A stretch of DNA of 39,948 nucleotides from Escherichia phage TM1: sequence record OM908436.1. One strand, written 5' to 3'. The notes under the pieces are model-generated. The model was given only the letters and a program-made list of their open reading frames with translations. It searched no databases and was not told the origin of the DNA. Of this stretch, positions 1 to 39,948 are shown piece after piece. The translations under genes were made by a program, and so were the position numbers. How positions within the stretch are numbered: the first letter of the stretch is position 1; the number at the start of each line of letters is the position of its first letter.

Positions 1-127
1 GCGTCAGCCGGGATGGTCCCGAAGCTATCGTGAATCACTGCGAATGACATCACGCCATATTTGCGGTGCGTGTGGACTACAGTCTTGCGGAGGTGGCTAC
101 CATCTTGTGAGTGGACGAAGTTCGGGC
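1..127. repeat. Exact duplicate of window bases 39822-39948 (127 bp); probable assembly overlap of a circularised contig
   Basis: Base-for-base identity of the two window ends; 127 is a common maximum k-mer length; the duplicate lies inside the RNA polymerase coding frame. Confidence 0.8.
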
Positions 128-2492
128 TAATGCCTGACTCCTGCTTGTGCTTGTCCAGCTCTTTCTTCGTGCCTTTGTTGACTGTAGGCTGAAGGTTGAA
201 TGACCCTAAGAACATCAGGTTCAGACGAGTGGTATCCTTCTTGCGGTATTCCTGCCAGACCGGGAAACCATCAGGTGTTACCCAGTGTACCGGAAGGCAT
301 GGCTTCAGGATTTCACCAGTCTTCTTGTCCTTCACTTCAGCAGCCAGCAGCTTGGCAGCACCTTGAAGCCACTTCATCGCGTCAACCGCAGCAACTACGG
401 TCACACTCACAGCTTCCCAAATCATCTTAGCCATGAATCGAGACGCTTGGCTTGGCTCGGTGAACATAGCGCCAGACCCTGAGTCAATCGCTGGCATCAC
501 GATATCCTCGTAAACTTGGTCTGCGAATCCGTACTCTTTCGACCCGTATGCCAGAGTCATGACTGAACGCTTAGTGACCTTGCGTGACATACCATATGTC
601 AGCCACTGACGGGCCAGCTCTCGTGTCCCCAGCTTGATACGTTCGGTAATCTCACCAGTTTTCTTGTCCTCGTGAGTGACCATCTCGTTGTCAGTACCGT
701 TAATCAGCAGGACTTTAAGCTCCTCCTCAATGCGGTCAGACACGATTCGGTAGATGTCTTGGACCTTACCGGATGGCGTCAGGTTTACTGCATGTCCACC
801 GATGTGGTCACGAAGCATCGCGCTGAAGTGCTGAATCCCAGAGCAGGACCCATCGAACGCTACCGGTAGCGAGCAGGAGTACGACAGGCCGTGGTGCATT
901 ACGCCAGCATACTCGAAGCAGAACGCAAGGAAGCAGAACGGAGAGTCTAACTTGCCCCACCACTCAATGCTATCCATTGGTGCTTTAGCCGCAGTCATGA
1001 TGTTGTCGTGGTTGTCTTCAACCCACTTGATGCGCTCCTCGAAGGTGACTTTATCGACACCCGCACAGTTTGCACCGTGGACCTTCAGCCACTTGAAACC
1101 ATCAGCGCCAATAGGCTTGCCGACTGCCAGAGTAAGGAGACCTTTCTGCATGTCGTTGCCTTGAGGGTTGAACATCGGCACAGCGTAGACTCGACCGCGC
1201 CAGTCCATGTTGTACGGAAACCAGATGGCCTTGAACTGAGAGAACTTGTTCGCTTGGTTAACGATAAAGCTCAGTGACAATCTACGTGACTGCCGGGCCT
1301 TCTCTCGGCGGTAGATACCAGCAGCAGCCTTCTTCCATGCCTTGAGTTCTTCTTCAGTCTCACCCGCATAGTCCTCAGGCTTCAGTGGCTCCATCTGAGG
1401 GATATCATCAATAGGCGTGTTGTTCAACTTCTCGACCATGTTTACCACGTCCAGCACCTTCTTGTTCACTTTCCACGGTGTATTCTGGATGATATTCACA
1501 GCGTCATAGACTTCAGGCATGTACACGTCTTCGTAACGTGCTACCGCAGACTTAGACCCTAAGCGAATCAGTGGCAATGGTCTTCGACCTTTGGCCCAAT
1601 ACCCACCGCCTACGACACCAGTCCACGGCTTTGGTGGAACGACGCAAGGCTGATAGACTGGCGCAATACCCGCGAGGCTGAATCCGCGTTGTGCCATCTT
1701 CTTGACCCAGAAGTCTGACAGGTGGACCATCTCAACGTCAGCCGCCGCATTGCCAGCACCGTAACGCTTAAGCTCGACCAGTTGTGTAGACTGGATGACA
1801 ATCTCAAGCATCTTGATGCCAACGTGTACCGCTTCGGTCGGACTCCAAGTACCCCACGCATCTTCCAGCTGACCTTGCTCAAGCATGGAGGTCTCAACCG
1901 CTTGCATGTAGGCTTTCTTGTAGGATACCCCTGCTCGCTTGTTCAGGTTCTCAGCTATCGCCTTCTTGAAATGCTCCTTCTCCTGATCACGGATGCGACC
2001 GAAGCGGATTTCATCCTCAAGTGTGCGACCTATCGCTGAGGCCATCGGTGTAATCGGGATCCCTTCAGGCTTGACCAGCTTGGAGAGGATGACCTTCAGT
2101 ATGATAACCGCAGCAGACTCACATGAGATGCGCAGAGAGCGGTCCTTGACGGCCTTCTCTTCAGTGCTCAACATGGTGAACGCCACGCTAGGACGAGAGG
2201 TTGACAGCTTCCCGTCTGGCCCTTCATGCCACTCCTTGACGGCTTGCGCAATCTTAGGGACCAGAGTCTGCATCAAAGGCTTGGCGACCTGATTGTCTGC
2301 CAGTTCCCCGCGCTCAGTCTGGCGCTCAAGGTTCTTGATGAAACGTCGCTCGCCTTCAGTGTATGCCTCGTGCTCAAGCTGAAGCTGTTTGACTGCAAGG
2401 TCTTGCCCGTAGTGGTCAGCCAGCAGGTTAAACGGCTCAATGGCGTTCGACACATCAGAGAAGTCGTGTTTTTCAATAGAGATGACGCTCAT
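1..2492 (-). CDS. gp1: T7-type single-subunit DNA-directed RNA polymerase, N-terminal and central part (start codon 2490-2492; continues across the window edge into 39632-39948)
   Basis: Reverse translation from 2492 gives MSVISIEKHDFSDV..., matching the T7 RNAP N-terminus MNTINIAKNDFSDIELAAIPFNTLADHYG; frame is continuous with the C-terminal piece through the 127-bp overlap (about 893 aa in total). Confidence 0.9.
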   Translation of the reverse strand, partial: MSVISIEKHDFSDVSNAIEPFNLLADHYGQDLAVKQLQLEHEAYTEGERRFIKNLERQTERGELADNQVAKPLMQTLVPKIAQAVKEWHEGPDGKLSTSRPSVAFTMLSTEEKAVKDRSLRISCESAAVIILKVILSKLVKPEGIPITPMASAIGRTLEDEIRFGRIRDQEKEHFKKAIAENLNKRAGVSYKKAYMQAVETSMLEQGQLEDAWGTWSPTEAVHVGIKMLEIVIQSTQLVELKRYGAGNAAADVEMVHLSDFWVKKMAQRGFSLAGIAPVYQPCVVPPKPWTGVVGGGYWAKGRRPLPLIRLGSKSAVARYEDVYMPEVYDAVNIIQNTPWKVNKKVLDVVNMVEKLNNTPIDDIPQMEPLKPEDYAGETEEELKAWKKAAAGIYRREKARQSRRLSLSFIVNQANKFSQFKAIWFPYNMDWRGRVYAVPMFNPQGNDMQKGLLTLAVGKPIGADGFKWLKVHGANCAGVDKVTFEERIKWVEDNHDNIMTAAKAPMDSIEWWGKLDSPFCFLAFCFEYAGVMHHGLSYSCSLPVAFDGSCSGIQHFSAMLRDHIGGHAVNLTPSGKVQDIYRIVSDRIEEELKVLLINGTDNEMVTHEDKKTGEITERIKLGTRELARQWLTYGMSRKVTKRSVMTLAYGSKEYGFADQVYEDIVMPAIDSGSGAMFTEPSQASRFMAKMIWEAVSVTVVAAVDAMKWLQGAAKLLAAEVKDKKTGEILKPCLPVHWVTPDGFPVWQEYRKKDTTRLNLMFLGSFNLQPTVNKGTKKELDKHKQESGISPNFVHSQDGSHLRKTVVHTHRKYGVMSFAVIHDSFGTIPAD

Positions 2493-2561
2493 ACTTAAAG
2501 TCCTTGTTATTAGTCTTTCACTTAAAGTCTCTTTGGTCTTTCACTTGGAGTCTTAGACCTT

Positions 2562-2584
2562 GAGTCCTATAGTGATAGTTAAGT
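2562..2584 (-). promoter_or_regulatory. Phage-RNAP promoter-like sequence immediately upstream of the RNAP gene (ACTTAACTATCACTATA/GGACTC)
   Basis: Matches the phage promoter consensus at -13 to +2; initially transcribed region deviates (GGACTC instead of GGGAGA). Confidence 0.5.
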
Positions 2585-2589
2585 CATAA

Positions 2590-2982
2590 TTACTTGCATA
2601 TCAGAGGGGTAGCGTGAAGATGACTGAAGTCACCGTGAGTCGTGTGCTTGATGGTTGACCGTTGGTCTATCGCCTTCCAGCCTGAGACCAGAAGTTTACC
2701 ATCGTCAGTGATTGGTCGTCCCCCATACGCCAGACACATCAGTTCGGACTTATGGCCCTCGGCCTGGAGTCGTGCCTGAAGTACACGGTCTCGCTCCTGC
2801 TGTTGACGCTTAGTGTGTGATGAGTGGCGGTGTACATAAGCGCTCTTTCTCCCGGTCTTCTCCCAATAGTTGCGACCACGCGAATCCTTTCCAACATACT
2901 TCCACTCTACTCCGTTCTTATCAGTGAATTTGCGAAACGCTAGGGTTGAGTCCATTGCGTGTACCAGATTTGACATATTCAT
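2590..2982 (-). CDS. Early hypothetical protein (130 aa)
   Basis: ORF directly upstream of the RNAP gene in the early region; start overlaps the stop of the upstream ORF (ATGA); no recognisable motif. Confidence 0.5.
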   Translation of the reverse strand: MNMSNLVHAMDSTLAFRKFTDKNGVEWKYVGKDSRGRNYWEKTGRKSAYVHRHSSHTKRQQQERDRVLQARLQAEGHKSELMCLAYGGRPITDDGKLLVSGWKAIDQRSTIKHTTHGDFSHLHATPLICK

Positions 2983-3179
2983 TACAGTTTGCTCCCAAGA
3001 GTTGCTATATCCCAGACGTTCGCTAAATTACGCGCGAATCGCCCGTTAGGTTGGCGTACAGTCCAGCGGCCCAGACGTGCATAGTTGAATTTATAGACTT
3101 TACGTGCCTTGTTGATGTCTCTCATCAGCATGTAGGCGATAAGTCCATAGCCTATGGCTATCAATAGTTCGATACTCAT
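2982..3179 (-). CDS. Early small hydrophobic protein (65 aa), probable single transmembrane helix
   Basis: Hydrophobic N-terminus LLIAIGYGLIAYML; coupled to the downstream ORF. Confidence 0.4.
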   Translation of the reverse strand: MSIELLIAIGYGLIAYMLMRDINKARKVYKFNYARLGRWTVRQPNGRFARNLANVWDIATLGSKL

Positions 3180-3284
3180 AGTGATTTCCGTTTAATACAA
3201 TCGTATATCCCATAACCTATCATCCAGATAACTGGCGCTAGGCATACCAAATATCCCACACTCATAGTTAACTCCTATTAATGC

Positions 3285-3340
3285 AAGTGGTAATCTTTGA
3301 GGCCACCTATCAGTCGATGACCTCTCGTTTATCACTTAGC
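3285..3340 (-). promoter_or_regulatory. Conserved early intergenic RNA hairpin element, copy D (candidate RNase III processing site)
   Basis: Shares the AGGCCACC...GATGACCT core and flanks with copy C; the stem closes with G-U pairs only in the minus-strand transcript. Confidence 0.45.
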
Positions 3341-3354
3341 TAGGCCACGCATGG

Positions 3355-3702
3355 TTACACTTCCACCGATACAGTGGTCATCTTGCTTACAGTCAGCCCA
3401 CCAGCAAGCTCAACCGCATAGCGTATCGCCTCCTCTTTGGATTTGAAGTCCTTTCCTGCAAGGTGGTAAATATCGCCTGTTATTACCTTAGAAGGCCTGC
3501 GACTCACCGCAATAGCGTTTTCCATGGCAAGCTCACCACGGCTATACTGAGTAAGCCAGCGCTTCACCGAACTCGTTCCCACCCCGAACTTTTGGGCGGT
3601 TGCAGTCACCCTATCCATAACTCCCTCAGGCAGAGAGGTGTAGTAGTTAACAACGTTGAGTTTAAATGCTACCGAGAATACATTGCGAGTTTTAGCAGTC
3701 AT
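3355..3702 (-). CDS. Early hypothetical protein (115 aa) with a possible helix-turn-helix segment
   Basis: ORF in the early region; the segment ATAQKFGVGTSSVKRWL resembles an HTH; no T7 counterpart recalled. Confidence 0.5.
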   Translation of the reverse strand: MTAKTRNVFSVAFKLNVVNYYTSLPEGVMDRVTATAQKFGVGTSSVKRWLTQYSRGELAMENAIAVSRRPSKVITGDIYHLAGKDFKSKEEAIRYAVELAGGLTVSKMTTVSVEV

Positions 3703-3725
3703 TATTCTTTCCTTCTGTAGGTGTT

Positions 3726-3776
3726 AAGTGGTAATCACTCAGGCCACCATGTAGATGACCTGTAGTTTAACACTCA
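3726..3776 (-). promoter_or_regulatory. Conserved early intergenic RNA hairpin element, copy C (candidate RNase III site)
   Basis: Transcript AGGUCAUC-loop-GGUGGCCU gives an 8-bp stem with two G-U pairs; flanked by the conserved CTGTAGTTTAACACT block. Confidence 0.45.
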
Positions 3777-4059
3777 GTATCCACCTGTCAGCGTTATGGT
3801 CAAGCTATGGTGATTAGCCACGTAGCAAGCCCCGCGCTTCATCATCTCGTAGCAACCATCGTAGAACGCCTGTTCACTGCTATAAGTTATCTGGTACATG
3901 TTTACTTGTCCTCAGCGTGTAAGCTGTCATACATGCGCTTACGACCCTCATAGACCGCTTTCAGGTGGCGCATAGCCTCATAGTGGTTTAACCGCCCGGT
4001 CTTGACCATAATCCGGGCGTTGGTGACATGGTGCTGGCAGAGACCATAAGTTACCATCA

Positions 4060-4404
4060 CTAGCAGTCCTCCTCTTCGTCTGCCTCTTCAGCCTCAAACC
4101 ATACCACATCACGGCTATTAGACACGTCGTTATAAAGTGCCTCATAGATACGAGCTTGCAGTATACGCGTCACATCCTTGGTCTCAGGCATCAGCCCAGA
4201 GTCTTCGAACTCATGGTCAATACCATCAGCAGCCATCACCGTAAAAATCTCGTGGTAATAGTGCGGTACCTGACCATCTACTACCTCATGCAGCGCATCA
4301 TGATAATCATCGCCTTCAGCTATTTCGTCGCACTGAATACGCTCATTGAACAGCTCAACGGTTGCAGCCAGCAGCTCATAGTATGCGTTAGCGTTACGTT
4401 CCAT
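4060..4404 (-). CDS. ocr: Ocr-like anti-restriction DNA-mimic protein (T7 gp0.3 homolog)
   Basis: 114 aa, acidic; [50 protein letters not shown] aligns with T7 Ocr [50 protein letters not shown]; acidic C-terminal tail. Confidence 0.88.
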
Positions 4405-4433
4405 AGTTATATCCTCTCAAAGTTAAGTATGTG

Positions 4434-4485
4434 TTAGTGACTATCATTCAGGCCGCTAGAAGCTAACGACCTGTAGTTAATCACT
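4434..4485 (-). promoter_or_regulatory. Conserved early intergenic RNA hairpin element, copy A (candidate RNase III site)
   Basis: TTAGTGACTATCATTCAGGCC...GACCTGTAGTTAATCACT, same architecture as copy B. Confidence 0.45.
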
Positions 4486-4762
4486 AGTAGGCTACATCTT
4501 TAAGTGCATTCTTAAGCATGGTCTCTATGTGTGAATCCTTCACGTTAGCCATATATCCGCCTATCACTTGCACTTCTGCATTATTGCTGGCAATTATTTC
4601 CTGCGACTTTTTATGGCCCACTCCATGATAACAATCCCACATGAAGCGCTTGAACGTTAGACCATTCTCTTTGTAGCGCTCGGCTTCTTCCGCCACTCCA
4701 CGTAATAATCTTGATTCTAACTCCTTGCGGAAGGCGTCTGCTGTAGCTTTGTTCAGTCTCAT
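4484..4762 (-). CDS. First early gene, hypothetical protein (92 aa)
   Basis: ORF with Shine-Dalgarno TAAGGA 6 nt upstream of the ATG; first ORF downstream of the sigma70-like promoter and leader; no recognisable motif. Confidence 0.5.
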   Translation of the reverse strand: MRLNKATADAFRKELESRLLRGVAEEAERYKENGLTFKRFMWDCYHGVGHKKSQEIIASNNAEVQVIGGYMANVKDSHIETMLKNALKDVAY

Positions 4763-4779
4763 AATGAATCCTTAGGTTG

Positions 4780-4862
4780 TTAGTGACTATCAGTCAGGGC
4801 CTTCAGTCGCTCAAGTCAAGCCCGTCTCGCGGTAGACTCAAAGACCCTGTAGTTAATCACTG
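4780..4862 (-). promoter_or_regulatory. Conserved early leader RNA hairpin element, copy B (candidate RNase III site)
   Basis: Contains the TTAGTGACTATCA and CCTGTAGTTAATCACT flank blocks shared with copy A. Confidence 0.4.
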
Positions 4863-4884
4863 TCGGCGCACATTAAGAGTTTAT

Positions 4885-4962
4885 CCAGATTGTTAAAGAG
4901 CGTTCGCGTTGGCTGTCGTCGCCGTGCTATCCCGTTTCAGTGTTGGGACTCACCGTTGTTTC
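4885..4962 (-). promoter_or_regulatory. Leader segment resembling the T7 R0.3 RNase III site region
   Basis: Transcript GAAACAACGGTGAGTCCCAACACTGAAACGGGA...CGCTCTTTAACAATCTGG closely resembles, from memory, T7 GAAACGACAGTGAGTCACCACACTGAAAGGTGA...CGCTCTTTAACAATCTGG. Confidence 0.5.
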
Positions 4963-4977
4963 GTGTTGATGTGGTGC

Positions 4978-5007
4978 ATACTACTTTAAGTCTGTACATC
5001 TTGTCAA
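4978..5007 (-). promoter_or_regulatory. Host sigma70-type early promoter (T7 A3-like): -35 TTGACA, -10 TAGTAT
   Basis: Transcript-strand ACAAAACGCTTGACAAGATGTACAGACTTAAAGTAGTAT parallels T7 A3 ACAAAACGGTTGACAACATGAAGTAAACACGGTACGAT (from memory). Confidence 0.55.
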
Positions 5008-5284
5008 GCGTTTTGTTTAGCCTGTTAACCTAAACCGTGAGCTATAGCCCCTCAGTGGGCGACCCGTTGCCTCCTCTAGCTCTCCACCTCAGTGGTAGAC
5101 TTGGCGAGCTGGTCAGGCTCTCGTTAGGTTGTAGGACCTTTCCGACCTGCTGAAGTGGGAGCCTCCAGCGACCCTACTGCTTTCTGTCATCTGCCTGTTG
5201 TTCGTATGACTTATCAGGCTGTCTACTTAACCGGGATGACCCGGCGTCTTCACTATCCGGTGTTTGCCGTGTCGTGTTGACGGA

Positions 5285-5320
5285 AGCTATTAGGCCATAG
5301 TCTAGACCTATAGTCAATAT
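5285..5320 (-). promoter_or_regulatory. Possible second host-type early promoter (A1-like; -35 TTGACT, weak -10 CCTAAT)
   Basis: TTGACT followed by a 17-nt spacer and CCTAAT on the transcript strand; weak -10, so tentative. Confidence 0.3.
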
Positions 5321-5429
5321 GTAATTTGAAATAATATTGATTAAGCTATCGTCGGCCCCATAGTGACTAAGAGGATATAGTCTTTGACTAACATGTCTTA
5401 GACCTTAAGTCTATAGCCATTGTGTCTAT

Positions 5430-5780
5430 TAACTGTAGGTTTAGACTGTAGGTAGCGGCAGTACCGATGGTCGATGACTGTAGGTAGTTAGACTGTAGGT
5501 AGTGACTCAAGGTCTGATACAGATGGAGACTCAGAGGCAGACCCATAGTCCCTACCTATCGTCTCCACCTCCAGCCATAGCCGATACCTATCGTTGACCT
5601 GAAGTCTTGACCATCGGTCCAGCCTTATGATAGACTGGGGTAGGGCCTTTGGTCTGGACTTAAAGAGGGCCTATGGGGAGACTTGAGGTTCTTGAACTGT
5701 GAGATGTGGTCTCAAACTTTTGGTCCAAAACTCATCGAAGACTGTAGGTGGCAGCTACTGTAGGTCAAGGACCGTAGGTC
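5430..5780. repeat. Candidate genome termini / concatemer junction: two arrays of ACTGTAGGT-type short repeats flanking a roughly 240-bp segment that may be the collapsed direct terminal repeat
   Basis: ACTGTAGGT at about 5432, 5445, 5477, 5492 and again at 5741, 5757, 5771 (one ACCGTAGGT variant); no ORFs; sits between gene 19 and the early promoters, like the CCTAAAG repeat arrays beside the T7 terminal repeat. Confidence 0.45.
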
Positions 5781-5939
5781 AGGCGACACTAGGATAGACC
5801 AATAAGTAGGATGACCCTAAGTGAGCTTCTATTAAGGTGTTACCTAAAGTCCTTGACTACAGTAGCTAAGGTCAGTAGAGTAGCGTAAGCTATGAACTGA
5901 CCTTAGGTCTTCCGCTCATGAATCGTTACCATGATTGCG

Positions 5940-6098
5940 TTAATTACACTGAGACACCAGAGAACATACGAGAGTCTCGACCCACCCGACCCACTGACTT
6001 CCAGCAGTAACGCCAGCAGTAAGTAGAACAGCAGCAAGAAACCTGTATGTAGCTCGATTGGTCGCCAGAGCTTTAAGTACAGCTTTGGTCTTTGCCAT
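5940..6098 (-). CDS. Small hydrophobic protein (52 aa) at the gene 19.5 position
   Basis: ATG preceded by AGGAGG at about 8 nt; MAKTKAVLKALATNRATYRFLAAVLLTAGV...; below the ORF-track size cutoff, hand-translated. Confidence 0.4.
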   Translation of the reverse strand: MAKTKAVLKALATNRATYRFLAAVLLTAGVTAGSQWVGWVETLVCSLVSQCN

Positions 6099-6278
6099 AT
6101 GCTACATACCTCCTGTATCTATGGTCGGTGACTATCTGTATTGGAGGGATTATGATTAATATCACCCTCCTTCCATCGGTGCAAGCCTTAGGTAAGAACT
6201 CGGAGTCTGCCTCCTAAGGTCTTGCATAAAGTCTGCATATGTATATTCACTACAGTAATACTATAAGTAACCGGGGGT

Positions 6279-6301
6279 CTTCCCTATAGTGATAGTTAAG
6301 T
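6279..6301 (-). promoter_or_regulatory. Phage-RNAP promoter downstream of terminase (phiOR-like)
   Basis: ACTTAACTATCACTATA/GGGAAG. Confidence 0.65.
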
Positions 6302-6395
6302 CCAAACTCCTTGTAAAACAGTAGGTTAGACTGGTAGTAACTATAGGTTACTAACTGCTTATTAATTCAGTTTTCGCCTATAGTTATTCATTCAG

Positions 6396-8159
6396 TTAGT
6401 GGAACGTAACGTATGACCCTAGTCCTAGCTCGTCGTCCGTATCGTGAGTTACCCTGACCCCATTGTCCCAGAACTCGGTGTGGATGGACTCGAAGCCTTT
6501 CCGTGGGTTCTCCATCTGTTCCTCCAGCCACTCCTCAGTGACTTCACGTTCGCCTTTGTTGGCATCCTTAGCCATCGACTCAACGAAGAACTGTACACCG
6601 ATAGCCAGCGCATCAAGTCGGTCATCGTGTGCCAATGCTCCACGTTCACGAGAGATACGGGTCATCTGGTAGAAGAGAGAGTAGATAGGGTTACGAACAC
6701 CATCCTTATCAGAGGCTGACTGGTAGTCTTGGACGATAGCAGAAGCGTTAACGATAAGTCGGTGAGACCCCATGATAGGCTCCAGAACGTCACAGATGCG
6801 GAGTTCTTTCTGACCCTTACTCTTCACTTCAGTTACAGCAGCAGGATGGATACGGGCAGCTACAGGCTTGAATAGCTCAAGGTACATACCATCGCCGAAG
6901 TTACCCTCAATGACGTATTCGTTGACCTTCCACTTACGACCAATCTTAGCCAAGGCTTCCAGCGTAGAGTCTTCATAGCCACCGCGCATACCACCAACTT
7001 CCATAGCGAAGATGTAGCCGTTGAGCTGGTACAGTACCGCATAACCAGTTTCATCCTTACCACGACCACTAGGGTCAATGACCAGAATCTTCTGGGTGTA
7101 CGAACTGAAGGCAGAACCTACAGTCTGATACGTGTGGTACGAGTCACCCATGAGTCCAACGTTAGGAACGTCCTCACGCTTGTTCTTAGGGTTCGGCAAC
7201 CATTGGTAGACCATTGGGCTAGACTCTGGGTCCAAGTCTGCTACGATAAGGTCACGGAGCTTCAGAGGGTACTTCTCTGCATCACTCAGGTTCGGGTTAA
7301 GCATGAACTGTAGAGCGAAGCCAGCTTTACCATAGGACAGTTCACGTTCCTTCAGGTCCGTATCATCGAATCGTACTTCATCGGTAGGACGCCAGTAGAA
7401 GGACTCAGGGTCCTCTTCCAGCTCTGCCTGAAGCATAGGAGCCAGACGGTCGCCGTAAGACTGCCAGTCCTTCTTATCACGTGGATAACGAGCAGGCCAG
7501 ATAGTAGTGGTGTATCCACGGCCTTCAAGCTCACGATACAAGGTCATCTCGTTCTGAGGAGTACCCAGATAGATGATTGTACCTCCCGGCTTCAGGATAG
7601 CGTCGAACTCTTTCACAAGCTCTGACAGACGGTCTCGTGCAGCTTGAGTCGCTGAGTTGTTCGGAACCTCCACGTCATCTGCAATCAGGATGTCAGCACG
7701 ACTACCAGTCAACTGACCAGTGATACCAACGGACTTAACCGAAGGTGAGTGGTCTGGCTTGGCTGGTCCAACGTCGAAGCTGATAACCGCATCTCGCTGC
7801 CCCTGCTTAGGTTTGAGTTCCTGAAGCTGAGGCATGAGGTCGATGATTCTCTTGATGAATATGGAGTTAGCATCGGCTCGTTCCTTTGAGGCCGACACAA
7901 TCATGAACTTCAAGTCTGGGTTGTTCCATAGTTTCCAGACCACGAATGCACACGTAATGAAGGACTTCCCGATACCACGGAACGCCTGTAGGATGAAACG
8001 CCTGTTGTCCCCAGCCGATAGTTTCTTCGCCATGTCAATCTGACAGCGAGTCGGGACCGGGAGTGATAGAGCTTTCCACAGGACGAACAGGAAGAACACG
8101 AAGTCTGCCTTCATACGGGCAGTCATTAGCGCCTGACGCGCCACTAAGTCTTTACTCAA
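6396..8159 (-). CDS. gp19: Terminase large subunit (T7 gp19-like)
   Basis: 587 aa, same size and position as T7 gp19; last structural-module gene before the terminal region; start overlaps the spanin stop. Confidence 0.9.
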
Positions 8160-8605
8160 TGCGTCACCTCCTTATCTTGCTGCAAGGCTCTCACGGTGTC
8201 CTGAAGGGCCTTAATCCACTTGTCGCCTTTCACTCCGATGGCGATAAGACGTTTAGCATCTCGTTCGTCAAGTTCGGCGTAACCATCAACGATGCATCGA
8301 CCGTCACTTTGCGTGGCTCCACTCGTAGGTTTGACTCGGATGCGCAGCCGCTTATTGTCAGACTGAAGGTCAGCAATAATCCTATCAGTGCTGCCTTCCA
8401 GCGAGGACATTTCGTCCTGAAACCGTTTGGACACTTTGCTGACTTCAGCTTGGACAGCAAGTCTTTTATCTTCCGATGCCTTAAGATTCGAGGTGTATTC
8501 TGCATTTATCTTAGCCTCCCACTTATTGTTAGCGGTGTGGTAGCCACCAGCAAACATCACTGCTGCAAGTAACCACGGAGCCGCTCTCTTTAAAAATTCG
8601 AGCAT
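8156..8605 (-). CDS. gp18.5: Rz-like inner-membrane spanin (T7 gp18.5-like)
   Basis: 149 aa, N-terminal TM segment [12 protein letters not shown] followed by a coiled-coil-like region; position after small terminase. Confidence 0.8.
8230..8505 (-). CDS. gp18.7: Rz1-like outer-membrane lipoprotein spanin embedded in the +1 frame of gp18.5 (T7 gp18.7-like); true start probably internal
   Basis: Lipobox-like LTISGC followed by a proline-rich segment; fully embedded in the Rz-like gene as in T7 and lambda. Confidence 0.55.
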   Translation of the reverse strand: MQNTPRILRHRKIKDLLSKLKSAKCPNGFRTKCPRWKAALIGLLLTFSLTISGCASESNLRVEPRKVTVDASLMVTPNLTNEMLNVLSPSE

Positions 8606-8667
8606 AGTTGCCCTCCCGGTTTATCAGATTTCACGTAGAGTCGCCTCCACTAGTTAGTGTTAACCAT

Positions 8668-8702
8668 AAAGGCCACTACATATAGTAATGACCTTGAGTC
8701 TA
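8668..8702 (-). promoter_or_regulatory. Conserved RNA hairpin between small terminase and spanin genes (candidate RNase III site, R18.5-like)
   Basis: CATAAAGGCCACT-N10-ATGACCTTGAGTCTA; transcript forms an 11-bp stem with two G-U pairs; two near-identical copies at about 31972 and 38797. Confidence 0.55.
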
Positions 8703-8706
8703 ACAC

Positions 8707-8970
8707 TTATTGAACGCCATACCCTGTGTCATTATCCTCAGTCGCTGAAAGCACCTTATCGTACTCTGCGTTCAGGGCCTCCATATCAGCCAGCGTCTTC
8801 TCGTCCACAGACACCTTGCTTAACACAAAGTTGTGGCGAGCAAGCAGCTTCTCAATGGCGTTGTAGAGCTGAGGTGAACGCTTAGAGTCATCCCGCAGGT
8901 CTTGCAGCATGAGTCGAGCACGTTCAGTATCTAGCATTAAGAGGAACTTCTCTAAGTCCATCTGCGTCAT
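8707..8970 (-). CDS. gp18: Terminase small subunit (T7 gp18-like)
   Basis: 87 aa, position between holin and Rz-like genes; size matches T7 gp18. Confidence 0.75.
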   Translation of the reverse strand: MTQMDLEKFLLMLDTERARLMLQDLRDDSKRSPQLYNAIEKLLARHNFVLSKVSVDEKTLADMEALNAEYDKVLSATEDNDTGYGVQ

Positions 8971-9161
8971 GTTTTACCGCCTCCTTTAATCGTTTTGTAG
9001 ACTAGCACACCAATCTGGACAACGGTGTACGCGATAGCTGCAACGTAGAACCATTCGTTCAGTGTGAGTCCAAAGAAGAACCGACTGGCACCATCAGCCG
9101 CAGCGGTCCCGACGATAGGAGAGGCTTTAAGGACCTCATTCTTGAAGTCTAACTCAATCAT
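8967..9161 (-). CDS. gp17.5: Class II holin (T7 gp17.5-like)
   Basis: 64 aa; FFFGLTLNEWFYVAAIAYTVVQIG matches T7 gp17.5 LFFGLSLNEWFYVAAIAYTVVQIG. Confidence 0.85.
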   Translation of the reverse strand: MIELDFKNEVLKASPIVGTAAADGASRFFFGLTLNEWFYVAAIAYTVVQIGVLVYKTIKGGGKT

Positions 9162-9203
9162 AAAACCTCCAGTTTAAAGCGGGTCATCCTTGACCCAAAG
9201 TTG

Positions 9204-11204
9204 TTACCAGTAGTACCAATCACCTTTCCTACTTCTAATTAGAACAGAGCAATCGGCAACAGGTACTGTAGATACCCCACCAATCCTTATCTCATATAAT
9301 TTACTGGGTAGTCTTTTCTTAGTTAGAGATGCTTTAAAATCTGTACCGGTTACAGTGATATATTCTGTCCCCTCCTCACTAGCTATCTGTAGGTCCAGGC
9401 CACTGGGACTTGCTGGCAACTTAACATAAAGCTGCTGTTCTGCTGTACTACCGGCGAAATGACCAATAACGGTAGTTGTCCACTCACTCAAAGTCAGCCC
9501 TGAACGCACAAAATCTACATTAAGGGGTTCCTTAATAAGTGCAGCAGGTGCGTTGTAATTATGCCCGTTAAGTACATAGTAGTTGCTGCTGCCAACCTCT
9601 ACTGTGTCTGCTGTGCAATATGAGTGGAATGTTCTTGAATTATCAAAACGATAAAGACTTCTGATTAGCACACGCTCTTGATTACTTCTGGTTAAGATGC
9701 CACAACCAGCAGATAGGTGAAGTGTAGAGATGGTAAGTGTATGACTCTCGCTGTTAGCCTTAGACGACAATAATGATACCTTCGGCTCACCCACCTGAGT
9801 GAAGTCTTTACTGTTGCCCTCGCAGTACATAACCCCAATGTCCCACGCAGCAGGGTCCATTGTTACCACACCAGCACCAGATGTATTCTCAGAGCAAATC
9901 ACACCAACACTAGTAGATAAACCACGACCTAAGATAATACCAGCACCTATCGTATATTTACTCGCATCATCTGTGATTGGGTCATAACCTAGTCCAGTAG
10001 ACTTATCTGTACCCCATGCACTAATGTGAGGGAAGTGTGTAGCATTTACATAGGTATCCCCTTGCTCACCTTCCGTTGAATAACCTAATGCCATGCCCCT
10101 TGCACAGTTGTTTGCATGGAGAGTACCCATTTGAAAATACCAGCAAGCAAACATTACAATGCCATATCTATTAGCATTATATGCATAGATACTACCCATC
10201 TCGGATTCTGCACACATTAGTCGTGCGTAAAAACCGTACGATGCAATGTCTGCACAGTCTATGTTAAGACTACCAATCAAACGTAGCCCTCGTACTTGGT
10301 TCTCAGTATTAGCTACATCAACGGTTTTGGTTCCAATAGGAAATTTACTAACACGAACAACAGATTTTAATGCAGGCCATGTTGGACCAATTGCTTTAAT
10401 TGTTGCCCCATTTAGATTCCCACGTAGGTAAGAGGGGATAACAACCTCATCTGTTACGTGGTAGGTAGCCTTGCCATCAAGGTTTAATGTGCCTGTAGCT
10501 ATGGCCAATTTTATAGCAGGTAGACAGTCAAAGCTGGGGTCGTTCGGGATTGCCCCAAAGTTCTCAGGTGAGTGCTCATCAAGCCCATCCAGCTTACCTA
10601 CGTTAGTCCAATTGGAATCAGGGGTTGAACCTGCAGGCACTGTTTTTGGGAGAGCACCATCCCAGCGGTAATAATAACCATCCTCTTCCCTTAGCAGGAC
10701 CTCGTTCCATAGTGTAACGGTGAAGCCTTTCTCGAAGGAGCTACGGGTAATATAGCCAATTAGACCAGCCTCCCTGATACTCGAAACTATTCGTCGTGCT
10801 TCGTCCTCGCTATCCTTAGCGCTGCCAGCAGAGTTACCAGCAGCATCGGCATATTCCTTCGCTAAGTCAACAGTTTGGTCTCGCCCTTCTTCTGCAATAT
10901 GGATAGCCTGAAGCTCCGAATTGGTCAGGTCACTAGCTGTCAACACTGAGCCATTCCTGAAGTCTACCACTAAGTCAGTTCCAGTCTGACGGTGAATACG
11001 CACGACGTCGAAACCTGATTGGTCAGCCAACATCTCAATCATCGTTGGATTAAGGAATCGGTAATCTCGACCAACTTCCAGTACACGGTTCAGGGCAGGG
11101 TTAGAGCTATTCACCAGCGTAACAACAACAAACGTTCTGGCTAGGTAGTCGAACTCAATCCTGTACCGAGTGTTTCCTGAAGGGAATTGTGTAATCGTGG
11201 ACAT
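9204..11204 (-). CDS. gp17: Tail fiber / tailspike: T7 gp17-like N-terminal domain fused to a non-T7 C-terminal receptor-binding domain (probable beta-helix polysaccharide depolymerase)
   Basis: N-terminal [13 protein letters not shown] and [14 protein letters not shown]...[11 protein letters not shown] match T7 gp17 FEYLARKFVVVTL and VDFTDGSILRAYDL...QTMHVAEEARD; residues from about 150 onward have no T7 counterpart and are rich in short G-x-hydrophobic repeats. Confidence 0.85.
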
Positions 11205-11250
11205 TATGCCTCCTTTGTGATTTAAATGGAGACCTATGGTAGCGCCTCCA

Positions 11251-11273
11251 GTTTCCTATAGTGATAGTTTAGT
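11251..11273 (-). promoter_or_regulatory. Phage-RNAP promoter upstream of the tail fiber gene (phi17-like)
   Basis: ACTAAACTATCACTATA/GGAAAC; overlaps the gp16 stop codon. Confidence 0.7.
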
Positions 11274-14200
11274 CCTTGATGTGGATGCCTTGCTCCTCAA
11301 ACGTTCCAAGCAACAGCTTCTGGGTAATTGGGTCGTTCGGAACCAGTTCACGGAACGTATTATACATCCCGGTCATGTAGTCACGCTCGTTGACGCGAGT
11401 ATCAGCCTTGAGGTAGCCAGCCAAGTTGTAAGCCGAAGCGCCAACGTTAGCAGCATATCCGAAAGCTGGAACCTGCTCCAAGAAGTTACCAACAACATTC
11501 ATAACAGGGTCACTTGTAGACGCACCATACGCGATGGCGCGTTCAGGCTTCTCTGTAGGCGAACGAGGTAGGATAGACGAACGTAGCATCTTAGTGTCCT
11601 CATACCCAGCGATGCCACCCAGAATGTTAGCTACCCCAAGTGGGCCACCCAGATGTGAACTACGGGACAGAGCCGCATAACCAATCATCGTCGGGTCAAG
11701 AGCTTGCTTGAGGTATTCACGGTCTCTGCCATCCTGCATAGCGTAAGCCTTGACGTGAGCCTGAGCCATGTAGTAGATACCAGCCAGACCCATAGACATC
11801 ACAGTGGACAGAGCAGCATCCATCGCTCGGTTGTTCTTCGTGGCGTTATAGAAGGTTCGCATGGTACGTCCATTGATGGACTTGATGACGAAGTTCTTAA
11901 ACTGAAGGACAGTCTTAGCGAGAGGGCCATAAGCCTTGGCGTCCATGTTTGACAGCTTGTGGGGCCGGAGTAACGTTTCGTCAGCGATGGTGTCACCCAT
12001 ACGCCACAGGTCCATAGCCCTTGGGTCCTGACTGAACGCCTTCTTATCCTTGATGGTGTACTTCCCGTCTGGACCACGAGTCACTGACTCACGGATTAAT
12101 GACTTAATGCCCTTCCACTGCTCGTCAGATATACCAGCGGTCTTCAGCCATCTGTCATCGAACTTACGCTTACTGCCAGTCAGACTATGCTCCACGATGT
12201 CAGACAGGAAGCCTTGACGTCCAGCATCTAACAGGTAGTTGGTCGTACCGTTGAGGACTTTAGTGAACGGAGAGCGTACTGCAAGTTCGCCAGTGTAATA
12301 CTTGGCAGAGCCTAAAGCCGTAGCCGCAGGTTTACTCAAGGCGCTGTAAGACCGAAGACGGTCAATGACATCCTGTTTAGACGGACGGATTGAGTCATCA
12401 AGCTCCTTACCGAAGATAACATTGTGCAGGTCCTTAATCTCTGAGGCTCCTACCTTCTTGTTACGGAAGGCTAGGTCACGGAATATCGGGACTCCATGAA
12501 GCATTGCACGAACGTTACCACGAGCCAGCATACCACCAATCTCCGTTAAGTTCTGAACACCCATGTAGGCATTCTTAGCGAAGAACGATAGGTCAGTCAT
12601 TGTTCGCATCACGGTAGCGAAGGCTGCATCGTCAGCACCATCACGTCGAGCACGACCAGTTAGAATCTTCAGGGTGTCACGCAAGGTAGATACTTCACCT
12701 TTCAACTTTCCGTCATCACCAGCCTTGTTCATCATGGTCTCAACCAAGTCCTTCATTTCTTTCGTTGTCTTGCCTGTACCAGCCATAATAGCAATGTCAC
12801 CATTAACTCGACGGTTGTATGCCGGGACAATCTTGTCCATGTCCCACTCACGCAGGTTGTTGACACTGAAGGTTTGACCATTAGGAAGAATTATTGACAT
12901 ATCGCTGTCGAACAGGTTACGAGCCTCAAGGAAGCTGTTGTTCTCCAGACCCACCAGACCGTTGATGTTCTCTTCCATTACGGATGAACGCTCGAACTGC
13001 TCGGTGTGAGAGATACCATAAGCCTTATCGTTGGCGTACTTATCGACCGCAGCCGCAAGTCCTTCTGGAGTCAACGTAGGGTCAGCCTCTAGGAGTGCCT
13101 CGTCCACACGTTTCTTGACCTCAGGTCGAGACGCATAGCTGGTCAACCATGACTTCTTGATGGCCTCCTGTAGTGCCTCTGGACTTCCAAGCTCCTTGAT
13201 GTACAGCTCCTTCATCTGGTTGCTATACACATGTGGGACGTAGGTTCCCTTGAATCGGCTACCCGGAAAGATAGACTGAGCGTCTGGACGACCAAACATC
13301 GCCGGGTTCTCCATCATCTCACGCTTGGCGTCAAACTGGTTCTTCAGCAGGTCATAGACTTTCAGTTCTCCCGGAGTCAGTTCAGCCTTCAGGTTCCCAC
13401 TTCCGTCTTCAATAGCCATAGACACACGCTGGTAGATGTCCTGACGGAATGCGCCAGAGTCTCGCCAGAATGCTGTCTGGAAGTATGGGTCCTTGAGAGC
13501 CTCAGTAACCGCGTCGTCAATGTCGTTGTAGAACCGATGGTCAACAGCACGAAGTCTCTCGAATACGTCTGACGCAGTGGTCCCGATTTTACCTGAGGCC
13601 CCTGACTGCATACCTGTTGGTGAACGCACTAAGTCAGCAGCGACTCCGCGAATCTCAGGGTTCTCAGACCGAAGCAGCTTCAGGCCAATCTCAGTTAGCC
13701 CACCAAGGTTCACACCAGCAGCGGCACGTTCAGGCTCAATCACTTCGTCAAAGACCTTACGTGTCTTAGGGTTCAGAGGGTTTTCACCAATCAGTATTGA
13801 ACCGTCTTCTAATCGTACACTACCCGGCTCATTCGGAACGTCAGCGAACTTAACACCTTGATGACTAAAGGTCTGCTCACCTTCCTGAATAGGGAGACGA
13901 GACAGGTCCTGACCATCAACGTTACGGGCTGTCTCACGAGCTTCCAGACGTGTAGCTGGGCCAGCGAACTCGTTAGTGTTGCGACCTAAGGCTCTGCCTA
14001 GGCCATCAGCGATAGCAGTCATGCCACCACCGAAGAGAGCACCGCCAAGGATAGCTTCAGCCACATGAGCATCACCACCAGCCACTGAGGTACGGGCCAT
14101 CTCGGACACACCAGACAGTGCTCCAGATTGAGCAGCCACGGTGAACATCTTGTTGACCAGCTTACCGCCTTTACCAACCTGTCCAGCTATAGGAACGTAG

Positions 14201-15165
14201 GTCAGCGGGTCTACACCCGAACCAATCACACCAGCAGCTAACTGAGCACCAGTCCCAGCCTTGGCCTTCTCTTGGTCCAACTTCTGGTTCTCAAGAGCCA
14301 AGTTAATAAGCTCGGTCAGGTTCTGAGGGGAGCCACCAGTGATGACCCCGTAATACTGAGGAAGAACTCCAGCGTTACGAATCTGGTCCAGCTCCTCACG
14401 AGACCACTTATGGTTGTTCCAGCGGGTCGGGTTAAACACATCGCCAATGACATCAAGTGAGTCCTCGGTCTGACCAGCGCGGATAGCCACGCCGACCATA
14501 GAGTTCTTCACTTCAGCTTCTGTAGCCTGGCCGAAACCGAACCACGTAGAGCGATCCTCTCGTTCCTGCATGGTCTCGCCAGCAGACTTATAGAACATCT
14601 CACCGAACGATTCGTTGGGAGCTTCAGGTGCTTGACCCTCAATGTTTAGACCAGCAGCGGTCGGAAGGTTCTCGCCCAGAGCTACTTTAGGTTTAGCCTT
14701 GAGTCCTTCCGTGAGTGCGTCAAATACGTTAGCGCTTACTGGTGGAGTCTTTGGGGTGATGCCCCCAGCACCACTTAAGGCGCGAGAGACTCCTAGCTTG
14801 TAGACCTCAGGGTCATACCGGGAACCAGTCTCATGGTAGCCGATAGCCTCAGACAGAGAGGCGAGGACATCAGGGTTCGTCAGGTCGATACTTTGTGTTG
14901 CTGGAATACCAGTCGCAGCCACAACAGAGTTGATGTAGGACTGAGTGTCGTTCTCATTAGGTGGTGCCCAGCGGTTGATAATCTTCTCGATAGAATCATA
15001 GCCCTGTCGACCATATGACATCAGGTTCTTAGCCAGAGCGCGTACACCGGAGTCGGGGGTGTCAAAAGTCACGAACGCCCCGTCATCACCCGTAGCCCCT
15101 TCCCACTGGTCCTTGGACACACGGATGTTCCCGATGTTGTTGTTTCTTATTCCACGTGCTGCCAT
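11269..15165 (-). CDS. gp16: Internal virion protein D with N-terminal lytic transglycosylase-like region (T7 gp16-like)
   Basis: 1298 aa versus 1318 in T7; position between gp15 and the tail fiber. Confidence 0.85.
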   Translation of the reverse strand: MAARGIRNNNIGNIRVSKDQWEGATGDDGAFVTFDTPDSGVRALAKNLMSYGRQGYDSIEKIINRWAPPNENDTQSYINSVVAATGIPATQSIDLTNPDVLASLSEAIGYHETGSRYDPEVYKLGVSRALSGAGGITPKTPPVSANVFDALTEGLKAKPKVALGENLPTAAGLNIEGQAPEAPNESFGEMFYKSAGETMQEREDRSTWFGFGQATEAEVKNSMVGVAIRAGQTEDSLDVIGDVFNPTRWNNHKWSREELDQIRNAGVLPQYYGVITGGSPQNLTELINLALENQKLDQEKAKAGTGAQLAAGVIGSGVDPLTYVPIAGQVGKGGKLVNKMFTVAAQSGALSGVSEMARTSVAGGDAHVAEAILGGALFGGGMTAIADGLGRALGRNTNEFAGPATRLEARETARNVDGQDLSRLPIQEGEQTFSHQGVKFADVPNEPGSVRLEDGSILIGENPLNPKTRKVFDEVIEPERAAAGVNLGGLTEIGLKLLRSENPEIRGVAADLVRSPTGMQSGASGKIGTTASDVFERLRAVDHRFYNDIDDAVTEALKDPYFQTAFWRDSGAFRQDIYQRVSMAIEDGSGNLKAELTPGELKVYDLLKNQFDAKREMMENPAMFGRPDAQSIFPGSRFKGTYVPHVYSNQMKELYIKELGSPEALQEAIKKSWLTSYASRPEVKKRVDEALLEADPTLTPEGLAAAVDKYANDKAYGISHTEQFERSSVMEENINGLVGLENNSFLEARNLFDSDMSIILPNGQTFSVNNLREWDMDKIVPAYNRRVNGDIAIMAGTGKTTKEMKDLVETMMNKAGDDGKLKGEVSTLRDTLKILTGRARRDGADDAAFATVMRTMTDLSFFAKNAYMGVQNLTEIGGMLARGNVRAMLHGVPIFRDLAFRNKKVGASEIKDLHNVIFGKELDDSIRPSKQDVIDRLRSYSALSKPAATALGSAKYYTGELAVRSPFTKVLNGTTNYLLDAGRQGFLSDIVEHSLTGSKRKFDDRWLKTAGISDEQWKGIKSLIRESVTRGPDGKYTIKDKKAFSQDPRAMDLWRMGDTIADETLLRPHKLSNMDAKAYGPLAKTVLQFKNFVIKSINGRTMRTFYNATKNNRAMDAALSTVMSMGLAGIYYMAQAHVKAYAMQDGRDREYLKQALDPTMIGYAALSRSSHLGGPLGVANILGGIAGYEDTKMLRSSILPRSPTEKPERAIAYGASTSDPVMNVVGNFLEQVPAFGYAANVGASAYNLAGYLKADTRVNERDYMTGMYNTFRELVPNDPITQKLLLGTFEEQGIHIKD

Positions 15166-15596
15166 GTTAATCTCCTCTTGATTCGACTAATAGTTACTGG
15201 TGAGATTCCTAAAATCCGTGCCAGTTCCACACCACTCTTCTCACTTGAACGGATAAACCTGACGTCATCTTCAGTAAGTACGCAGGTACTAATCTGAGAG
15301 CCTTTAGCTTGACGACCTCTCTTGGTCATATCCTCCATGTTGTCACGATGTGTCCCTAATACTAAATGTTTAGGGTTCACGCAATACCTGTTGTCGCATG
15401 TGTGACGAAGTACACTACCTTTCGGTATTGGACCATTCGCTAACTCATAGGCAACACGATGCGCTCCTACGGTCTTTCCGTCGACCCATATGTTTCCATA
15501 CCCACTGCTGTTCAATCCTCCAGTGAAGCGGATACAGCCAGTTTCTTCCGAAATAGAAAGACGTGCCAGTCTCTCACTGGCTGTCCCGTTCTTCAT
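15147..15596 (-). CDS. HNH homing endonuclease inserted between gp15 and gp16
   Basis: 149 aa; GYGNIWVDGKTVGAHRVAYELANGPIPKGSVLRHTCDNRYCVNPKHLVLGTHRDN is a typical HNH motif with conserved H/C/N positions; T7 has no gene here. Confidence 0.75.
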   Translation of the reverse strand: MKNGTASERLARLSISEETGCIRFTGGLNSSGYGNIWVDGKTVGAHRVAYELANGPIPKGSVLRHTCDNRYCVNPKHLVLGTHRDNMEDMTKRGRQAKGSQISTCVLTEDDVRFIRSSEKSGVELARILGISPVTISRIKRRLTWQHVE

Positions 15597-15598
15597 GT

Positions 15599-17881
15599 TT
15601 ACTCCTTACCAATTAGTACGTTTGCGATACCCTCCAGTGAGACGTCATTATACATCCCACCGCGCTTCTCGATGTTGGCCTCTCGGTCAGCTCGACGTTT
15701 GTCACCAGCAGCTTTAGTCCCGACGATACGCGCTCGCTTGTTAGCGTCACGTTCTGCCTGAGCGTATGCGGCATCTTGTGCCTTCTGCTGTTGTTCGCGG
15801 TAGAGTTTACCTACAAGTTCTTTATCGTAGCGAATACGAATAGTCCCTGTAGCGTCTTGGAGGAAGATAGAGCCGTTCTGTTCAACAACGGACAACTGAG
15901 AGTTAACTACCCAAGGGTTGGCCTTAATGAGCTGCTTACGAGCGGTGTCGATAATGTCTCGACCTACCTGCCATGACTCTGGGTTATCCCCAACCATAAG
16001 TTGGTGCTTGGACACCATGCCGATGGACTTACCGTCAGAACCTTCAGACTGGAACGTTACGGTGTTCTCATTAAGCCAGCGTTGAGTCTGCTGAGTTGCA
16101 GCATCAGCGTTACCTGTACGATAGTACCATGAGTCCCAGACCTTACGAGCACTTGAGTCCAGAGACGTAGGAAGACGCGAAAGGTCCTTATTCCGAGAGT
16201 CGTTCTTCAACTCCTGCCACGCCTTGTCTGACTCCATGCGCATCTCACGGCTTTGACTTGCAGCTTGCTTATCAGCTTCAATCATCGTCTGAGGGTCCAG
16301 ACCCATCTTGTCCATCTGGTCGAACGTAGAGAACAACTGAGCTTGGTCAGGATACAGAGCAGCGAAACTTGAAGGGTCCTGAGTGTAGGCACGACGAAGA
16401 TACTCGAAGCGTTTCATCTTGTCTGGGTCGTACTGTCCACGGATGACCGCAGCTTGCCACTCACCAGCAGCGTCCTGAGTAAGCGTCTGGAAGGCATTAC
16501 GGAATGGACCGTTGTTAGTGTCAGCCCTTAACAATGCCACCTTCTGGGCGTCCTTAGCAGCCTCAGGGATGTCCATCTGGTCAATCTGCTGTAGCTTGGC
16601 AGCCGCATAGTTGTTCATGTCCGAACGCTTGAACTCGCCTGTTGCTTCAGAGACCGGAAGGTCCTCATAGTTGGTGGACACGTTGTCCCCAGCCAGACGC
16701 CGCTGATACACTTGGTCTATGACCAGTTGCTTGTTCTGGGTCTGGATTAACTTAGTGTTCTCCTTAGCCTGTTCAGCGGACTTACGCTTGACCGCTTCCA
16801 GTAAGCTGGCTTCGGCATTAATAAGCATCTGACGCTGAGGCGTTAGTTCTTCACCGGGTTGAAGCAGGTTGTTCTGCTCCTTGAGTTTCTGAATCTGGGC
16901 AAGACCAATGGTTGGGTCGTCCTGAAGAATCGCAGACTGAACGCCTAACGCCAAGTCTTCCTGATACTTAGCCACCAGTTTATACTCAGTACCTTGGGCC
17001 TCAACAATAGCAGCATTGAAGACGTCAGGTCCTACAATCTCTTCGACGGTAGCGTCAACACCGTTAAGGGTGATACGCTCGCCACGGACTTGCTGTAGGA
17101 AGTTTGATCCTCCTGACTTCTGGATTGCGTCACGGACCGTCTGGGTGATGACCTCTCGTGCTCTCTGGTCCGAAGGTATAGCAGCAGTCGTCAGTCCATC
17201 CCGAAGGTAGGCCATGAAGGTCTTTCCAGACTCAGGCGAACGCATCAGGTCCCCATCGTTAAGGAACGAGTTCAACTCAATACGAGTGTTCAACATTGCT
17301 GTCTCTTCAGACTGCTTGCTGAAATACTTATTGAATGACCCGTAGATAGCGATGTTTCGGTCCGTGATGTTATCGTTGAATCCACGCTGGAAGAACTCGT
17401 CTGTAGGGTTAATGCCTGCCTCTTCAGCATAGGACTTAGCAGCATCCTGAAGTCGCTGGTGGCGATATTCTTCCATTTCCTGACGTGTGCGGAACTCACC
17501 GTTCTGAATCTTAACGTTAATCTCGTCGTCTACAGCAAAGGCAGCATTACGACCAGTCTTGACTCGAAGTGCTTCCATAGCGTAAGGGTCGTCCTGATAC
17601 AGCAATGTGCCGTTCTGGATAGCCTCACGTCTTTGCTGAGGTGTCAGCTTACGGATAATCTCGTTAGACCGCTCGTCAGCTCTGGTCTTCTCCTCGTCCT
17701 TGAACTGCTTGTACAATCCTGTCCCAGACTCAACGAAGTTGGTTAACGCACGAGCCAGACCGGAGTCACCAGTCGGAGCCTGAACGCTGGCTGCTTGATA
17801 GTTTACGGCGATAGCTTTACCCGGCGCTCTGCCACGACCCATAGTCCGATTAGCCAGAGCTGATTCAATATTACTAGCCAT
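15599..17881 (-). CDS. gp15: Internal virion protein C (T7 gp15-like)
   Basis: 760 aa versus 747 in T7; position between gp14 and gp16. Confidence 0.8.
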   Translation of the reverse strand: MASNIESALANRTMGRGRAPGKAIAVNYQAASVQAPTGDSGLARALTNFVESGTGLYKQFKDEEKTRADERSNEIIRKLTPQQRREAIQNGTLLYQDDPYAMEALRVKTGRNAAFAVDDEINVKIQNGEFRTRQEMEEYRHQRLQDAAKSYAEEAGINPTDEFFQRGFNDNITDRNIAIYGSFNKYFSKQSEETAMLNTRIELNSFLNDGDLMRSPESGKTFMAYLRDGLTTAAIPSDQRAREVITQTVRDAIQKSGGSNFLQQVRGERITLNGVDATVEEIVGPDVFNAAIVEAQGTEYKLVAKYQEDLALGVQSAILQDDPTIGLAQIQKLKEQNNLLQPGEELTPQRQMLINAEASLLEAVKRKSAEQAKENTKLIQTQNKQLVIDQVYQRRLAGDNVSTNYEDLPVSEATGEFKRSDMNNYAAAKLQQIDQMDIPEAAKDAQKVALLRADTNNGPFRNAFQTLTQDAAGEWQAAVIRGQYDPDKMKRFEYLRRAYTQDPSSFAALYPDQAQLFSTFDQMDKMGLDPQTMIEADKQAASQSREMRMESDKAWQELKNDSRNKDLSRLPTSLDSSARKVWDSWYYRTGNADAATQQTQRWLNENTVTFQSEGSDGKSIGMVSKHQLMVGDNPESWQVGRDIIDTARKQLIKANPWVVNSQLSVVEQNGSIFLQDATGTIRIRYDKELVGKLYREQQQKAQDAAYAQAERDANKRARIVGTKAAGDKRRADREANIEKRGGMYNDVSLEGIANVLIGKE

Positions 17882-17892
17882 TATTCCTCCTC

Positions 17893-18480
17893 TTAGCTAT
17901 GACCTGTAGGTGTGCCTTTAGCAGCACTAATAGGTGCAGCACCGCCAGAGCTGGACGCTCCAGAGATTGACTTACCAGCGGCGTAACCTTGCATCCCGGC
18001 GCTAGCAACATTAAGTGCATGGGCCAGTGGGCTGGTCTTGATGATTTTACCTTGACCACGGATAGCAGACTTTGTGTTCTCAATGTTGGCGATACGGTTC
18101 CCGAAGATAGCCGCATAGTCTCGGTTGTAACTTTCGGTAATCCCTGCTCGCTCCTTGACTATATCTCCTTTGACCTGACGTTCAATCCTGTCCATAGAGT
18201 TACCTTCCAGACCTGACTCAGCCACTGCAGCTCTGACCATGCCCTGATTGCGTATACCATTGAGCGTGGTCTCTGTCAATTCAGCCATCTGCTGCTCCTT
18301 CAGGTCTCGCTCCTGCATTCTCAGGTTGGCGTCAGAGTAGTTCATCTGCTTAACCATTTCCTGAGCCTGTCGGTTCTGAGCGTCAATTGCTGCACCTTCG
18401 GCCTTTGCCTGCTGGGATGCGGACATAGTGGCCCCGGCTACAGCCATGATACCCATGCCGATACTTACGGGTTCACACAT
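17893..18480 (-). CDS. gp14: Internal virion protein B (T7 gp14-like)
   Basis: 195 aa; starts MC, glycine/alanine-rich N-terminus, SMDRIERQVKG matches T7 SMDRIKRVTEG. Confidence 0.8.
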   Translation of the reverse strand: MCEPVSIGMGIMAVAGATMSASQQAKAEGAAIDAQNRQAQEMVKQMNYSDANLRMQERDLKEQQMAELTETTLNGIRNQGMVRAAVAESGLEGNSMDRIERQVKGDIVKERAGITESYNRDYAAIFGNRIANIENTKSAIRGQGKIIKTSPLAHALNVASAGMQGYAAGKSISGASSSGGAAPISAAKGTPTGHS

Positions 18481-18935
18481 ACGTCCTCCTTAGAGATAGT
18501 GAATAACTGAAAACGCTCACCAGTTACCGGGCTGATAGTCCAATCATCATGGAACTTAGCCCCAAGCAACTTCAAGAATTTAATGTGAGACTTATTGCCT
18601 GACCACACGTAGTTCCAGATGGTCCCGTATTGGTCTAACATTAAGTCCCTGTACTCAGAGATACGCTTTATGAACTCTCGCTTCTCTTTAGGTCTCAGCT
18701 TGTGGACCAGACCAGAAGTCAAGAACCATACGTTATCCCCTTGGTTTCCACCATAGGCAAACACTTCGCCTACACCGTTCGTTAAAACCACAGATGACGG
18801 AGATAGGTGCTTAAGCAGTCTTTCAGAGATACCAACGGTTGACCCATAGTTTGCTTTGCACTCATTAACATCATCTGCTGAAAGATGCCACAGAAAGTAG
18901 TGGACATCCGGTTCCGTAGCCTTGCGAATATACAT
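18465..18935 (-). CDS. Protein at the gene 13 position (putative internal virion / assembly protein)
   Basis: 156 aa ORF between the phi13-like promoter and gp14; assignment by position only. Confidence 0.5.
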   Translation of the reverse strand: MYIRKATEPDVHYFLWHLSADDVNECKANYGSTVGISERLLKHLSPSSVVLTNGVGEVFAYGGNQGDNVWFLTSGLVHKLRPKEKREFIKRISEYRDLMLDQYGTIWNYVWSGNKSHIKFLKLLGAKFHDDWTISPVTGERFQLFTISKEDVCVNP

Positions 18936-18964
18936 AAAGTCTCCTTATAACCTTAAGGGCCTAT

Positions 18965-18987
18965 AGTCCCTATAGTGATAGTTAAGG
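18965..18987 (-). promoter_or_regulatory. Phage-RNAP promoter (phi13-like), lying in the loop of a 12-bp perfect inverted repeat
   Basis: CCTTAACTATCACTATA/GGGACT; flanked by AAGGGCCTATAG (18955-18966) and CTATAGGCCCTT (18993-19004). Confidence 0.7.
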
Positions 18988-19011
18988 TAAATCTATAGGC
19001 CCTTCAATAAG

Positions 19012-21369
19012 TTAGACGGAACGAGCTTTCTTAGCGTATGACGCCTCCCATCCACACCCAACGATTGACACTGGGGTAGGATAGTCGGACTCTAAGGTTA
19101 GACTCGTGGTCAATGCGTTACCATTCATAGCGAAGCGATACTGCCCGTCACCAATGTTTGTAGTCCCGATGGTTTGCTGCCCAAGGGTGTACCCGTTGAA
19201 TGTATTCACGAACTCCCTCGCACCATTTCTGACAATGAGTCTCAGAGCGCCAGTGTCCTTGTAGTTTACCCAAGCACGACGAAGCTGTAGACGGCCAGTG
19301 TCTTCAGACTGAGTGCCACTATCATCTTCAATCTTAATCAGGAACCGTGAGAACTTGTAGGACATCAGATAGGACCGTCCGATGAACACTGTGTGTCCTG
19401 ACCAATCTCCGTTGAGGTTAACCACAGTTGAGATTTCGGTCAATTCACCAAGGTCCACATAAGCACCCTGACTGTCAATCAGATAGTACCGACCGGGAGA
19501 CGGAGCGTTGCCGCCATAAGCAGCACCAATGTCAACCGTAGTCTTATATGTGTCAACATTATATGAGCCAATTGGAATTACCATAGACACCTTGGAGTCA
19601 ATGTGGAGTCTATATGGCTCTAACGGAAAGTCAGTTGCCTCCTTGATGAACTTAAGATGCTCAAGGTCCACGCCGCCTTGGTGCTGACGAACAATGAACA
19701 TGGTAGAGCCAATCGACGCAGACGCCAGAATCTTATCAGCTTTAGGGAACTCCCAGTGCGACCAAGAGGCTTGAAGCTGTACGCCGTCCTTAAACAAGAA
19801 CTTGTAGATGTAGATATGGTTGTATGCACCTGTAGAGTTGACGCAGATGTAGTTCTCAGTCCCTGTACCTTGAATATCGAACACCCCGTTAGGGATGTAG
19901 GACAATACGTGACCGGTTGTATCATCAGCATCCTTCACATCAGACACATCAGCTACAGCGAAGTATCGCTTAATGCTGGTGAATGACCCACGAGGAGCTG
20001 AGAAGAAGACTGAGCGTCCTACAGCGAACGGTCTGGCATTGTCGCCTAAGGCAAACTCTGAGCCTACATCAAGCTGGATAGACTTCGAGGTAAGGACCCC
20101 AGAGCTTGTCATCACGAACTGAACCTCATCCGACCAAAGTAGTAGCTGCTCGCTAAACGGAACGGCATACTTAAGGATTGAGATTCGAGGGTGACTTACA
20201 GCTACATCAATAGGGTCATCATCACCCAATGTCGCAACACTCTTAGGGAAGAACGAAAAGTAGCTGGCTGAACGGCTCATGATTACGTTCTCTCCTGACA
20301 AGAACCCCAGCCTATTCCTGTAGAAGAACACATCGTTAATCGTAGCATCCACGAAGCTAGGCATAGGGTTTGTGTCATCATTACCAGCACCACGATTAGA
20401 CCAGTCCAGAGTCTTGAACTCAAAGGAGCCGTCAGATTGTCTCACCAGAGCATGGGGCATTGTGGTGTTATCGAACCCAGTGACCACTCCCGGCTCTACT
20501 GTCTCCTTCCACGTCTTAGTGTTGGAGTCATACATCACGTAATATTCATCGGCGCTACTGTTGGTCTCACCTTGAATCTTAATGATGTACCCATTTGGAG
20601 CCGCAAGAGGCAACTTAGAGATTGTTTGCACCGTGTCGAGTACTGGGCTGATTAGTTGGTTAGCGTAGCCATCCTCCGTCTCCACTGAGTTAATGTCAGT
20701 CCCTTCAGGGGCAGTGATTAACAGGAATCCAGACCCAAGGTCGAACGTGAAGGTAGGGTAAGCAGCAACAAGAAGGTCTCTCAGAGCCGCACCGATAGCC
20801 TGAGCATCAACCTTAGGAGGGTCATTCTCTGCATCATTACCTGCTGGCAACTTATGCTCTACCTTAACGCCTCCATTGATTCCTACCTTAAGGGTGCGAC
20901 CGTACTGCCCACCACGCAGGTTAATTAAAGCTCGTGCTTTACGATTATAACCAGAGTGTGCCTTCTCGCTTCCACTTTTAACGACAACCTTACGGTTCAC
21001 GATGAACGTATAGTCTGCAACGGTAACGACACGGATGTCATCTCGCGGGTTGGACGACTTAACGTAGTCTACCGCACCGGACACTGAGTATTGATTACCA
21101 CTCAAGTCAACTACCTGAATGTTGGACCCGTTGAACACTATGTAATACTGCTCCTGCTCGTCACGGTTAATCAGGTGGAACTTAGGGTTACTCCCAACGT
21201 CGATGTTAAGACGTCTCTTGAAGACTGTAGGTGGTCGCTTCTGGAGGCCATCACTCTCTGATGACCAGCAGTTAATTTGCTCCTCGCCTTGGTCTGAGAA
21301 CCTCAGTATGTCTGGCTGCTGGCTAATGCCACCTTTAAGGTTCTTGATTGATTGAGTAATTAGTGGCAT
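19012..21369 (-). CDS. gp12: Tail tubular protein B (T7 gp12-like)
   Basis: 785 aa versus 794 in T7; position after gp11. Confidence 0.85.
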   Translation of the reverse strand: MPLITQSIKNLKGGISQQPDILRFSDQGEEQINCWSSESDGLQKRPPTVFKRRLNIDVGSNPKFHLINRDEQEQYYIVFNGSNIQVVDLSGNQYSVSGAVDYVKSSNPRDDIRVVTVADYTFIVNRKVVVKSGSEKAHSGYNRKARALINLRGGQYGRTLKVGINGGVKVEHKLPAGNDAENDPPKVDAQAIGAALRDLLVAAYPTFTFDLGSGFLLITAPEGTDINSVETEDGYANQLISPVLDTVQTISKLPLAAPNGYIIKIQGETNSSADEYYVMYDSNTKTWKETVEPGVVTGFDNTTMPHALVRQSDGSFEFKTLDWSNRGAGNDDTNPMPSFVDATINDVFFYRNRLGFLSGENVIMSRSASYFSFFPKSVATLGDDDPIDVAVSHPRISILKYAVPFSEQLLLWSDEVQFVMTSSGVLTSKSIQLDVGSEFALGDNARPFAVGRSVFFSAPRGSFTSIKRYFAVADVSDVKDADDTTGHVLSYIPNGVFDIQGTGTENYICVNSTGAYNHIYIYKFLFKDGVQLQASWSHWEFPKADKILASASIGSTMFIVRQHQGGVDLEHLKFIKEATDFPLEPYRLHIDSKVSMVIPIGSYNVDTYKTTVDIGAAYGGNAPSPGRYYLIDSQGAYVDLGELTEISTVVNLNGDWSGHTVFIGRSYLMSYKFSRFLIKIEDDSGTQSEDTGRLQLRRAWVNYKDTGALRLIVRNGAREFVNTFNGYTLGQQTIGTTNIGDGQYRFAMNGNALTTSLTLESDYPTPVSIVGCGWEASYAKKARSV

Positions 21370-21378
21370 AGGCCCTCC

Positions 21379-21606
21379 TTAAATCATACTCATTAGGACG
21401 TATCCCTCAGCGATGTCACCAACGTCAGCAATGTGGACAACCTTACGCGCTACCTGTTGTCCAGTATACCCGTTGTCCCACTCATTCAGGATAAGCCAAT
21501 CACCAACCTTAAAGTCCCTGTCGTTAAGTCTCAGCTCTGCTGTCTTTAGACCTAGCTGTACCGGACCAAAGTGCTGGCGGTGAATCTTCAGGTTGTGACT
21601 AGCCAT
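21379..21606 (-). CDS. ASCH / DUF3850-like small protein (75 aa) inserted between gp11 and gp12
   Basis: LKIHRQHFGPVQLGLKTAELRLNDRDFKVGDWLILNEWD...YTGQQV fits, from memory, the DUF3850 (ASCH/PUA-like) signature; start overlaps the gp11 stop; T7 has no gene here. Confidence 0.6.
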   Translation of the reverse strand: MASHNLKIHRQHFGPVQLGLKTAELRLNDRDFKVGDWLILNEWDNGYTGQQVARKVVHIADVGDIAEGYVLMSMI

Positions 21607-22172
21607 TAGTCCCTCCCGATGTCAGACATCATGTTGTAGCGACCAGTGTCCATCTCGTACTCCATCACCTGCTGGTAGAGTTCTGCTTCCTGCTCACGAA
21701 GATACAGTTCAGACTCTGGGCTACCGAAGAACTTAGCGTTGAACTCACGGCTTGCCTTGGTCACGATGTAGTCACGGAATACCACAGGCATCTCAGCGAA
21801 CGGCTTCATCTCCACCAGCTCGACTGTAATTGGACCAGTGAAGGTAGTGGACTGAGTGGACAGGTCGTAGAGATAGCCGCCCATGTTGCTGTAGTAACTG
21901 GTAGCACCGGAAGTCATGACTCGAAGGTAAGACGGCAGGAATCGAATCCTATTGTCTTGGACATCAGGTGTCAGGACAGCAGCTTCGTTGATGTTAAAGT
22001 TCCATCCCTTAGCTTGGACCTGACGATTGACACGATGCAGGATGCGTTGAGCATTCGAGACGTCAGCGTTACCATCGTCAAGCTGTAGGACTGCTGGTTC
22101 ACCGATAGCTGCTAACATATCGTTGATGGCGTCTAAGTCATCGTTAGCATTCAGTGGAATGTATTGAGCCAT
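21606..22172 (-). CDS. gp11: Tail tubular protein A (T7 gp11-like)
   Basis: 188 aa versus 196 in T7; first gene after the Tphi-like terminator. Confidence 0.85.
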   Translation of the reverse strand: MAQYIPLNANDDLDAINDMLAAIGEPAVLQLDDGNADVSNAQRILHRVNRQVQAKGWNFNINEAAVLTPDVQDNRIRFLPSYLRVMTSGATSYYSNMGGYLYDLSTQSTTFTGPITVELVEMKPFAEMPVVFRDYIVTKASREFNAKFFGSPESELYLREQEAELYQQVMEYEMDTGRYNMMSDIGRD

Positions 22173-22192
22173 AAGTCTCCTCTCACTTTAAG

Positions 22193-22233
22193 CAAAAAAA
22201 CCCCTCAAGCACCCGAAGGCACCCAAGGGGTTT
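22193..22233 (-). terminator. Tphi-like intrinsic terminator after the capsid gene
   Basis: Transcript ACCCCUUGGGUGCC-UUCG-GGUGCUUGAGGGG followed by UUUUUUU; about 13-bp stem including G-U pairs; resembles T7 Tphi CCCCTTGGGG...CTTGAGGGGTTTTTTG. Confidence 0.85.
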
Positions 22234-22236
22234 CAA

Positions 22237-23411
22237 TTAGTTGTTGGACTCAGCCAGTTTAGCGGCCCTGTTCGCAGCACGAGTACGCGCAGCTTTCTGT
22301 TGAGGAGTTAAAGTCTCCTCTTCAGGTGCAGCCGCTACTGTAGCGACGTTAGGTTGGCTAAAGGTGCTTACGCCGCTGGGCTGAAAACCAGTGCGCCAGC
22401 CGCTTCAGGACGCAGACCACCGTGACCCATAGCGTACTTACCAACAATCAGGTCACCCTGAGCATCGACGTCACGGTCACGTTCCAGCGCCAAGTCACGC
22501 AGCTTAACGGTACCCACAGCAGAACGGTGAGAGAACAGACCAACAACGTTGTCCAGAGCAACTTTAACGTCACCAGTAGCAGTAGCTGGGAAGGCGTGCT
22601 TCTGACCAGTCGCAATAGTGATACCATCATCACCACGAGTTTCACCAGCACCACCCTGAGTCAAGTGCGGAACTTCAACAACCACGAAGCCCATTACGTT
22701 ACGGATGTTACCAGTCTCTGGGTCAATCAGCGCAGCATAGTTAGCAGCGTTCGGCATCAGAGCAGCGAGTATTGCAGAGTAGTTGTCCGGCGTGGTGTAG
22801 AAGTAGCGGTCGCCAGCAGGAACGTAGTTGGAGGTCAGCTTCGCACGAGCAATTGTCAGTTGACCGATGATTGCTTCACCCAGTTTAGCCGGGGTGTCTA
22901 GGTCAGCTTTCTTGCCTACTTCAAGTACGGACGCAGTACCCAGACCAGCAATGTTCTCGTTGGATGCAGCCGGGAGGTTACACAGGATAGCCATTTCAGC
23001 CAGCACCGCACCATCAGCAGCGATAGCCAGAGCTTCGCCCAACTGGTTGGAATACTCGCCAGCCACGTCGTAGTGGTTCATCGCGTCTTCAATGTCGAAA
23101 ATCATCACATCGGCAGTCAGCAGACCATCAATGGTAATCACTTTCTCGGTATGTTTGATACCTTTACGCTTATCGGACAGTCGCTCACCCGGAGCCAGAT
23201 ACACACCGGAGGTGCGACCCATGACCGGGAACTGAGCAGACTTACCGTTCTGAATGGTACGGACAATATGCTTGTCGGCAGTTACAGAGCGGCGAGTGAA
23301 TGCGGTCAGGACTTCACCAGCAAAGACCTTCAGGAACAACGCCAGAGCGTCGGAACCAGATTTGCCTTTACCTTGGTCTGTACCAATTTTCTGACCCGGA
23401 ACGTTTGCCAT
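22237..23411 (-). CDS. gp10B: Minor capsid protein 10B, made by a -1 ribosomal frameshift near the end of 10A
   Basis: Slippery G GUU UUC at about 22384-22390 (rc), identical to the T7 gene 10 slippery site; the -1 frame stays open for about 50 codons to a TAA at 22237-22239, just before the terminator. Confidence 0.6.
22368..23411 (-). CDS. gp10A: Major capsid protein 10A
   Basis: 347 aa; LALFLKVFAGEVLTAF, HTEKVITIDGLLTADV, AILAALMPNAANYAALIDPE, RSAVGTVKLRDLALER and KYAMGHGGLRPEAAGA are near-identical to T7 gp10A; strong SD AGGAGA before the ATG. Confidence 0.95.
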   Translation of the reverse strand: MANVPGQKIGTDQGKGKSGSDALALFLKVFAGEVLTAFTRRSVTADKHIVRTIQNGKSAQFPVMGRTSGVYLAPGERLSDKRKGIKHTEKVITIDGLLTADVMIFDIEDAMNHYDVAGEYSNQLGEALAIAADGAVLAEMAILCNLPAASNENIAGLGTASVLEVGKKADLDTPAKLGEAIIGQLTIARAKLTSNYVPAGDRYFYTTPDNYSAILAALMPNAANYAALIDPETGNIRNVMGFVVVEVPHLTQGGAGETRGDDGITIATGQKHAFPATATGDVKVALDNVVGLFSHRSAVGTVKLRDLALERDRDVDAQGDLIVGKYAMGHGGLRPEAAGALVFSPAA

Positions 23412-23525
23412 ATGATAATTCTCCTATTCAATTGAAAGATAAAGTTTATTACTTACTGTACGCCCAATCCGTATGGACTGAAGTAATAGGGAAACATTGA
23501 GTCTCTTCCTTTCAGAGTCTCTTGG

Positions 23526-23548
23526 TCTCCCTATAGTGATAGTTTAGT
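23526..23548 (-). promoter_or_regulatory. Phage-RNAP promoter upstream of the capsid gene (phi10-like); best consensus match
   Basis: ACTAAACTATCACTATA/GGGAGACC, about 115-nt leader to the gene 10 ATG. Confidence 0.85.
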
Positions 23549-23549
23549 C

Positions 23550-24434
23550 CTACAGGCTTGAGGCAGCTACCTTAGCGCGAACTTCCATCGTGTACTTAGC
23601 GTCACGCAGGTATCGCGGGTCACTCATAGCCTTAATCATGTCAGCCTTGGAGCTGAATGCTTCGGTCTGAGGAGCCTTAGGTGCGACCACAGGTTTAGCT
23701 TGAGCTGTGATGGTACGCTGAGGTTTAACACCCACAGCTTTACCCAGAGTCTTGCCAGCCAGATTAAGCAGAGCCTTGGTAGTCGCAATGTCCTTACGAA
23801 TGATAGCAGCTTCCAGTGCCTCACGAGTTGACGGGTCGTTGGACTCAAGGTGTGACAGGATGCGATTAAACTGTTCAGCACCACCAGCGTAGCGAACCAC
23901 ACCAGCAGCATACTGTTCAGCCAGAGCTTCCTGACCCCGTACAAACGAATCTACGAAACGCTTGGTGTAACCTGCTTCCTGCAACTTAGCGTAGGATGCG
24001 TCAGACAGCTTACCGTCCTTGGCGTATTCAGCCTTGATAGCGGTAATTTCGTCAGCAGTGACCTTGCCAGCTTCTACAGCAGAAGACACCATGTCGTCGA
24101 ATGCAGCTTCGTTTTCATCCAGAGCGGTGACACTTTCGGTCAGCTCTTTAGGTGCATCACCTAGTTCGATGAACTCAGGCTGCTCACCATCGGTCTCGGA
24201 CTCTTCGTCATCGGGCTCGTGGTCTTCTTCACCTTCAGTCTCTTCGACGTTCTCGTCTTCTTCGGTCGCCTCTTCGTTTTCTGCTTCCAGTTGCTTGAAG
24301 GTAATAGCGTCATCGCCATCACGAACAGCTACGTCCTGTTCAAGCATAGACTTCTGGTGTTCGTTCAGGTCCTCAACGGAACCAGTGATTGCATTAGAGC
24401 TAACGCCGAACTCGGCATAAACTGATTGAGACAT
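23550..24434 (-). CDS. gp9: Capsid assembly scaffolding protein (T7 gp9-like); start taken at MSQSVYAEF rather than the longer ORF-track start at 24500
   Basis: Acidic; EQFNRILSHLE and C-terminal FSSKADMIKAMSDPRYLRDAKY match T7 gp9 ERFDALYNHLE and FADRSEMIKAMSDPRYRTDANY. Confidence 0.85.
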   Translation of the reverse strand: MSQSVYAEFGVSSNAITGSVEDLNEHQKSMLEQDVAVRDGDDAITFKQLEAENEEATEEDENVEETEGEEDHEPDDEESETDGEQPEFIELGDAPKELTESVTALDENEAAFDDMVSSAVEAGKVTADEITAIKAEYAKDGKLSDASYAKLQEAGYTKRFVDSFVRGQEALAEQYAAGVVRYAGGAEQFNRILSHLESNDPSTREALEAAIIRKDIATTKALLNLAGKTLGKAVGVKPQRTITAQAKPVVAPKAPQTEAFSSKADMIKAMSDPRYLRDAKYTMEVRAKVAASSL

Positions 24435-24522
24435 TAAGTCATTCTCCTTTAAGTCGTTAATAGGTGACGGGACAGAGTATGGTAGCTCCCAGTGGCACAC
24501 TCGTGGTGAATGTGTGTCCCGT

Positions 24523-24545
24523 TGTTCCTATAGTGATAGTTTAGG
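24523..24545 (-). promoter_or_regulatory. Phage-RNAP promoter (phi9-like) overlapping the portal gene stop
   Basis: CCTAAACTATCACTATA/GGAACA. Confidence 0.7.
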
Positions 24546-26109
24546 CTTGAGCCATGTCCTCACCAGCTCCCTGACCTACAGCAGCACCAATGTTAGCACC
24601 AGCAGCAGACGCACCGTTTACCACAGCTCCTTGAGCGGATTGTTCAGCAATACGTTGCATCTTCTCGTCTTGCGTCAGGAGTAGGCCGGCAGTGTCAATG
24701 CCTAAAGCATTTAGAAGTCGCAGCTTAAGGGTCGGCAAGTTGATGTCCGGGTCCTGAGATAGCGGCTGAAGACCTGTCATCATGTTAACCGCCTGAGTCA
24801 GCTTCTCCAAGTCCTGACCACGGCCAAGAGCTTCCAGACCAGTGGAGACCGTAGGCTCTACCGCTTCTTTCGGAAGTTCAGGAATCATGCCAGCAGACTG
24901 AAGCTGGTTCATCAACACACGGACGATAGGTAACTGAAGCTCTTGTGATTGTACTGAGTACACGCCACCTAAGGTCGCCTCCAGTTCGCCAGCAACATAA
25001 CGAATCTCTTCAGCAGTGACTCGCTCGGCATTACGCTGAACAGCACTATTGAGAAGGAAGGCCCAGCCTAAACGTTGCTCGATAGCGTCAGCCACCGACT
25101 TGGCAATCGTAAAGTCCTGACCTTTCGTCAGTTGCAGGAAGTTGATGTCCTCAACTCGACCAGCCACGAACTCACCTGTAGCCGCCTTGTTCAGACGACG
25201 AGGTTGCGTGATACCGTTCGGGTTAACGAGGCCCACCACCTTGGAGGCTACCTTAGCCATTTTGGTGATAGCTTCTGTAATCGTCTCCAGCGAGTTCAGG
25301 TCTCCTAGATACTCCTCGCAGTAAGAACGACCATAGTCTTCACCATCCAGTCGAACCATTCGTACCGGGATGTATGGACATGCAGTCAGTGGGTAGGAAC
25401 CCTCGGTCCCTGCTACCTCAATGCCTTCCACTTCCTCGTAGCGCAGATACTCGTCGTCCTGACGGTAGATGTGCGTATACACTTCCAGCTCGGTGTCAGG
25501 CTCATAGTCGTCTGCGTTGAGTTGGGACTTAACGTCTTCCGGTAGAGCACTAAACGCTACCTTGTCGAGAGTCACAATCTGCAAGATATTACCGAAAGCA
25601 TCACGTTGGACAACGTAGGACACTAAGCGGTACATTCGCATAGGACTGTAAGTACCCTGTTCAGGCTCTGGAATGTAGAGCAGACAGTTACCGGAGACGA
25701 TAAGCTGCTTCAGAGCTTCGAACAATGGCACGCGGAAACTGTTAGTCTCCATGTAGGCCATCAACACACGCTCGACCATAGCAAGCCCTTCGTCAACACG
25801 AGCAGCAGCCTCTGAGTCCTGACTCAAGGTCTTGGCCTCATATTCGGAGACTGTAAGTCGCATCCACGGTGACTGAGGGAATAACGCCAACATCAGCTTT
25901 GCAGCCAAGTTGTTCAAACATCGAGCACCTACAGCTTGCCACGGCGTCACGTATTCCGTAGAGGAGTTATCTGACTCCTTAGGAAATAGCGAGGGGATAG
26001 TCACGGCGGCACAGTTCTGTGCGCGGGTCTCGTAAGGCTGTCGTCCGTTCTTCAATCTATCATAAACTGACTTCGCGCCTTCAGCGGCAAATCCTTCGCG
26101 TTTAGCCAT
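24541..26109 (-). CDS. gp8: Head-to-tail connector / portal protein (T7 gp8-like)
   Basis: 522 aa versus 536 in T7; position between gp7.3 and scaffold. Confidence 0.88.
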   Translation of the reverse strand: MAKREGFAAEGAKSVYDRLKNGRQPYETRAQNCAAVTIPSLFPKESDNSSTEYVTPWQAVGARCLNNLAAKLMLALFPQSPWMRLTVSEYEAKTLSQDSEAAARVDEGLAMVERVLMAYMETNSFRVPLFEALKQLIVSGNCLLYIPEPEQGTYSPMRMYRLVSYVVQRDAFGNILQIVTLDKVAFSALPEDVKSQLNADDYEPDTELEVYTHIYRQDDEYLRYEEVEGIEVAGTEGSYPLTACPYIPVRMVRLDGEDYGRSYCEEYLGDLNSLETITEAITKMAKVASKVVGLVNPNGITQPRRLNKAATGEFVAGRVEDINFLQLTKGQDFTIAKSVADAIEQRLGWAFLLNSAVQRNAERVTAEEIRYVAGELEATLGGVYSVQSQELQLPIVRVLMNQLQSAGMIPELPKEAVEPTVSTGLEALGRGQDLEKLTQAVNMMTGLQPLSQDPDINLPTLKLRLLNALGIDTAGLLLTQDEKMQRIAEQSAQGAVVNGASAAGANIGAAVGQGAGEDMAQA

Positions 26110-26119
26110 TCGTCACTCC

Positions 26120-26368
26120 TTAAATAGAAATACCGCCACCAGAGGTGCGAGAGACCTGAAGGCTGCGCTTACCGGAACGCTTCACTTTCTTCTCGTCAGA
26201 TGCGGTTGTTTCAGTATCCACATCCTCCACTTTGTCGTTCGGTACTTCAACTGGTGCTGCTGGGGTCTGAGCCTCAACAACCTTAGGTGCATCGTCAGAG
26301 CCAAGACCGACGGTCCCTAGCGTACTTTTCACCACTTTCTTGAAAGCCTTACTGATTGATTTACCCAC
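26120..26368 (-). CDS. gp7.3: T7 gp7.3-like virion protein
   Basis: 82 aa; starts MGK, ends SGKRSLQVSRTSGGGISI, matching T7 gp7.3 GGKKSLSVARSSGGGINI. Confidence 0.7.
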   Translation of the reverse strand: MGKSISKAFKKVVKSTLGTVGLGSDDAPKVVEAQTPAAPVEVPNDKVEDVDTETTASDEKKVKRSGKRSLQVSRTSGGGISI

Positions 26369-26765
26369 GGTTAATCTCCTTAGTTGTTACGATGTCTACC
26401 GACCCAGAAACATGCTTGACACGAGAATACCAGCCAAGACCCCAACGCTTGCACTCTTCGTCTATGATGTGCCTGACAGTCTCAAGAACCTTGCGGGAGG
26501 ACTGCGAGTCACGACGAATAGCGACGATTGAAAGGTCAAGACCGGGAGTCGGTCGGTGCCAAGATGCGGTAGCCAGCATGTAGAGATACGCTACTGGTTG
26601 ACCTGAGACATCGTATATTGTGTATTCTTCACCGTCGAACTCGTCAGCCATACGGTAAGTATGAGCCTTGAAGTCCTCGAATGACTTGAAGTTAGACTGC
26701 CCGTCTTCCCAGAGGCGACAAGCGCACATGTGGCGACCTTCGCGTGAGTTGAGATATGGTAGCAT
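26361..26765 (-). CDS. Protein at the gene 7 position (T7 gp7-like, host-range / virion)
   Basis: 134 aa versus 133 in T7; assignment by position and size. Confidence 0.55.
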   Translation of the reverse strand: MLPYLNSREGRHMCACRLWEDGQSNFKSFEDFKAHTYRMADEFDGEEYTIYDVSGQPVAYLYMLATASWHRPTPGLDLSIVAIRRDSQSSRKVLETVRHIIDEECKRWGLGWYSRVKHVSGSVDIVTTKEINRG

Positions 26766-26769
26766 TGTC

Positions 26770-26994
26770 TTACCCCATGTTGACGCCAGAGGCTCGCATA
26801 GCGCGGCTAACTGACGATTTATCTTTAGGTGCAGACTCCTTCTTGACCTTCAGGTCTTTTATACCTTTGGTCTCGTTGGTGTCCACATCCGATTCAGCCC
26901 CGATGTCAACTGACGCAACTTCCTCACTCAGAGGTGCTGGTTCAGGTGCTTGGACCGAAGGCTTCGGAGTGCTAATCTTTGGACTGAAACACAT
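26770..26994 (-). CDS. gp6.7: T7 gp6.7-like virion protein
   Basis: 74 aa; starts MCFSPKISTPK...EPAPLSEEV, matching T7 MCFSPKIKTPK...EPAPLTQEV. Confidence 0.75.
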   Translation of the reverse strand: MCFSPKISTPKPSVQAPEPAPLSEEVASVDIGAESDVDTNETKGIKDLKVKKESAPKDKSSVSRAMRASGVNMG

Positions 26995-27008
26995 AGTCCC
27001 TCCTACAG

Positions 27009-27281
27009 TTAATCAAACTGAACGGTATCTTTCAGCTCACGACGCATAGCAACCGCAGAGTCGAGAGTGTCAGAGCAATACTGGAGACCCTTGATGAACC
27101 CGGCAATGAACGCATCGCTGTAACCCTGCTGCTTGAGTAGACTGATAGCTCCCGTCTTCTCAGCGTAGCTTGCGTTGAACAATACGTGCAGGAACTGGAT
27201 AGCAGACTGGGAGATGTTCGGGACATCAAGTCTTTCTTCCTGTAACTGCTTAACAACGTTTTCAATAGCATTAATCGCCAT
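27009..27281 (-). CDS. Protein at the gene 6.5 position
   Basis: 90 aa ORF immediately downstream of the phi6.5-like promoter. Confidence 0.5.
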   Translation of the reverse strand: MAINAIENVVKQLQEERLDVPNISQSAIQFLHVLFNASYAEKTGAISLLKQQGYSDAFIAGFIKGLQYCSDTLDSAVAMRRELKDTVQFD

Positions 27282-27342
27282 CTTGAATCTCCTCTTTAAG
27301 TTAAGACTAAAGTCTATCTTATAGTCATATCTTAGGTCCTAA

Positions 27343-27365
27343 AGTCCCTATAGTGATAGTTTAGT
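27343..27365 (-). promoter_or_regulatory. Phage-RNAP promoter (phi6.5-like)
   Basis: ACTAAACTATCACTATA/GGGACT. Confidence 0.75.
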
Positions 27366-27417
27366 GTTTCACATATGGATGACTGTTGGATTGATAGGAT
27401 ATGACTATCGGTTAGAC

Positions 27418-27510
27418 TCAGTGTTTAGGTCGGTTGTTCGACCCGAACCACTTGTACATGCAGTAAAGGGCCAGAAGTCCGGCCCAGTAGATTACATGGA
27501 TGGTGTCCAT
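27418..27510 (-). CDS. Small hydrophobic peptide (30 aa) at the gene 6.3 position, overlapping the gp6 end
   Basis: MDTIHVIYWAGLLALYCMYKWFGSNNRPKH; hand-translated, below the ORF-track cutoff. Confidence 0.3.
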   Translation of the reverse strand: MDTIHVIYWAGLLALYCMYKWFGSNNRPKH

Positions 27511-28361
27511 AGGATGACCTCCTTGGACTTAGGGTCATAGTCGGAGGCTCGACAAATACGAGCGACCTGAGCTTGGACCAGAAGTTCCTCCTCGGTCATG
27601 CCCGCCTTAGCAGCCAGTGTAACCATGCAGTCCCACAGCGTCATGTCTTCACGCTTCGGATACTTCTTCCACTCAGTCTTAATCTGGCCTTTGTTCTTAC
27701 CAGTCTTAAGCTCACGGCTCTCCTGCACGAAGTAGTACGGCTCGTCAAGGAACGCACGAGTGGTGTCCTCACCCATCCCCGGAATGCCACCGTAGCCATC
27801 TGTAATGTCACCCTTGATGGTCTGCTCCATGTGCCAGTAGTCTGCCTCAGCAGTCGTATGACTCAGGATTTCACCAGTTGTTAACCAGAAGAACTCACAG
27901 TTCGGGATGGTCTTGAAGTCCTTATCACAGGACACTAGCACCGCATGGTCGCATCCGACAATCTGAGGTCTGGTCCCGATGATACCCATACAGTCATCAC
28001 CCTCAAGCGTAGGACGCAGGAAGCTGTTGAACCGTGGGTCAGCCATCACTTCGGCTACGAACTTCTTGTAACCTACAGGCTTGCGAGAACCTTTACGGTT
28101 GGCCTTATAGGTAGGCAGAACGTCCTTACGCCAGTTATTATCGTCAGTGAAGCACATCACAATCTTAGCGTCTTTCCACGCCTTACGCTTCTTAACGATT
28201 TCAGCGATGGTGTTCTCAAGAATACGACGAGCCTTCTCGTGGTCGCAGATAAGGGTCCAGATGTCATCGCCCCAGTCTGTCTCGTCCTCGGCAGCAGCCA
28301 TAGAAGAGAAGACCAGATAGTCGCCATCCAGAACCAGAGCTATCTTCTTCTCAGAACCCAT
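27492..28361 (-). CDS. gp6: 5-prime to 3-prime exonuclease (T7 gp6-like)
   Basis: 289 aa; DGDYLVF, CDHEKARRILE, PTLEGDDCMG, CDKDFKTIPNC and WHMEQTIKGDITDGYGGI match T7 gp6. Confidence 0.88.
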   Translation of the reverse strand: MGSEKKIALVLDGDYLVFSSMAAAEDETDWGDDIWTLICDHEKARRILENTIAEIVKKRKAWKDAKIVMCFTDDNNWRKDVLPTYKANRKGSRKPVGYKKFVAEVMADPRFNSFLRPTLEGDDCMGIIGTRPQIVGCDHAVLVSCDKDFKTIPNCEFFWLTTGEILSHTTAEADYWHMEQTIKGDITDGYGGIPGMGEDTTRAFLDEPYYFVQESRELKTGKNKGQIKTEWKKYPKREDMTLWDCMVTLAAKAGMTEEELLVQAQVARICRASDYDPKSKEVILWTPSM

Positions 28362-28800
28362 CGTCCAGACCTCCTGTAGCCATAGCGACCGTAGCTGGCA
28401 TCAAGGAAACTTTAAGCTCCTCAATACGTTCTAGAGTCACCTCAGGCTTCAGCCATTTATTTGCGAACTCATGGGCCATGTCGTTGTCCTCTGAGTTTAG
28501 GTGTGACATCAGGCTCCAGAAGTTGGAAGACATTTCGGTCTCCTTCTCAACCGGGCGATATACGTCCCAGTCAATTACCTCTGAGCCGTAGCTGTCATTC
28601 CACATACCACTGGCTACGATGGTCAGGCCGATGAACGGACGCCACTCATAAGCCTCAGAAGGAGACTCGGCGTAGGACTCAACGTCCTTCTCAGTCAGGA
28701 TGTATGACCAATATGCGCAGAACTCAGCGTACTTGCGGTGCACCTTCTCGCACCTACCCATTTCAAGGACCAGCTCTTTCAGACTTTCAGGTATCTTCAT
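28351..28800 (-). CDS. Acidic hypothetical protein (about 149 aa from MKIPESL) at the locus where T7 has gp5.9
   Basis: Start taken at the internal Met at 28798-28800, which overlaps the gp5.7 stop (ATGA); no similarity to T7 gp5.9 as recalled. Confidence 0.55.
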   Translation of the reverse strand: MKIPESLKELVLEMGRCEKVHRKYAEFCAYWSYILTEKDVESYAESPSEAYEWRPFIGLTIVASGMWNDSYGSEVIDWDVYRPVEKETEMSSNFWSLMSHLNSEDNDMAHEFANKWLKPEVTLERIEELKVSLMPATVAMATGGLDDGF

Positions 28801-29006
28801 AGACAGCCTCCATGTTGGTTCAGGAACTTGGTGCCAGCAGCGGTAATCTCCCACGCACCGTTGTTACGCCCATCAATAGACAGGCAGCTTAGATGTCCAC
28901 GACTCGCAGCCTCAGCCACAAGTGCAGCGTTGTTGCGCACATAGTTGGACTGGAAGGTCTTCGGGCAGGACTTAAGGGCCGCTAGGACCCGTAAGTATTC
29001 ACTCAT
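28797..29006 (-). CDS. gp5.7: T7 gp5.7-like protein
   Basis: 69 aa; MSEYLRVLAALKSCPKTFQSNYVRNNAALVAEAASRGHLSCL is near-identical to T7 gp5.7 MSDYLKVLQAIKSCPKTFQSNYVRNNASLVAEAASRGHISCL. Confidence 0.85.
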   Translation of the reverse strand: MSEYLRVLAALKSCPKTFQSNYVRNNAALVAEAASRGHLSCLSIDGRNNGAWEITAAGTKFLNQHGGCL

Positions 29007-29302
29007 TACTTGAACCTCACAGTAGCTGGTGAGACACTGAAGAACTCCGAGTCTGAATAGTCATGTACAGCCTCTTTAATCATAGACCGTAAGTTAGCAC
29101 GCATGATGAACTCAATAACTGCGTCCATGCCTTCTGTCAGCCACAGGGTAAGCATATGGCGCTGCTTACTATCAGGCTCGATTTCACCTGAGTGAACGCC
29201 TTTAGCCAGCTCTCGTAGACCGTCAATGATGATTTCCTCTTGGTCTGTAGGAAGTACAGCCTTAAGGTTGAAACTTACGATAGCGCGTTTTGTCATAGCC
29301 AT
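29006..29302 (-). CDS. gp5.5: T7 gp5.5-like protein (H-NS-binding protein family)
   Basis: 98 aa; starts MAMTK..VSF and ends SPATVR, like T7 gp5.5. Confidence 0.75.
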   Translation of the reverse strand: MAMTKRAIVSFNLKAVLPTDQEEIIIDGLRELAKGVHSGEIEPDSKQRHMLTLWLTEGMDAVIEFIMRANLRSMIKEAVHDYSDSEFFSVSPATVRFK

Positions 29303-29463
29303 TAGCCTTCTCCTTCTTCTTCGTTATGCTCTTTCAGAATTTCATGAATGTCTCGACTGCATGAACCACTGAGGTTTGGATTATAACCAGACTCCTCGTG
29401 TCCACACCACCAAGCTGACCGCATCAGGTCTTTGACCTCCTGCTCGCTATAAGTTTTAGCCAT
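29302..29463 (-). CDS. Small acidic protein (53 aa) between the HNH gene and gp5.5
   Basis: MAKTYSEQEVKDLMRSAWWCGHEESGYNPNLSGSCSRDIHEILKEHNEEEGEG; start overlaps the HNH stop and stop overlaps the gp5.5 start; hand-translated. Confidence 0.4.
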   Translation of the reverse strand: MAKTYSEQEVKDLMRSAWWCGHEESGYNPNLSGSCSRDIHEILKEHNEEEGEG

Positions 29464-29744
29464 TAGTGACACTCCTTCTTAACAAGTTTGCGCTCACGGT
29501 TCGTCTTAATGACGTGTTCGCGCTTTGGAATACACTGTAGGTGCTCTATGTTGCAGCACCCACGGTTCAAGCACAAATGGTCTATCTCGTAGCCATCTGG
29601 TATAGGTCCGCGCTTCTGCTCCCACACCCATCGGTGGAACATGAAGGCGAACTTGTTGCCCTTCCTGTAGCTTCCCATGGGGTACCTGAAGTACCCATCT
29701 TGGTTCCTCTTGTGGGACACGCAGACGATACATCCGGTAGGCAT
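29463..29744 (-). CDS. HNH endonuclease downstream of DNA polymerase (start uncertain; the longer ORF-track version would overlap the gp5 end)
   Basis: FHRWVWEQKRGPIPDGYEIDHLCLNRGCCNIEHLQCIPKREH is a typical HNH motif; Cys pair near the N-terminus. Confidence 0.65.
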   Translation of the reverse strand: MPTGCIVCVSHKRNQDGYFRYPMGSYRKGNKFAFMFHRWVWEQKRGPIPDGYEIDHLCLNRGCCNIEHLQCIPKREHVIKTNRERKLVKKECH

Positions 29745-29775
29745 GGTGTGGAAGCGTAGGGTCTTGGTTCGAGGG

Positions 29776-31947
29776 TCAGTGACACTCTTTCCACGTTGGC
29801 CCAATCTTACCCTCTGTATCAAGCTCACACTTGAAGTTATAAAAACGTCCGACCTCACGCATTGCTTCTTGTGCAATACGGACGACTTCTTCGGCAATCT
29901 CCTGAGTACGACACGCAATCTGCAATTCATCGTGAATCCAAGCCATTAGAGCAAAGTCACCATCCCAGCCATTACCGTAGCCAGCTTCCTCAAGTTTCTT
30001 CTCCGTCAGCACCATCCAGTGCTTACAGACAACCGCACCATCTCCTTGAAGTAGAGCGTTAAGTGCTGAGTGTGGCGACCGGATGTGAATGCGGCGACCA
30101 TCAAGTCCACGCAGCCAACGGCGTTTCCACTTAACGATGTTCTCTCCGTCCACCCACTTAGAGTCTGAGATTAACGTATTACTCACAGCTTCCCTGAGGT
30201 CCTTGATGGCTGGTGTACCCTCAATGAATTTCTTCATGAGAGCCGAACCTTCCTTCTTACCACCGCCGACTATCAGTCCAATCTTAGCGGCCCCTGCACC
30301 ATACAGGAACGCATAGATGAACGTCTTAGCGTTGTTACGGAAAGCCTCATGATCGTGGTTCGACTTATCGCGTGGGACGTTAGGTGCTAACCCAGCGTTG
30401 ACTGCGTTGGCCCAGTGGATGTCACCTTCGACCACAGTCTTCGCATAATCTCCACCATCAAACGGAGCTGCTCGGTTCCCCAGACAACGAAGCTCAAGAC
30501 CTGAAGCATCCACACCAACTTGAATCCAAGGGTCTGGCTTACCATCAGTCTTGTTCCAAGCTGCACCGAAAGCACCACGGCAAGTCTCACCATACGGAGC
30601 ACCGTTAGCAGGGACCTGAGCCATGTTTGGTGAACTATGAGTCGCACGTCCGGTTACTGCCCCGCATGGGTTGATTGAACCGTGCATACGTCCGTCTGGA
30701 CCTACAAGTTTCAACCATGCGTTCTTACCTTCAGCCGCCTGACCGATGCGCTTCTGGACTACCAGATACTCACGAACTAGCTCTACGCAAGCCTGAGCCT
30801 CTGCGTCTGGTAACTTAACGTGTTCTAACGTCTCGTCATCGACTACAGGTTTCCCGGTGTCAGTGAAGTCTACAGGCTCCCATCCACGCTCCATCAAGAC
30901 TTTCGCTAAGTGGTCTCCGCTTCCCGGATTAAACTCAACGTAAGTGATAGGTGTGAAAGGTGCTCCCTCCATCGTGTCTCGCGTATCGCGCTCACAAGGT
31001 TCAAGACCTAAGCGTTGAGCTTTGTTCTTCGGCTTCTTAAAGATGCCACCTATTTTAGGATACACGACTCGCGGATACTTCGGAAGGTCCTTGCCTGTCC
31101 GGGGGTGCTTGAAGAACTCCTTGCCTCCCTTTGGTGCGTACCAGCTACCGAAAGTCGAACGCAGCTTGTCCAGCAGCTCTGCACGTTTGACGGTGAGTTC
31201 ACGATATAAGCCTTCGACCATCTCTGTGTTCATCGGATAGCCGTTACGTTCCATCTTCGCACAGGTCCACGCAGCATCATGTTCCAGACGCAACGCATAA
31301 ATCTGGTCGAAAGCGAACTGTTCAGACTGGAAGTAATACTTGTCAGTCAGGAACTTCTTGAACAATGCCAGTGTGACCACAACGTCTTGAACGTTATAGT
31401 CCAGCATCTCCTGAGACGGGAACAACCATTCGTCCCCAGCCTTATATTCGATACCTTCAGCCTTGCACTTGGCAACGTAATCGTGTTTGTATTCACCTTT
31501 CATCTCACCAAGACGATAGCCCCAAGCCTCAAGAGACTGACGTCCCATCATCTTAGGTGGCAGACGGCCAGATTTCACCGCTCCCATGTCTGAGAACTTA
31601 ATGTTTGGATACATCAAGCGACCCAGCACCAAGGTATCAATCATCTTGTGTTTCGGGAAGTTAAAGCGCTTCCCAAAGTACAGACGTTTCAGCTTGTCAA
31701 TAGCCGGGACGTCGTAGTTGATACCGTTGTGGAATACCAGCATACCATAAGGTGATGCGGCAATCTCTTCCACTTTATGAACATACTCTTTGAAGCCACC
31801 GACGATACCGACCATCGGAGCTACCCCATACTTAAGGGTCTCATTCGACTCGGCGTTAATCAGGACCCCACAGTGAAACTGGGAGACTGTATCAAGGAGA
31901 CCGTTGGTCTCGATGTCAGAACCCCAGATACTCTTAAGGTCAAACAT
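29776..31947 (-). CDS. gp5: DNA polymerase (T7 gp5-like, family A, with 3-prime to 5-prime exonuclease domain); start at MFDLKSIW with SD GGAGGA
   Basis: DIETNGLL (exo motif), EAWGYRLGEMKGEYK, DYNVQDVVVT, GVDASGLELRCL, NAKTFIYAFLYGAG, WIHDELQ and the C-terminal H all align with T7 gp5; the ORF-track start at 31983 has no RBS. Confidence 0.92.
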   Translation of the reverse strand: MFDLKSIWGSDIETNGLLDTVSQFHCGVLINAESNETLKYGVAPMVGIVGGFKEYVHKVEEIAASPYGMLVFHNGINYDVPAIDKLKRLYFGKRFNFPKHKMIDTLVLGRLMYPNIKFSDMGAVKSGRLPPKMMGRQSLEAWGYRLGEMKGEYKHDYVAKCKAEGIEYKAGDEWLFPSQEMLDYNVQDVVVTLALFKKFLTDKYYFQSEQFAFDQIYALRLEHDAAWTCAKMERNGYPMNTEMVEGLYRELTVKRAELLDKLRSTFGSWYAPKGGKEFFKHPRTGKDLPKYPRVVYPKIGGIFKKPKNKAQRLGLEPCERDTRDTMEGAPFTPITYVEFNPGSGDHLAKVLMERGWEPVDFTDTGKPVVDDETLEHVKLPDAEAQACVELVREYLVVQKRIGQAAEGKNAWLKLVGPDGRMHGSINPCGAVTGRATHSSPNMAQVPANGAPYGETCRGAFGAAWNKTDGKPDPWIQVGVDASGLELRCLGNRAAPFDGGDYAKTVVEGDIHWANAVNAGLAPNVPRDKSNHDHEAFRNNAKTFIYAFLYGAGAAKIGLIVGGGKKEGSALMKKFIEGTPAIKDLREAVSNTLISDSKWVDGENIVKWKRRWLRGLDGRRIHIRSPHSALNALLQGDGAVVCKHWMVLTEKKLEEAGYGNGWDGDFALMAWIHDELQIACRTQEIAEEVVRIAQEAMREVGRFYNFKCELDTEGKIGPTWKECH

Positions 31948-31971
31948 GGTTAATCCTCCGTTTAGTCTAAT

Positions 31972-32008
31972 CATAAAGGCCACTCGCTGTGAATGACCTT
32001 GAGTCTAG
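31972..32008 (-). promoter_or_regulatory. Conserved RNA hairpin upstream of the DNA polymerase gene (candidate RNase III site, R4.7-like)
   Basis: CATAAAGGCCACT-N8-ATGACCTTGAGTCTA; compensatory changes relative to the copies at 8668 and 38797 preserve the stem. Confidence 0.55.
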
Positions 32009-32010
32009 AC

Positions 32011-32174
32011 CTAGAAGTCTGTACGCAAGAAGTGATACATGAACTTCCGGTTAGCTTTCTTCCATGCCTCGGAGTTGAACCGCTGGTCTCCCAGAATGTT
32101 CGACAGGCAGGTTGCTTCGTCGCTCCACCATTTGTACATGAACCGATGGTAGCGAGCTTTAAGTTTCTTTAACA

Positions 32175-32175
<1 letters not shown>
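32011..32175 (-). CDS. Possible small protein (about 54 aa, GTG start with SD GGAGGA) between primase-helicase and DNA polymerase
   Basis: GTG preceded by GGAGGA at 6 nt; VLKKLKARYHRFMYKWWSDEATCLSNILGDQRF...; hand-translated, tentative. Confidence 0.3.
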
Positions 32176-33921
<1,746 letters not shown>

Positions 33922-33968
33922 TCACTCCTTAATCACAAATGCGAACAAAGGGACAGGACTCATAGTCC

Positions 33969-33991
33969 CATCCCTAAGGTGATAGTTTAGG
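33969..33991 (-). promoter_or_regulatory. Phage-RNAP promoter-like sequence upstream of gene 4 (diverged at -4/-3)
   Basis: CCTAAACTATCACCTTA/GGGATG. Confidence 0.5.
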
Positions 33992-34202
33992 CTTTGAAGA
34001 ACTGAGCCAACTGGTCAGCTTTGGTATCAGCTTGACGCGCCTTCATACCAGCTTCCAGTGATGCGATGGTCAGCTTGTCAGCCAGCGCAGCAGCATCAGC
34101 CGCACCGTCAGCAGTCTTCTTTTCTACCTTTCGTTCCAGTACCGCAGCACGACGATAACCACGCACCACCAGACGACCAAGAAATTCGATAAGTTTAATC
34201 AT
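33987..34202 (-). CDS. Small conserved T7-like protein (71 aa)
   Basis: MIKLIEFLGRLVVRGY...QLAQFFKA resembles, from uncertain memory, a roughly 70-aa T7 protein MFKLIKKLGQLLVRMY...QLSKFFE. Confidence 0.45.
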   Translation of the reverse strand: MIKLIEFLGRLVVRGYRRAAVLERKVEKKTADGAADAAALADKLTIASLEAGMKARQADTKADQLAQFFKA

Positions 34203-34225
34203 TGAGTTGTTCTCCTTAGAGTTTA

Positions 34226-34684
34226 TTAACCGTGGTCGGAAGTGAACAGTTCATTGGTAGACAGCCAGCGTTGCAAGTCGAAACTTGGACACGCCTTAGG
34301 TGCTACGTCATGGTGTGCTTTGATTTCTGCCTGAGGATACAAGGCTTTCAGGTCAGCTAGCTTGTTGCGCAGGGAGTTCATCTGGGCTGGAGTGAAGTTA
34401 GCTTCAAACTGACCCTTAGCGTTGATTCCGCCTACAAGGCAGACGCCTACGGACCGGGAGTTCCAGTCCTTAACGTGTGACCCTACGACATTTACCGGGC
34501 GACCCTCTTGCACAGTGCCATCTCGCCTGATGATAAAGTGATAGCCTACGTCCAGCCACCCCTGCTGCTTGTGCCACATGCGGATAGTGTCTACCCCGAT
34601 GTCCTGAGACGGTGGGGTAGCCGAACAGTGAACGAAGATAGCGTCAGTCCGGGACCGTGGGTTGAATTGCACCTTACTCACCAT
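34226..34684 (-). CDS. gp3.5: Lysozyme / N-acetylmuramoyl-L-alanine amidase (T7 gp3.5-like)
   Basis: 152 aa; TDAIFVHCSATPPSQ, WLDVGYHFIIRRDGTV, SVGVCLVGG, FEANFTPAQM and HHDVAPKACPSFDL match T7 lysozyme. Confidence 0.93.
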   Translation of the reverse strand: MVSKVQFNPRSRTDAIFVHCSATPPSQDIGVDTIRMWHKQQGWLDVGYHFIIRRDGTVQEGRPVNVVGSHVKDWNSRSVGVCLVGGINAKGQFEANFTPAQMNSLRNKLADLKALYPQAEIKAHHDVAPKACPSFDLQRWLSTNELFTSDHG

Positions 34685-34901
34685 CGTACACCACCAGCTC
34701 TACAGCTACGAGGTTAAGATGACGTTGGAATCGGTTAGCATCCGTGGTGTGCATCTGGAGTAACTTATGGTTGAAGACGTGAGAGTTGCTAATCTTCACG
34801 TACACTTCGTCAGGCTTACCATGGACGATGAACGCATAGCCTACCGGGATTTTATCAATGGTCAGACGCTTACGAACGACCTTAACTTCTTGAGTCATCA
34901 C
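34674..34901 (-). CDS. Hypothetical protein (75 aa) inserted between endonuclease I and lysozyme
   Basis: ORF whose start overlaps the gp3 stop and whose end overlaps the gp3.5 start; no T7 counterpart recalled. Confidence 0.4.
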   Translation of the reverse strand: MMTQEVKVVRKRLTIDKIPVGYAFIVHGKPDEVYVKISNSHVFNHKLLQMHTTDANRFQRHLNLVAVELVVYDGE

Positions 34902-35350
34902 TTAACTCCTTTCTTCTTGGGGATGAGGATGCCTGAAGGCAGACGTACAGTCGCCTCTCGCAGCCACTCAACCGGGATGAACTTATCGGCAAACTTAAAG
35001 CCGTTCTTTTCGCACCATGCTCCATACGTGGTCTGAGACCCCTTGTATAACTTGGAGCGGGAACTTGAGAACACGAACCGAATGTCTAACTCAGGGTGCT
35101 GTTCTCGTACCAGAAGGTGCTTCTTACGGTCATCACTGTCGAAGATACCTTTGGTCTCCACGATGATACCGTTAGGAAGGATAAAGTCTGGTGTGTACTT
35201 GTGGTCGGAAGCCGGAATCACATAGTTGATATAATGGCTTTCGTACTCCGCTTTGACGCCGTTCTGTTCCAGCCACTGCTGGTTCTTGGCTTCAAGTCCA
35301 GAGCGGTAGGCACCCACAGAGTGCCCCCGTTTTGCAGACCATTGGGCCAT
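34898..35350 (-). CDS. gp3: Endonuclease I, Holliday-junction resolvase (T7 gp3-like)
   Basis: 150 aa versus 149 in T7; YTPDFILPNGIIVETKG fits the endonuclease I catalytic region. Confidence 0.85.
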   Translation of the reverse strand: MAQWSAKRGHSVGAYRSGLEAKNQQWLEQNGVKAEYESHYINYVIPASDHKYTPDFILPNGIIVETKGIFDSDDRKKHLLVREQHPELDIRFVFSSSRSKLYKGSQTTYGAWCEKNGFKFADKFIPVEWLREATVRLPSGILIPKKKGVK

Positions 35351-36048
35351 TAGAAGTTGTAATCGCCACCAGAGTTGGAGTCGTCACCACCTTCGGAACC
35401 ATCGTCACCGAAGTCATCGTCACCGAAGTCACCATCGGTTGACGCTTTGTAGCCAGTACCGAGGTCTTCATCATCACCCCAGCCACCATCGCCACCAGCA
35501 CCATCACCTTTCCACTCCTTCAGTTCTACCAGAAGGCAGGACTCAAGCTGGAGCTTAACGCTTGCACCAGTCGCAGCGTTCCACTTGAACGGCAGGACTT
35601 TAAACTTGACCTTCAGCTTTGAGCCAGCTCCAATATTCGGGACGTCACGGATTAACTTAGCATCGGTGTCGTAGAACCGTAATACGATAGGCTCTGACTT
35701 ACCATCCTTCAGGTAAGACGCGAAGCATTTAAACTTCAGGGTAACAGTACCGTCACCATTCTCAATCCACGGCATGTCGCCTTCTCGTGGTTCAATAGGC
35801 TTCTTGCCACGCTGAACCTGAGGTGGGTTCTTCTCGTGGTCTGCGAGTGCTTTCGCATACGCATCGTCGTGAATCTTCTGTAAGACATCAATCATCTTAC
35901 GGACCTTCGGGTTGCTCAGGTCGAATGTCAGGTTGACTTTGTGTTCACCACGCTCGTTGAACTTGGTGTCTGCTTTGTTAAGCCATGCGTAAGGCTCAAC
36001 GATACCAGCTACCGGAGTGGTGAAAGTCTTCAGTTGCTCTTTAGCCAT
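35350..36048 (-). CDS. gp2.5: Single-stranded DNA-binding protein (T7 gp2.5-like)
   Basis: 232 aa, same as T7 gp2.5; strongly acidic C-terminal tail ending in F. Confidence 0.88.
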   Translation of the reverse strand: MAKEQLKTFTTPVAGIVEPYAWLNKADTKFNERGEHKVNLTFDLSNPKVRKMIDVLQKIHDDAYAKALADHEKNPPQVQRGKKPIEPREGDMPWIENGDGTVTLKFKCFASYLKDGKSEPIVLRFYDTDAKLIRDVPNIGAGSKLKVKFKVLPFKWNAATGASVKLQLESCLLVELKEWKGDGAGGDGGWGDDEDLGTGYKASTDGDFGDDDFGDDGSEGGDDSNSGGDYNF

Positions 36049-36088
36049 TGGTGTAAATCTCCTAATTTAAAAGTTACGAACTGGACGT

Positions 36089-36111
36089 CTGTCCTACAGT
36101 GATAGTTTAGG
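36089..36111 (-). promoter_or_regulatory. Phage-RNAP promoter (phi2.5-like), overlapping the gene 2 stop
   Basis: CCTAAACTATCACTGTA/GGACAG. Confidence 0.6.
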
Positions 36112-36265
36112 TCTCAGGACGAATCCGTCCGACCACAAACCCAGCGTCCTCATACTCTTGGGACTTCAGTGTAGCCTCTTCAAGAGACTTTGCGTACACC
36201 GGAATCTCGAAGGACTGAACGCGACCCTCAAGCTCCACGATGTACTTCTTCTCAACCTCAGTCAT
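36107..36265 (-). CDS. gp2: Host RNA polymerase inhibitor (T7 gp2-like), 52 aa
   Basis: [14 protein letters not shown]...[11 protein letters not shown] aligns with T7 gp2 SFEVPIYAETLDEA...PAGFEVTRVRP; hand-translated. Confidence 0.65.
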
Positions 36266-36448
36266 AAACCGCGCTCCTTCCATTGGTTGTATAACGTGAT
36301 GTAGTCCTGGTTGAGAGTCTTCTCATACATCTCCCGGCACCACTCACTTGGTTTTACCATATTCCACCTCTATCGCCCAATACATTAAACGGAATAATGC
36401 GCCTACTCCAGCACAGATTAATCCGAAGTACAGAATATCATTAAGCAT
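36262..36448 (-). CDS. Two tiny tandem ORFs (34 and 32 aa) at the gene 1.8 position
   Basis: 36344-36448 [34 protein letters not shown] (hydrophobic) and 36262-36360 [32 protein letters not shown]; overlapping stop/start arrangement; tentative. Confidence 0.25.
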
Positions 36449-36878
36449 GACATTTACCTTTATGTAGGTCGAACAGCTCCTGATAGAAGGCTGCTTTGTT
36501 TAGGTCCTTCTCCATAGTAGCCAGCTCTGACTTCTTGCCAGCCCGGAGTCGATACTTCAGGACGTTACCCATGCAGAACCCACGGAACTCGCTGACAGTC
36601 ATTGACCGAGCGATAATCTCAATGGATTCCACACCGTCAAAGACCTGATAGTGAGATGGCTTACGGACGCTATCTTCCTGACCTATGGTTGTTGGCTCGG
36701 ACTGCGCCTGCTTGGTAATACTTAAGGAACTAATGGAGTGAGTGAGTGGTTCAGATAAACGGGGCCACTTAACAACAGCCACATGCTCATTCTTAACCAC
36801 TATCACCTTGCCACAGGAGCGTCCAGTGTGGGCTTCAACTGGTCCAACATAGTTAACTGTATCCCCCACCTTAACCAT
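36441..36878 (-). CDS. Protein at the gene 1.7 position (145 aa)
   Basis: Position only; T7 gp1.7 is a nucleotide kinase but I cannot confirm similarity. Confidence 0.45.
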   Translation of the reverse strand: MVKVGDTVNYVGPVEAHTGRSCGKVIVVKNEHVAVVKWPRLSEPLTHSISSLSITKQAQSEPTTIGQEDSVRKPSHYQVFDGVESIEIIARSMTVSEFRGFCMGNVLKYRLRAGKKSELATMEKDLNKAAFYQELFDLHKGKCHA

Positions 36879-37131
36879 TGATCACCTCCTTCACGAACTC
36901 AACGAACAGACGAACGCGAGGCCACTTAGTGTAGACCACTGGTACGTTGGTCTCACGCTTCTGGCGAGCCTCTTCAGCTTTACCACGAGTAATCAGAGCG
37001 AAGACTGTAGGTGACAGCTTAACGGCCTTCCCGAAGTATCCCAGCTTCTCGTTTCGCTTAATGCAAGCGAACGGGTTGTTTGACAGGTGGAAGGTATCAG
37101 TATAACGATTGAACATTAAGTTCTTAGACAT
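36871..37131 (-). CDS. T7 gp1.6-like protein
   Basis: 86 aa; DTFHLSNNPFACIKRNEKLGYFGKAVKLSPTVFAL matches my uncertain recollection of T7 gp1.6. Confidence 0.5.
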   Translation of the reverse strand: MSKNLMFNRYTDTFHLSNNPFACIKRNEKLGYFGKAVKLSPTVFALITRGKAEEARQKRETNVPVVYTKWPRVRLFVEFVKEVING

Positions 37132-37164
37132 AAGGTTTCTCCTCTTAAAGTCTGGGACCGGGTG

Positions 37165-37187
37165 TGGTCCTACAGTGATAGTTTAGT
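37165..37187 (-). promoter_or_regulatory. Phage-RNAP promoter (phi1.5/1.6-like)
   Basis: ACTAAACTATCACTGTA/GGACCA. Confidence 0.6.
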
Positions 37188-37207
37188 CCATCGCGCTGGG
37201 TCCAGAC

Positions 37208-37240
37208 GCAAAGAAACCCAGCAGTCCTAAGACCACTGGG
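37208..37240 (-). terminator. Intrinsic-terminator-like hairpin just after the ligase gene (T7 TE-like position)
   Basis: Transcript CCCAGUGGUC-UUAG-GACUGCUGGG followed by UUUCUUU; 10-bp stem with two G-U pairs; T7 has its early terminator after gene 1.3. Confidence 0.5.
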
Positions 37241-37251
37241 TTGACATTTAG

Positions 37252-38310
37252 TTAACTCTTAACGGTTGGATTGTCTTCCGTCCCGCGCCAGCACTTGAAG
37301 CTAGGGTGACGAAGGGAACCATCAGGGAAGCGCTCCATGAATAGGACCTCACACTGCCATCCTTCATAGGCGTGGTTGTCACCGTTTAGCTCCTGAGTCT
37401 TAACAGCTAGTGTAAACTCGTCCTTCTGTTCTTCAGTCAGACCACAGGCGTTAACCACCATGCCATCCTCAAGTAGCACCTCGAAGCCGATGACCTTACC
37501 TTCGTTCGCCTTACCAGGAGTCCCCCACACGAGGCCGCACACGGTCCCGTCGATGGTCTCCTCAGGCTTCATCTTCCACATGCCTGACTTCTTGCCACGC
37601 TTGTACTTACCCAGCGGGTCCTTGACTACCAGACCCTCGTGTCCTTCCAGACGCTTCTGTTCGTACAGGGAGTTGAGCGACTCAAGGTCATAGACCGTGT
37701 GTGACTCAGACAGAACCCAGTCGATTTCAGGGAAGTATTTCTGGAGGAGAGGGACGATAGCTTCGGCCTTCAGGCGTGTGACGCTATGGATAGGACCTTC
37801 GGCTTTCGGGTCATTGATGATGTTAAGGTCCACGATACCATAGACGACTACCTTGATGTTCCGTGTTGCCAGCCAGAATGGGACTTTAGTTCCTCTGCCG
37901 GGATAGCACTCAGCAAAATCCTCGTTGCTTGGCTTCAGCCACTTCGTTCTTATGAGACCTGAAGACGTATTGAAGTCCACTCCTTTTACCATGACCTCAC
38001 CATCAATCATCAGGCCCGTACCTTCGTAGCCAGCCTGTTTAAGGAACCATCGCCAGTCACTAGCCCTTTGCTGATCTTCAACGATGTTGTCGATGTTGGT
38101 CAGGACTGATAGCCACTCAAGTGCTGGAAGAGGTTTAGACTCACGGCTCAACCATTGAGTCTCGCCTGTTGGGAAGACTGGGAGGTTCAACCGGACACCA
38201 TCGTACTTCACTTCAGCTTCCAGCGACCCAGCTGCCTCCAAAGCCTTCTTAACTCCAGACTCAGAGTAGTCTACAGCGCGGTGCGGGTTAGTTTTAATAG
38301 TCGTAGTCAT
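37252..38310 (-). CDS. gp1.3: ATP-dependent DNA ligase (T7 gp1.3-like)
   Basis: 352 aa versus 359 in T7; N-terminal IKTNP and adenylation motif KYDG. Confidence 0.88.
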   Translation of the reverse strand: MTTTIKTNPHRAVDYSESGVKKALEAAGSLEAEVKYDGVRLNLPVFPTGETQWLSRESKPLPALEWLSVLTNIDNIVEDQQRASDWRWFLKQAGYEGTGLMIDGEVMVKGVDFNTSSGLIRTKWLKPSNEDFAECYPGRGTKVPFWLATRNIKVVVYGIVDLNIINDPKAEGPIHSVTRLKAEAIVPLLQKYFPEIDWVLSESHTVYDLESLNSLYEQKRLEGHEGLVVKDPLGKYKRGKKSGMWKMKPEETIDGTVCGLVWGTPGKANEGKVIGFEVLLEDGMVVNACGLTEEQKDEFTLAVKTQELNGDNHAYEGWQCEVLFMERFPDGSLRHPSFKCWRGTEDNPTVKS

Positions 38311-38572
38311 TACATTTTCTCCATGTGTCGAGTTGGTTAGCGAGACCGTTAAGGAAGCCTGTTGCAGTGTTATACAGTACGTCTTCAGAGTAGTGTCCGA
38401 AGGTCTTAAGCGCGAAGATGTTACCCGCTCTGTCCTCGACTTGAAGTCTCATGCACTCCATCCGAAGATGCGCGTCATACCAGTCCTGCTGTATCACGCA
38501 GAAGTCTAACTGATATAGTCTGTTACACGCTGCTTTGAAAGCGTTTAGGTTGCCACTATAAAGTCGGCCCAT
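38294..38572 (-). CDS. gp1.2: T7 gp1.2-like protein (inhibitor of host dGTPase)
   Basis: MGRLYSGNLNAFKAACNRLYQLDFCVIQQDWYDAHLRMECMRLQVEDRAGN is near-identical to T7 gp1.2 MGRLYSGNLAAFKAATNKLFQLDLAVIYDDWYDAYTRKDCIRLRIEDRSGN. Confidence 0.8.
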   Translation of the reverse strand: MGRLYSGNLNAFKAACNRLYQLDFCVIQQDWYDAHLRMECMRLQVEDRAGNIFALKTFGHYSEDVLYNTATGFLNGLANQLDTWRKCNDYDY

Positions 38573-38576
38573 AGCG

Positions 38577-38756
38577 TTATGCTCCTACGAAGTACTTCTC
38601 TTGGTTTACCAGCGAGTCTTTGCCTTCAGCGTTGCGGAAAGCGCCCTTAACACCACCGCCACGCCTAGTCTTGTTCAGCTTGCGACCCTTCGGAATGTAA
38701 CCTTCAGTCTTCTGACGTTCACGGATGCGCTCGAAGTTGATAGTGTTCTGATACAT
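38577..38756 (-). CDS. gp1.1: T7 gp1.1-like small basic protein (59 aa)
   Basis: GYIPKGRKLNKTRRGGG resembles T7 gp1.1 EATKGRKLNKTKRDRSH; hand-translated, below the ORF-track cutoff. Confidence 0.5.
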   Translation of the reverse strand: MYQNTINFERIRERQKTEGYIPKGRKLNKTRRGGGVKGAFRNAEGKDSLVNQEKYFVGA

Positions 38757-38796
38757 GTGGTTAAATCTCCAGTAGTTTACGTTATGTTAGGGTTAA

Positions 38797-38837
38797 TCAT
38801 GAAGGCCACGACTTTTAGTCATGACCTTGAGTCTAAT
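38797..38837 (-). promoter_or_regulatory. Conserved RNA hairpin at +5 to +40 of the phi1.1-like transcript (candidate RNase III site, R1.1-like)
   Basis: CATGAAGGCCACG-N10-ATGACCTTGAGTCTA; 11-bp stem with two G-U pairs on the transcript strand. Confidence 0.55.
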
Positions 38838-38856
38838 CCTATAGTGATAGTTTAGA
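38834..38856 (-). promoter_or_regulatory. Phage-RNAP promoter (phi1.1-like)
   Basis: TCTAAACTATCACTATA/GGATTA; overlaps the stop of the 157-aa ORF. Confidence 0.65.
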
Positions 38857-39325
38857 TGACGATGCGAGGCCTTACCTGCATGACTGCCTGAATCGCTCGC
38901 TCACGTTCTGCCTCCTCGCCGTAGACTTGCATCAGCTCGTAGTCATACTGGATGCGACCGTCGATGTCTCCGAGTCGGTACTCGAAGTCCTTAGAAGACC
39001 CGTCTGTGTGATACTGGTGGATGGTAATCGTCCGGTCGTCACGCTTAGTCACCTCGAAGTAGTGAACCACCTTTCCACACTTTACAAGGCCTATCTTGAA
39101 CTCAGTTGGCTGATACTTACCATCGAACAGTGCCTTGAACTTGATGCCGACCATACGCTTGATGGTTACAGCCGCTGGTGGCGCTAGGCGCTTACGCTCT
39201 GACTGGTTAAGCTTATCTCGAAGTCTTTGGTGCTCCCTGTTTGCCATCTCAAGGTTGGTGTCCTGCTTCTTAACTAACTTTTCCAGTTCTGCGATACGTG
39301 CTTTAAGTTTTGACTTACCGAACAT
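38852..39325 (-). CDS. Hypothetical protein (157 aa) with N-terminal coiled-coil-like region, between RNAP and gp1.1
   Basis: Heptad-like, charged N-terminus KLKARIAELEKLVKKQDTNLEMANREHQRLRDKL; T7 has no gene of this size here. Confidence 0.5.
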   Translation of the reverse strand: MFGKSKLKARIAELEKLVKKQDTNLEMANREHQRLRDKLNQSERKRLAPPAAVTIKRMVGIKFKALFDGKYQPTEFKIGLVKCGKVVHYFEVTKRDDRTITIHQYHTDGSSKDFEYRLGDIDGRIQYDYELMQVYGEEAERERAIQAVMQVRPRIVI

Positions 39326-39403
39326 AGGGTTAACCTCTTCTGCGTTGGACTAAAGTGAATACTGCTAGTGCTCCCAGCCACAAGGCCAGTAACTGTAGGT
39401 GTG

Positions 39404-39619
39404 TCATTTGGTCTGCTCCAGCTTGGACACTACGTCTTTCAGGTATTTCTCGTGGCTGGATTCCACAAGATAGACGAGGGTCTTGAATGGGACGTTAAGC
39501 TGCTTTGACATCTCGGTAGGAATGACCGTGGTCTTCACCAGACCCTTGCCGTTGTGTTCTGTTACGGTCACGATTTGAGTCCCACCCTTTACGCCAGCCT
39601 GCTTGTGTGCAAATTTCAT
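39404..39619 (-). CDS. Hypothetical protein (71 aa) immediately downstream of the RNAP gene
   Basis: ORF starting 13 nt after the RNAP stop; no recognised motif. Confidence 0.45.
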   Translation of the reverse strand: MKFAHKQAGVKGGTQIVTVTEHNGKGLVKTTVIPTEMSKQLNVPFKTLVYLVESSHEKYLKDVVSKLEQTK

Positions 39620-39631
39620 AACTCTCTCCTG

Positions 39632-39948
39632 TTAAGCGAATGCAAAGTCTGAAGACAAGATGTCTTCGATATTCAGTTTACCTTTCTTCGGAAGCTCAGG
39701 CAATTTGTCGCGCTGGCTCTCGTGGAGCTGGTATTCAAACTGCTCGTAGAAGTCAAGCAGCACATCGTTATCGCGGTAGGTCTCTACCATCGTCTCACGG
39801 ACGCCACGGAACAGATACTCAGCGTCAGCCGGGATGGTCCCGAAGCTATCGTGAATCACTGCGAATGACATCACGCCATATTTGCGGTGCGTGTGGACTA
39901 CAGTCTTGCGGAGGTGGCTACCATCTTGTGAGTGGACGAAGTTCGGGC
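39632..39948 (-). CDS. gp1: T7-type RNA polymerase, C-terminal part (stop codon 39632-39634); same gene as 1-2492
   Basis: HDSFGTIPADAEYLFRGVRETMVETY...LHESQRDKLPELPKKGKLNIEDILSSDFAFA matches the T7 RNAP C-terminus HDSFGTIPADAANLFKAVRETMVDTY...LRDILESDFAFA. Confidence 0.92.
   Translation of the reverse strand, partial: PNFVHSQDGSHLRKTVVHTHRKYGVMSFAVIHDSFGTIPADAEYLFRGVRETMVETYRDNDVLLDFYEQFEYQLHESQRDKLPELPKKGKLNIEDILSSDFAFA
39822..39948. repeat. Exact duplicate of window bases 1-127 (assembly overlap)
   Basis: See feature at 1-127. Confidence 0.8.

Follow-up and report, generated by a model that had tools for sequence, protein, structure and literature searches.

Eleven K1F-type promoters predicted for the phage-encoded RNA polymerase of Escherichia phage TM1

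Upstream of the major capsid protein gene of Escherichia phage TM1 (OM908436.1) lies a 23-bp element, phi10, which recurs elsewhere in the 39,948 nt that we analysed (the whole stretch, hereafter the window). A first-pass annotation, made from the sequence alone, had proposed that eleven such sites are phage promoters and that, because they depart from the promoters of T7, T3, K11 and SP6, this phage probably has a promoter specificity of its own. Here, we ask which RNA polymerase these elements would serve, and whether their class is particular to this phage.

The window is a circularly permuted Kayfunavirus genome (K1F-like, T7 supergroup; Autographiviridae, Studiervirinae) with all genes on the minus strand, ~92-95% nucleotide identity to many Kayfunavirus records, and gene-for-gene synteny with K1F from gene 0.3 to gene 19.5. 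Bases 1-127 are identical to bases 39822-39948, an overlap resulting from circular assembly, and the unit length is 39,821 bp. Several features of the genome lie apart from the promoter question (Table 1). HNH_3 homing-endonuclease-like ORFs occur at two places, behind the DNA polymerase gene and between genes 15 and 16; an IMG/VR relative with 92-94% identity lacks the second, which we therefore regard as a recent insertion. The gene 17 tail fibre (666 aa) resembles K1F gp17 only within its N-terminal ~210 residues, which comprise the T7 tail-fibre N-terminal domain plus Tail_spike_N. Since its receptor-binding part differs from the K1F endosialidase, the host receptor is probably other than the K1 capsule. 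A 75-aa ORF between tail genes 11 and 12 is absent in K1F and present in EcoDS1 and ST31, where its counterparts are annotated as 'RNA-binding protein'. Finally, the early region upstream of gene 0.3 contains two sigma-70-like candidates, reading TTGACA-18-TAGTAT and TTGACC-16-TACAGT, which likely correspond to the three host RNAP promoters that the EcoDS1 record annotates.

Eleven co-oriented sites and the capsid transcription unit

When the window was searched with the consensus of the first-pass annotation, ACTWAACTATCACTATAGG, allowing up to three mismatches, exactly 11 matches were returned, all of them on the minus strand, against a chance expectation of 0 and with no match in any of 100 dinucleotide-preserving shuffles. 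A position weight matrix (PWM) built from these sites gave them scores of 30.4-37.1 bits, and no other 23-mer on the two strands exceeded 11.9 bits. The proposal of eleven promoters with one shared consensus is thus borne out, and, given the gap between 30-37 and 11.9 bits, we take the 11 sites to be the complete promoter set. Scanning both strands of the window with the PWM yielded no further, weaker promoters, the top extra match being the one with 11.9 bits. This degenerate promoter-like sequence starts 29 nt downstream of phi6.5 and could be the remnant of a tandem promoter or have arisen by chance.

Aligned from -17 to +6, the 11 sites are invariant at -16, -15, -13 to -5, -2, -1, +1 and +2, with a total information content of ~36 bits; position -14 is degenerate (W). 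In all 11, positions -12 to -9 read ACTA in place of the CGAC of T7, just as had been noted in the first pass. Of the stretch from -8 to +3 described there as T7-like, the last position is G at only five of the 11 sites and A at the other six. All sites are co-oriented with the genes and occupy intergenic or gene-end positions, each placed either 35-120 nt ahead of a gene start or across the stop codon of the gene before it. In Table 1, they are named by the gene downstream of each.

At the focal site, the phi10 promoter is followed by a 120-nt leader, the capsid gene and a T-phi-like terminator, an arrangement as in T7. Gene 10, whose product shares 98% amino acid identity with K1F gp10, is predicted to be transcribed from phi10, and the T-phi-like terminator, which has an annotated counterpart at this map position in both EcoDS1 and PE3-1, is predicted to close this transcription unit. 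The phi10 23-mer is identical to phi10 of EcoDS1 and PE3-1, and to the matching sites of K1F, SH3 and ST31. As for the leader itself, it opens with GGGAGACCA, like that of T7 phi10, has a predicted 5' stem-loop (MFE z = -2.2), and contains two copies of the direct repeat AAGAGACTC, with starts at +10 and +26.

Table 1. Positions of the promoters, the polymerase gene and other features in the window
Feature	Coordinates	Strand	Start of 19-mer match	Sequence and remarks
phi10 promoter (focal, -17 to +6)	23526..23548	-	23530	ACTAAACTATCACTATAGGGAGA; -17 at 23548, +1 G at 23531, +6 at 23526
Promoter directly upstream of gene 1 (RNAP)	2562..2584	-	2566	ACTTAACTATCACTATAGGACTC; +1 at 2567, 75 nt before start codon
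phi1.1-type promoter	38834..38856	-	38838	TCTAAACTATCACTATAGGATTA; over stop codon of gene 1.05-like ORF
phi1.6 promoter	37165..37187	-	37169	ACTAAACTATCACTGTAGGACCA; -17 at 37187; G at -3; between ligase gene and gene 1.6
phi2.5 promoter	36089..36111	-	36093	CCTAAACTATCACTGTAGGACAG; -17 at 36111; G at -3; over gene 2 end, upstream of SSB gene
phi4 promoter	33969..33991	-	33973	CCTAAACTATCACCTTAGGGATG; -17 at 33991; C at -4, T at -3; upstream of primase/helicase gene
phi6.5 promoter	27343..27365	-	27347	ACTAAACTATCACTATAGGGACT
phi9 promoter	24523..24545	-	24527	CCTAAACTATCACTATAGGAACA; over gene 8 stop codon, upstream of scaffold gene
phi13 promoter	18965..18987	-	18969	CCTTAACTATCACTATAGGGACT
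phi17 promoter	11251..11273	-	11255	ACTAAACTATCACTATAGGAAAC; over gene 16 stop codon, upstream of tail fibre gene
phiOR promoter	6279..6301	-	6283	ACTTAACTATCACTATAGGGAAG; downstream of large terminase gene
Degenerate promoter-like sequence	27314..27336	-		CCTAAGATATGACTATAAGATAG; 11.9 bits
phi10 leader	23412..23531	-		120 nt
Gene 10 (major capsid protein)	22368..23411	-		
T-phi-like intrinsic terminator	22197..22234	-		17-bp stem then T run, between genes 10 and 11
Gene 1 (single-subunit RNA polymerase), codons 1 to ~830	1..2492	-		ORF runs off window start
Gene 1, 3' end including stop codon	39632..39948	-		bases 39822-39948 duplicate 1-127
Specificity loop coding region (T7 residues 739-772 equivalent)	147..248	-		YRKKDTTRLNLMFLGSFNLQPTVNKGTKKELDKH; identical to K1F
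HNH_3 homing-endonuclease-like ORF	29463..29930	-		after DNA polymerase gene
HNH_3 homing-endonuclease-like ORF	15147..15596	-		between genes 15 and 16
Gene 17 (tail fibre)	9204..11204	-		666 aa
75-aa ORF	21379..21606	-		between tail genes 11 and 12
Sigma-70-like candidate	4978..5007	-		TTGACA-18-TAGTAT
Sigma-70-like candidate	5741..5768	-		TTGACC-16-TACAGT

The phage RNA polymerase and its specificity loop

Because the window ends cut gene 1, an RNAP-sized ORF is missing from the plain ORF list; joining the ends restores gene 1 as an ORF of 893 aa that extends from 2492 to 1 and then from 39821 to 39632. Its product matches Pfam RNA_pol (E=1.4e-106) and RPOL_N, aligns over its full length with T7 RNAP structures, and conserves the catalytic residues D537, K631, Y639, H784 and D812. 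In an alignment with RNAPs from reference records, its identity amounts to 98.7% with K1F, 63.9% with T7, 63.8% with T3, 59.2% with K11 and 32.5% with SP6. A search of the PDB found no K1F-type RNAP structure, the full-length solved relatives being T7 RNAP only.

Over T7 residues 735-775, the polymerase is the same as that of K1F, all 12 differences between the two proteins falling outside the loop. Against T7, by comparison, the loop carries 14 substitutions across residues 739-772, namely K740R, P742K, I743D, Q744T, Q754S, R756N and I761V, followed by T763K, N764G, K765T, D766K, S767K, I769L and A771K. Among the base-contacting residues R746, N748, R756 and Q758 (PMC11880802), only R756 is altered, to N, and the other three are kept. 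The alignment at N748, R756 and Q758 that the first-pass annotation had proposed as a check therefore reveals a loop that is not T7's, with N748 and Q758 retained. The N-terminal loop aligned with T7 residues 93-101 differs as well and contains a 2-residue insertion, a divergence that fits the promoter sequence ACTWA at -17 to -13, where T7 has TAATA.

The loop type is not confined to this phage. A 71-aa segment spanning it is found in 135 phage records with >=99% identity, and a further 69 records match it at 95-99%. Just 17 have an identity of 80-95%, and another large group appears only at 60-80%, with T7 among its members.

Relation to known promoter classes

The phi10 promoter differs from the T7, T3, K11 and SP6 promoters by 8, 5, 7 and 11 mismatches, respectively, so that the specificity region indeed departs from all four, as first proposed. 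Neither T7-, T3- nor K11-type cores were found in the window, and the SP6 type is represented by one chance 2-mismatch 14-mer only. The likeness to T7 is nevertheless extensive: both share a 23-bp architecture with a start at G, the stretch from -8 to +2 (TCACTATAGG) is identical to that of the window sites, and the T7 consensus is identical to phi10 from -8 all the way to +6, the eight mismatches being confined to -17 to -14 and -12 to -9. The map positions (phi1.1, 1.6, 2.5, 4, 6.5, 9, 10, 13, 17 and OR) are also those of T7, as is the placement of a T-phi terminator after gene 10. T7 has 17 promoters, including phiOL near the genome end, whereas the window has 11, none of them near a genome end as phiOL is. 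Assignment to the T7 specificity class was rejected on three grounds: ACTA replaces CGAC, R756 is changed to N, and the window PWM gives the T7 consensus a score of -0.9 bits. Nearest among the four classical classes is T3, which has A at -12 and C at -11 in common with the window; however, T3 has CC at -10/-9 where the window has TA, and A rather than T at -2, and its RNAP carries D748 and R756 in place of N and N.

K1F was missing from the comparison set of the first-pass annotation. The K1F genome carries the core AACTATCACTATAGG at 11 corresponding sites, and the record of EcoDS1 (EU734172/NC_011042; 2008) annotates 11 phage promoters at the same 11 map positions, one of them just upstream of gene 1. 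Ten of the 11 window 23-mers are base-for-base identical to annotated EcoDS1 promoters (the phi1.1-type site, for instance, to EcoDS1 6034-6056), phi1.6 being the exception, and PE3-1 annotates phi6.5, phi9 and phi10 with identical sequences. The consensus common to the window and Kayfunavirus (EcoDS1, PE3-1, Ro45lw, Sparklingdew) is (A/C)CTWAACTATCACTATAGG(G/A)A, and CTWAACTATCACTATAGG has been reported as a dispersed repeat, interpreted as promoters, in a Kayfunavirus genome paper (PMC13298934). Public viral contigs contain at least 120 stretches with the promoter core.

This class has also been characterized experimentally. Working with purified RNAP from Escherichia phage Ro45lw, Takatsuki et al. 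(JBC 2025) located the 5' end of the transcript at G and arrived at the minimal promoter ACTTAACTATCACTATAGGGA (PMC12272871), which equals the consensus of the first-pass annotation. Previously, Temme et al. (2012) had replaced T7 Q744-I761 with the K1F segment and swapped promoter positions -12 to -7 to the K1F consensus, obtaining a T7(K1F) chimera and promoter that were active together and orthogonal to the T7, T3 and N4 types (PMC3458549). By alignment with the window RNAP, that graft amounts to four substitutions. The loop segment equivalent to T7 Q744-I761 and the -12 to -7 block of this engineered RNAP/PK1F pair are the same as the natural ones in the window; the engineered version, though, has a T7 backbone and T7 sequence at -17 to -13, whereas the window promoters have ACTWA there, together with a matching divergent N-terminal loop. 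The native K1F RNAP with PK1F is in use as an orthogonal expression system, the K1F, MmP1 and VP4 systems showing low crosstalk (PMC12218169), and K1F is a named cluster in a 2025 network of RNAP-promoter specificity (PMC11880802). By analogy, these features would make the class orthogonal to T7 and T3. The promoter class is thus already known: it is present in GenBank, has been tested in the laboratory, and is used in synthetic biology.

Considering this record, the suggestion that TM1 has a new RNAP/promoter specificity of its own falls, and we give it virtually no credence. It would draw on the departure of the consensus from T7, T3, K11 and SP6 at -12 to -9 and -17 to -14, and on the 14 loop positions that differ from T7, but the loop is 100% identical to that of K1F, the polymerase as a whole is 98.7% identical to its K1F counterpart, the 71-aa loop segment recurs in many phage records, 10 of the 11 promoters coincide with those of EcoDS1, and the consensus is that of a well-known class with published activity. 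It is similarly very improbable that the repeats constitute some other dispersed cis element, be it a homing-endonuclease target, a packaging or replication signal, or a host sigma-70 promoter. Although in the PE3-1 record the element preceding gene 1 is labelled 'host RNAP promoter', and the genome does encode two HNH homing-endonuclease-like ORFs, the latter are not adjacent to the repeats, and no sigma-70-type -35/-10 pair overlies the gene 1 site. Moreover, all copies are in gene orientation, just upstream of genes and at canonical T7-group promoter positions, their core is the T7 initiation region, and RNA made from the same sequence by a Kayfunavirus RNAP in purified form has its 5' end at G (PMC12272871). 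Judging from the sequence comparisons, the eleven 23-bp repeats are almost certainly the complete promoter set of the phage-encoded single-subunit RNAP of a Kayfunavirus (K1F-like, T7 group).

Promoter reading, graded sites and the control of gene 1

By homology with T7, the early region and gene 1 would first be transcribed by the host RNA polymerase, after which the gene 1 polymerase would bind each promoter as duplex DNA, its specificity-loop beta-hairpin reading approximately -12 to -7 in the major groove and its N-terminal loop reading -17 to -13. TATA at -4 to -1 would then melt, and RNA would start at G +1. With residue-to-base contacts extrapolated from the T7 complex, ACTA at -12 to -9 would pair with the K1F-type loop, which has R756N, Q744T, Q754S and I761V within the grafted segment. 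We expect R756N to accompany the loss of the C:G pair at -9. However, N748 is kept although -11/-10 change from GA in T7 to CT, and a picture in which one residue reads one base is therefore incomplete.

Graded promoter strength had been suggested from several sites with G at -3, but only two such sites exist, phi1.6 and phi2.5, with phi4 deviating in another way, through C at -4 and T at -3. All three are early or middle promoters, class II-like, while the six late and phiOR promoters conform to the consensus throughout -16 to +2 save at the degenerate -14. In a comparison of six genomes (the window, K1F, EcoDS1, PE3-1, SH3 and ST31), the phi2.5 (-3G) and phi4 (-4C/-3T) variants are fixed in all six, and phi1.6 is sub-consensus in every one of them, with G at -12 and a consensus TATA (A at -3) in K1F, EcoDS1, PE3-1, SH3 and ST31. 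The version with A at -12 and G at -3 was found in the window and in two IMG/VR genomes (4451-4469; 1183-1201). The ligase adjoining phi1.6 is only 74% identical to that of K1F, from which we conclude that the phi1.6 region is a mosaic module.

T7 distinguishes class II from class III promoters, and it is plausible, by analogy, that the early and middle variants are weaker and that strength is graded in the same manner. The alternative is that the -3/-4 deviations represent neutral drift with no effect on strength. Only three sites deviate, and, because the genomes compared are closely related (~92-95% nucleotide identity), conservation of a 23-mer across the six is weak evidence of selection and cannot by itself prove that selection acts on these variants. 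Still, drift is a rather unlikely explanation for deviations that are restricted to early and middle promoters and spare every late one, that recur unchanged at phi2.5 and phi4 in each genome, that arise at phi1.6 by two different substitutions (-12G or -3G), and that mirror the class II/class III distinction generally known from T7.

The promoter upstream of gene 1 is present in all six Kayfunavirus genomes, five of them having identical 23-mers and SH3 having A for T at -14. It carries the full phage consensus and is annotated as 'phi' in EcoDS1, whereas in PE3-1 (2874-2896) the 'host RNAP promoter' label is attached to an identical sequence. No sigma-70-like hexamer pair was found over this site in the window; given this and the full phage consensus, the host-promoter reading was rejected. 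The absence of an overlapping hexamer pair also indicates that the PE3-1 label is probably an annotation error. In T7 and T3, the position that this phage promoter holds in the window, directly before gene 1, is taken by the minor host promoter C; the K11 record annotates no promoter between genes 0.7 and 1. An analogous phage-specific promoter is located upstream of the RNAP gene in LUZ100 (PMC10134795). With this analogue, and with the site annotated in EcoDS1, an autoregulatory gene 1 promoter is not new in kind.

As a discovery, the locus carries little weight, the K1F-type promoter and polymerase pair being an established orthogonal transcription part. Its value is one of annotation, as the 11 phage promoters, the split gene 1 and the T-phi terminator can be labelled confidently. 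Beyond this, we put forward as a tentative reading, one toward which the balance does not yet tip, that the temporal programme of Kayfunavirus differs from that of T7, with an autocatalytic gene 1 and sub-consensus middle promoters held by selection, and that N748 may read -11/-10 in a manner unlike that in the T7 structure. If so, the phage promoter situated 75 nt before gene 1 would place the polymerase under positive autoregulation.

Follow-up and report, generated by a model that had tools for sequence, protein, structure and literature searches.

An accessory gene under purifying selection in the 5.7/6 cassette slot of Escherichia phage TM1 encodes an acidic protein with a module shared with PF25708-matching proteins

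Analysis of a 39,948-nucleotide stretch of Escherichia phage TM1 DNA (record OM908436.1; hereafter the window) revealed an open reading frame on the minus strand at positions 28351..28800 (complete coding sequence including the stop codon) whose 149-aa product is 100% identical to a hypothetical protein of TM1, a Kayfunavirus. The frame is flanked on the left by gene 5.7 (28797..29006, minus strand; 69 aa), whose product has 77% identity to T7 gp5.7 and matches phrog_1334 (E 2e-38), and on the right by gene 6 (27492..28361, minus strand), which encodes a 289-aa 5'-3' exonuclease with 51% identity to T7 gp6 and matches to phrog_107 (E 2e-79) and PF02739. Together with a TM1 gp5.5 that matches PF11247 (E 4e-20), these neighbors bear out a preliminary description of the locus, made from the sequence without database searches, in which gp5.5 and gp5.7 were taken to be conserved and followed by the exonuclease gene, and the 149-aa gene to belong to the 5.5-5.7-6 operon in the position of T7 gene 5.9.

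The translational overlaps that the same description reported with both neighbors are likewise seen. The start codon (28800-28798) overlaps the stop codon of gene 5.7 in an ATGA and is separated by a 6-nt spacer from a Shine-Dalgarno sequence, GGAGG, read at 28807..28811 (minus strand) in the 3' end of gene 5.7; a longer 167-aa reading with a GTG start, which sits within gp5.7 and has no comparable Shine-Dalgarno site, was set aside. At the other end, the final 11 nt overlap gene 6, whose ATG lies at 28361-28359 and whose own Shine-Dalgarno sequence, AGGAGG, is read at 28370..28375 (minus strand) within the last codons of the 149-aa frame. The frame is more than a chance one, because codons 1-128 have a dN/dS of 0.05-0.31 against five relatives and homologs extend down to about 20-30% identity; it is a real gene under purifying selection. 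Its product is acidic, as first described, though only moderately so, with 28 D+E (19%) against 14 K+R, a net charge of -14 and a pI of 4.53, the fifth lowest among the 51 inferred genes of the window. An Ocr-like protein encoded at 4060-4404 of the same window is far more acidic (pI 4.05, net charge -25, 27% D+E).

Structure prediction, suggested in the preliminary description as a check for a DNA-mimic fold, yielded a globular alpha/beta monomer model rather than a coiled coil (AF2; secondary structure H-EE-HH-EE-HH-E, pLDDT about 79-95 per 10-residue block over residues 1-129). The core domain, mapped to residues 1-86 (28543..28800, minus strand; about 100 residues in round terms), is modeled as an acidic alpha/beta unit made of a beta-hairpin, two acidic helices and a second beta-hairpin (pLDDT about 86-95). 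It carries the motifs E-HRKY-x-F and GMW-D-x-x-G-x-E, and in an alignment of the EHRKY-type sequences (alignment A1) the invariant columns are E13, G15, H21, R22, F27, G65, W67, D69 and G72, while the acidity of the helices at residues 37-56 is kept throughout the family. A profile of the core scores 102 bits in the window. Searches for a solved structural neighbor of the core, enzyme-like or otherwise, found none, and the whole protein gave zero matches in Pfam and NCBIfam.

The core is followed by a helix-loop-helix element at residues 87-116 (28453..28542, minus strand), F-W-S-L-M-S-H-L-N-S-E-D-N-D-M-A-H-E-F, which we call module M (SHLN-EEN-MA-EF in consensus) and whose profile scores 61.7 bits on the window. 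Nearly every codon of the module shows synonymous changes while the protein sequence is conserved. The match of the TM1 protein to phrog_6163 (E 4e-4, residues 90-119 on profile positions 3-32 of 84) is limited to this module, the remainder of the PHROG 6163 family being unmatched. Residues 117-128 (28417..28452, minus strand) contribute the last strand of the predicted fold (strand 120-125), and both the PHROG 4382 profile and the Klebsiella-phage homologs stop at about residue 128.

Beyond this point, residues 129-149 and the stop codon (28351..28416, minus strand) form a predicted disordered tail (pLDDT <50 for residues 130-149) whose coding sequence also serves to initiate translation of gene 6, the codons ACA GGA GGT CTG GAC GAT GGG TTC TGA holding both its Shine-Dalgarno sequence and its ATG. 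The tail has a dN/dS of 0.2-2.1 (few sites), its last residue varies between F, C and FE, and it is missing from the Przondovirus, Suspvirus and other homologs. The C-terminal ...GGLDDGF was considered as an acidic replisome-binding tail of the SSB or gp2.5 kind and rejected as the main explanation, because its codons are the gene 6 Shine-Dalgarno sequence and start and because the same tail is found on the otherwise unrelated cassette protein of phage Vec13.

The protein is a full-length member of PHROG 4382 (E 6.1e-44, residues 1-128 on profile positions 6-127 of 130), a family present in 156 GenBank phage records and annotated in all of them as "hypothetical protein". The family is thus widespread, as the preliminary description had allowed it might be; the other half of that proviso, that it is already characterized, did not hold, since we found no paper on the family or on phage TM1, and a search for the family motifs in the supplements of anti-defense and accessory-gene studies gave no matches. 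The Klebsiella Przondovirus homolog KMI1_21 has the same core fold and 42% identity to the TM1 protein, and the Suspvirus type (Escherichia phage phiSUSP1 AVU07_agp068) has 28-32% identity; Foldseek matches of the TM1 model to PHROG 4382 homologs in BFVD range from E 2e-13 to 2e-10. Unlike TM1, the Przondovirus and Suspvirus proteins lack the 20-residue tail, the module M of the Suspvirus copies is degenerate, and proteins of about 113 aa carry the core without any module M.

Gene neighborhoods differ between branches of the family. In T7-like phages of several genera the family gene precedes the exonuclease gene, and in a second clade (contigs of 4-93 kb, several of 84-93 kb) it follows the exonuclease gene with a 4-8 nt overlap, an HNH gene alone separating the two at three loci. 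Adjacency to the exonuclease may represent as few as two or three independent lineages. In Suspvirus and Mooglevirus the homolog is placed between nrdD and nrdG, and no exonuclease gene lies closer than 3 kb; NAD-salvage or DNA-polymerase genes neighbor other divergent members, and one homolog follows NAPRTase and PRPP-synthetase genes. Family members and other cassette types also occur in the accessory regions of Ounavirinae (nrd, PseT), where HNH insertions are found as well.

Among 224 related phage records, 54 carry the 149-aa gene between genes 5.7 and 6. The slot is empty in K1F, CR44b and Dev2, where gene 5.7 is joined straight to gene 6, and in other phages it holds at least four other small genes, unrelated or mosaic. 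The cassette has exact boundaries, the 5.7 stop/ATG marking its left end and AAGAAGATAGCTC of gene 6 its right end; junction comparison indicates that the initial three or four codons of gene 6 move together with the cassette. The GGAGG signal is kept in all slot variants, and in K1F this signal, together with the same ATG, serves as the start of gene 6 itself. A Klebsiella Przondovirus copy of the family occupies the same slot, as do proteins of a different type, the ZH4 type, in Kayfunavirus ZH4 and at the T7-like locus L060. The 149-aa gene is therefore one allele of a swap-in cassette slot in Kayfunavirus phages, a hot spot of presence/absence and allele swapping of the pattern expected for accessory or counter-defense genes.

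Module M links the TM1 protein to some of these other cassettes. The proteins of ZH4, CLB_P1 and Erwinia phage Pistou, and gp58 of Erwinia phage Y2 (PHROG 6163), carry an N-terminal module M (F-x-x-L-M-S-H-L-N-S-E-E-N-x-M-A-E-E-F in the ZH4 type) like that of TM1, and TM1 residues 90-114 align to residues 6-30 of the 78-aa ZH4 protein (hhalign probability 94%, E 1e-7). In the ZH4 type the module is followed by a gp5.9-like GVDNW domain that is absent in TM1, whereas in TM1 it is preceded by the 86-residue core. The ZH4, Pistou and Y2 gp58 proteins and those at loci L060-62, L071 and L074 score 41-63 bits on PF25708 (gathering score 24.5 bits), so that ZH4-type proteins belong to PF25708 by profile match, and the N-terminal module of these above-threshold proteins is homologous to TM1 residues 87-116. 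Our scan of viral contigs with the single ZH4 protein found nothing and yielded matches only with a two-sequence alignment. The ZH4 cassette also matches phrog_4790 and phrog_6234, which are labeled 'host RecBCD nuclease inhibitor'; we set these labels aside as functional evidence, since that of the Pistou homolog cites the annotation of Pectobacterium phage PP101, whose 'host recBCD nuclease inhibitor' label appears to have been based on gene position.

The two parts also occur in other arrangements. While the TM1 type has the core and then module M, a 163-aa protein at locus L073 has module M and then the core (detected by the whole-family model at a domain E of 1e-9 and by the core-only model at about 3e-9), and Y2, like locus L062, encodes core and module M as separate overlapping genes (in Y2, gp59 for the core, downstream of gp58 for module M), so that relative to TM1 the order is reversed or split. 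The cores of Y2 gp59 and of the L073 protein are of a KHS-x-C subtype; hhalign of Y2 gp59 against alignment A1 found no similarity, and the relation becomes visible only with a broader family model (E 2.5e-6 to about 1e-9). Since the Y2 core-domain gene coexists with a gp5.9-like gene, the core is suggested to be a partner or complement of gp5.9-like proteins and not their replacement.

T7 and T3 gp5.9 (Pfam PF25708, PHROG 9014) is an inhibitor of RecBCD, with inhibition of MukBEF also reported. The lack of resemblance to gp5.9 noted in the preliminary description was upheld by BLASTP (E 0.18), hhalign (probability 0.6%) and PF25708, which gave no match at E<=10 and none even at E<=5-10 with the whole protein or with residues 87-149 alone; homology of the 149-aa protein to T7 gp5.9 was accordingly rejected. 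T7 gp5.9 itself scores 27.8 bits on PF25708, and module M was undetected in it, its module-M profile score being no better than that of 231 of 2000 shuffles. No gp5.9 gene was found elsewhere in the window (best tblastn E 0.06, on the wrong strand), and scans of the window with the ZH4-type-domain, module M and core profiles returned the 149-aa frame as sole match. Among the 40 records listed, gp5.9 proper occurs only in T7-, T3- and Yersinia-type phages, and an organism tally of 187 records contained no Kayfunavirus; Kayfunavirus and Przondovirus phages appear to lack gp5.9 proper. The TM1 protein is, as judged from sequence and predicted fold, unrelated to it.

RecBCD inhibitors adjoin phage exonuclease or recombination genes, as in lambda gam-bet-exo and T7 5.9-6. 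We tentatively propose that the 149-aa protein has no enzymatic activity and instead binds a host DNA-end complex, for example RecBCD, a possibility for which our confidence is low. A non-enzymatic reading is suggested because the protein has no Pfam or NCBIfam match and because divergent members have other residues in place of the HRKY and WSD motifs; by alignment, no residues suggesting catalysis appear to be conserved family-wide. Sharing of the module with gp5.9-family proteins makes the protein a candidate inhibitor of a host nuclease or defense system; the shared module might, however, serve oligomerization or binding of the phage exonuclease, as the TM1 protein lacks the gp5.9 domain. 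In the proposed mechanism, a genuine, translated and presumably non-essential accessory gene would supply a protein that works in the DNA-end/exonuclease pathway by stoichiometric binding instead of catalysis. Module M would be a portable docking element common to PF25708-domain proteins, and the acidic core would occlude the DNA-binding or active surface of a host DNA-end-processing complex, with RecBCD as leading candidate, such that linear phage DNA and gp6-produced intermediates would be protected. We count in favor of this proposal the swapping of alleles in the slot, the module shared with PF25708-matching proteins, the fusion or adjacency of core and module in other phages, and the recurrence of both beside gp6-type exonuclease genes; against it speak the empty slot of K1F-type phages, the coexistence of core and gp5.9-like genes in Y2, the moderate acidity and globular model of the protein, and the family members that lie away from exonuclease genes.

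A more elaborate form of this proposal, which we regard as rather unlikely, is that module M is a portable docking peptide by which unrelated phages deliver varied effectors to one conserved hub, where the TM1 core would be a new-fold inhibitor that complements gp5.9-type DNA mimicry without duplicating it. Besides the TM1 core, the effectors would include a gp5.9-like coiled coil and two other domains, and the hub could be the phage exonuclease or else a host DNA-end complex, for instance RecBCD. The core might, for example, shut off another of the hub's activities, or counter a guard system that detects the inhibition of RecBCD.

Among the alternatives, it is conceivable, if doubtful, that the protein serves counter-defense or host takeover through a target other than a DNA-end nuclease, the adjacency to gene 6 reflecting a convenient insertion hot spot. 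One example of such a target would be a defense system set to guard RecBCD or to detect intermediates of phage replication. This reading is consistent with the hypervariability of the slot, which is polymorphic for presence and absence and accommodates no fewer than five alternative small proteins, with the occurrence of the family and other cassette types in the Ounavirinae nrd and PseT regions, and with the Y2 core gene standing alongside a gp5.9-like gene, which implies a non-redundant role. Furthermore, activation of the guard retron Ec48 by gp5.9 has been reported (PMC9836394).

We consider it unlikely that the 149-aa protein instead partners or regulates the gp6-type 5'-3' exonuclease encoded by the phage itself, with the core and/or module M binding gp6. 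Examples of such a role are restraint of gp6 on phage DNA or recruitment of other domains to it. The overlap and translational coupling with gene 6 would fit, as would the fact that core-domain genes abut phrog_107 exonuclease genes, before or after them depending on the phage group, and the position of module-M proteins of four other architectures just upstream of such exonuclease genes. However, K1F-type phages lack the cassette altogether while their 5.7 and gene 6 matched flanks have 88-97% nucleotide identity, and in other phages the slot holds unrelated cassettes; gp6 therefore does not need the 149-aa protein. The homologs of Suspvirus, of Mooglevirus and of loci L056, L057 and L059 also lie away from exonuclease genes, as does the module-M protein of phage Pistou.

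A role as an enzyme or small-molecule-binding accessory of nucleotide metabolism is improbable. The location of the Suspvirus and Mooglevirus homologs between nrd genes and of another after NAPRTase and PRPP-synthetase genes points in this direction, as does the invariance of polar E13, H21, R22, W67 and D69 in alignment A1, but across the wider family KH[SD]-x-C takes the place of HRKY and S/Y-x-NGW that of WSD, family and structure searches gave no enzyme-like match, and nrd genes are absent from T7-like phages. Lastly, that the frame yields no functional protein and stays open merely as a carrier of gene 6 translation signals is hardly credible: the gene 6 ribosome-binding site explains its last 20 codons, which are under relaxed constraint, but the core has its low dN/dS and a confident AF2 fold, homologs span genera and families, and K1F gene 6 shows that expression is possible without any cassette.

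In the conflict between phage and host, the inhibition of RecBCD by gp5.9 and Gam is a central node that retrons and other systems guard, and K1-capsule and Klebsiella therapy candidates are among the Kayfunavirus and Przondovirus phages. Should the TM1-type protein act on the RecBCD pathway as we propose, it would constitute a new structural solution to the same problem and would explain the differing sensitivity of some close relatives to host nucleases or defense systems; if it is unrelated to nucleases, the finding comes down to another uncharacterized gene of a variable accessory slot. Because the cassette has exact boundaries, clean swaps of alleles between otherwise near-identical phages are feasible, and the conserved 25-30 residues of module M offer a concrete peptide for a binding-partner search.

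Compared with known systems, the TM1 gene resembles T7/T3 gene 5.9 in its 5.7/6 position, its overlap with the gene 6 start and its translational coupling, and in being small, acidic and non-essential. In contrast, its product is three times longer and less acidic (19% D+E, pI 4.53, versus 29% D+E and a computed pI of 4.08 for gp5.9), falls outside PF25708 by score, and has a globular alpha/beta fold in its single-chain model, whereas gp5.9, of a family of short proteins (about 50-85 aa), is a parallel coiled-coil dimer that an N-terminal beta-sheet braces (PMC9836394). The ZH4-type proteins share module M with TM1 and differ in the domain attached to it, Y2 gp59 and the L073 protein share the core and differ in the arrangement of the two parts, and the Przondovirus and Suspvirus proteins are homologs of the same family, the latter in a different genomic setting. 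Neither a match of the TM1 protein to the Pfam Gam profile nor similarity to the Gam fold was found, and the analogy to lambda Gam is one of genomic logic only, that of a small acidic inhibitor gene beside a phage exonuclease.

Every gene of the window is carried on the minus strand, and the ORF listing with translation places the 149-residue ORF at 28351-28800 (-). A Shine-Dalgarno GGAGG, read from the sequence at 28807-28811 (-), stands with a 6-nt spacer before the ATG at 28800-28798 (-), which forms an ATGA overlap with the TGA of gene 5.7; the gene 6 ATG at 28361-28359 (-) lies inside the 3' end of the ORF, with which gene 6 shares the last 11 nt. These translational overlaps are as given in the preliminary description, which was also right about the T7-like order of gp5.5 (PF11247, E 4e-20), gp5.7 (77% identity to T7 gp5.7) and the exonuclease gp6 (51% identity to T7 gp6; phrog_107 match), and about the acidity of the protein (28 D+E versus 14 K+R, pI 4.53). 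Its pI is the fifth lowest among the 51 inferred genes of the window, and T7 gp5.9 is more acidic (pI 4.08, computed here). Clearly more extreme than the TM1 protein is a 114-aa protein at 4060-4404 (-) with pI 4.05, net charge -25 and 27% D+E, whose charge and early-region position suggest that it is the Ocr (gp0.3)-like DNA mimic of TM1.

The ORF is a real, selected gene. Nei-Gojobori dN/dS over codons 1-128 was 0.05-0.31 against five relatives with 87-93% protein identity; the last 21 codons, which offer very few sites, gave 0.2-2.1 against the same five. The 100% identical database entry for Escherichia phage TM1 reads "hypothetical protein". Utilizing tblastn, homologues were found in 156 GenBank phage records falling into three groups: Kayfunavirus, whose genomes are the closest to the window (80-95% identity), Klebsiella Przondovirus (~42% over residues 2-127, at the same 5.7/6 position) and Ounavirinae myoviruses of the genera Suspvirus and Mooglevirus (~30%, between nrdD and nrdG). 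The protein matches PHROG 4382 (E 6e-44, function unannotated) and had zero matches in Pfam and NCBIfam, and a profile search of 1.84 billion representative proteins returned only 34 relatives, all small (roughly 70-160 aa). The sequence family is thus already catalogued, as a PHROG and many GenBank "hypothetical proteins"; it is widespread, but, unlike the widespread and already characterised protein that the preliminary description named as a refutation, the searchable literature yielded no characterisation of it. Relative to the five closest relatives compared, the TM1 copy alone carries R16 (E in the others), V20, C28 (Y), Y30 (S), I34 (T), I76 (N) and L129 (P). Two ~40-kb genomes with 92% and 85% identical copies are labelled "Staphylococcus phage MBBL139" (OR786095.1) and "Enterococcus phage EFA-1" (MT350292.1), host labels hardly credible for phages of the Kayfunavirus kind, with contamination or mislabelling as the probable cause.

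The record itself looks like a circularly permuted assembly with overlap rather than natural genome ends, because the two record ends (1-2540 and 39632-39948) divide the RNA polymerase gene between them and repeat ~100 nt, both encoding ...LRKTVVHTHRKYGVMSFAVIHDSFGTIPADA. At 29463-29930 (-) lies an HNH homing endonuclease gene (PF13392, E 2e-19) whose start falls within the 3' end of the DNA polymerase ORF (29776-31983). It seems to be missing from many close relatives, whose matches span only ~85% of the 3-kb query, and K1F instead has its gene 5 interrupted by an HNH gene.

The lack of likeness to gp5.9 stated in the preliminary description was borne out. Homology was undetectable by BLASTP (E 0.18) and hhalign (probability 0.6%), and PF25708, the Pfam family of T7 gp5.9, matched neither the whole protein nor residues 87-149 alone at E<=10; nor did the window hold a gp5.9-type ORF elsewhere. 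There are 187 records with gp5.9 proper, almost all of them with a copy at least 80% identical to that of T7; carriers among the records listed are T7-, T3- and Yersinia-type phages, and Kayfunavirus is absent from the organism tally. Structure prediction, proposed earlier as a check for a DNA-mimic fold, gave an AlphaFold2 model (18-sequence alignment) that is confident and globular over residues 1-129 (block pLDDT ~79-95, at least 84 up to residue 120), with topology H-EE-HH-EE-HH-E and residues 130-149 disordered, in contrast to gp5.9, a parallel coiled-coil dimer (PMC9836394).

The Kayfunavirus 5.7/6 junction (28797-28811 and 28348-28375 in the window; also in loci L005-L010) is an exact cassette site. 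Megablast with the segment from gene 5.7 through gene 6 matched 224 records, 54 of which carry the ORF. Among 55 evenly sampled records with both flanks matched, classed by match length and five fetched loci, the slot was empty in 17 (span 503 nt) and otherwise held a cassette of TM1 type (15 records, 945-951 nt), ST63 type (8, 828 nt), Vec13 type (7, 771-774 nt), ECG4 type (6, 718-721 nt) or ZH4 type (2, 729 nt), at least six states being seen. The cassette proteins measure 92 aa (Vec13), 110 aa with pI 4.3 (ST63; Salmonella phage ST63, L007:507-839), 72 aa with pI 8.9 (ECG4) and 78 aa with pI 4.3 (ZH4). On the left, ...GGAGGCTGTCTATGA, comprising the end of gene 5.7, the Shine-Dalgarno and the ATG, is common to every variant, with the boundary at the stop of gene 5.7 and the ATG of the cassette; in K1F, where gene 5.7 is directly joined to gene 6, gene 6 begins with that ATG. 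On the right, the variants become homologous again at AAGAAGATAGCTC, at about codon 4 of gene 6, and each cassette therefore brings its own gene 6 Shine-Dalgarno, ATG and first 3-4 codons. In TM1 these signals are the codons ACA GGA GGT CTG GAC GAT GGG TTC TGA (T G G L D D G F stop), and an identical 45-nt tail is found on the unrelated Vec13 protein. The conservation of the tail is explained by these two facts, which disfavour a function of its own, for example as an SSB-like acidic tail. The TM1 cassette gene is shown to be non-essential, and its product to be a two-module protein.

The ST63-type protein matches phrog_2294 (E 9e-9), whose label "ribonucleotide reductase" probably reflects neighbourhood rather than function in so small a protein. 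This match, together with the nrdD/nrdG site of the Suspvirus homologues, suggests a common reservoir of small accessory genes for T7-like phages and Ounavirinae. In the 56-kb record of Enterobacter phage 01_vB_Eclo_IJM, the annotation splits the ECG4-type gene and gene 6 into several short ORFs, suggesting frameshift errors of assembly.

Beyond the core domain (residues 1-86), TM1 residues 87-116, here module M (FWSLMSHLNSEDNDMAHEF; helix 89-98, loop, helix 103-116), match PHROG 6163 at its N-terminus, and hhalign pairs them with the ZH4 cassette protein over its residues 6-30 (probability 94%). ZH4-type proteins, including those of Erwinia phages Pistou and Y2 and several metagenomic phages, score 41-63 bits on PF25708 against a gathering threshold of 24.5; T7 gp5.9 itself, in which module M was undetectable, scores 27.8. 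The Pistou copy is labelled "host recBCD nuclease inhibitor", citing the Pectobacterium phage PP101 annotation, a label we infer to have been assigned by gene position. The consensus of 31 distinct copies is F-x-x-L-[ML]-S-H-L-N-[SAG]-E-E-N-x-M-A-x-E-F, and synonymous differences at nearly every codon indicate that constraint acts on the peptide. Module M occurs joined to at least five partners: GVDNW (gp5.9-like), GGTDGY and GGDGS domains, and the TM1 core domain either after it (L073, 163 aa; core E 1e-9 with the whole-family model, ~3e-9 with the core-only model) or before it (TM1 type). The two further uncharacterised domains, of GGTDGY...DPESFGGMDSGPE and GGDGS...GCDGDGFHY type (L065, L067-L070, L072, L075), lie upstream of gp6-type exonuclease genes wherever the flank is long enough. 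In Y2 and a second locus (L062), a module M/gp5.9-like gene is followed by an overlapping core-domain gene; fusions in either order, combined with adjacency, are a classic indication of two modules acting together. The core domain also occurs without module M, in ~113-aa proteins with a VPEKVIPAHT-type C-terminus in its place.

Across several genera of T7-like phages, the family gene lies directly 5' of and overlaps a gp6-type exonuclease gene, even in some relatives only ~20-30% identical to the TM1 protein. The opposite order is seen in a second clade, whose metagenomic contigs measure 4-93 kb (several 84-93 kb): here the family gene follows the exonuclease gene (phrog_107, E 1e-34 to 2e-48) with an overlap of 4-8 nt, apart from three loci where an HNH gene alone separates the two and two loci with two small genes between them. 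Genes for module-M proteins with other architectures are likewise located upstream of gp6-type exonuclease genes, at a distance of 0-1 kb. Exceptions are the Suspvirus and Mooglevirus copies between nrdD and nrdG, a Proteus-phage type with the exonuclease 3.6 kb off, one locus following NAPRTase, and two other loci. Evolutionary links are shown for both modules: with one another, with Pfam gp5.9-family proteins and with gp6-type exonuclease genes.

The protein would act by binding rather than catalysis, since the family as a whole keeps no catalytic residue set, the core motifs HRKY and WSD being replaced in divergent members. RecBCD inhibitor genes adjoin phage exonuclease genes in lambda (gam-bet-exo) and T7 (5.9-6), and these analogies, together with the shared module M, make a host DNA-end complex such as RecBCD our best guess for the target. 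The chief alternatives are that the protein partners or regulates gp6, or that it serves counter-defence against a different target; the empty K1F slot speaks against an obligatory gp6 partner. Simple redundancy with gp5.9 is disfavoured by the coexistence with a gp5.9-like gene in Y2.

That a T7-like phage carries a variable accessory gene is in itself no surprise. What allows a sharp and cheap experimental test is the modular link to proteins of the gp5.9 family, together with the clean structure of the cassette. Lastly, the TM1 protein is best described as fitting a known kind, the small accessory protein encoded beside a phage exonuclease, to which it adds a new predicted fold and a newly noticed portable module.

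Follow-up and report, generated by a model that had tools for sequence, protein, structure and literature searches.

The closest described relatives of the elements reported here are the RNase III sites of bacteriophage T7, ten in number and individually named (PMC6938266), where cleavage sites often come after a promoter (PMC6938266). The RNA of one of them, R1.1, which is the standard RNase III substrate (Nicholson laboratory), is cut at one phosphodiester (PMC4858673), and its mutagenesis gave the proximal, middle and distal boxes as recognition determinants and 11 bp as the minimum helix (PMC1540722). Internal loops restrict cleavage to one strand, leaving protective hairpins at 3' ends (PMC1540722, PMC3867540). 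T7 is able to grow without RNase III (PMC6938266), and the fitness value of such sites is thus modest or unclear. Sites in the E. coli rRNA precursor and in phage lambda are likewise substrates of host RNase III and span about two helical turns, but usually both strands of a long continuous helix are cut there, and they have no sequence in common with the motif described below. As T7 cleavage coordinates we take, from Dunn and Studier (1983), 890, 1468, 3138, 5887, 6448, 11203, 13892, 18563, 27281 and 36856; the T7 genome read at these coordinates shows the matching hairpin type at all ten. RNase III features are annotated neither in the T7 records (NC_001604, V01146) nor in those of phages K1F and EcoDS1.

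Here, we analyze a 39,948-nucleotide stretch of Escherichia phage TM1 (OM908436.1; henceforth termed the window), in which an initial annotation made from the letters of the DNA had described three near-identical hairpins at T7 RNase III positions. The last 10 kb of the window are 90–93% identical to many Kayfunavirus genomes (K1F-like, T7 group, Studiervirinae), and judged by this similarity the source genome is a Kayfunavirus, i.e., a K1F-like relative of T7. The gene strand is the minus strand. The RNA polymerase gene is split over the window ends (39632–39948 and 1 to ~2550, minus strand), and since the C-terminus of the polymerase (PNFVHSQDGSHLRK...DFAFA*) leaves the window at its high end, the window holds the genome in circularly permuted form. 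Among the neighboring genes, PHROG searches confirmed the Rz-like spanin gp18.5, the terminase small subunit gp18 and the Ocr-like gp0.3. The labels of the gp4.3-like and gp1.1 open reading frames (ORFs) come from EcoDS1, and both ORFs matched PHROG families that have no assigned function.

The three repeats are real and occupy 8665–8702, 31972–32007 and 38798–38835. The pattern CATAAAGGCCAC-N-ATGACCTTGAGTCTA is exact in the first (spacer of 11 nt) and the second (spacer of 9 nt) and had matches in none of 100 dinucleotide shuffles, so the repeat is not a product of chance. The copy at 38798–38835 reads CATGAAGGCCAC, with one G-for-A change (CATGAAGG) and a spacer of 11 nt, and the 15-mer ATGACCTTGAGTCTA is shared by all three without a mismatch. 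Minor corrections to the initial annotation concern the spacers, which are present but measure 9–11 nt instead of 8–10 nt, and the first copy, which begins at 8665 and not at about 8668. The genomic contexts that it gave hold throughout: the copies lie at the 18|18.5 junction before the spanin gene, before the DNA polymerase gene, and between a phi1.1-like promoter and gp1.1. Its count of three copies was too low, as three further ones (4432–4485, 3723–3774 and 3282–3336) bring the total to six, all of them intergenic and on the minus (coding) strand (Table 1).

Table 1. RNase III-type hairpins, predicted cuts, the adjoining promoter and candidate sites in the window. CM, covariance model score; fold, folding energy of the transcript-strand RNA with its z-score; all sites, cuts and functions are predictions from comparison and folding.
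Feature	Position	Strand	CM and fold	Context and remarks	Position in relatives
R1.1-position hairpin	38785..38840	-	60 bits, E 2.4e-14; -20.2 kcal/mol, z -4.8	Aligns to T7 R1.1; begins at ~+2 of the transcript from the adjoining phage promoter	K1F 5568-5623; EcoDS1 6050-6105
Predicted single cut, R1.1 position	38799/38798	-		CCUUCAU^GAUUAAC, by homology to T7 R1.1; 42 nt ahead of gp1.1 ATG (38756)	
Phage-RNAP promoter, phi1.1 equivalent	38838..38860	-		GTCATCTAAACTATCACTATAGG; directly upstream of the hairpin	
R4.7-equivalent hairpin	31959..32012	-	64.4 bits; -19.4 kcal/mol, z -3.7	Between gp4.3-like ORF and DNA polymerase gene 5; ORF stop codon overlaps lower stem	K1F 12855-12906 (identical); EcoDS1 13043-13096
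Predicted cut, R4.7 equivalent	31973/31972	-		25 nt ahead of ATG 31947	
R18.5-equivalent hairpin	8652..8707	-	65.3 bits; -23.4 kcal/mol, z -5.6	Between terminase small subunit gene 18 and spanin gene 18.5	K1F 36448-36503 (identical)
Predicted cut, R18.5 equivalent	8666/8665	-		60 nt ahead of ATG 8605	
Fourth site, early region, R0.3 position	4432..4485	-	51.5 bits; -25.4 kcal/mol, z -5.6	Directly upstream of ocr-like gene 0.3; variant core ACAGGUC..GGCCUGA, as in T7 R1	K1F 1032-1086
Fifth site, early region	3723..3774	-	48.2 bits; -22.2 kcal/mol, z -3.7	Upstream of 115-aa ORF 3355-3702; variant core ACAGGUC..GGCCUGA	
Sixth site, early region	3282..3336	-	31.1 bits, E 4.6e-6; -22.4 kcal/mol, z -4.5	Most diverged of the six, GAGAGGUC..GGCCUCAAAGA; upstream of small early ORFs	K1F 1768-1822; EcoDS1 1492-1546
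Candidate R3.8-type site	33930..33990	-		Found by regular expression; upstream of primase/helicase gene 4	
Candidate R6.5/R13-type site	18940..19005	-		12-bp stem AAGGGCCUAUAG/CUAUAGGCCCUU encloses a phi13-like promoter in its loop	

On the transcript, each repeat is the top of a hairpin that measures ~55 nt in full. The 10–11-bp stem reported initially thus corresponds to the upper stem, of 10–12 bp, of a two-tier structure; that description had included neither the lower stem, which covaries, nor the conserved loop between the stems, nor the three extra copies. The upper stem (AAGGUCAU...GUGGCCUU) is conserved and stands above a likewise conserved asymmetric internal loop with ACUC on the 5' side and UAUGA on the 3' side. 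Below it, the lower stem of 6–8 bp differs in sequence from copy to copy (GGaUUAG/UUAACC, GUCUAG/UUAGAC and AGUGUUAG/UUAACACU), and these differences are compensatory. The two G-U pairs noted per stem are found as two U.G pairs in each upper stem on the transcript (minus) strand, where the stem tops also differ in the compensatory manner that had been described (UUC/GAG, UUAC/GUAG and UGACU/AGUCG). The upper stems of the three main copies contain 10, 11 and 12 standard pairs plus a C.U position that is also present in R1.1, and all three copies reach the minimum of ~11 bp between cut site and terminal loop. Minus-strand RNAs of these copies fold with -19.4 to -23.4 kcal/mol (z -3.7 to -5.6) and plus-strand RNAs with -10.2 to -17.6 kcal/mol (z -0.4 to -2.5); the latter folds are much weaker because the U.G pairs of the transcript turn into A-C mismatches on that strand. 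In minimum free energy and centroid folds, all six sites adopt a two-tier hairpin of about two helical turns. Rfam was searched both at the gathering threshold and at E≤1 with no hits, and it appears to be without a model for the T7 RNase III sites.

The assignment to T7 RNase III positions made in the initial annotation is borne out both by alignment to T7 sites and by synteny with R1.1, R4.7 and R18.5. We aligned the three main window copies with T7 R0.3, R0.5, R1, R1.1, R1.3, R4.7 and R18.5 (10 sequences). The alignment has the consensus ..ACTCAAGGTCAT...GTGGCCTTTATGATTA.. and 10 invariant columns, which include the whole AAGG..CCUU / UC..GG / AU..GU part of the upper stem, and RNAalifold folded the sequences into one common two-tier structure, of whose 17 pairs 10 show double changes. 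The core ACUCAAGGUC(A/G)(U/C)...GUGGCCUU(U/C)AUGAUUA is common to the window sites and T7 R1.1, R0.5, R4.7 and R18.5, and the first eight upper-stem pairs (AAGGUCAU/GUGGCCUU) are identical to those of T7 R1.1. With the boxes as defined in PMC1540722 and PMC4858673, and their exact positions deduced by us, all three R1.1 boxes (proximal, middle and distal) are represented among the upper-stem pairs in the window. Coordinate 5887 falls in T7 R1.1 just after CCUUUAU, and the cut sites listed in Table 1 are predicted from this position by homology.

Further features shared with T7 are the two-tier hairpin, the asymmetric internal loop, the coding-strand orientation and the junctions themselves, i.e., promoter|1.1, the region before the polymerase gene, and 18|18.5. 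The R1.1-position hairpin starts at the start of the phi1.1 transcript, as does the one after T7 phi1.1A. Its promoter is one of ~11 copies of the consensus CTAAACTATCACTATAGG, and the EcoDS1 record lists a 'phi' promoter at the matching place. The window genome has one phi1.1 promoter, whereas T7 has two. The lower-stem and loop sequences of the window sites also differ from those of T7, with compensation. Genes 4.5 and 4.7 are missing from the window genome, and the R4.7 equivalent therefore abuts gene 5. T7 R1 has the same variant core, ACAGGUC...GGCCUGA, as the sites at 4432–4485 and 3723–3774; T7 R1, however, lies upstream of gene 1, whereas the window sites with this core precede gene 0.3 or other early ORFs and not the RNA polymerase gene. 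In contrast to T7, no canonical site was found in the window genome directly ahead of gene 1 (T7 R1) or ahead of the ligase gene (T7 R1.3), and the gp0.7 kinase is absent.

During T7 infection, the gp0.7 protein kinase phosphorylates and stimulates RNase III. A tblastn search of the whole window gave no gp0.7 homologue (best E = 1.0), and the window genome has kept its RNase III sites despite the absence of this kinase. The early region has two further peculiarities. The R0.3-type site and ocr are preceded by a 92-aa ORF at 4484–4762 (minus; phrog_9817, of no assigned function), so that the first early cistron differs from that of T7, where it is gene 0.3. The 115-aa early ORF at 3355–3702 (minus) has a weak match to phrog_151 (transposase-type, HTH; E 2.6e-4) and is flanked by RNase III-type sites on both sides.

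For a census of such elements, a covariance model of 53 positions and 17 pairs was trained on the 10 aligned sequences (seven T7 sites and the three window copies). With filters off, it found six matches in the window with 31–65 bits, all intergenic and on the coding strand. The next-best match (14 bits) was on the opposite strand of the 8652–8707 copy, and plus-strand scores did not exceed 14 bits. In the T7 control, every match above 16 bits was an RNase III site, namely one of the seven used for training or R6.5, which was not among them and scored above 30 bits; hence there were no false positives in T7. In K1F and EcoDS1, the model matched at the same gene junctions as in the window. We additionally scanned IMG/VR viral contigs with a loose pattern, which also hit many chance loci on non-T7-like contigs; these were removed by the model, and the filtered set comprised 77 sites, with loci L101–L124 left out.

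The 77 sites, in an alignment fitted to the covariance model, have 96% of cells paired, compared to 78% after shuffling and 26–49% with the partner slid. Compensatory double changes occur in 15 of the 17 pairs, and none of 500 shuffles reached the observed values. The six window copies alone, fitted to the model in the same way, are 96% paired and have eight pairs with double changes. Conservation of the core is partly circular, since the IMG/VR retrieval pattern fixes part of it; the lower stem and the stem top, where most of the covariation sits, are free of this constraint. Across the 77 sites, substitutions pass through G-U intermediates (UG to CG, AU to GU).

In sequence, structure, strand, synteny and covariation, the hairpins correspond to T7 RNase III sites, to which they are homologous, and they are very probably T7-type RNase III processing signals. 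From this homology we infer that RNase III cleaves here, at which position it does so, and that cleavage affects mRNA stability; a literature search found no cleavage or transcript-end data for this phage or any other Kayfunavirus. According to this proposal, the minus strand would be transcribed into long polycistronic RNAs in which each site folds into a hairpin of about two turns, and host RNase III would bind the helix. The window sites have the T7-type internal loop, unlike the rRNA and lambda sites, which predicts a single cut (PMC3867540). As the loop would admit just one strand to a catalytic site, the enzyme would cut a single time, in the 3' arm of the loop (..CCUUUAU^GAUUA..). The upstream mRNA would keep the hairpin at its 3' end and may thereby be protected against 3'-to-5' exonucleases, and the downstream mRNAs for gp1.1, DNA polymerase and spanin would begin with short 5'-monophosphate leaders (42, 25 and 60 nt, respectively) that contain the ribosome-binding site. 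The missing gp0.7 homologue and the growth of T7 in the absence of RNase III weigh against the proposal.

The sites form subfamilies: the middle and late sites have CUCAAGGUC/GGCCUUUAUG, two early sites have ACAGGUC/GGCCUGA, and the remaining early one has diverged further. It is conceivable, though unlikely, that the sites are more than marks for mRNA processing, with the subfamilies setting cleavage efficiencies (on transcripts of host versus phage RNA polymerase, and with no gp0.7) and/or with a role at the DNA level, either as a liability or signal for defences that sense palindromes, such as Lamassu/DdmABC, or at the phi1.1 replication origin.

Stable structures just upstream of ribosome-binding sites could also act independently of RNase III, as elements of RNA stability or translation that protect 3' ends or are served by another nuclease such as RNase E and only look like T7 sites, and the growth of T7 without RNase III would agree with such a role (PMC6938266). 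We regard this explanation as quite improbable, because the pairs that define R1.1 recognition (PMC1540722) are conserved base for base, and because the single-stranded loop around the cut site, which a merely stabilizing stem would not need, is conserved as well.

Even less credible is a primary function of the DNA itself, in which the hairpins would be palindromic sites for a DNA-binding protein, a replication origin or recombination, and the RNA fold would be incidental. In T7, the primary origin is located in the phi1.1 region and has an RNase III site within it, which would be in keeping with such a function. Support also comes from the report that palindromes of T7 RNase III sites serve as DNA hairpin signals for DdmABC/Lamassu in either orientation (PMC11707656), so that an action of the palindromes as DNA is known as a side-effect. 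Yet six of six copies are oriented alike relative to transcription, RNA of the transcript strand folds much better, the substitutions are mediated by G-U pairs, as expected of RNA, and the sequence of the asymmetric loop is not palindromic. The first three of these points contradict a primary DNA-level function. A protein-binding DNA site without conserved RNA structure, which the initial annotation had named as the finding that would speak against its proposal, is at odds with the covariation of the structure in the 77 sites and the six copies. Plus-strand RNA and a symmetric DNA site were both rejected on the asymmetry of the folds and the plus-strand model scores of at most 14 bits.

G+C-containing hairpins between genes might finally bring to mind transcription terminators or pause sites of phage or host RNA polymerase, an idea that can practically be discarded, since UAUGAUUA and no U-tract follows all three stems, one site is located at +2 of a promoter and ahead of the genes that it drives, and the homologous T7 sites are not terminators, TE and Tphi being annotated elsewhere. 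Intrinsic terminators, in the sense of a G+C-rich hairpin with a U-run, were rejected on the missing U-tract after the three stems, and a terminator scan of 31000–39948, a range that contains two of the main hairpins and not the copy at 8652–8707, made four terminator-like calls, none of them at these two.

As T7-type RNase III processing signals, the sites are orthologues of textbook T7 sites and as such ordinary, bordering on the already known; our understanding of RNase III and of T7-like phages is unchanged by them. They have some value for annotation, as there is no Rfam family and no annotation in the inspected T7, K1F and EcoDS1 records, and the covariance model parts known T7 sites cleanly from background. 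They also predict where the mRNAs of gp1.1, DNA polymerase, spanin, Ocr and other early genes begin or end, which is of use to those who engineer therapeutic phages of the K1F type or interpret their transcriptomes, and they flag palindromes of the kind reported as Lamassu triggers.

Ahead of gene 1, the search of the window found no canonical site. A promoter upstream of the RNA polymerase gene (2566–2588, minus) is directly followed by ACTCAAGGTC, the 5' half of the motif (region 2556–2588). A 3' partner (GGCCTT) is missing, the fold is not significant (z +0.9), and the half-motif may be the remnant of an R1-type site. Ahead of the ligase gene, there is no intergenic space that could house an R1.3 equivalent.

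T7 R3.8, R6.5 and R13 overlap phage promoters, and the window contains candidates for both arrangements, one a hairpin flanked by CCCUUUGUUCGCAUU and the other with the phi13 promoter in the hairpin loop; the covariance model detects neither, and both were picked out by resemblance. In the first (33930..33990), a 12-bp hairpin and then CCCUUUGUUCGCAUU come after a variant promoter (..CACCTTAGGGA), and the 3' flank CCCTTTGTTCGCATT is identical to that of T7 at R3.8. Since the model does not find this element, we rank it as weaker evidence. The stem of the second (18940..19005) is flanked by CUUAU/AUAAG, and promoter-in-loop sites with the same flanks are matched by the model in other phages and in T7 R6.5, which makes it a candidate R6.5/R13-type site. 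In three IMG/VR loci (L044:8721-8795, L047:4591-4664 and L096:14095-14162), the terminal loops hold a complete phage promoter, of T7, T3 or another type; placement of the promoter in the loop, as in R6.5, is thus conserved in other T7-group phages with different promoter specificities.

An 11-nt inverted repeat in the window, AUAGUCAUAUC/GAUAUGACUAU at 27321–27331 and 27398–27408 (minus), brackets a phi6.5-like promoter at 27347–27369; this may be a hairpin with the promoter in its loop, as in T7 R6.5, but the conserved RNase III core is absent from it. Two further observations concern the promoters themselves. That of gene 4 (33967–33990, minus) is a variant with ..CTAAACTATCACCTTAGGGA in place of the consensus ..CACTATAGG, and those at 37169–37191 and 36093–36115 have CACTGTAGG.

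Follow-up and report, generated by a model that had tools for sequence, protein, structure and literature searches.

The window analysed here, the whole 39,948-nt stretch of Escherichia phage TM1 (OM908436.1), very probably represents a Kayfunavirus genome (K1F/EcoDS1/SH3-like, T7-supergroup) given on its reverse strand, and the interval under study the form that the T3-type gene 1-gene 1.1 junction takes in this genus. On the minus strand, the order of elements is gene 1, ORF-A, a 78-nt spacer, gene 1.05 (ORF-B), the promoter phi1.1, an R1.1-type hairpin, gene 1.1, and gene 1.2. The 3' end of gene 1, encoding the phage RNA polymerase, occupies positions 39632-39948 (minus strand; stop codon 39632-39634, translation ending in ...SDFAFA) and can be aligned to the RNA polymerase genes annotated in SH3, EcoDS1, and other phages; the gene extends past the end of the window, which stops inside it. 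A 12-nt spacer read from the sequence (CAGGAGAGAGTT, 39620-39631, minus strand), the same in most relatives, carries the Shine-Dalgarno motif of ORF-A. Both ORFs that the initial annotation had placed between the RNA polymerase gene and gp1.1 were recovered on the minus strand, one of 71 aa at 39404-39619 (ORF-A) and one of 157 aa at 38852-39325 (ORF-B). Beyond them lie a 59-aa gp1.1 homolog (38577-38756, minus strand; PF08200, E 1.1e-9; phrog_4383; dN/dS 0.05), which is named gp1.15 in K1F and Dev2, and a homolog of the dGTPase inhibitor gp1.2 (38294-38572, minus strand; PF10922, E 9.4e-33; phrog_2949), which serves as an anchor for the gene order. The dN/dS values given for ORF-A and ORF-B as wholes are pairwise medians across 11 Kayfunavirus loci, and the locus alignment and synteny comparison cover 12 loci.

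ORF-A and ORF-B are true protein-coding genes under purifying selection. The dN/dS ratio equals 0.13 for ORF-A and 0.24 for ORF-B (0.155 within the beta domain of the latter) at a dS of approximately 0.8-0.9, and Shine-Dalgarno motifs can be read from the sequence upstream of both start codons (AGGAG, 7 nt 5' of the ORF-A ATG; GAGG, 9 nt 5' of the ORF-B ATG). In tblastn searches, ORF-A was found in 219 phage records and ORF-B in 543. A set of 5.8 billion proteins contains 158 homologs of ORF-A and 248 of ORF-B; among the matches listed on long contigs, most are located on contigs of about 39-40 kb. AlphaFold2 models reach a pLDDT of 93.9 for ORF-A and 80.4 for ORF-B. One could argue that the interval is a non-coding promoter and origin region in which both open frames arose by chance or through faulty annotation, as the 71-aa ORF is short, other frames nearby hold several chance ORFs of the same length, and the length of gp1.05 differs between records (70 aa in SH3, while in phage Peacock the gene is annotated as split into two pieces). 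Such a reading is practically excluded: it is refuted by the substitution pattern and further countered by the presence of Shine-Dalgarno motifs in front of both genes, confident structural models, and a curated Pfam match. Far from lacking homologs and conservation in related phages, both frames are kept in hundreds of phage genomes.

ORF-B is a long form within an already known family, PF25755 ("Enterobacteria phage T3 gene 1.05 protein"), and is referred to below as gp1.05. The Phage_T3_1_05 profile matches it with 82.7 bits versus a gathering cutoff of 27 (E 1.9e-23), residues 58-129 corresponding to profile positions 2-73 of 73. In addition, phrog_8103 matches ORF-B over its full length, a BLASTP comparison with T3 gp1.05 yields 37% identity over 78 residues (E 1e-11), and the ortholog in EcoDS1 is annotated as gp1.05. 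According to the AlphaFold2 model, the protein consists of an N-terminal coiled-coil helix, a six-stranded beta domain of approximately 80 residues, and a C-terminal helix. The suggestion of a coiled-coil-like N-terminus in the 157-aa protein thus found support both in the single helix modelled at residues 2-47 (39185-39322, minus strand; pLDDT 75-89; dN/dS 0.35) and in its heptad pattern, whose a/d positions (L7, I11, L14, V18, L25, A28, L35, and L39) were matched by only 126 of 5000 shuffles. The beta domain corresponds to the Pfam match (residues 58-129; 38939-39154, minus strand) and contains the motifs G-x-C-G-K, T-D-G..K.F.Y, and D-I-x-G-R-I; the residues conserved throughout the family are C83-G84-K85, D108, K112, F114, Y116, and G123-R124. 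No hydrophobic segment was found in ORF-B: its highest Kyte-Doolittle mean over 19 residues is 0.72, versus at least 1.6 in the anchored forms of the family. Some records of ORF-B orthologs bear the name "microtubule-binding protein", which was rejected as a coiled-coil artefact because it has no Pfam support.

The gp1.05 family comprises 543 phage records, forming 163 clusters at 50% identity. Three architectures can be distinguished among 150 representative clusters: 64 consist of the domain only, 23 possess an N-terminal extension devoid of a hydrophobic segment, and 51 carry an N-terminal transmembrane-like segment. In the last group, the hydrophobic segment is followed by a lysine/arginine-rich coiled coil and then by the domain, an arrangement implying that the domain is cytoplasmic and tethered to the membrane. 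The family is also highly mosaic. Judging from its distribution, gene 1.05 is dispensable, as it is cleanly missing from K1F and from over half of the sampled relatives. In K1F, the spacer joins the promoter directly and the gene 1.05 coding sequence is precisely absent; the same contiguous spacer-promoter junction occurs in 34 of 60 evenly sampled records (approximately 57% of the sampled Kayfunavirus genomes are without the gene). The locus is therefore variable, in keeping with the accessory slot that had been claimed for it, and EcoDS1 carries an extra 76-aa ORF.

ORF-A encodes a small basic alpha/beta protein (pI 9.65), which is carried by nearly all Kayfunavirus members; its start lies 12 nt beyond the end of the RNA polymerase gene. 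It matches phrog_8082 (E 6.3e-41), with residues 1-66 corresponding to profile positions 1-66 of 66. The protein is already known as the ortholog of "gp1.1" from K1F (CAJ29348), EcoDS1 (ACF15787), and Dev2, all of which belong to PHROG 8082; here, "gp1.1" is a positional name only. ORF-A is 90% identical to the K1F protein, 94% to that of SH3, and 100% to that of PH1061. The PHROG 8082 orthologs, 66-71 aa in length and located directly 3' of gene 1 in every case (synteny in 12 loci), show no substantive difference from ORF-A. Homology to T7 gp1.1 was ruled out, since ORF-A has no Pfam match at E <= 0.1 and PF08200 matches the 59-aa ORF at 38577-38756 instead. The AlphaFold2 model displays a sheet of three strands together with two helices, one short and one long, a fold that resembles the LptE/RlpB lipoprotein. 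Identity to LptE is only 3-10%, however, with less than half of LptE covered, and ORF-A (MKFAHKQAGVKGG...) possesses neither a signal peptide nor a lipobox; moreover, many unrelated alpha/beta sandwiches score almost as high as LptE. The likeness is one of fold and does not indicate family membership. The description of the two ORFs as unknown genes is accurate with regard to function, as both are functionally uncharacterised, but not with regard to cataloguing: ORF-B is covered by PF25755 and by the gp1.05 annotation of EcoDS1, and ORF-A is annotated in K1F, EcoDS1, and Dev2.

The 78-nt non-coding spacer between ORF-A and ORF-B (39326-39403, minus strand) is conserved in both length and sequence in the 12-locus alignment and holds the GAGG motif of ORF-B. 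Its mean pairwise identity amounts to 0.85, versus 0.72-0.73 in the flanking ORFs, and it is retained even in genomes that are devoid of gene 1.05; its A+T content is 50%. No phage promoter was detected in the spacer by a position-weight scan, in which the best score from the end of gene 1 to phi1.1 is -11 bits, whereas real promoters score at least 31.7 bits. The stretch TATTCACTTTAGTCC looks promoter-like by eye and was considered as a degenerate phi1.05, yet nothing in the spacer exceeds -11 bits on the promoter matrix. A conserved RNA hairpin was rejected as well: the RNAalifold covariation term is positive, and only one compensatory pair is present. In the window, single-sequence folds of the spacer do not surpass those of shuffled sequences, and in ST31 they are disrupted; no robust structure is thus evident. 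Neither sigma-70 promoters nor intrinsic terminators were found on the coding strand of the interval.

The phage RNA polymerase promoter in front of gene 1.1 (38834-38856, minus strand; predicted +1 at 38839) is a perfect consensus match. The sequence TAAACTATCACTATAGGA at 38837-38854 is an exact copy of a consensus seen 11 times in the window, always on the minus strand, versus 0.02 occurrences expected, and the TAA stop codon of ORF-B (38852-38854) falls inside the promoter. As initially proposed, this is the only promoter before gp1.1; the position-weight scan finds no second one between the end of gene 1 and 38837-38854. By position, it is equivalent to T3 phi1.1 and T7 phi1.1A, and a "phi" promoter is annotated at the same place in EcoDS1. 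The conserved hairpin predicted before gp1.1 is likewise present (38795-38838, minus strand), with a 12-bp upper stem and a folding energy of -17.8 kcal/mol (z -2.4). It is shared by relatives; in the alignment it corresponds to T7 ACTCAAGGTCA..GTGGCCTTTATGATTGACC and to the stem-loop that the T3 record labels "RNase III recognition site R1.1". Each of the 15 predicted pairs persists in 9 or more of the 10 aligned sequences, and compensatory changes occur in two pairs. The hairpin is a homolog of T7/T3 R1.1 by alignment and, by the same token, a putative RNase III processing site. Rfam contains no family for this hairpin and returned a single chance match. Two further copies of the R1.1-like hairpin type occur elsewhere in the window. 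The leader of gene 1.1 (38757-38794, minus strand) harbors the Shine-Dalgarno motif GGAG and is variable (mean pairwise identity of 0.40 among relatives) and moderately AT-rich, the 47 nt at 38757-38803 containing 66% A+T.

In T7, the primary replication origin is located in the interval between gene 1 and gene 1.1. An origin of the T7/T3 type, with a promoter directly after gene 1, was not found at this junction, where the best promoter score is -11 bits and ORF-A begins 12 nt past the stop codon. Against the T3 origin and the AT-rich module of T7 phi1.1B, blastn-short yields only matches of at most 15 nt, scattered across the window; within the interval, only the shared promoter core matches the T3 and T7 origin modules. 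The promoter and AT-rich module that directly follow gene 1 in T3 have no counterpart here, either by position or by sequence, which constitutes a difference from both T3 and T7 and does not locate an origin. An alternative reading would regard gp1.05, ORF-A, or both as replication-origin factors and the interval as a rearranged primary origin, residing, for example, in the spacer or in phi1.1 and its AT-rich leader. In its favor, the primary origin of T3 is annotated immediately 5' of gene 1.05, overlapping its start; the spacer exceeds the flanking genes in conservation and is kept where gene 1.05 is absent; the leader after R1.1 contains 66% A+T; and one member of the gp1.05 family shows a weak coiled-coil match to the initiation-control protein YabA. 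The last match, however, is below threshold and confined to coiled-coil sequence. Neither T7 nor approximately 57% of the sampled Kayfunavirus genomes possess gene 1.05, which therefore is not a required origin factor. The spacer, with its balanced composition, lacks a phage promoter and a robust structure, and no sequence anywhere in the window resembles the origin modules of T3 or T7. Finally, 60-nt segments of 68-73% A+T follow five or more of the other promoters in the window, so the combination of a promoter and an AT-rich leader does not single out phi1.1. A role of this kind thus seems very unlikely, and ORF-A and gp1.05 would not be components of a replication origin.

Expression of the two genes can be approached through EcoDS1, whose curated annotation includes host promoters, a phage promoter in front of gene 1, and the early terminator TE after gene 1.3; a homolog of TE is present in the window. 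By this comparison, ORF-A and gene 1.05 would lie in the early region upstream of TE, and their transcription, shared with the RNA polymerase gene, would therefore fall within the first minutes of infection; probably no phage promoter between gene 1 and phi1.1 is dedicated to them. As the window ends inside gene 1, we infer the early-only transcription from the related genome.

Homology and structure searches identified the families of both proteins and yielded no function. The BFVD search returned only uncharacterised viral proteins, PADLOC gave no match at E <= 1 for ORF-A or ORF-B among anti-phage and candidate defence proteins, and searches of NCBIfam and of PDB sequences produced no functional matches for either protein. 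All four matching PHROGs are labelled "unknown function". Sequence-search matches to FlaC, PUMA_CC, ATRIP, TRAF2, and YabA were dismissed as coiled-coil noise. The literature search found no functional study of gp1.05 or of K1F gp1.1, and neither protein's sequence is present in the supplements of the accessory-gene screen by Silas et al.

By analogy with other early proteins of the T7 group, and considering the presence/absence pattern and the early placement of the genes, ORF-A and gp1.05 could tentatively be viewed as early host-directed accessory proteins, the likeliest of the roles considered; they would bind host or competitor proteins in host takeover, counter-defence, or exclusion. The beta domain of gp1.05 might then act as the binding module, oligomerised by the coiled coil. 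For ORF-A, the competing view is that of a small nucleic-acid-binding or RNA-polymerase-associated regulator that is not host-directed, and this seems unlikely. For gp1.05, a different mode of action is conceivable in roughly one-third of the family sequence clusters, where an N-terminal hydrophobic anchor would tether the domain to the inner membrane; the protein encoded in the window does not have this membrane anchor and may therefore act differently from these relatives. It has to be considered, albeit as improbable, that the family as a whole acts at the inner membrane, in superinfection exclusion or in interference with a membrane host factor, and that the anchor-less coiled-coil form described here reaches the same target via oligomerisation. 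The 51 of 150 clusters that combine a hydrophobic segment, a lysine/arginine-rich coiled coil, and the domain would agree with this view, as would the early location and accessory distribution of gene 1.05, but the window protein lacks the hydrophobic segment (0.72 versus at least 1.6) and the T3-type members consist of the bare domain.

Returning to a host-directed role, a bolder version, for which the odds are slightly lower still, would see in the beta domain of gp1.05 a new fold and an early counter-defence or exclusion effector of T7-group phages, deployed in three formats: free, as a coiled-coil oligomer, and membrane-tethered. If so, the clean presence or absence of its coding sequence in about half of the Kayfunavirus genomes would result from selection that particular host defences or rival phages exert. 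In a weaker variant of this bolder reading, the exceptionally conserved 78-nt spacer, retained even where gene 1.05 is absent, might represent a new cis-element with the function of an origin or of a regulatory RNA. Being widespread, dispensable, mosaic, located in the early region, and without a recognisable fold, gp1.05 is a candidate for screens of phage-host and phage-phage interference. The same holds for ORF-A, which is confidently folded and almost universal within the genus. Therapy-oriented work makes use of K1F-like phages. Both genes are already catalogued, and the findings are not surprising enough to change current views.

The comparison with other T7-like genomes amends what one would expect from T7: in T3-like, KP32-like, and about half of the K1F-like phages, the RNA polymerase gene and gene 1.1 are normally separated by another gene. 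The contrast with T7 that had been drawn for this interval holds insofar as the T7 record annotates only phi1.1A and phi1.1B between gene 1 and gene 1.1, but it is misleading, as T3 and the Przondovirus KpV766 carry gene 1.05 at this very place and share the layout seen here. In the T3 record, the order is gene 1, phi1.05, the primary origin, gene 1.05, phi1.1, R1.1, and gene 1.1. As in the window, gene 1.05 is thus located between gene 1 and gene 1.1, with phi1.1 over its 3' end and R1.1 next to it, whereas phi1.05 and the annotated primary origin 5' of gene 1.05 are replaced here by ORF-A and a promoter-less spacer. T3 gp1.05 (NP_523302), which has orthologs in phiYeO3-12 and AP5, shares the beta domain with ORF-B, including the G-x-C-G-K and G-R-I motifs. 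It comprises only this domain (90 aa), while ORF-B adds an N-terminal coiled-coil helix of approximately 50 residues and a C-terminal helix.

Both T7 and T3 resemble the window in the succession of a promoter and a hairpin with the sequence ACTCAAGGTCA...GTGGCCTT(C/T)ATGATT(A/G)ACC located 5' of gene 1.1, although the promoter core found here is Kayfunavirus-specific (CTATCACTATAGG). In T7, R1.1 is followed by phi1.1B and a long AT-rich origin region, neither of which is present here. Gene 1.05 of Przondovirus (KP32/KpV766-like) encodes the same domain and a coiled-coil linker, occupies the same slot after gene 1, and has the same promoter over its stop codon, followed by R1.1. Its product carries an N-terminal transmembrane-like anchor, and the gene has its own upstream promoter and AT-rich leader; ORF-B shows neither feature. 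The layout gene 1.05-phi1.1-R1.1-gene 1.1 is therefore common to T3 and Klebsiella Przondovirus, and it is T7 that represents the exception.

The interval between the RNA polymerase gene (gene 1) and gp1.1 of phage TM1 holds two genes, which lie on the minus strand like every other gene of this part of the window. According to the ORF list, the RNA polymerase C-terminus (...SDFAFA, stop codon 39632-39634) is followed by a 71-aa ORF (ORF-A, 39404-39619), a 157-aa ORF (ORF-B, 38852-39325), a 59-aa ORF of the T7 gp1.1 family (38577-38756, PF08200 match) and a 92-aa ORF of the gp1.2 dGTPase-inhibitor family (PF10922 match). The initial annotation, which placed the 71-aa and 157-aa ORFs between the two landmarks, was exact in its coordinates. 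In a megablast search, the region 38500-39948 matches 224 phage records, nearly all from Kayfunavirus, the K1F/EcoDS1/SH3-like members of the T7 supergroup; the top match is Citrobacter phage SH3 (94% identity). A few Kayfunavirus-like records bear Enterococcus or Staphylococcus phage labels (e.g., OR786095.1, 'Staphylococcus phage MBBL139'), probably as host mislabels or contamination.

The description of the two genes as unknown goes too far, as matches to existing families and annotations from EcoDS1, K1F and Dev2 are available for them. ORF-B passes the Pfam profile PF25755, "Enterobacteria phage T3 gene 1.05 protein" (82.7 bits, cutoff 27), is spanned entirely by phrog_8103, and shares 37% identity with T3 gp1.05 in a direct alignment (E 1e-11). 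Its orthologs are named gp1.05 in the curated EcoDS1 record and gp1.06 in Dev2 and SH4. ORF-A, matched over its whole length by phrog_8082, is the protein called "gp1.1" in the K1F, EcoDS1 and Dev2 annotations; because the T7 gp1.1 family does not match it in the Pfam search, this name is positional. Both genes have therefore been catalogued for many years as hypothetical proteins, already known and with function unassigned in annotation. Public records on gp1.05 disagree with one another (SH3, Peacock): SH3 (2109-2321 of locus L002) annotates a 70-aa gp1.05, while tblastn finds an intact 157-aa frame with 95.5% identity.

Both ORFs are preceded by a Shine-Dalgarno sequence at normal spacing. 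Among 11 Kayfunavirus loci, with median dS of 0.8-0.9, ORF-A has a median pairwise dN/dS of 0.13 and ORF-B one of 0.24, the latter comprising a beta domain at 0.155 and an N-terminal helix at 0.35. Tblastn detects ORF-A in 219 phage records, compared with the 224 matching the region, and ORF-B in 543, with at least 80% of its length covered in 106. A set of 5.8 billion proteins contains 248 homologs of ORF-B and 158 of ORF-A, and most of those listed that have long contigs are carried on contigs of ~39-40 kb. With homologs in hundreds of phage records and such low dN/dS, the view that the ORFs lack homologs and conservation fails; judged from sequence, both are true genes that are selectively maintained.

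The junction was also described as a hotspot for accessory genes, and it is indeed a genuine variable slot. In K1F (679-770 of locus L005), ORF-A and the spacer that follows it run straight into the promoter (...GAAGAGGTTAACC joined to TAAACTATCACTATAGG...): what is lost is exactly the coding sequence of gene 1.05, whose Shine-Dalgarno sequence stays behind as an orphan. The K1F-type junction reads GGTTAACC followed by TAAACTATCAC, the gene 1.05 coding sequence being an exact presence/absence cassette. When the K1F junction served as query and 60 records were sampled evenly from 216 matches, it was contiguous in 34 Kayfunavirus records, matched in two pieces, as expected with gene 1.05 present, in 15, and on the promoter side only in 11; since it is contiguous in 34/60, gene 1.05 is missing from ~57% of the sampled genomes. 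Among these is PH1061, with an ORF-A 100% identical to that of the window. In Peacock (657-1118 of locus L009), gene 1.05 is annotated as two ORFs, which could be due to a frameshift or a sequencing error. In EcoDS1, an additional 76-aa ORF (record 5033-5263) separates gene 1 from ORF-A. Gene 1.05 is dispensable and highly mosaic; ORF-A is present in nearly every member of the genus. Compared with the EcoDS1 allele (L001) and loci L006-L015, ORF-B of the window has in its N-terminal helix NLEMANREHQRLR, a segment of the Ro103C3lw/Pkp-1 allele, and in its beta domain the IMEP24/ST31-type sequence KIGLVKCGKVVHYFEVTKRDDRT instead of the majority KTGPGxCGKxVxHFT type. Such mosaic alleles suggest recombination within gene 1.05.

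In 1.84 billion representatives, scanned in full with HMMER, only 163 gp1.05 clusters turn up. A simple hydrophobicity test sorted the best 150 of them: 64 consist of the bare domain, as in T3, 23 extend it at the N-terminus with no hydrophobic segment, as in ORF-B, and in 51 a transmembrane-like N-terminal segment leads into a charged coiled coil and then the domain; 12 are without the motif used for sorting. The KpV766 homolog (973-1536 of locus L017) has a transmembrane-like N-terminal segment (MTYLIVVTILLIIVTAPFISAI) and a long coiled coil. The transmembrane-like form points to a domain that lies in the cytoplasm and is anchored in the inner membrane. Neither ORF drew more than coiled-coil noise in profile searches of PDB sequences, NCBIfam and PADLOC, and we found no functional study of gp1.05 or ORF-A in the literature searched. 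By analogy with the T7-group early proteins gp0.3, gp0.7, gp1.2, gp2 and gp5.9, ORF-A and gp1.05 might bind host or competitor proteins, the beta domain of gp1.05 acting as binding module and its coiled coil as oligomeriser, a tentative and rather doubtful assignment. For the structural identity of the locus, confidence is high.

The claims of one promoter and a conserved hairpin before gp1.1 both survive closer inspection. The phage promoter TAAACTATCACTATAGGA occurs in 11 copies in the window, all on the minus strand (0.02 expected by chance); that at 38837-38854 (-) matches perfectly and has the TAA stop codon of ORF-B within it. A position-weight matrix built from the 11 sites scores them at 31.7 bits or higher and everything else at 11.8 or lower; from the gene 1 stop to 38837-38854 it detects no further phage promoter (top score -11 bits). 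The hairpin 3' of the promoter (38795-38838, minus strand; 12-bp upper stem, z -2.4) aligns base for base with the R1.1 RNase III sites of T7 and T3 (ACTCAAGGTCA...GTGGCCTT.ATGATT.ACC), so that promoter and hairpin together are the phi1.1/R1.1 unit. Two more hairpins of R1.1 type lie at 8665-8699 and 31969-32004 (both minus strand). All three (AAGGTCAT...GTGGCCTT) resemble T7 RNase III sites, and that at 31969-32004 is the nearest in sequence to T7 R1.1 (36 nt at 92%).

In the curated EcoDS1 annotation, the left end carries three host-RNAP promoters, a phage promoter lies directly upstream of gene 1 (record 2244-2266), and gene 1.3 is followed by the early terminator TE. T7 is not known to have a phage promoter ahead of its gene 1. 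A clear homolog of the EcoDS1 TE (CAACCCAGTGG...CTGCTGGGTTTCTTTG), missed by a simple terminator scan, is found at ~37209-37243 (-), where it closely follows the ligase gene and precedes the phage promoter at 37168-37185, the next one along. As the window stops inside gene 1, with the upstream promoters beyond its end, the early class is taken from EcoDS1 and the TE homolog, from which we infer that ORF-A and ORF-B belong to the early region and would be co-transcribed with the polymerase gene.

Neither position nor sequence reveals an equivalent of the T3 primary-origin module, the promoter and AT-rich sequence annotated there directly downstream of gene 1. The sole local origin candidate is phi1.1 with its leader (47 nt at 66% A+T); stretches of equal or higher A+T content follow at least five of the window's other promoters. 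The 78-nt spacer that separates ORF-A from gene 1.05 (39326-39403, minus strand; 50% A+T) has a mean pairwise identity of 0.85; the flanking ORFs reach 0.72-0.73 overall and 0.56-0.60 at third codon positions. It measures 78-79 nt in all 12 loci compared and is kept at 95-100% identity in genomes without gene 1.05. The ribosome-binding region of gene 1.05 makes up part of the conserved sequence; the spacer contains no promoter and no robust secondary structure to account for it.

On the whole, the observation of the locus is confirmed and its interpretation borne out in part. The contrast with T7 is correct insofar as the T7 record annotates only phi1.1A and phi1.1B between gene 1 and gene 1.1, but the gene 1.05 layout is shared by T3, AP5 and KpV766: T7 is the wrong yardstick for the interval, and the layout is standard T3-type. 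The T3 order (gene 1, phi1.05, annotated primary origin, gene 1.05, phi1.1, R1.1 stem-loop, gene 1.1, gene 1.2) is kept in the T3-like Yersinia phage AP5 and in the Klebsiella Przondovirus KpV766, where the gene 1.05 homolog has 187 aa. In T3, phi1.1 overlaps the end of gene 1.05 as the window promoter does the ORF-B stop; in KpV766, a promoter likewise lies over the stop codon, with an R1.1-like hairpin after it. Kayfunavirus differs in having ORF-A and the promoter-less spacer in front of gene 1.05, in place of phi1.05 and its AT-rich leader.
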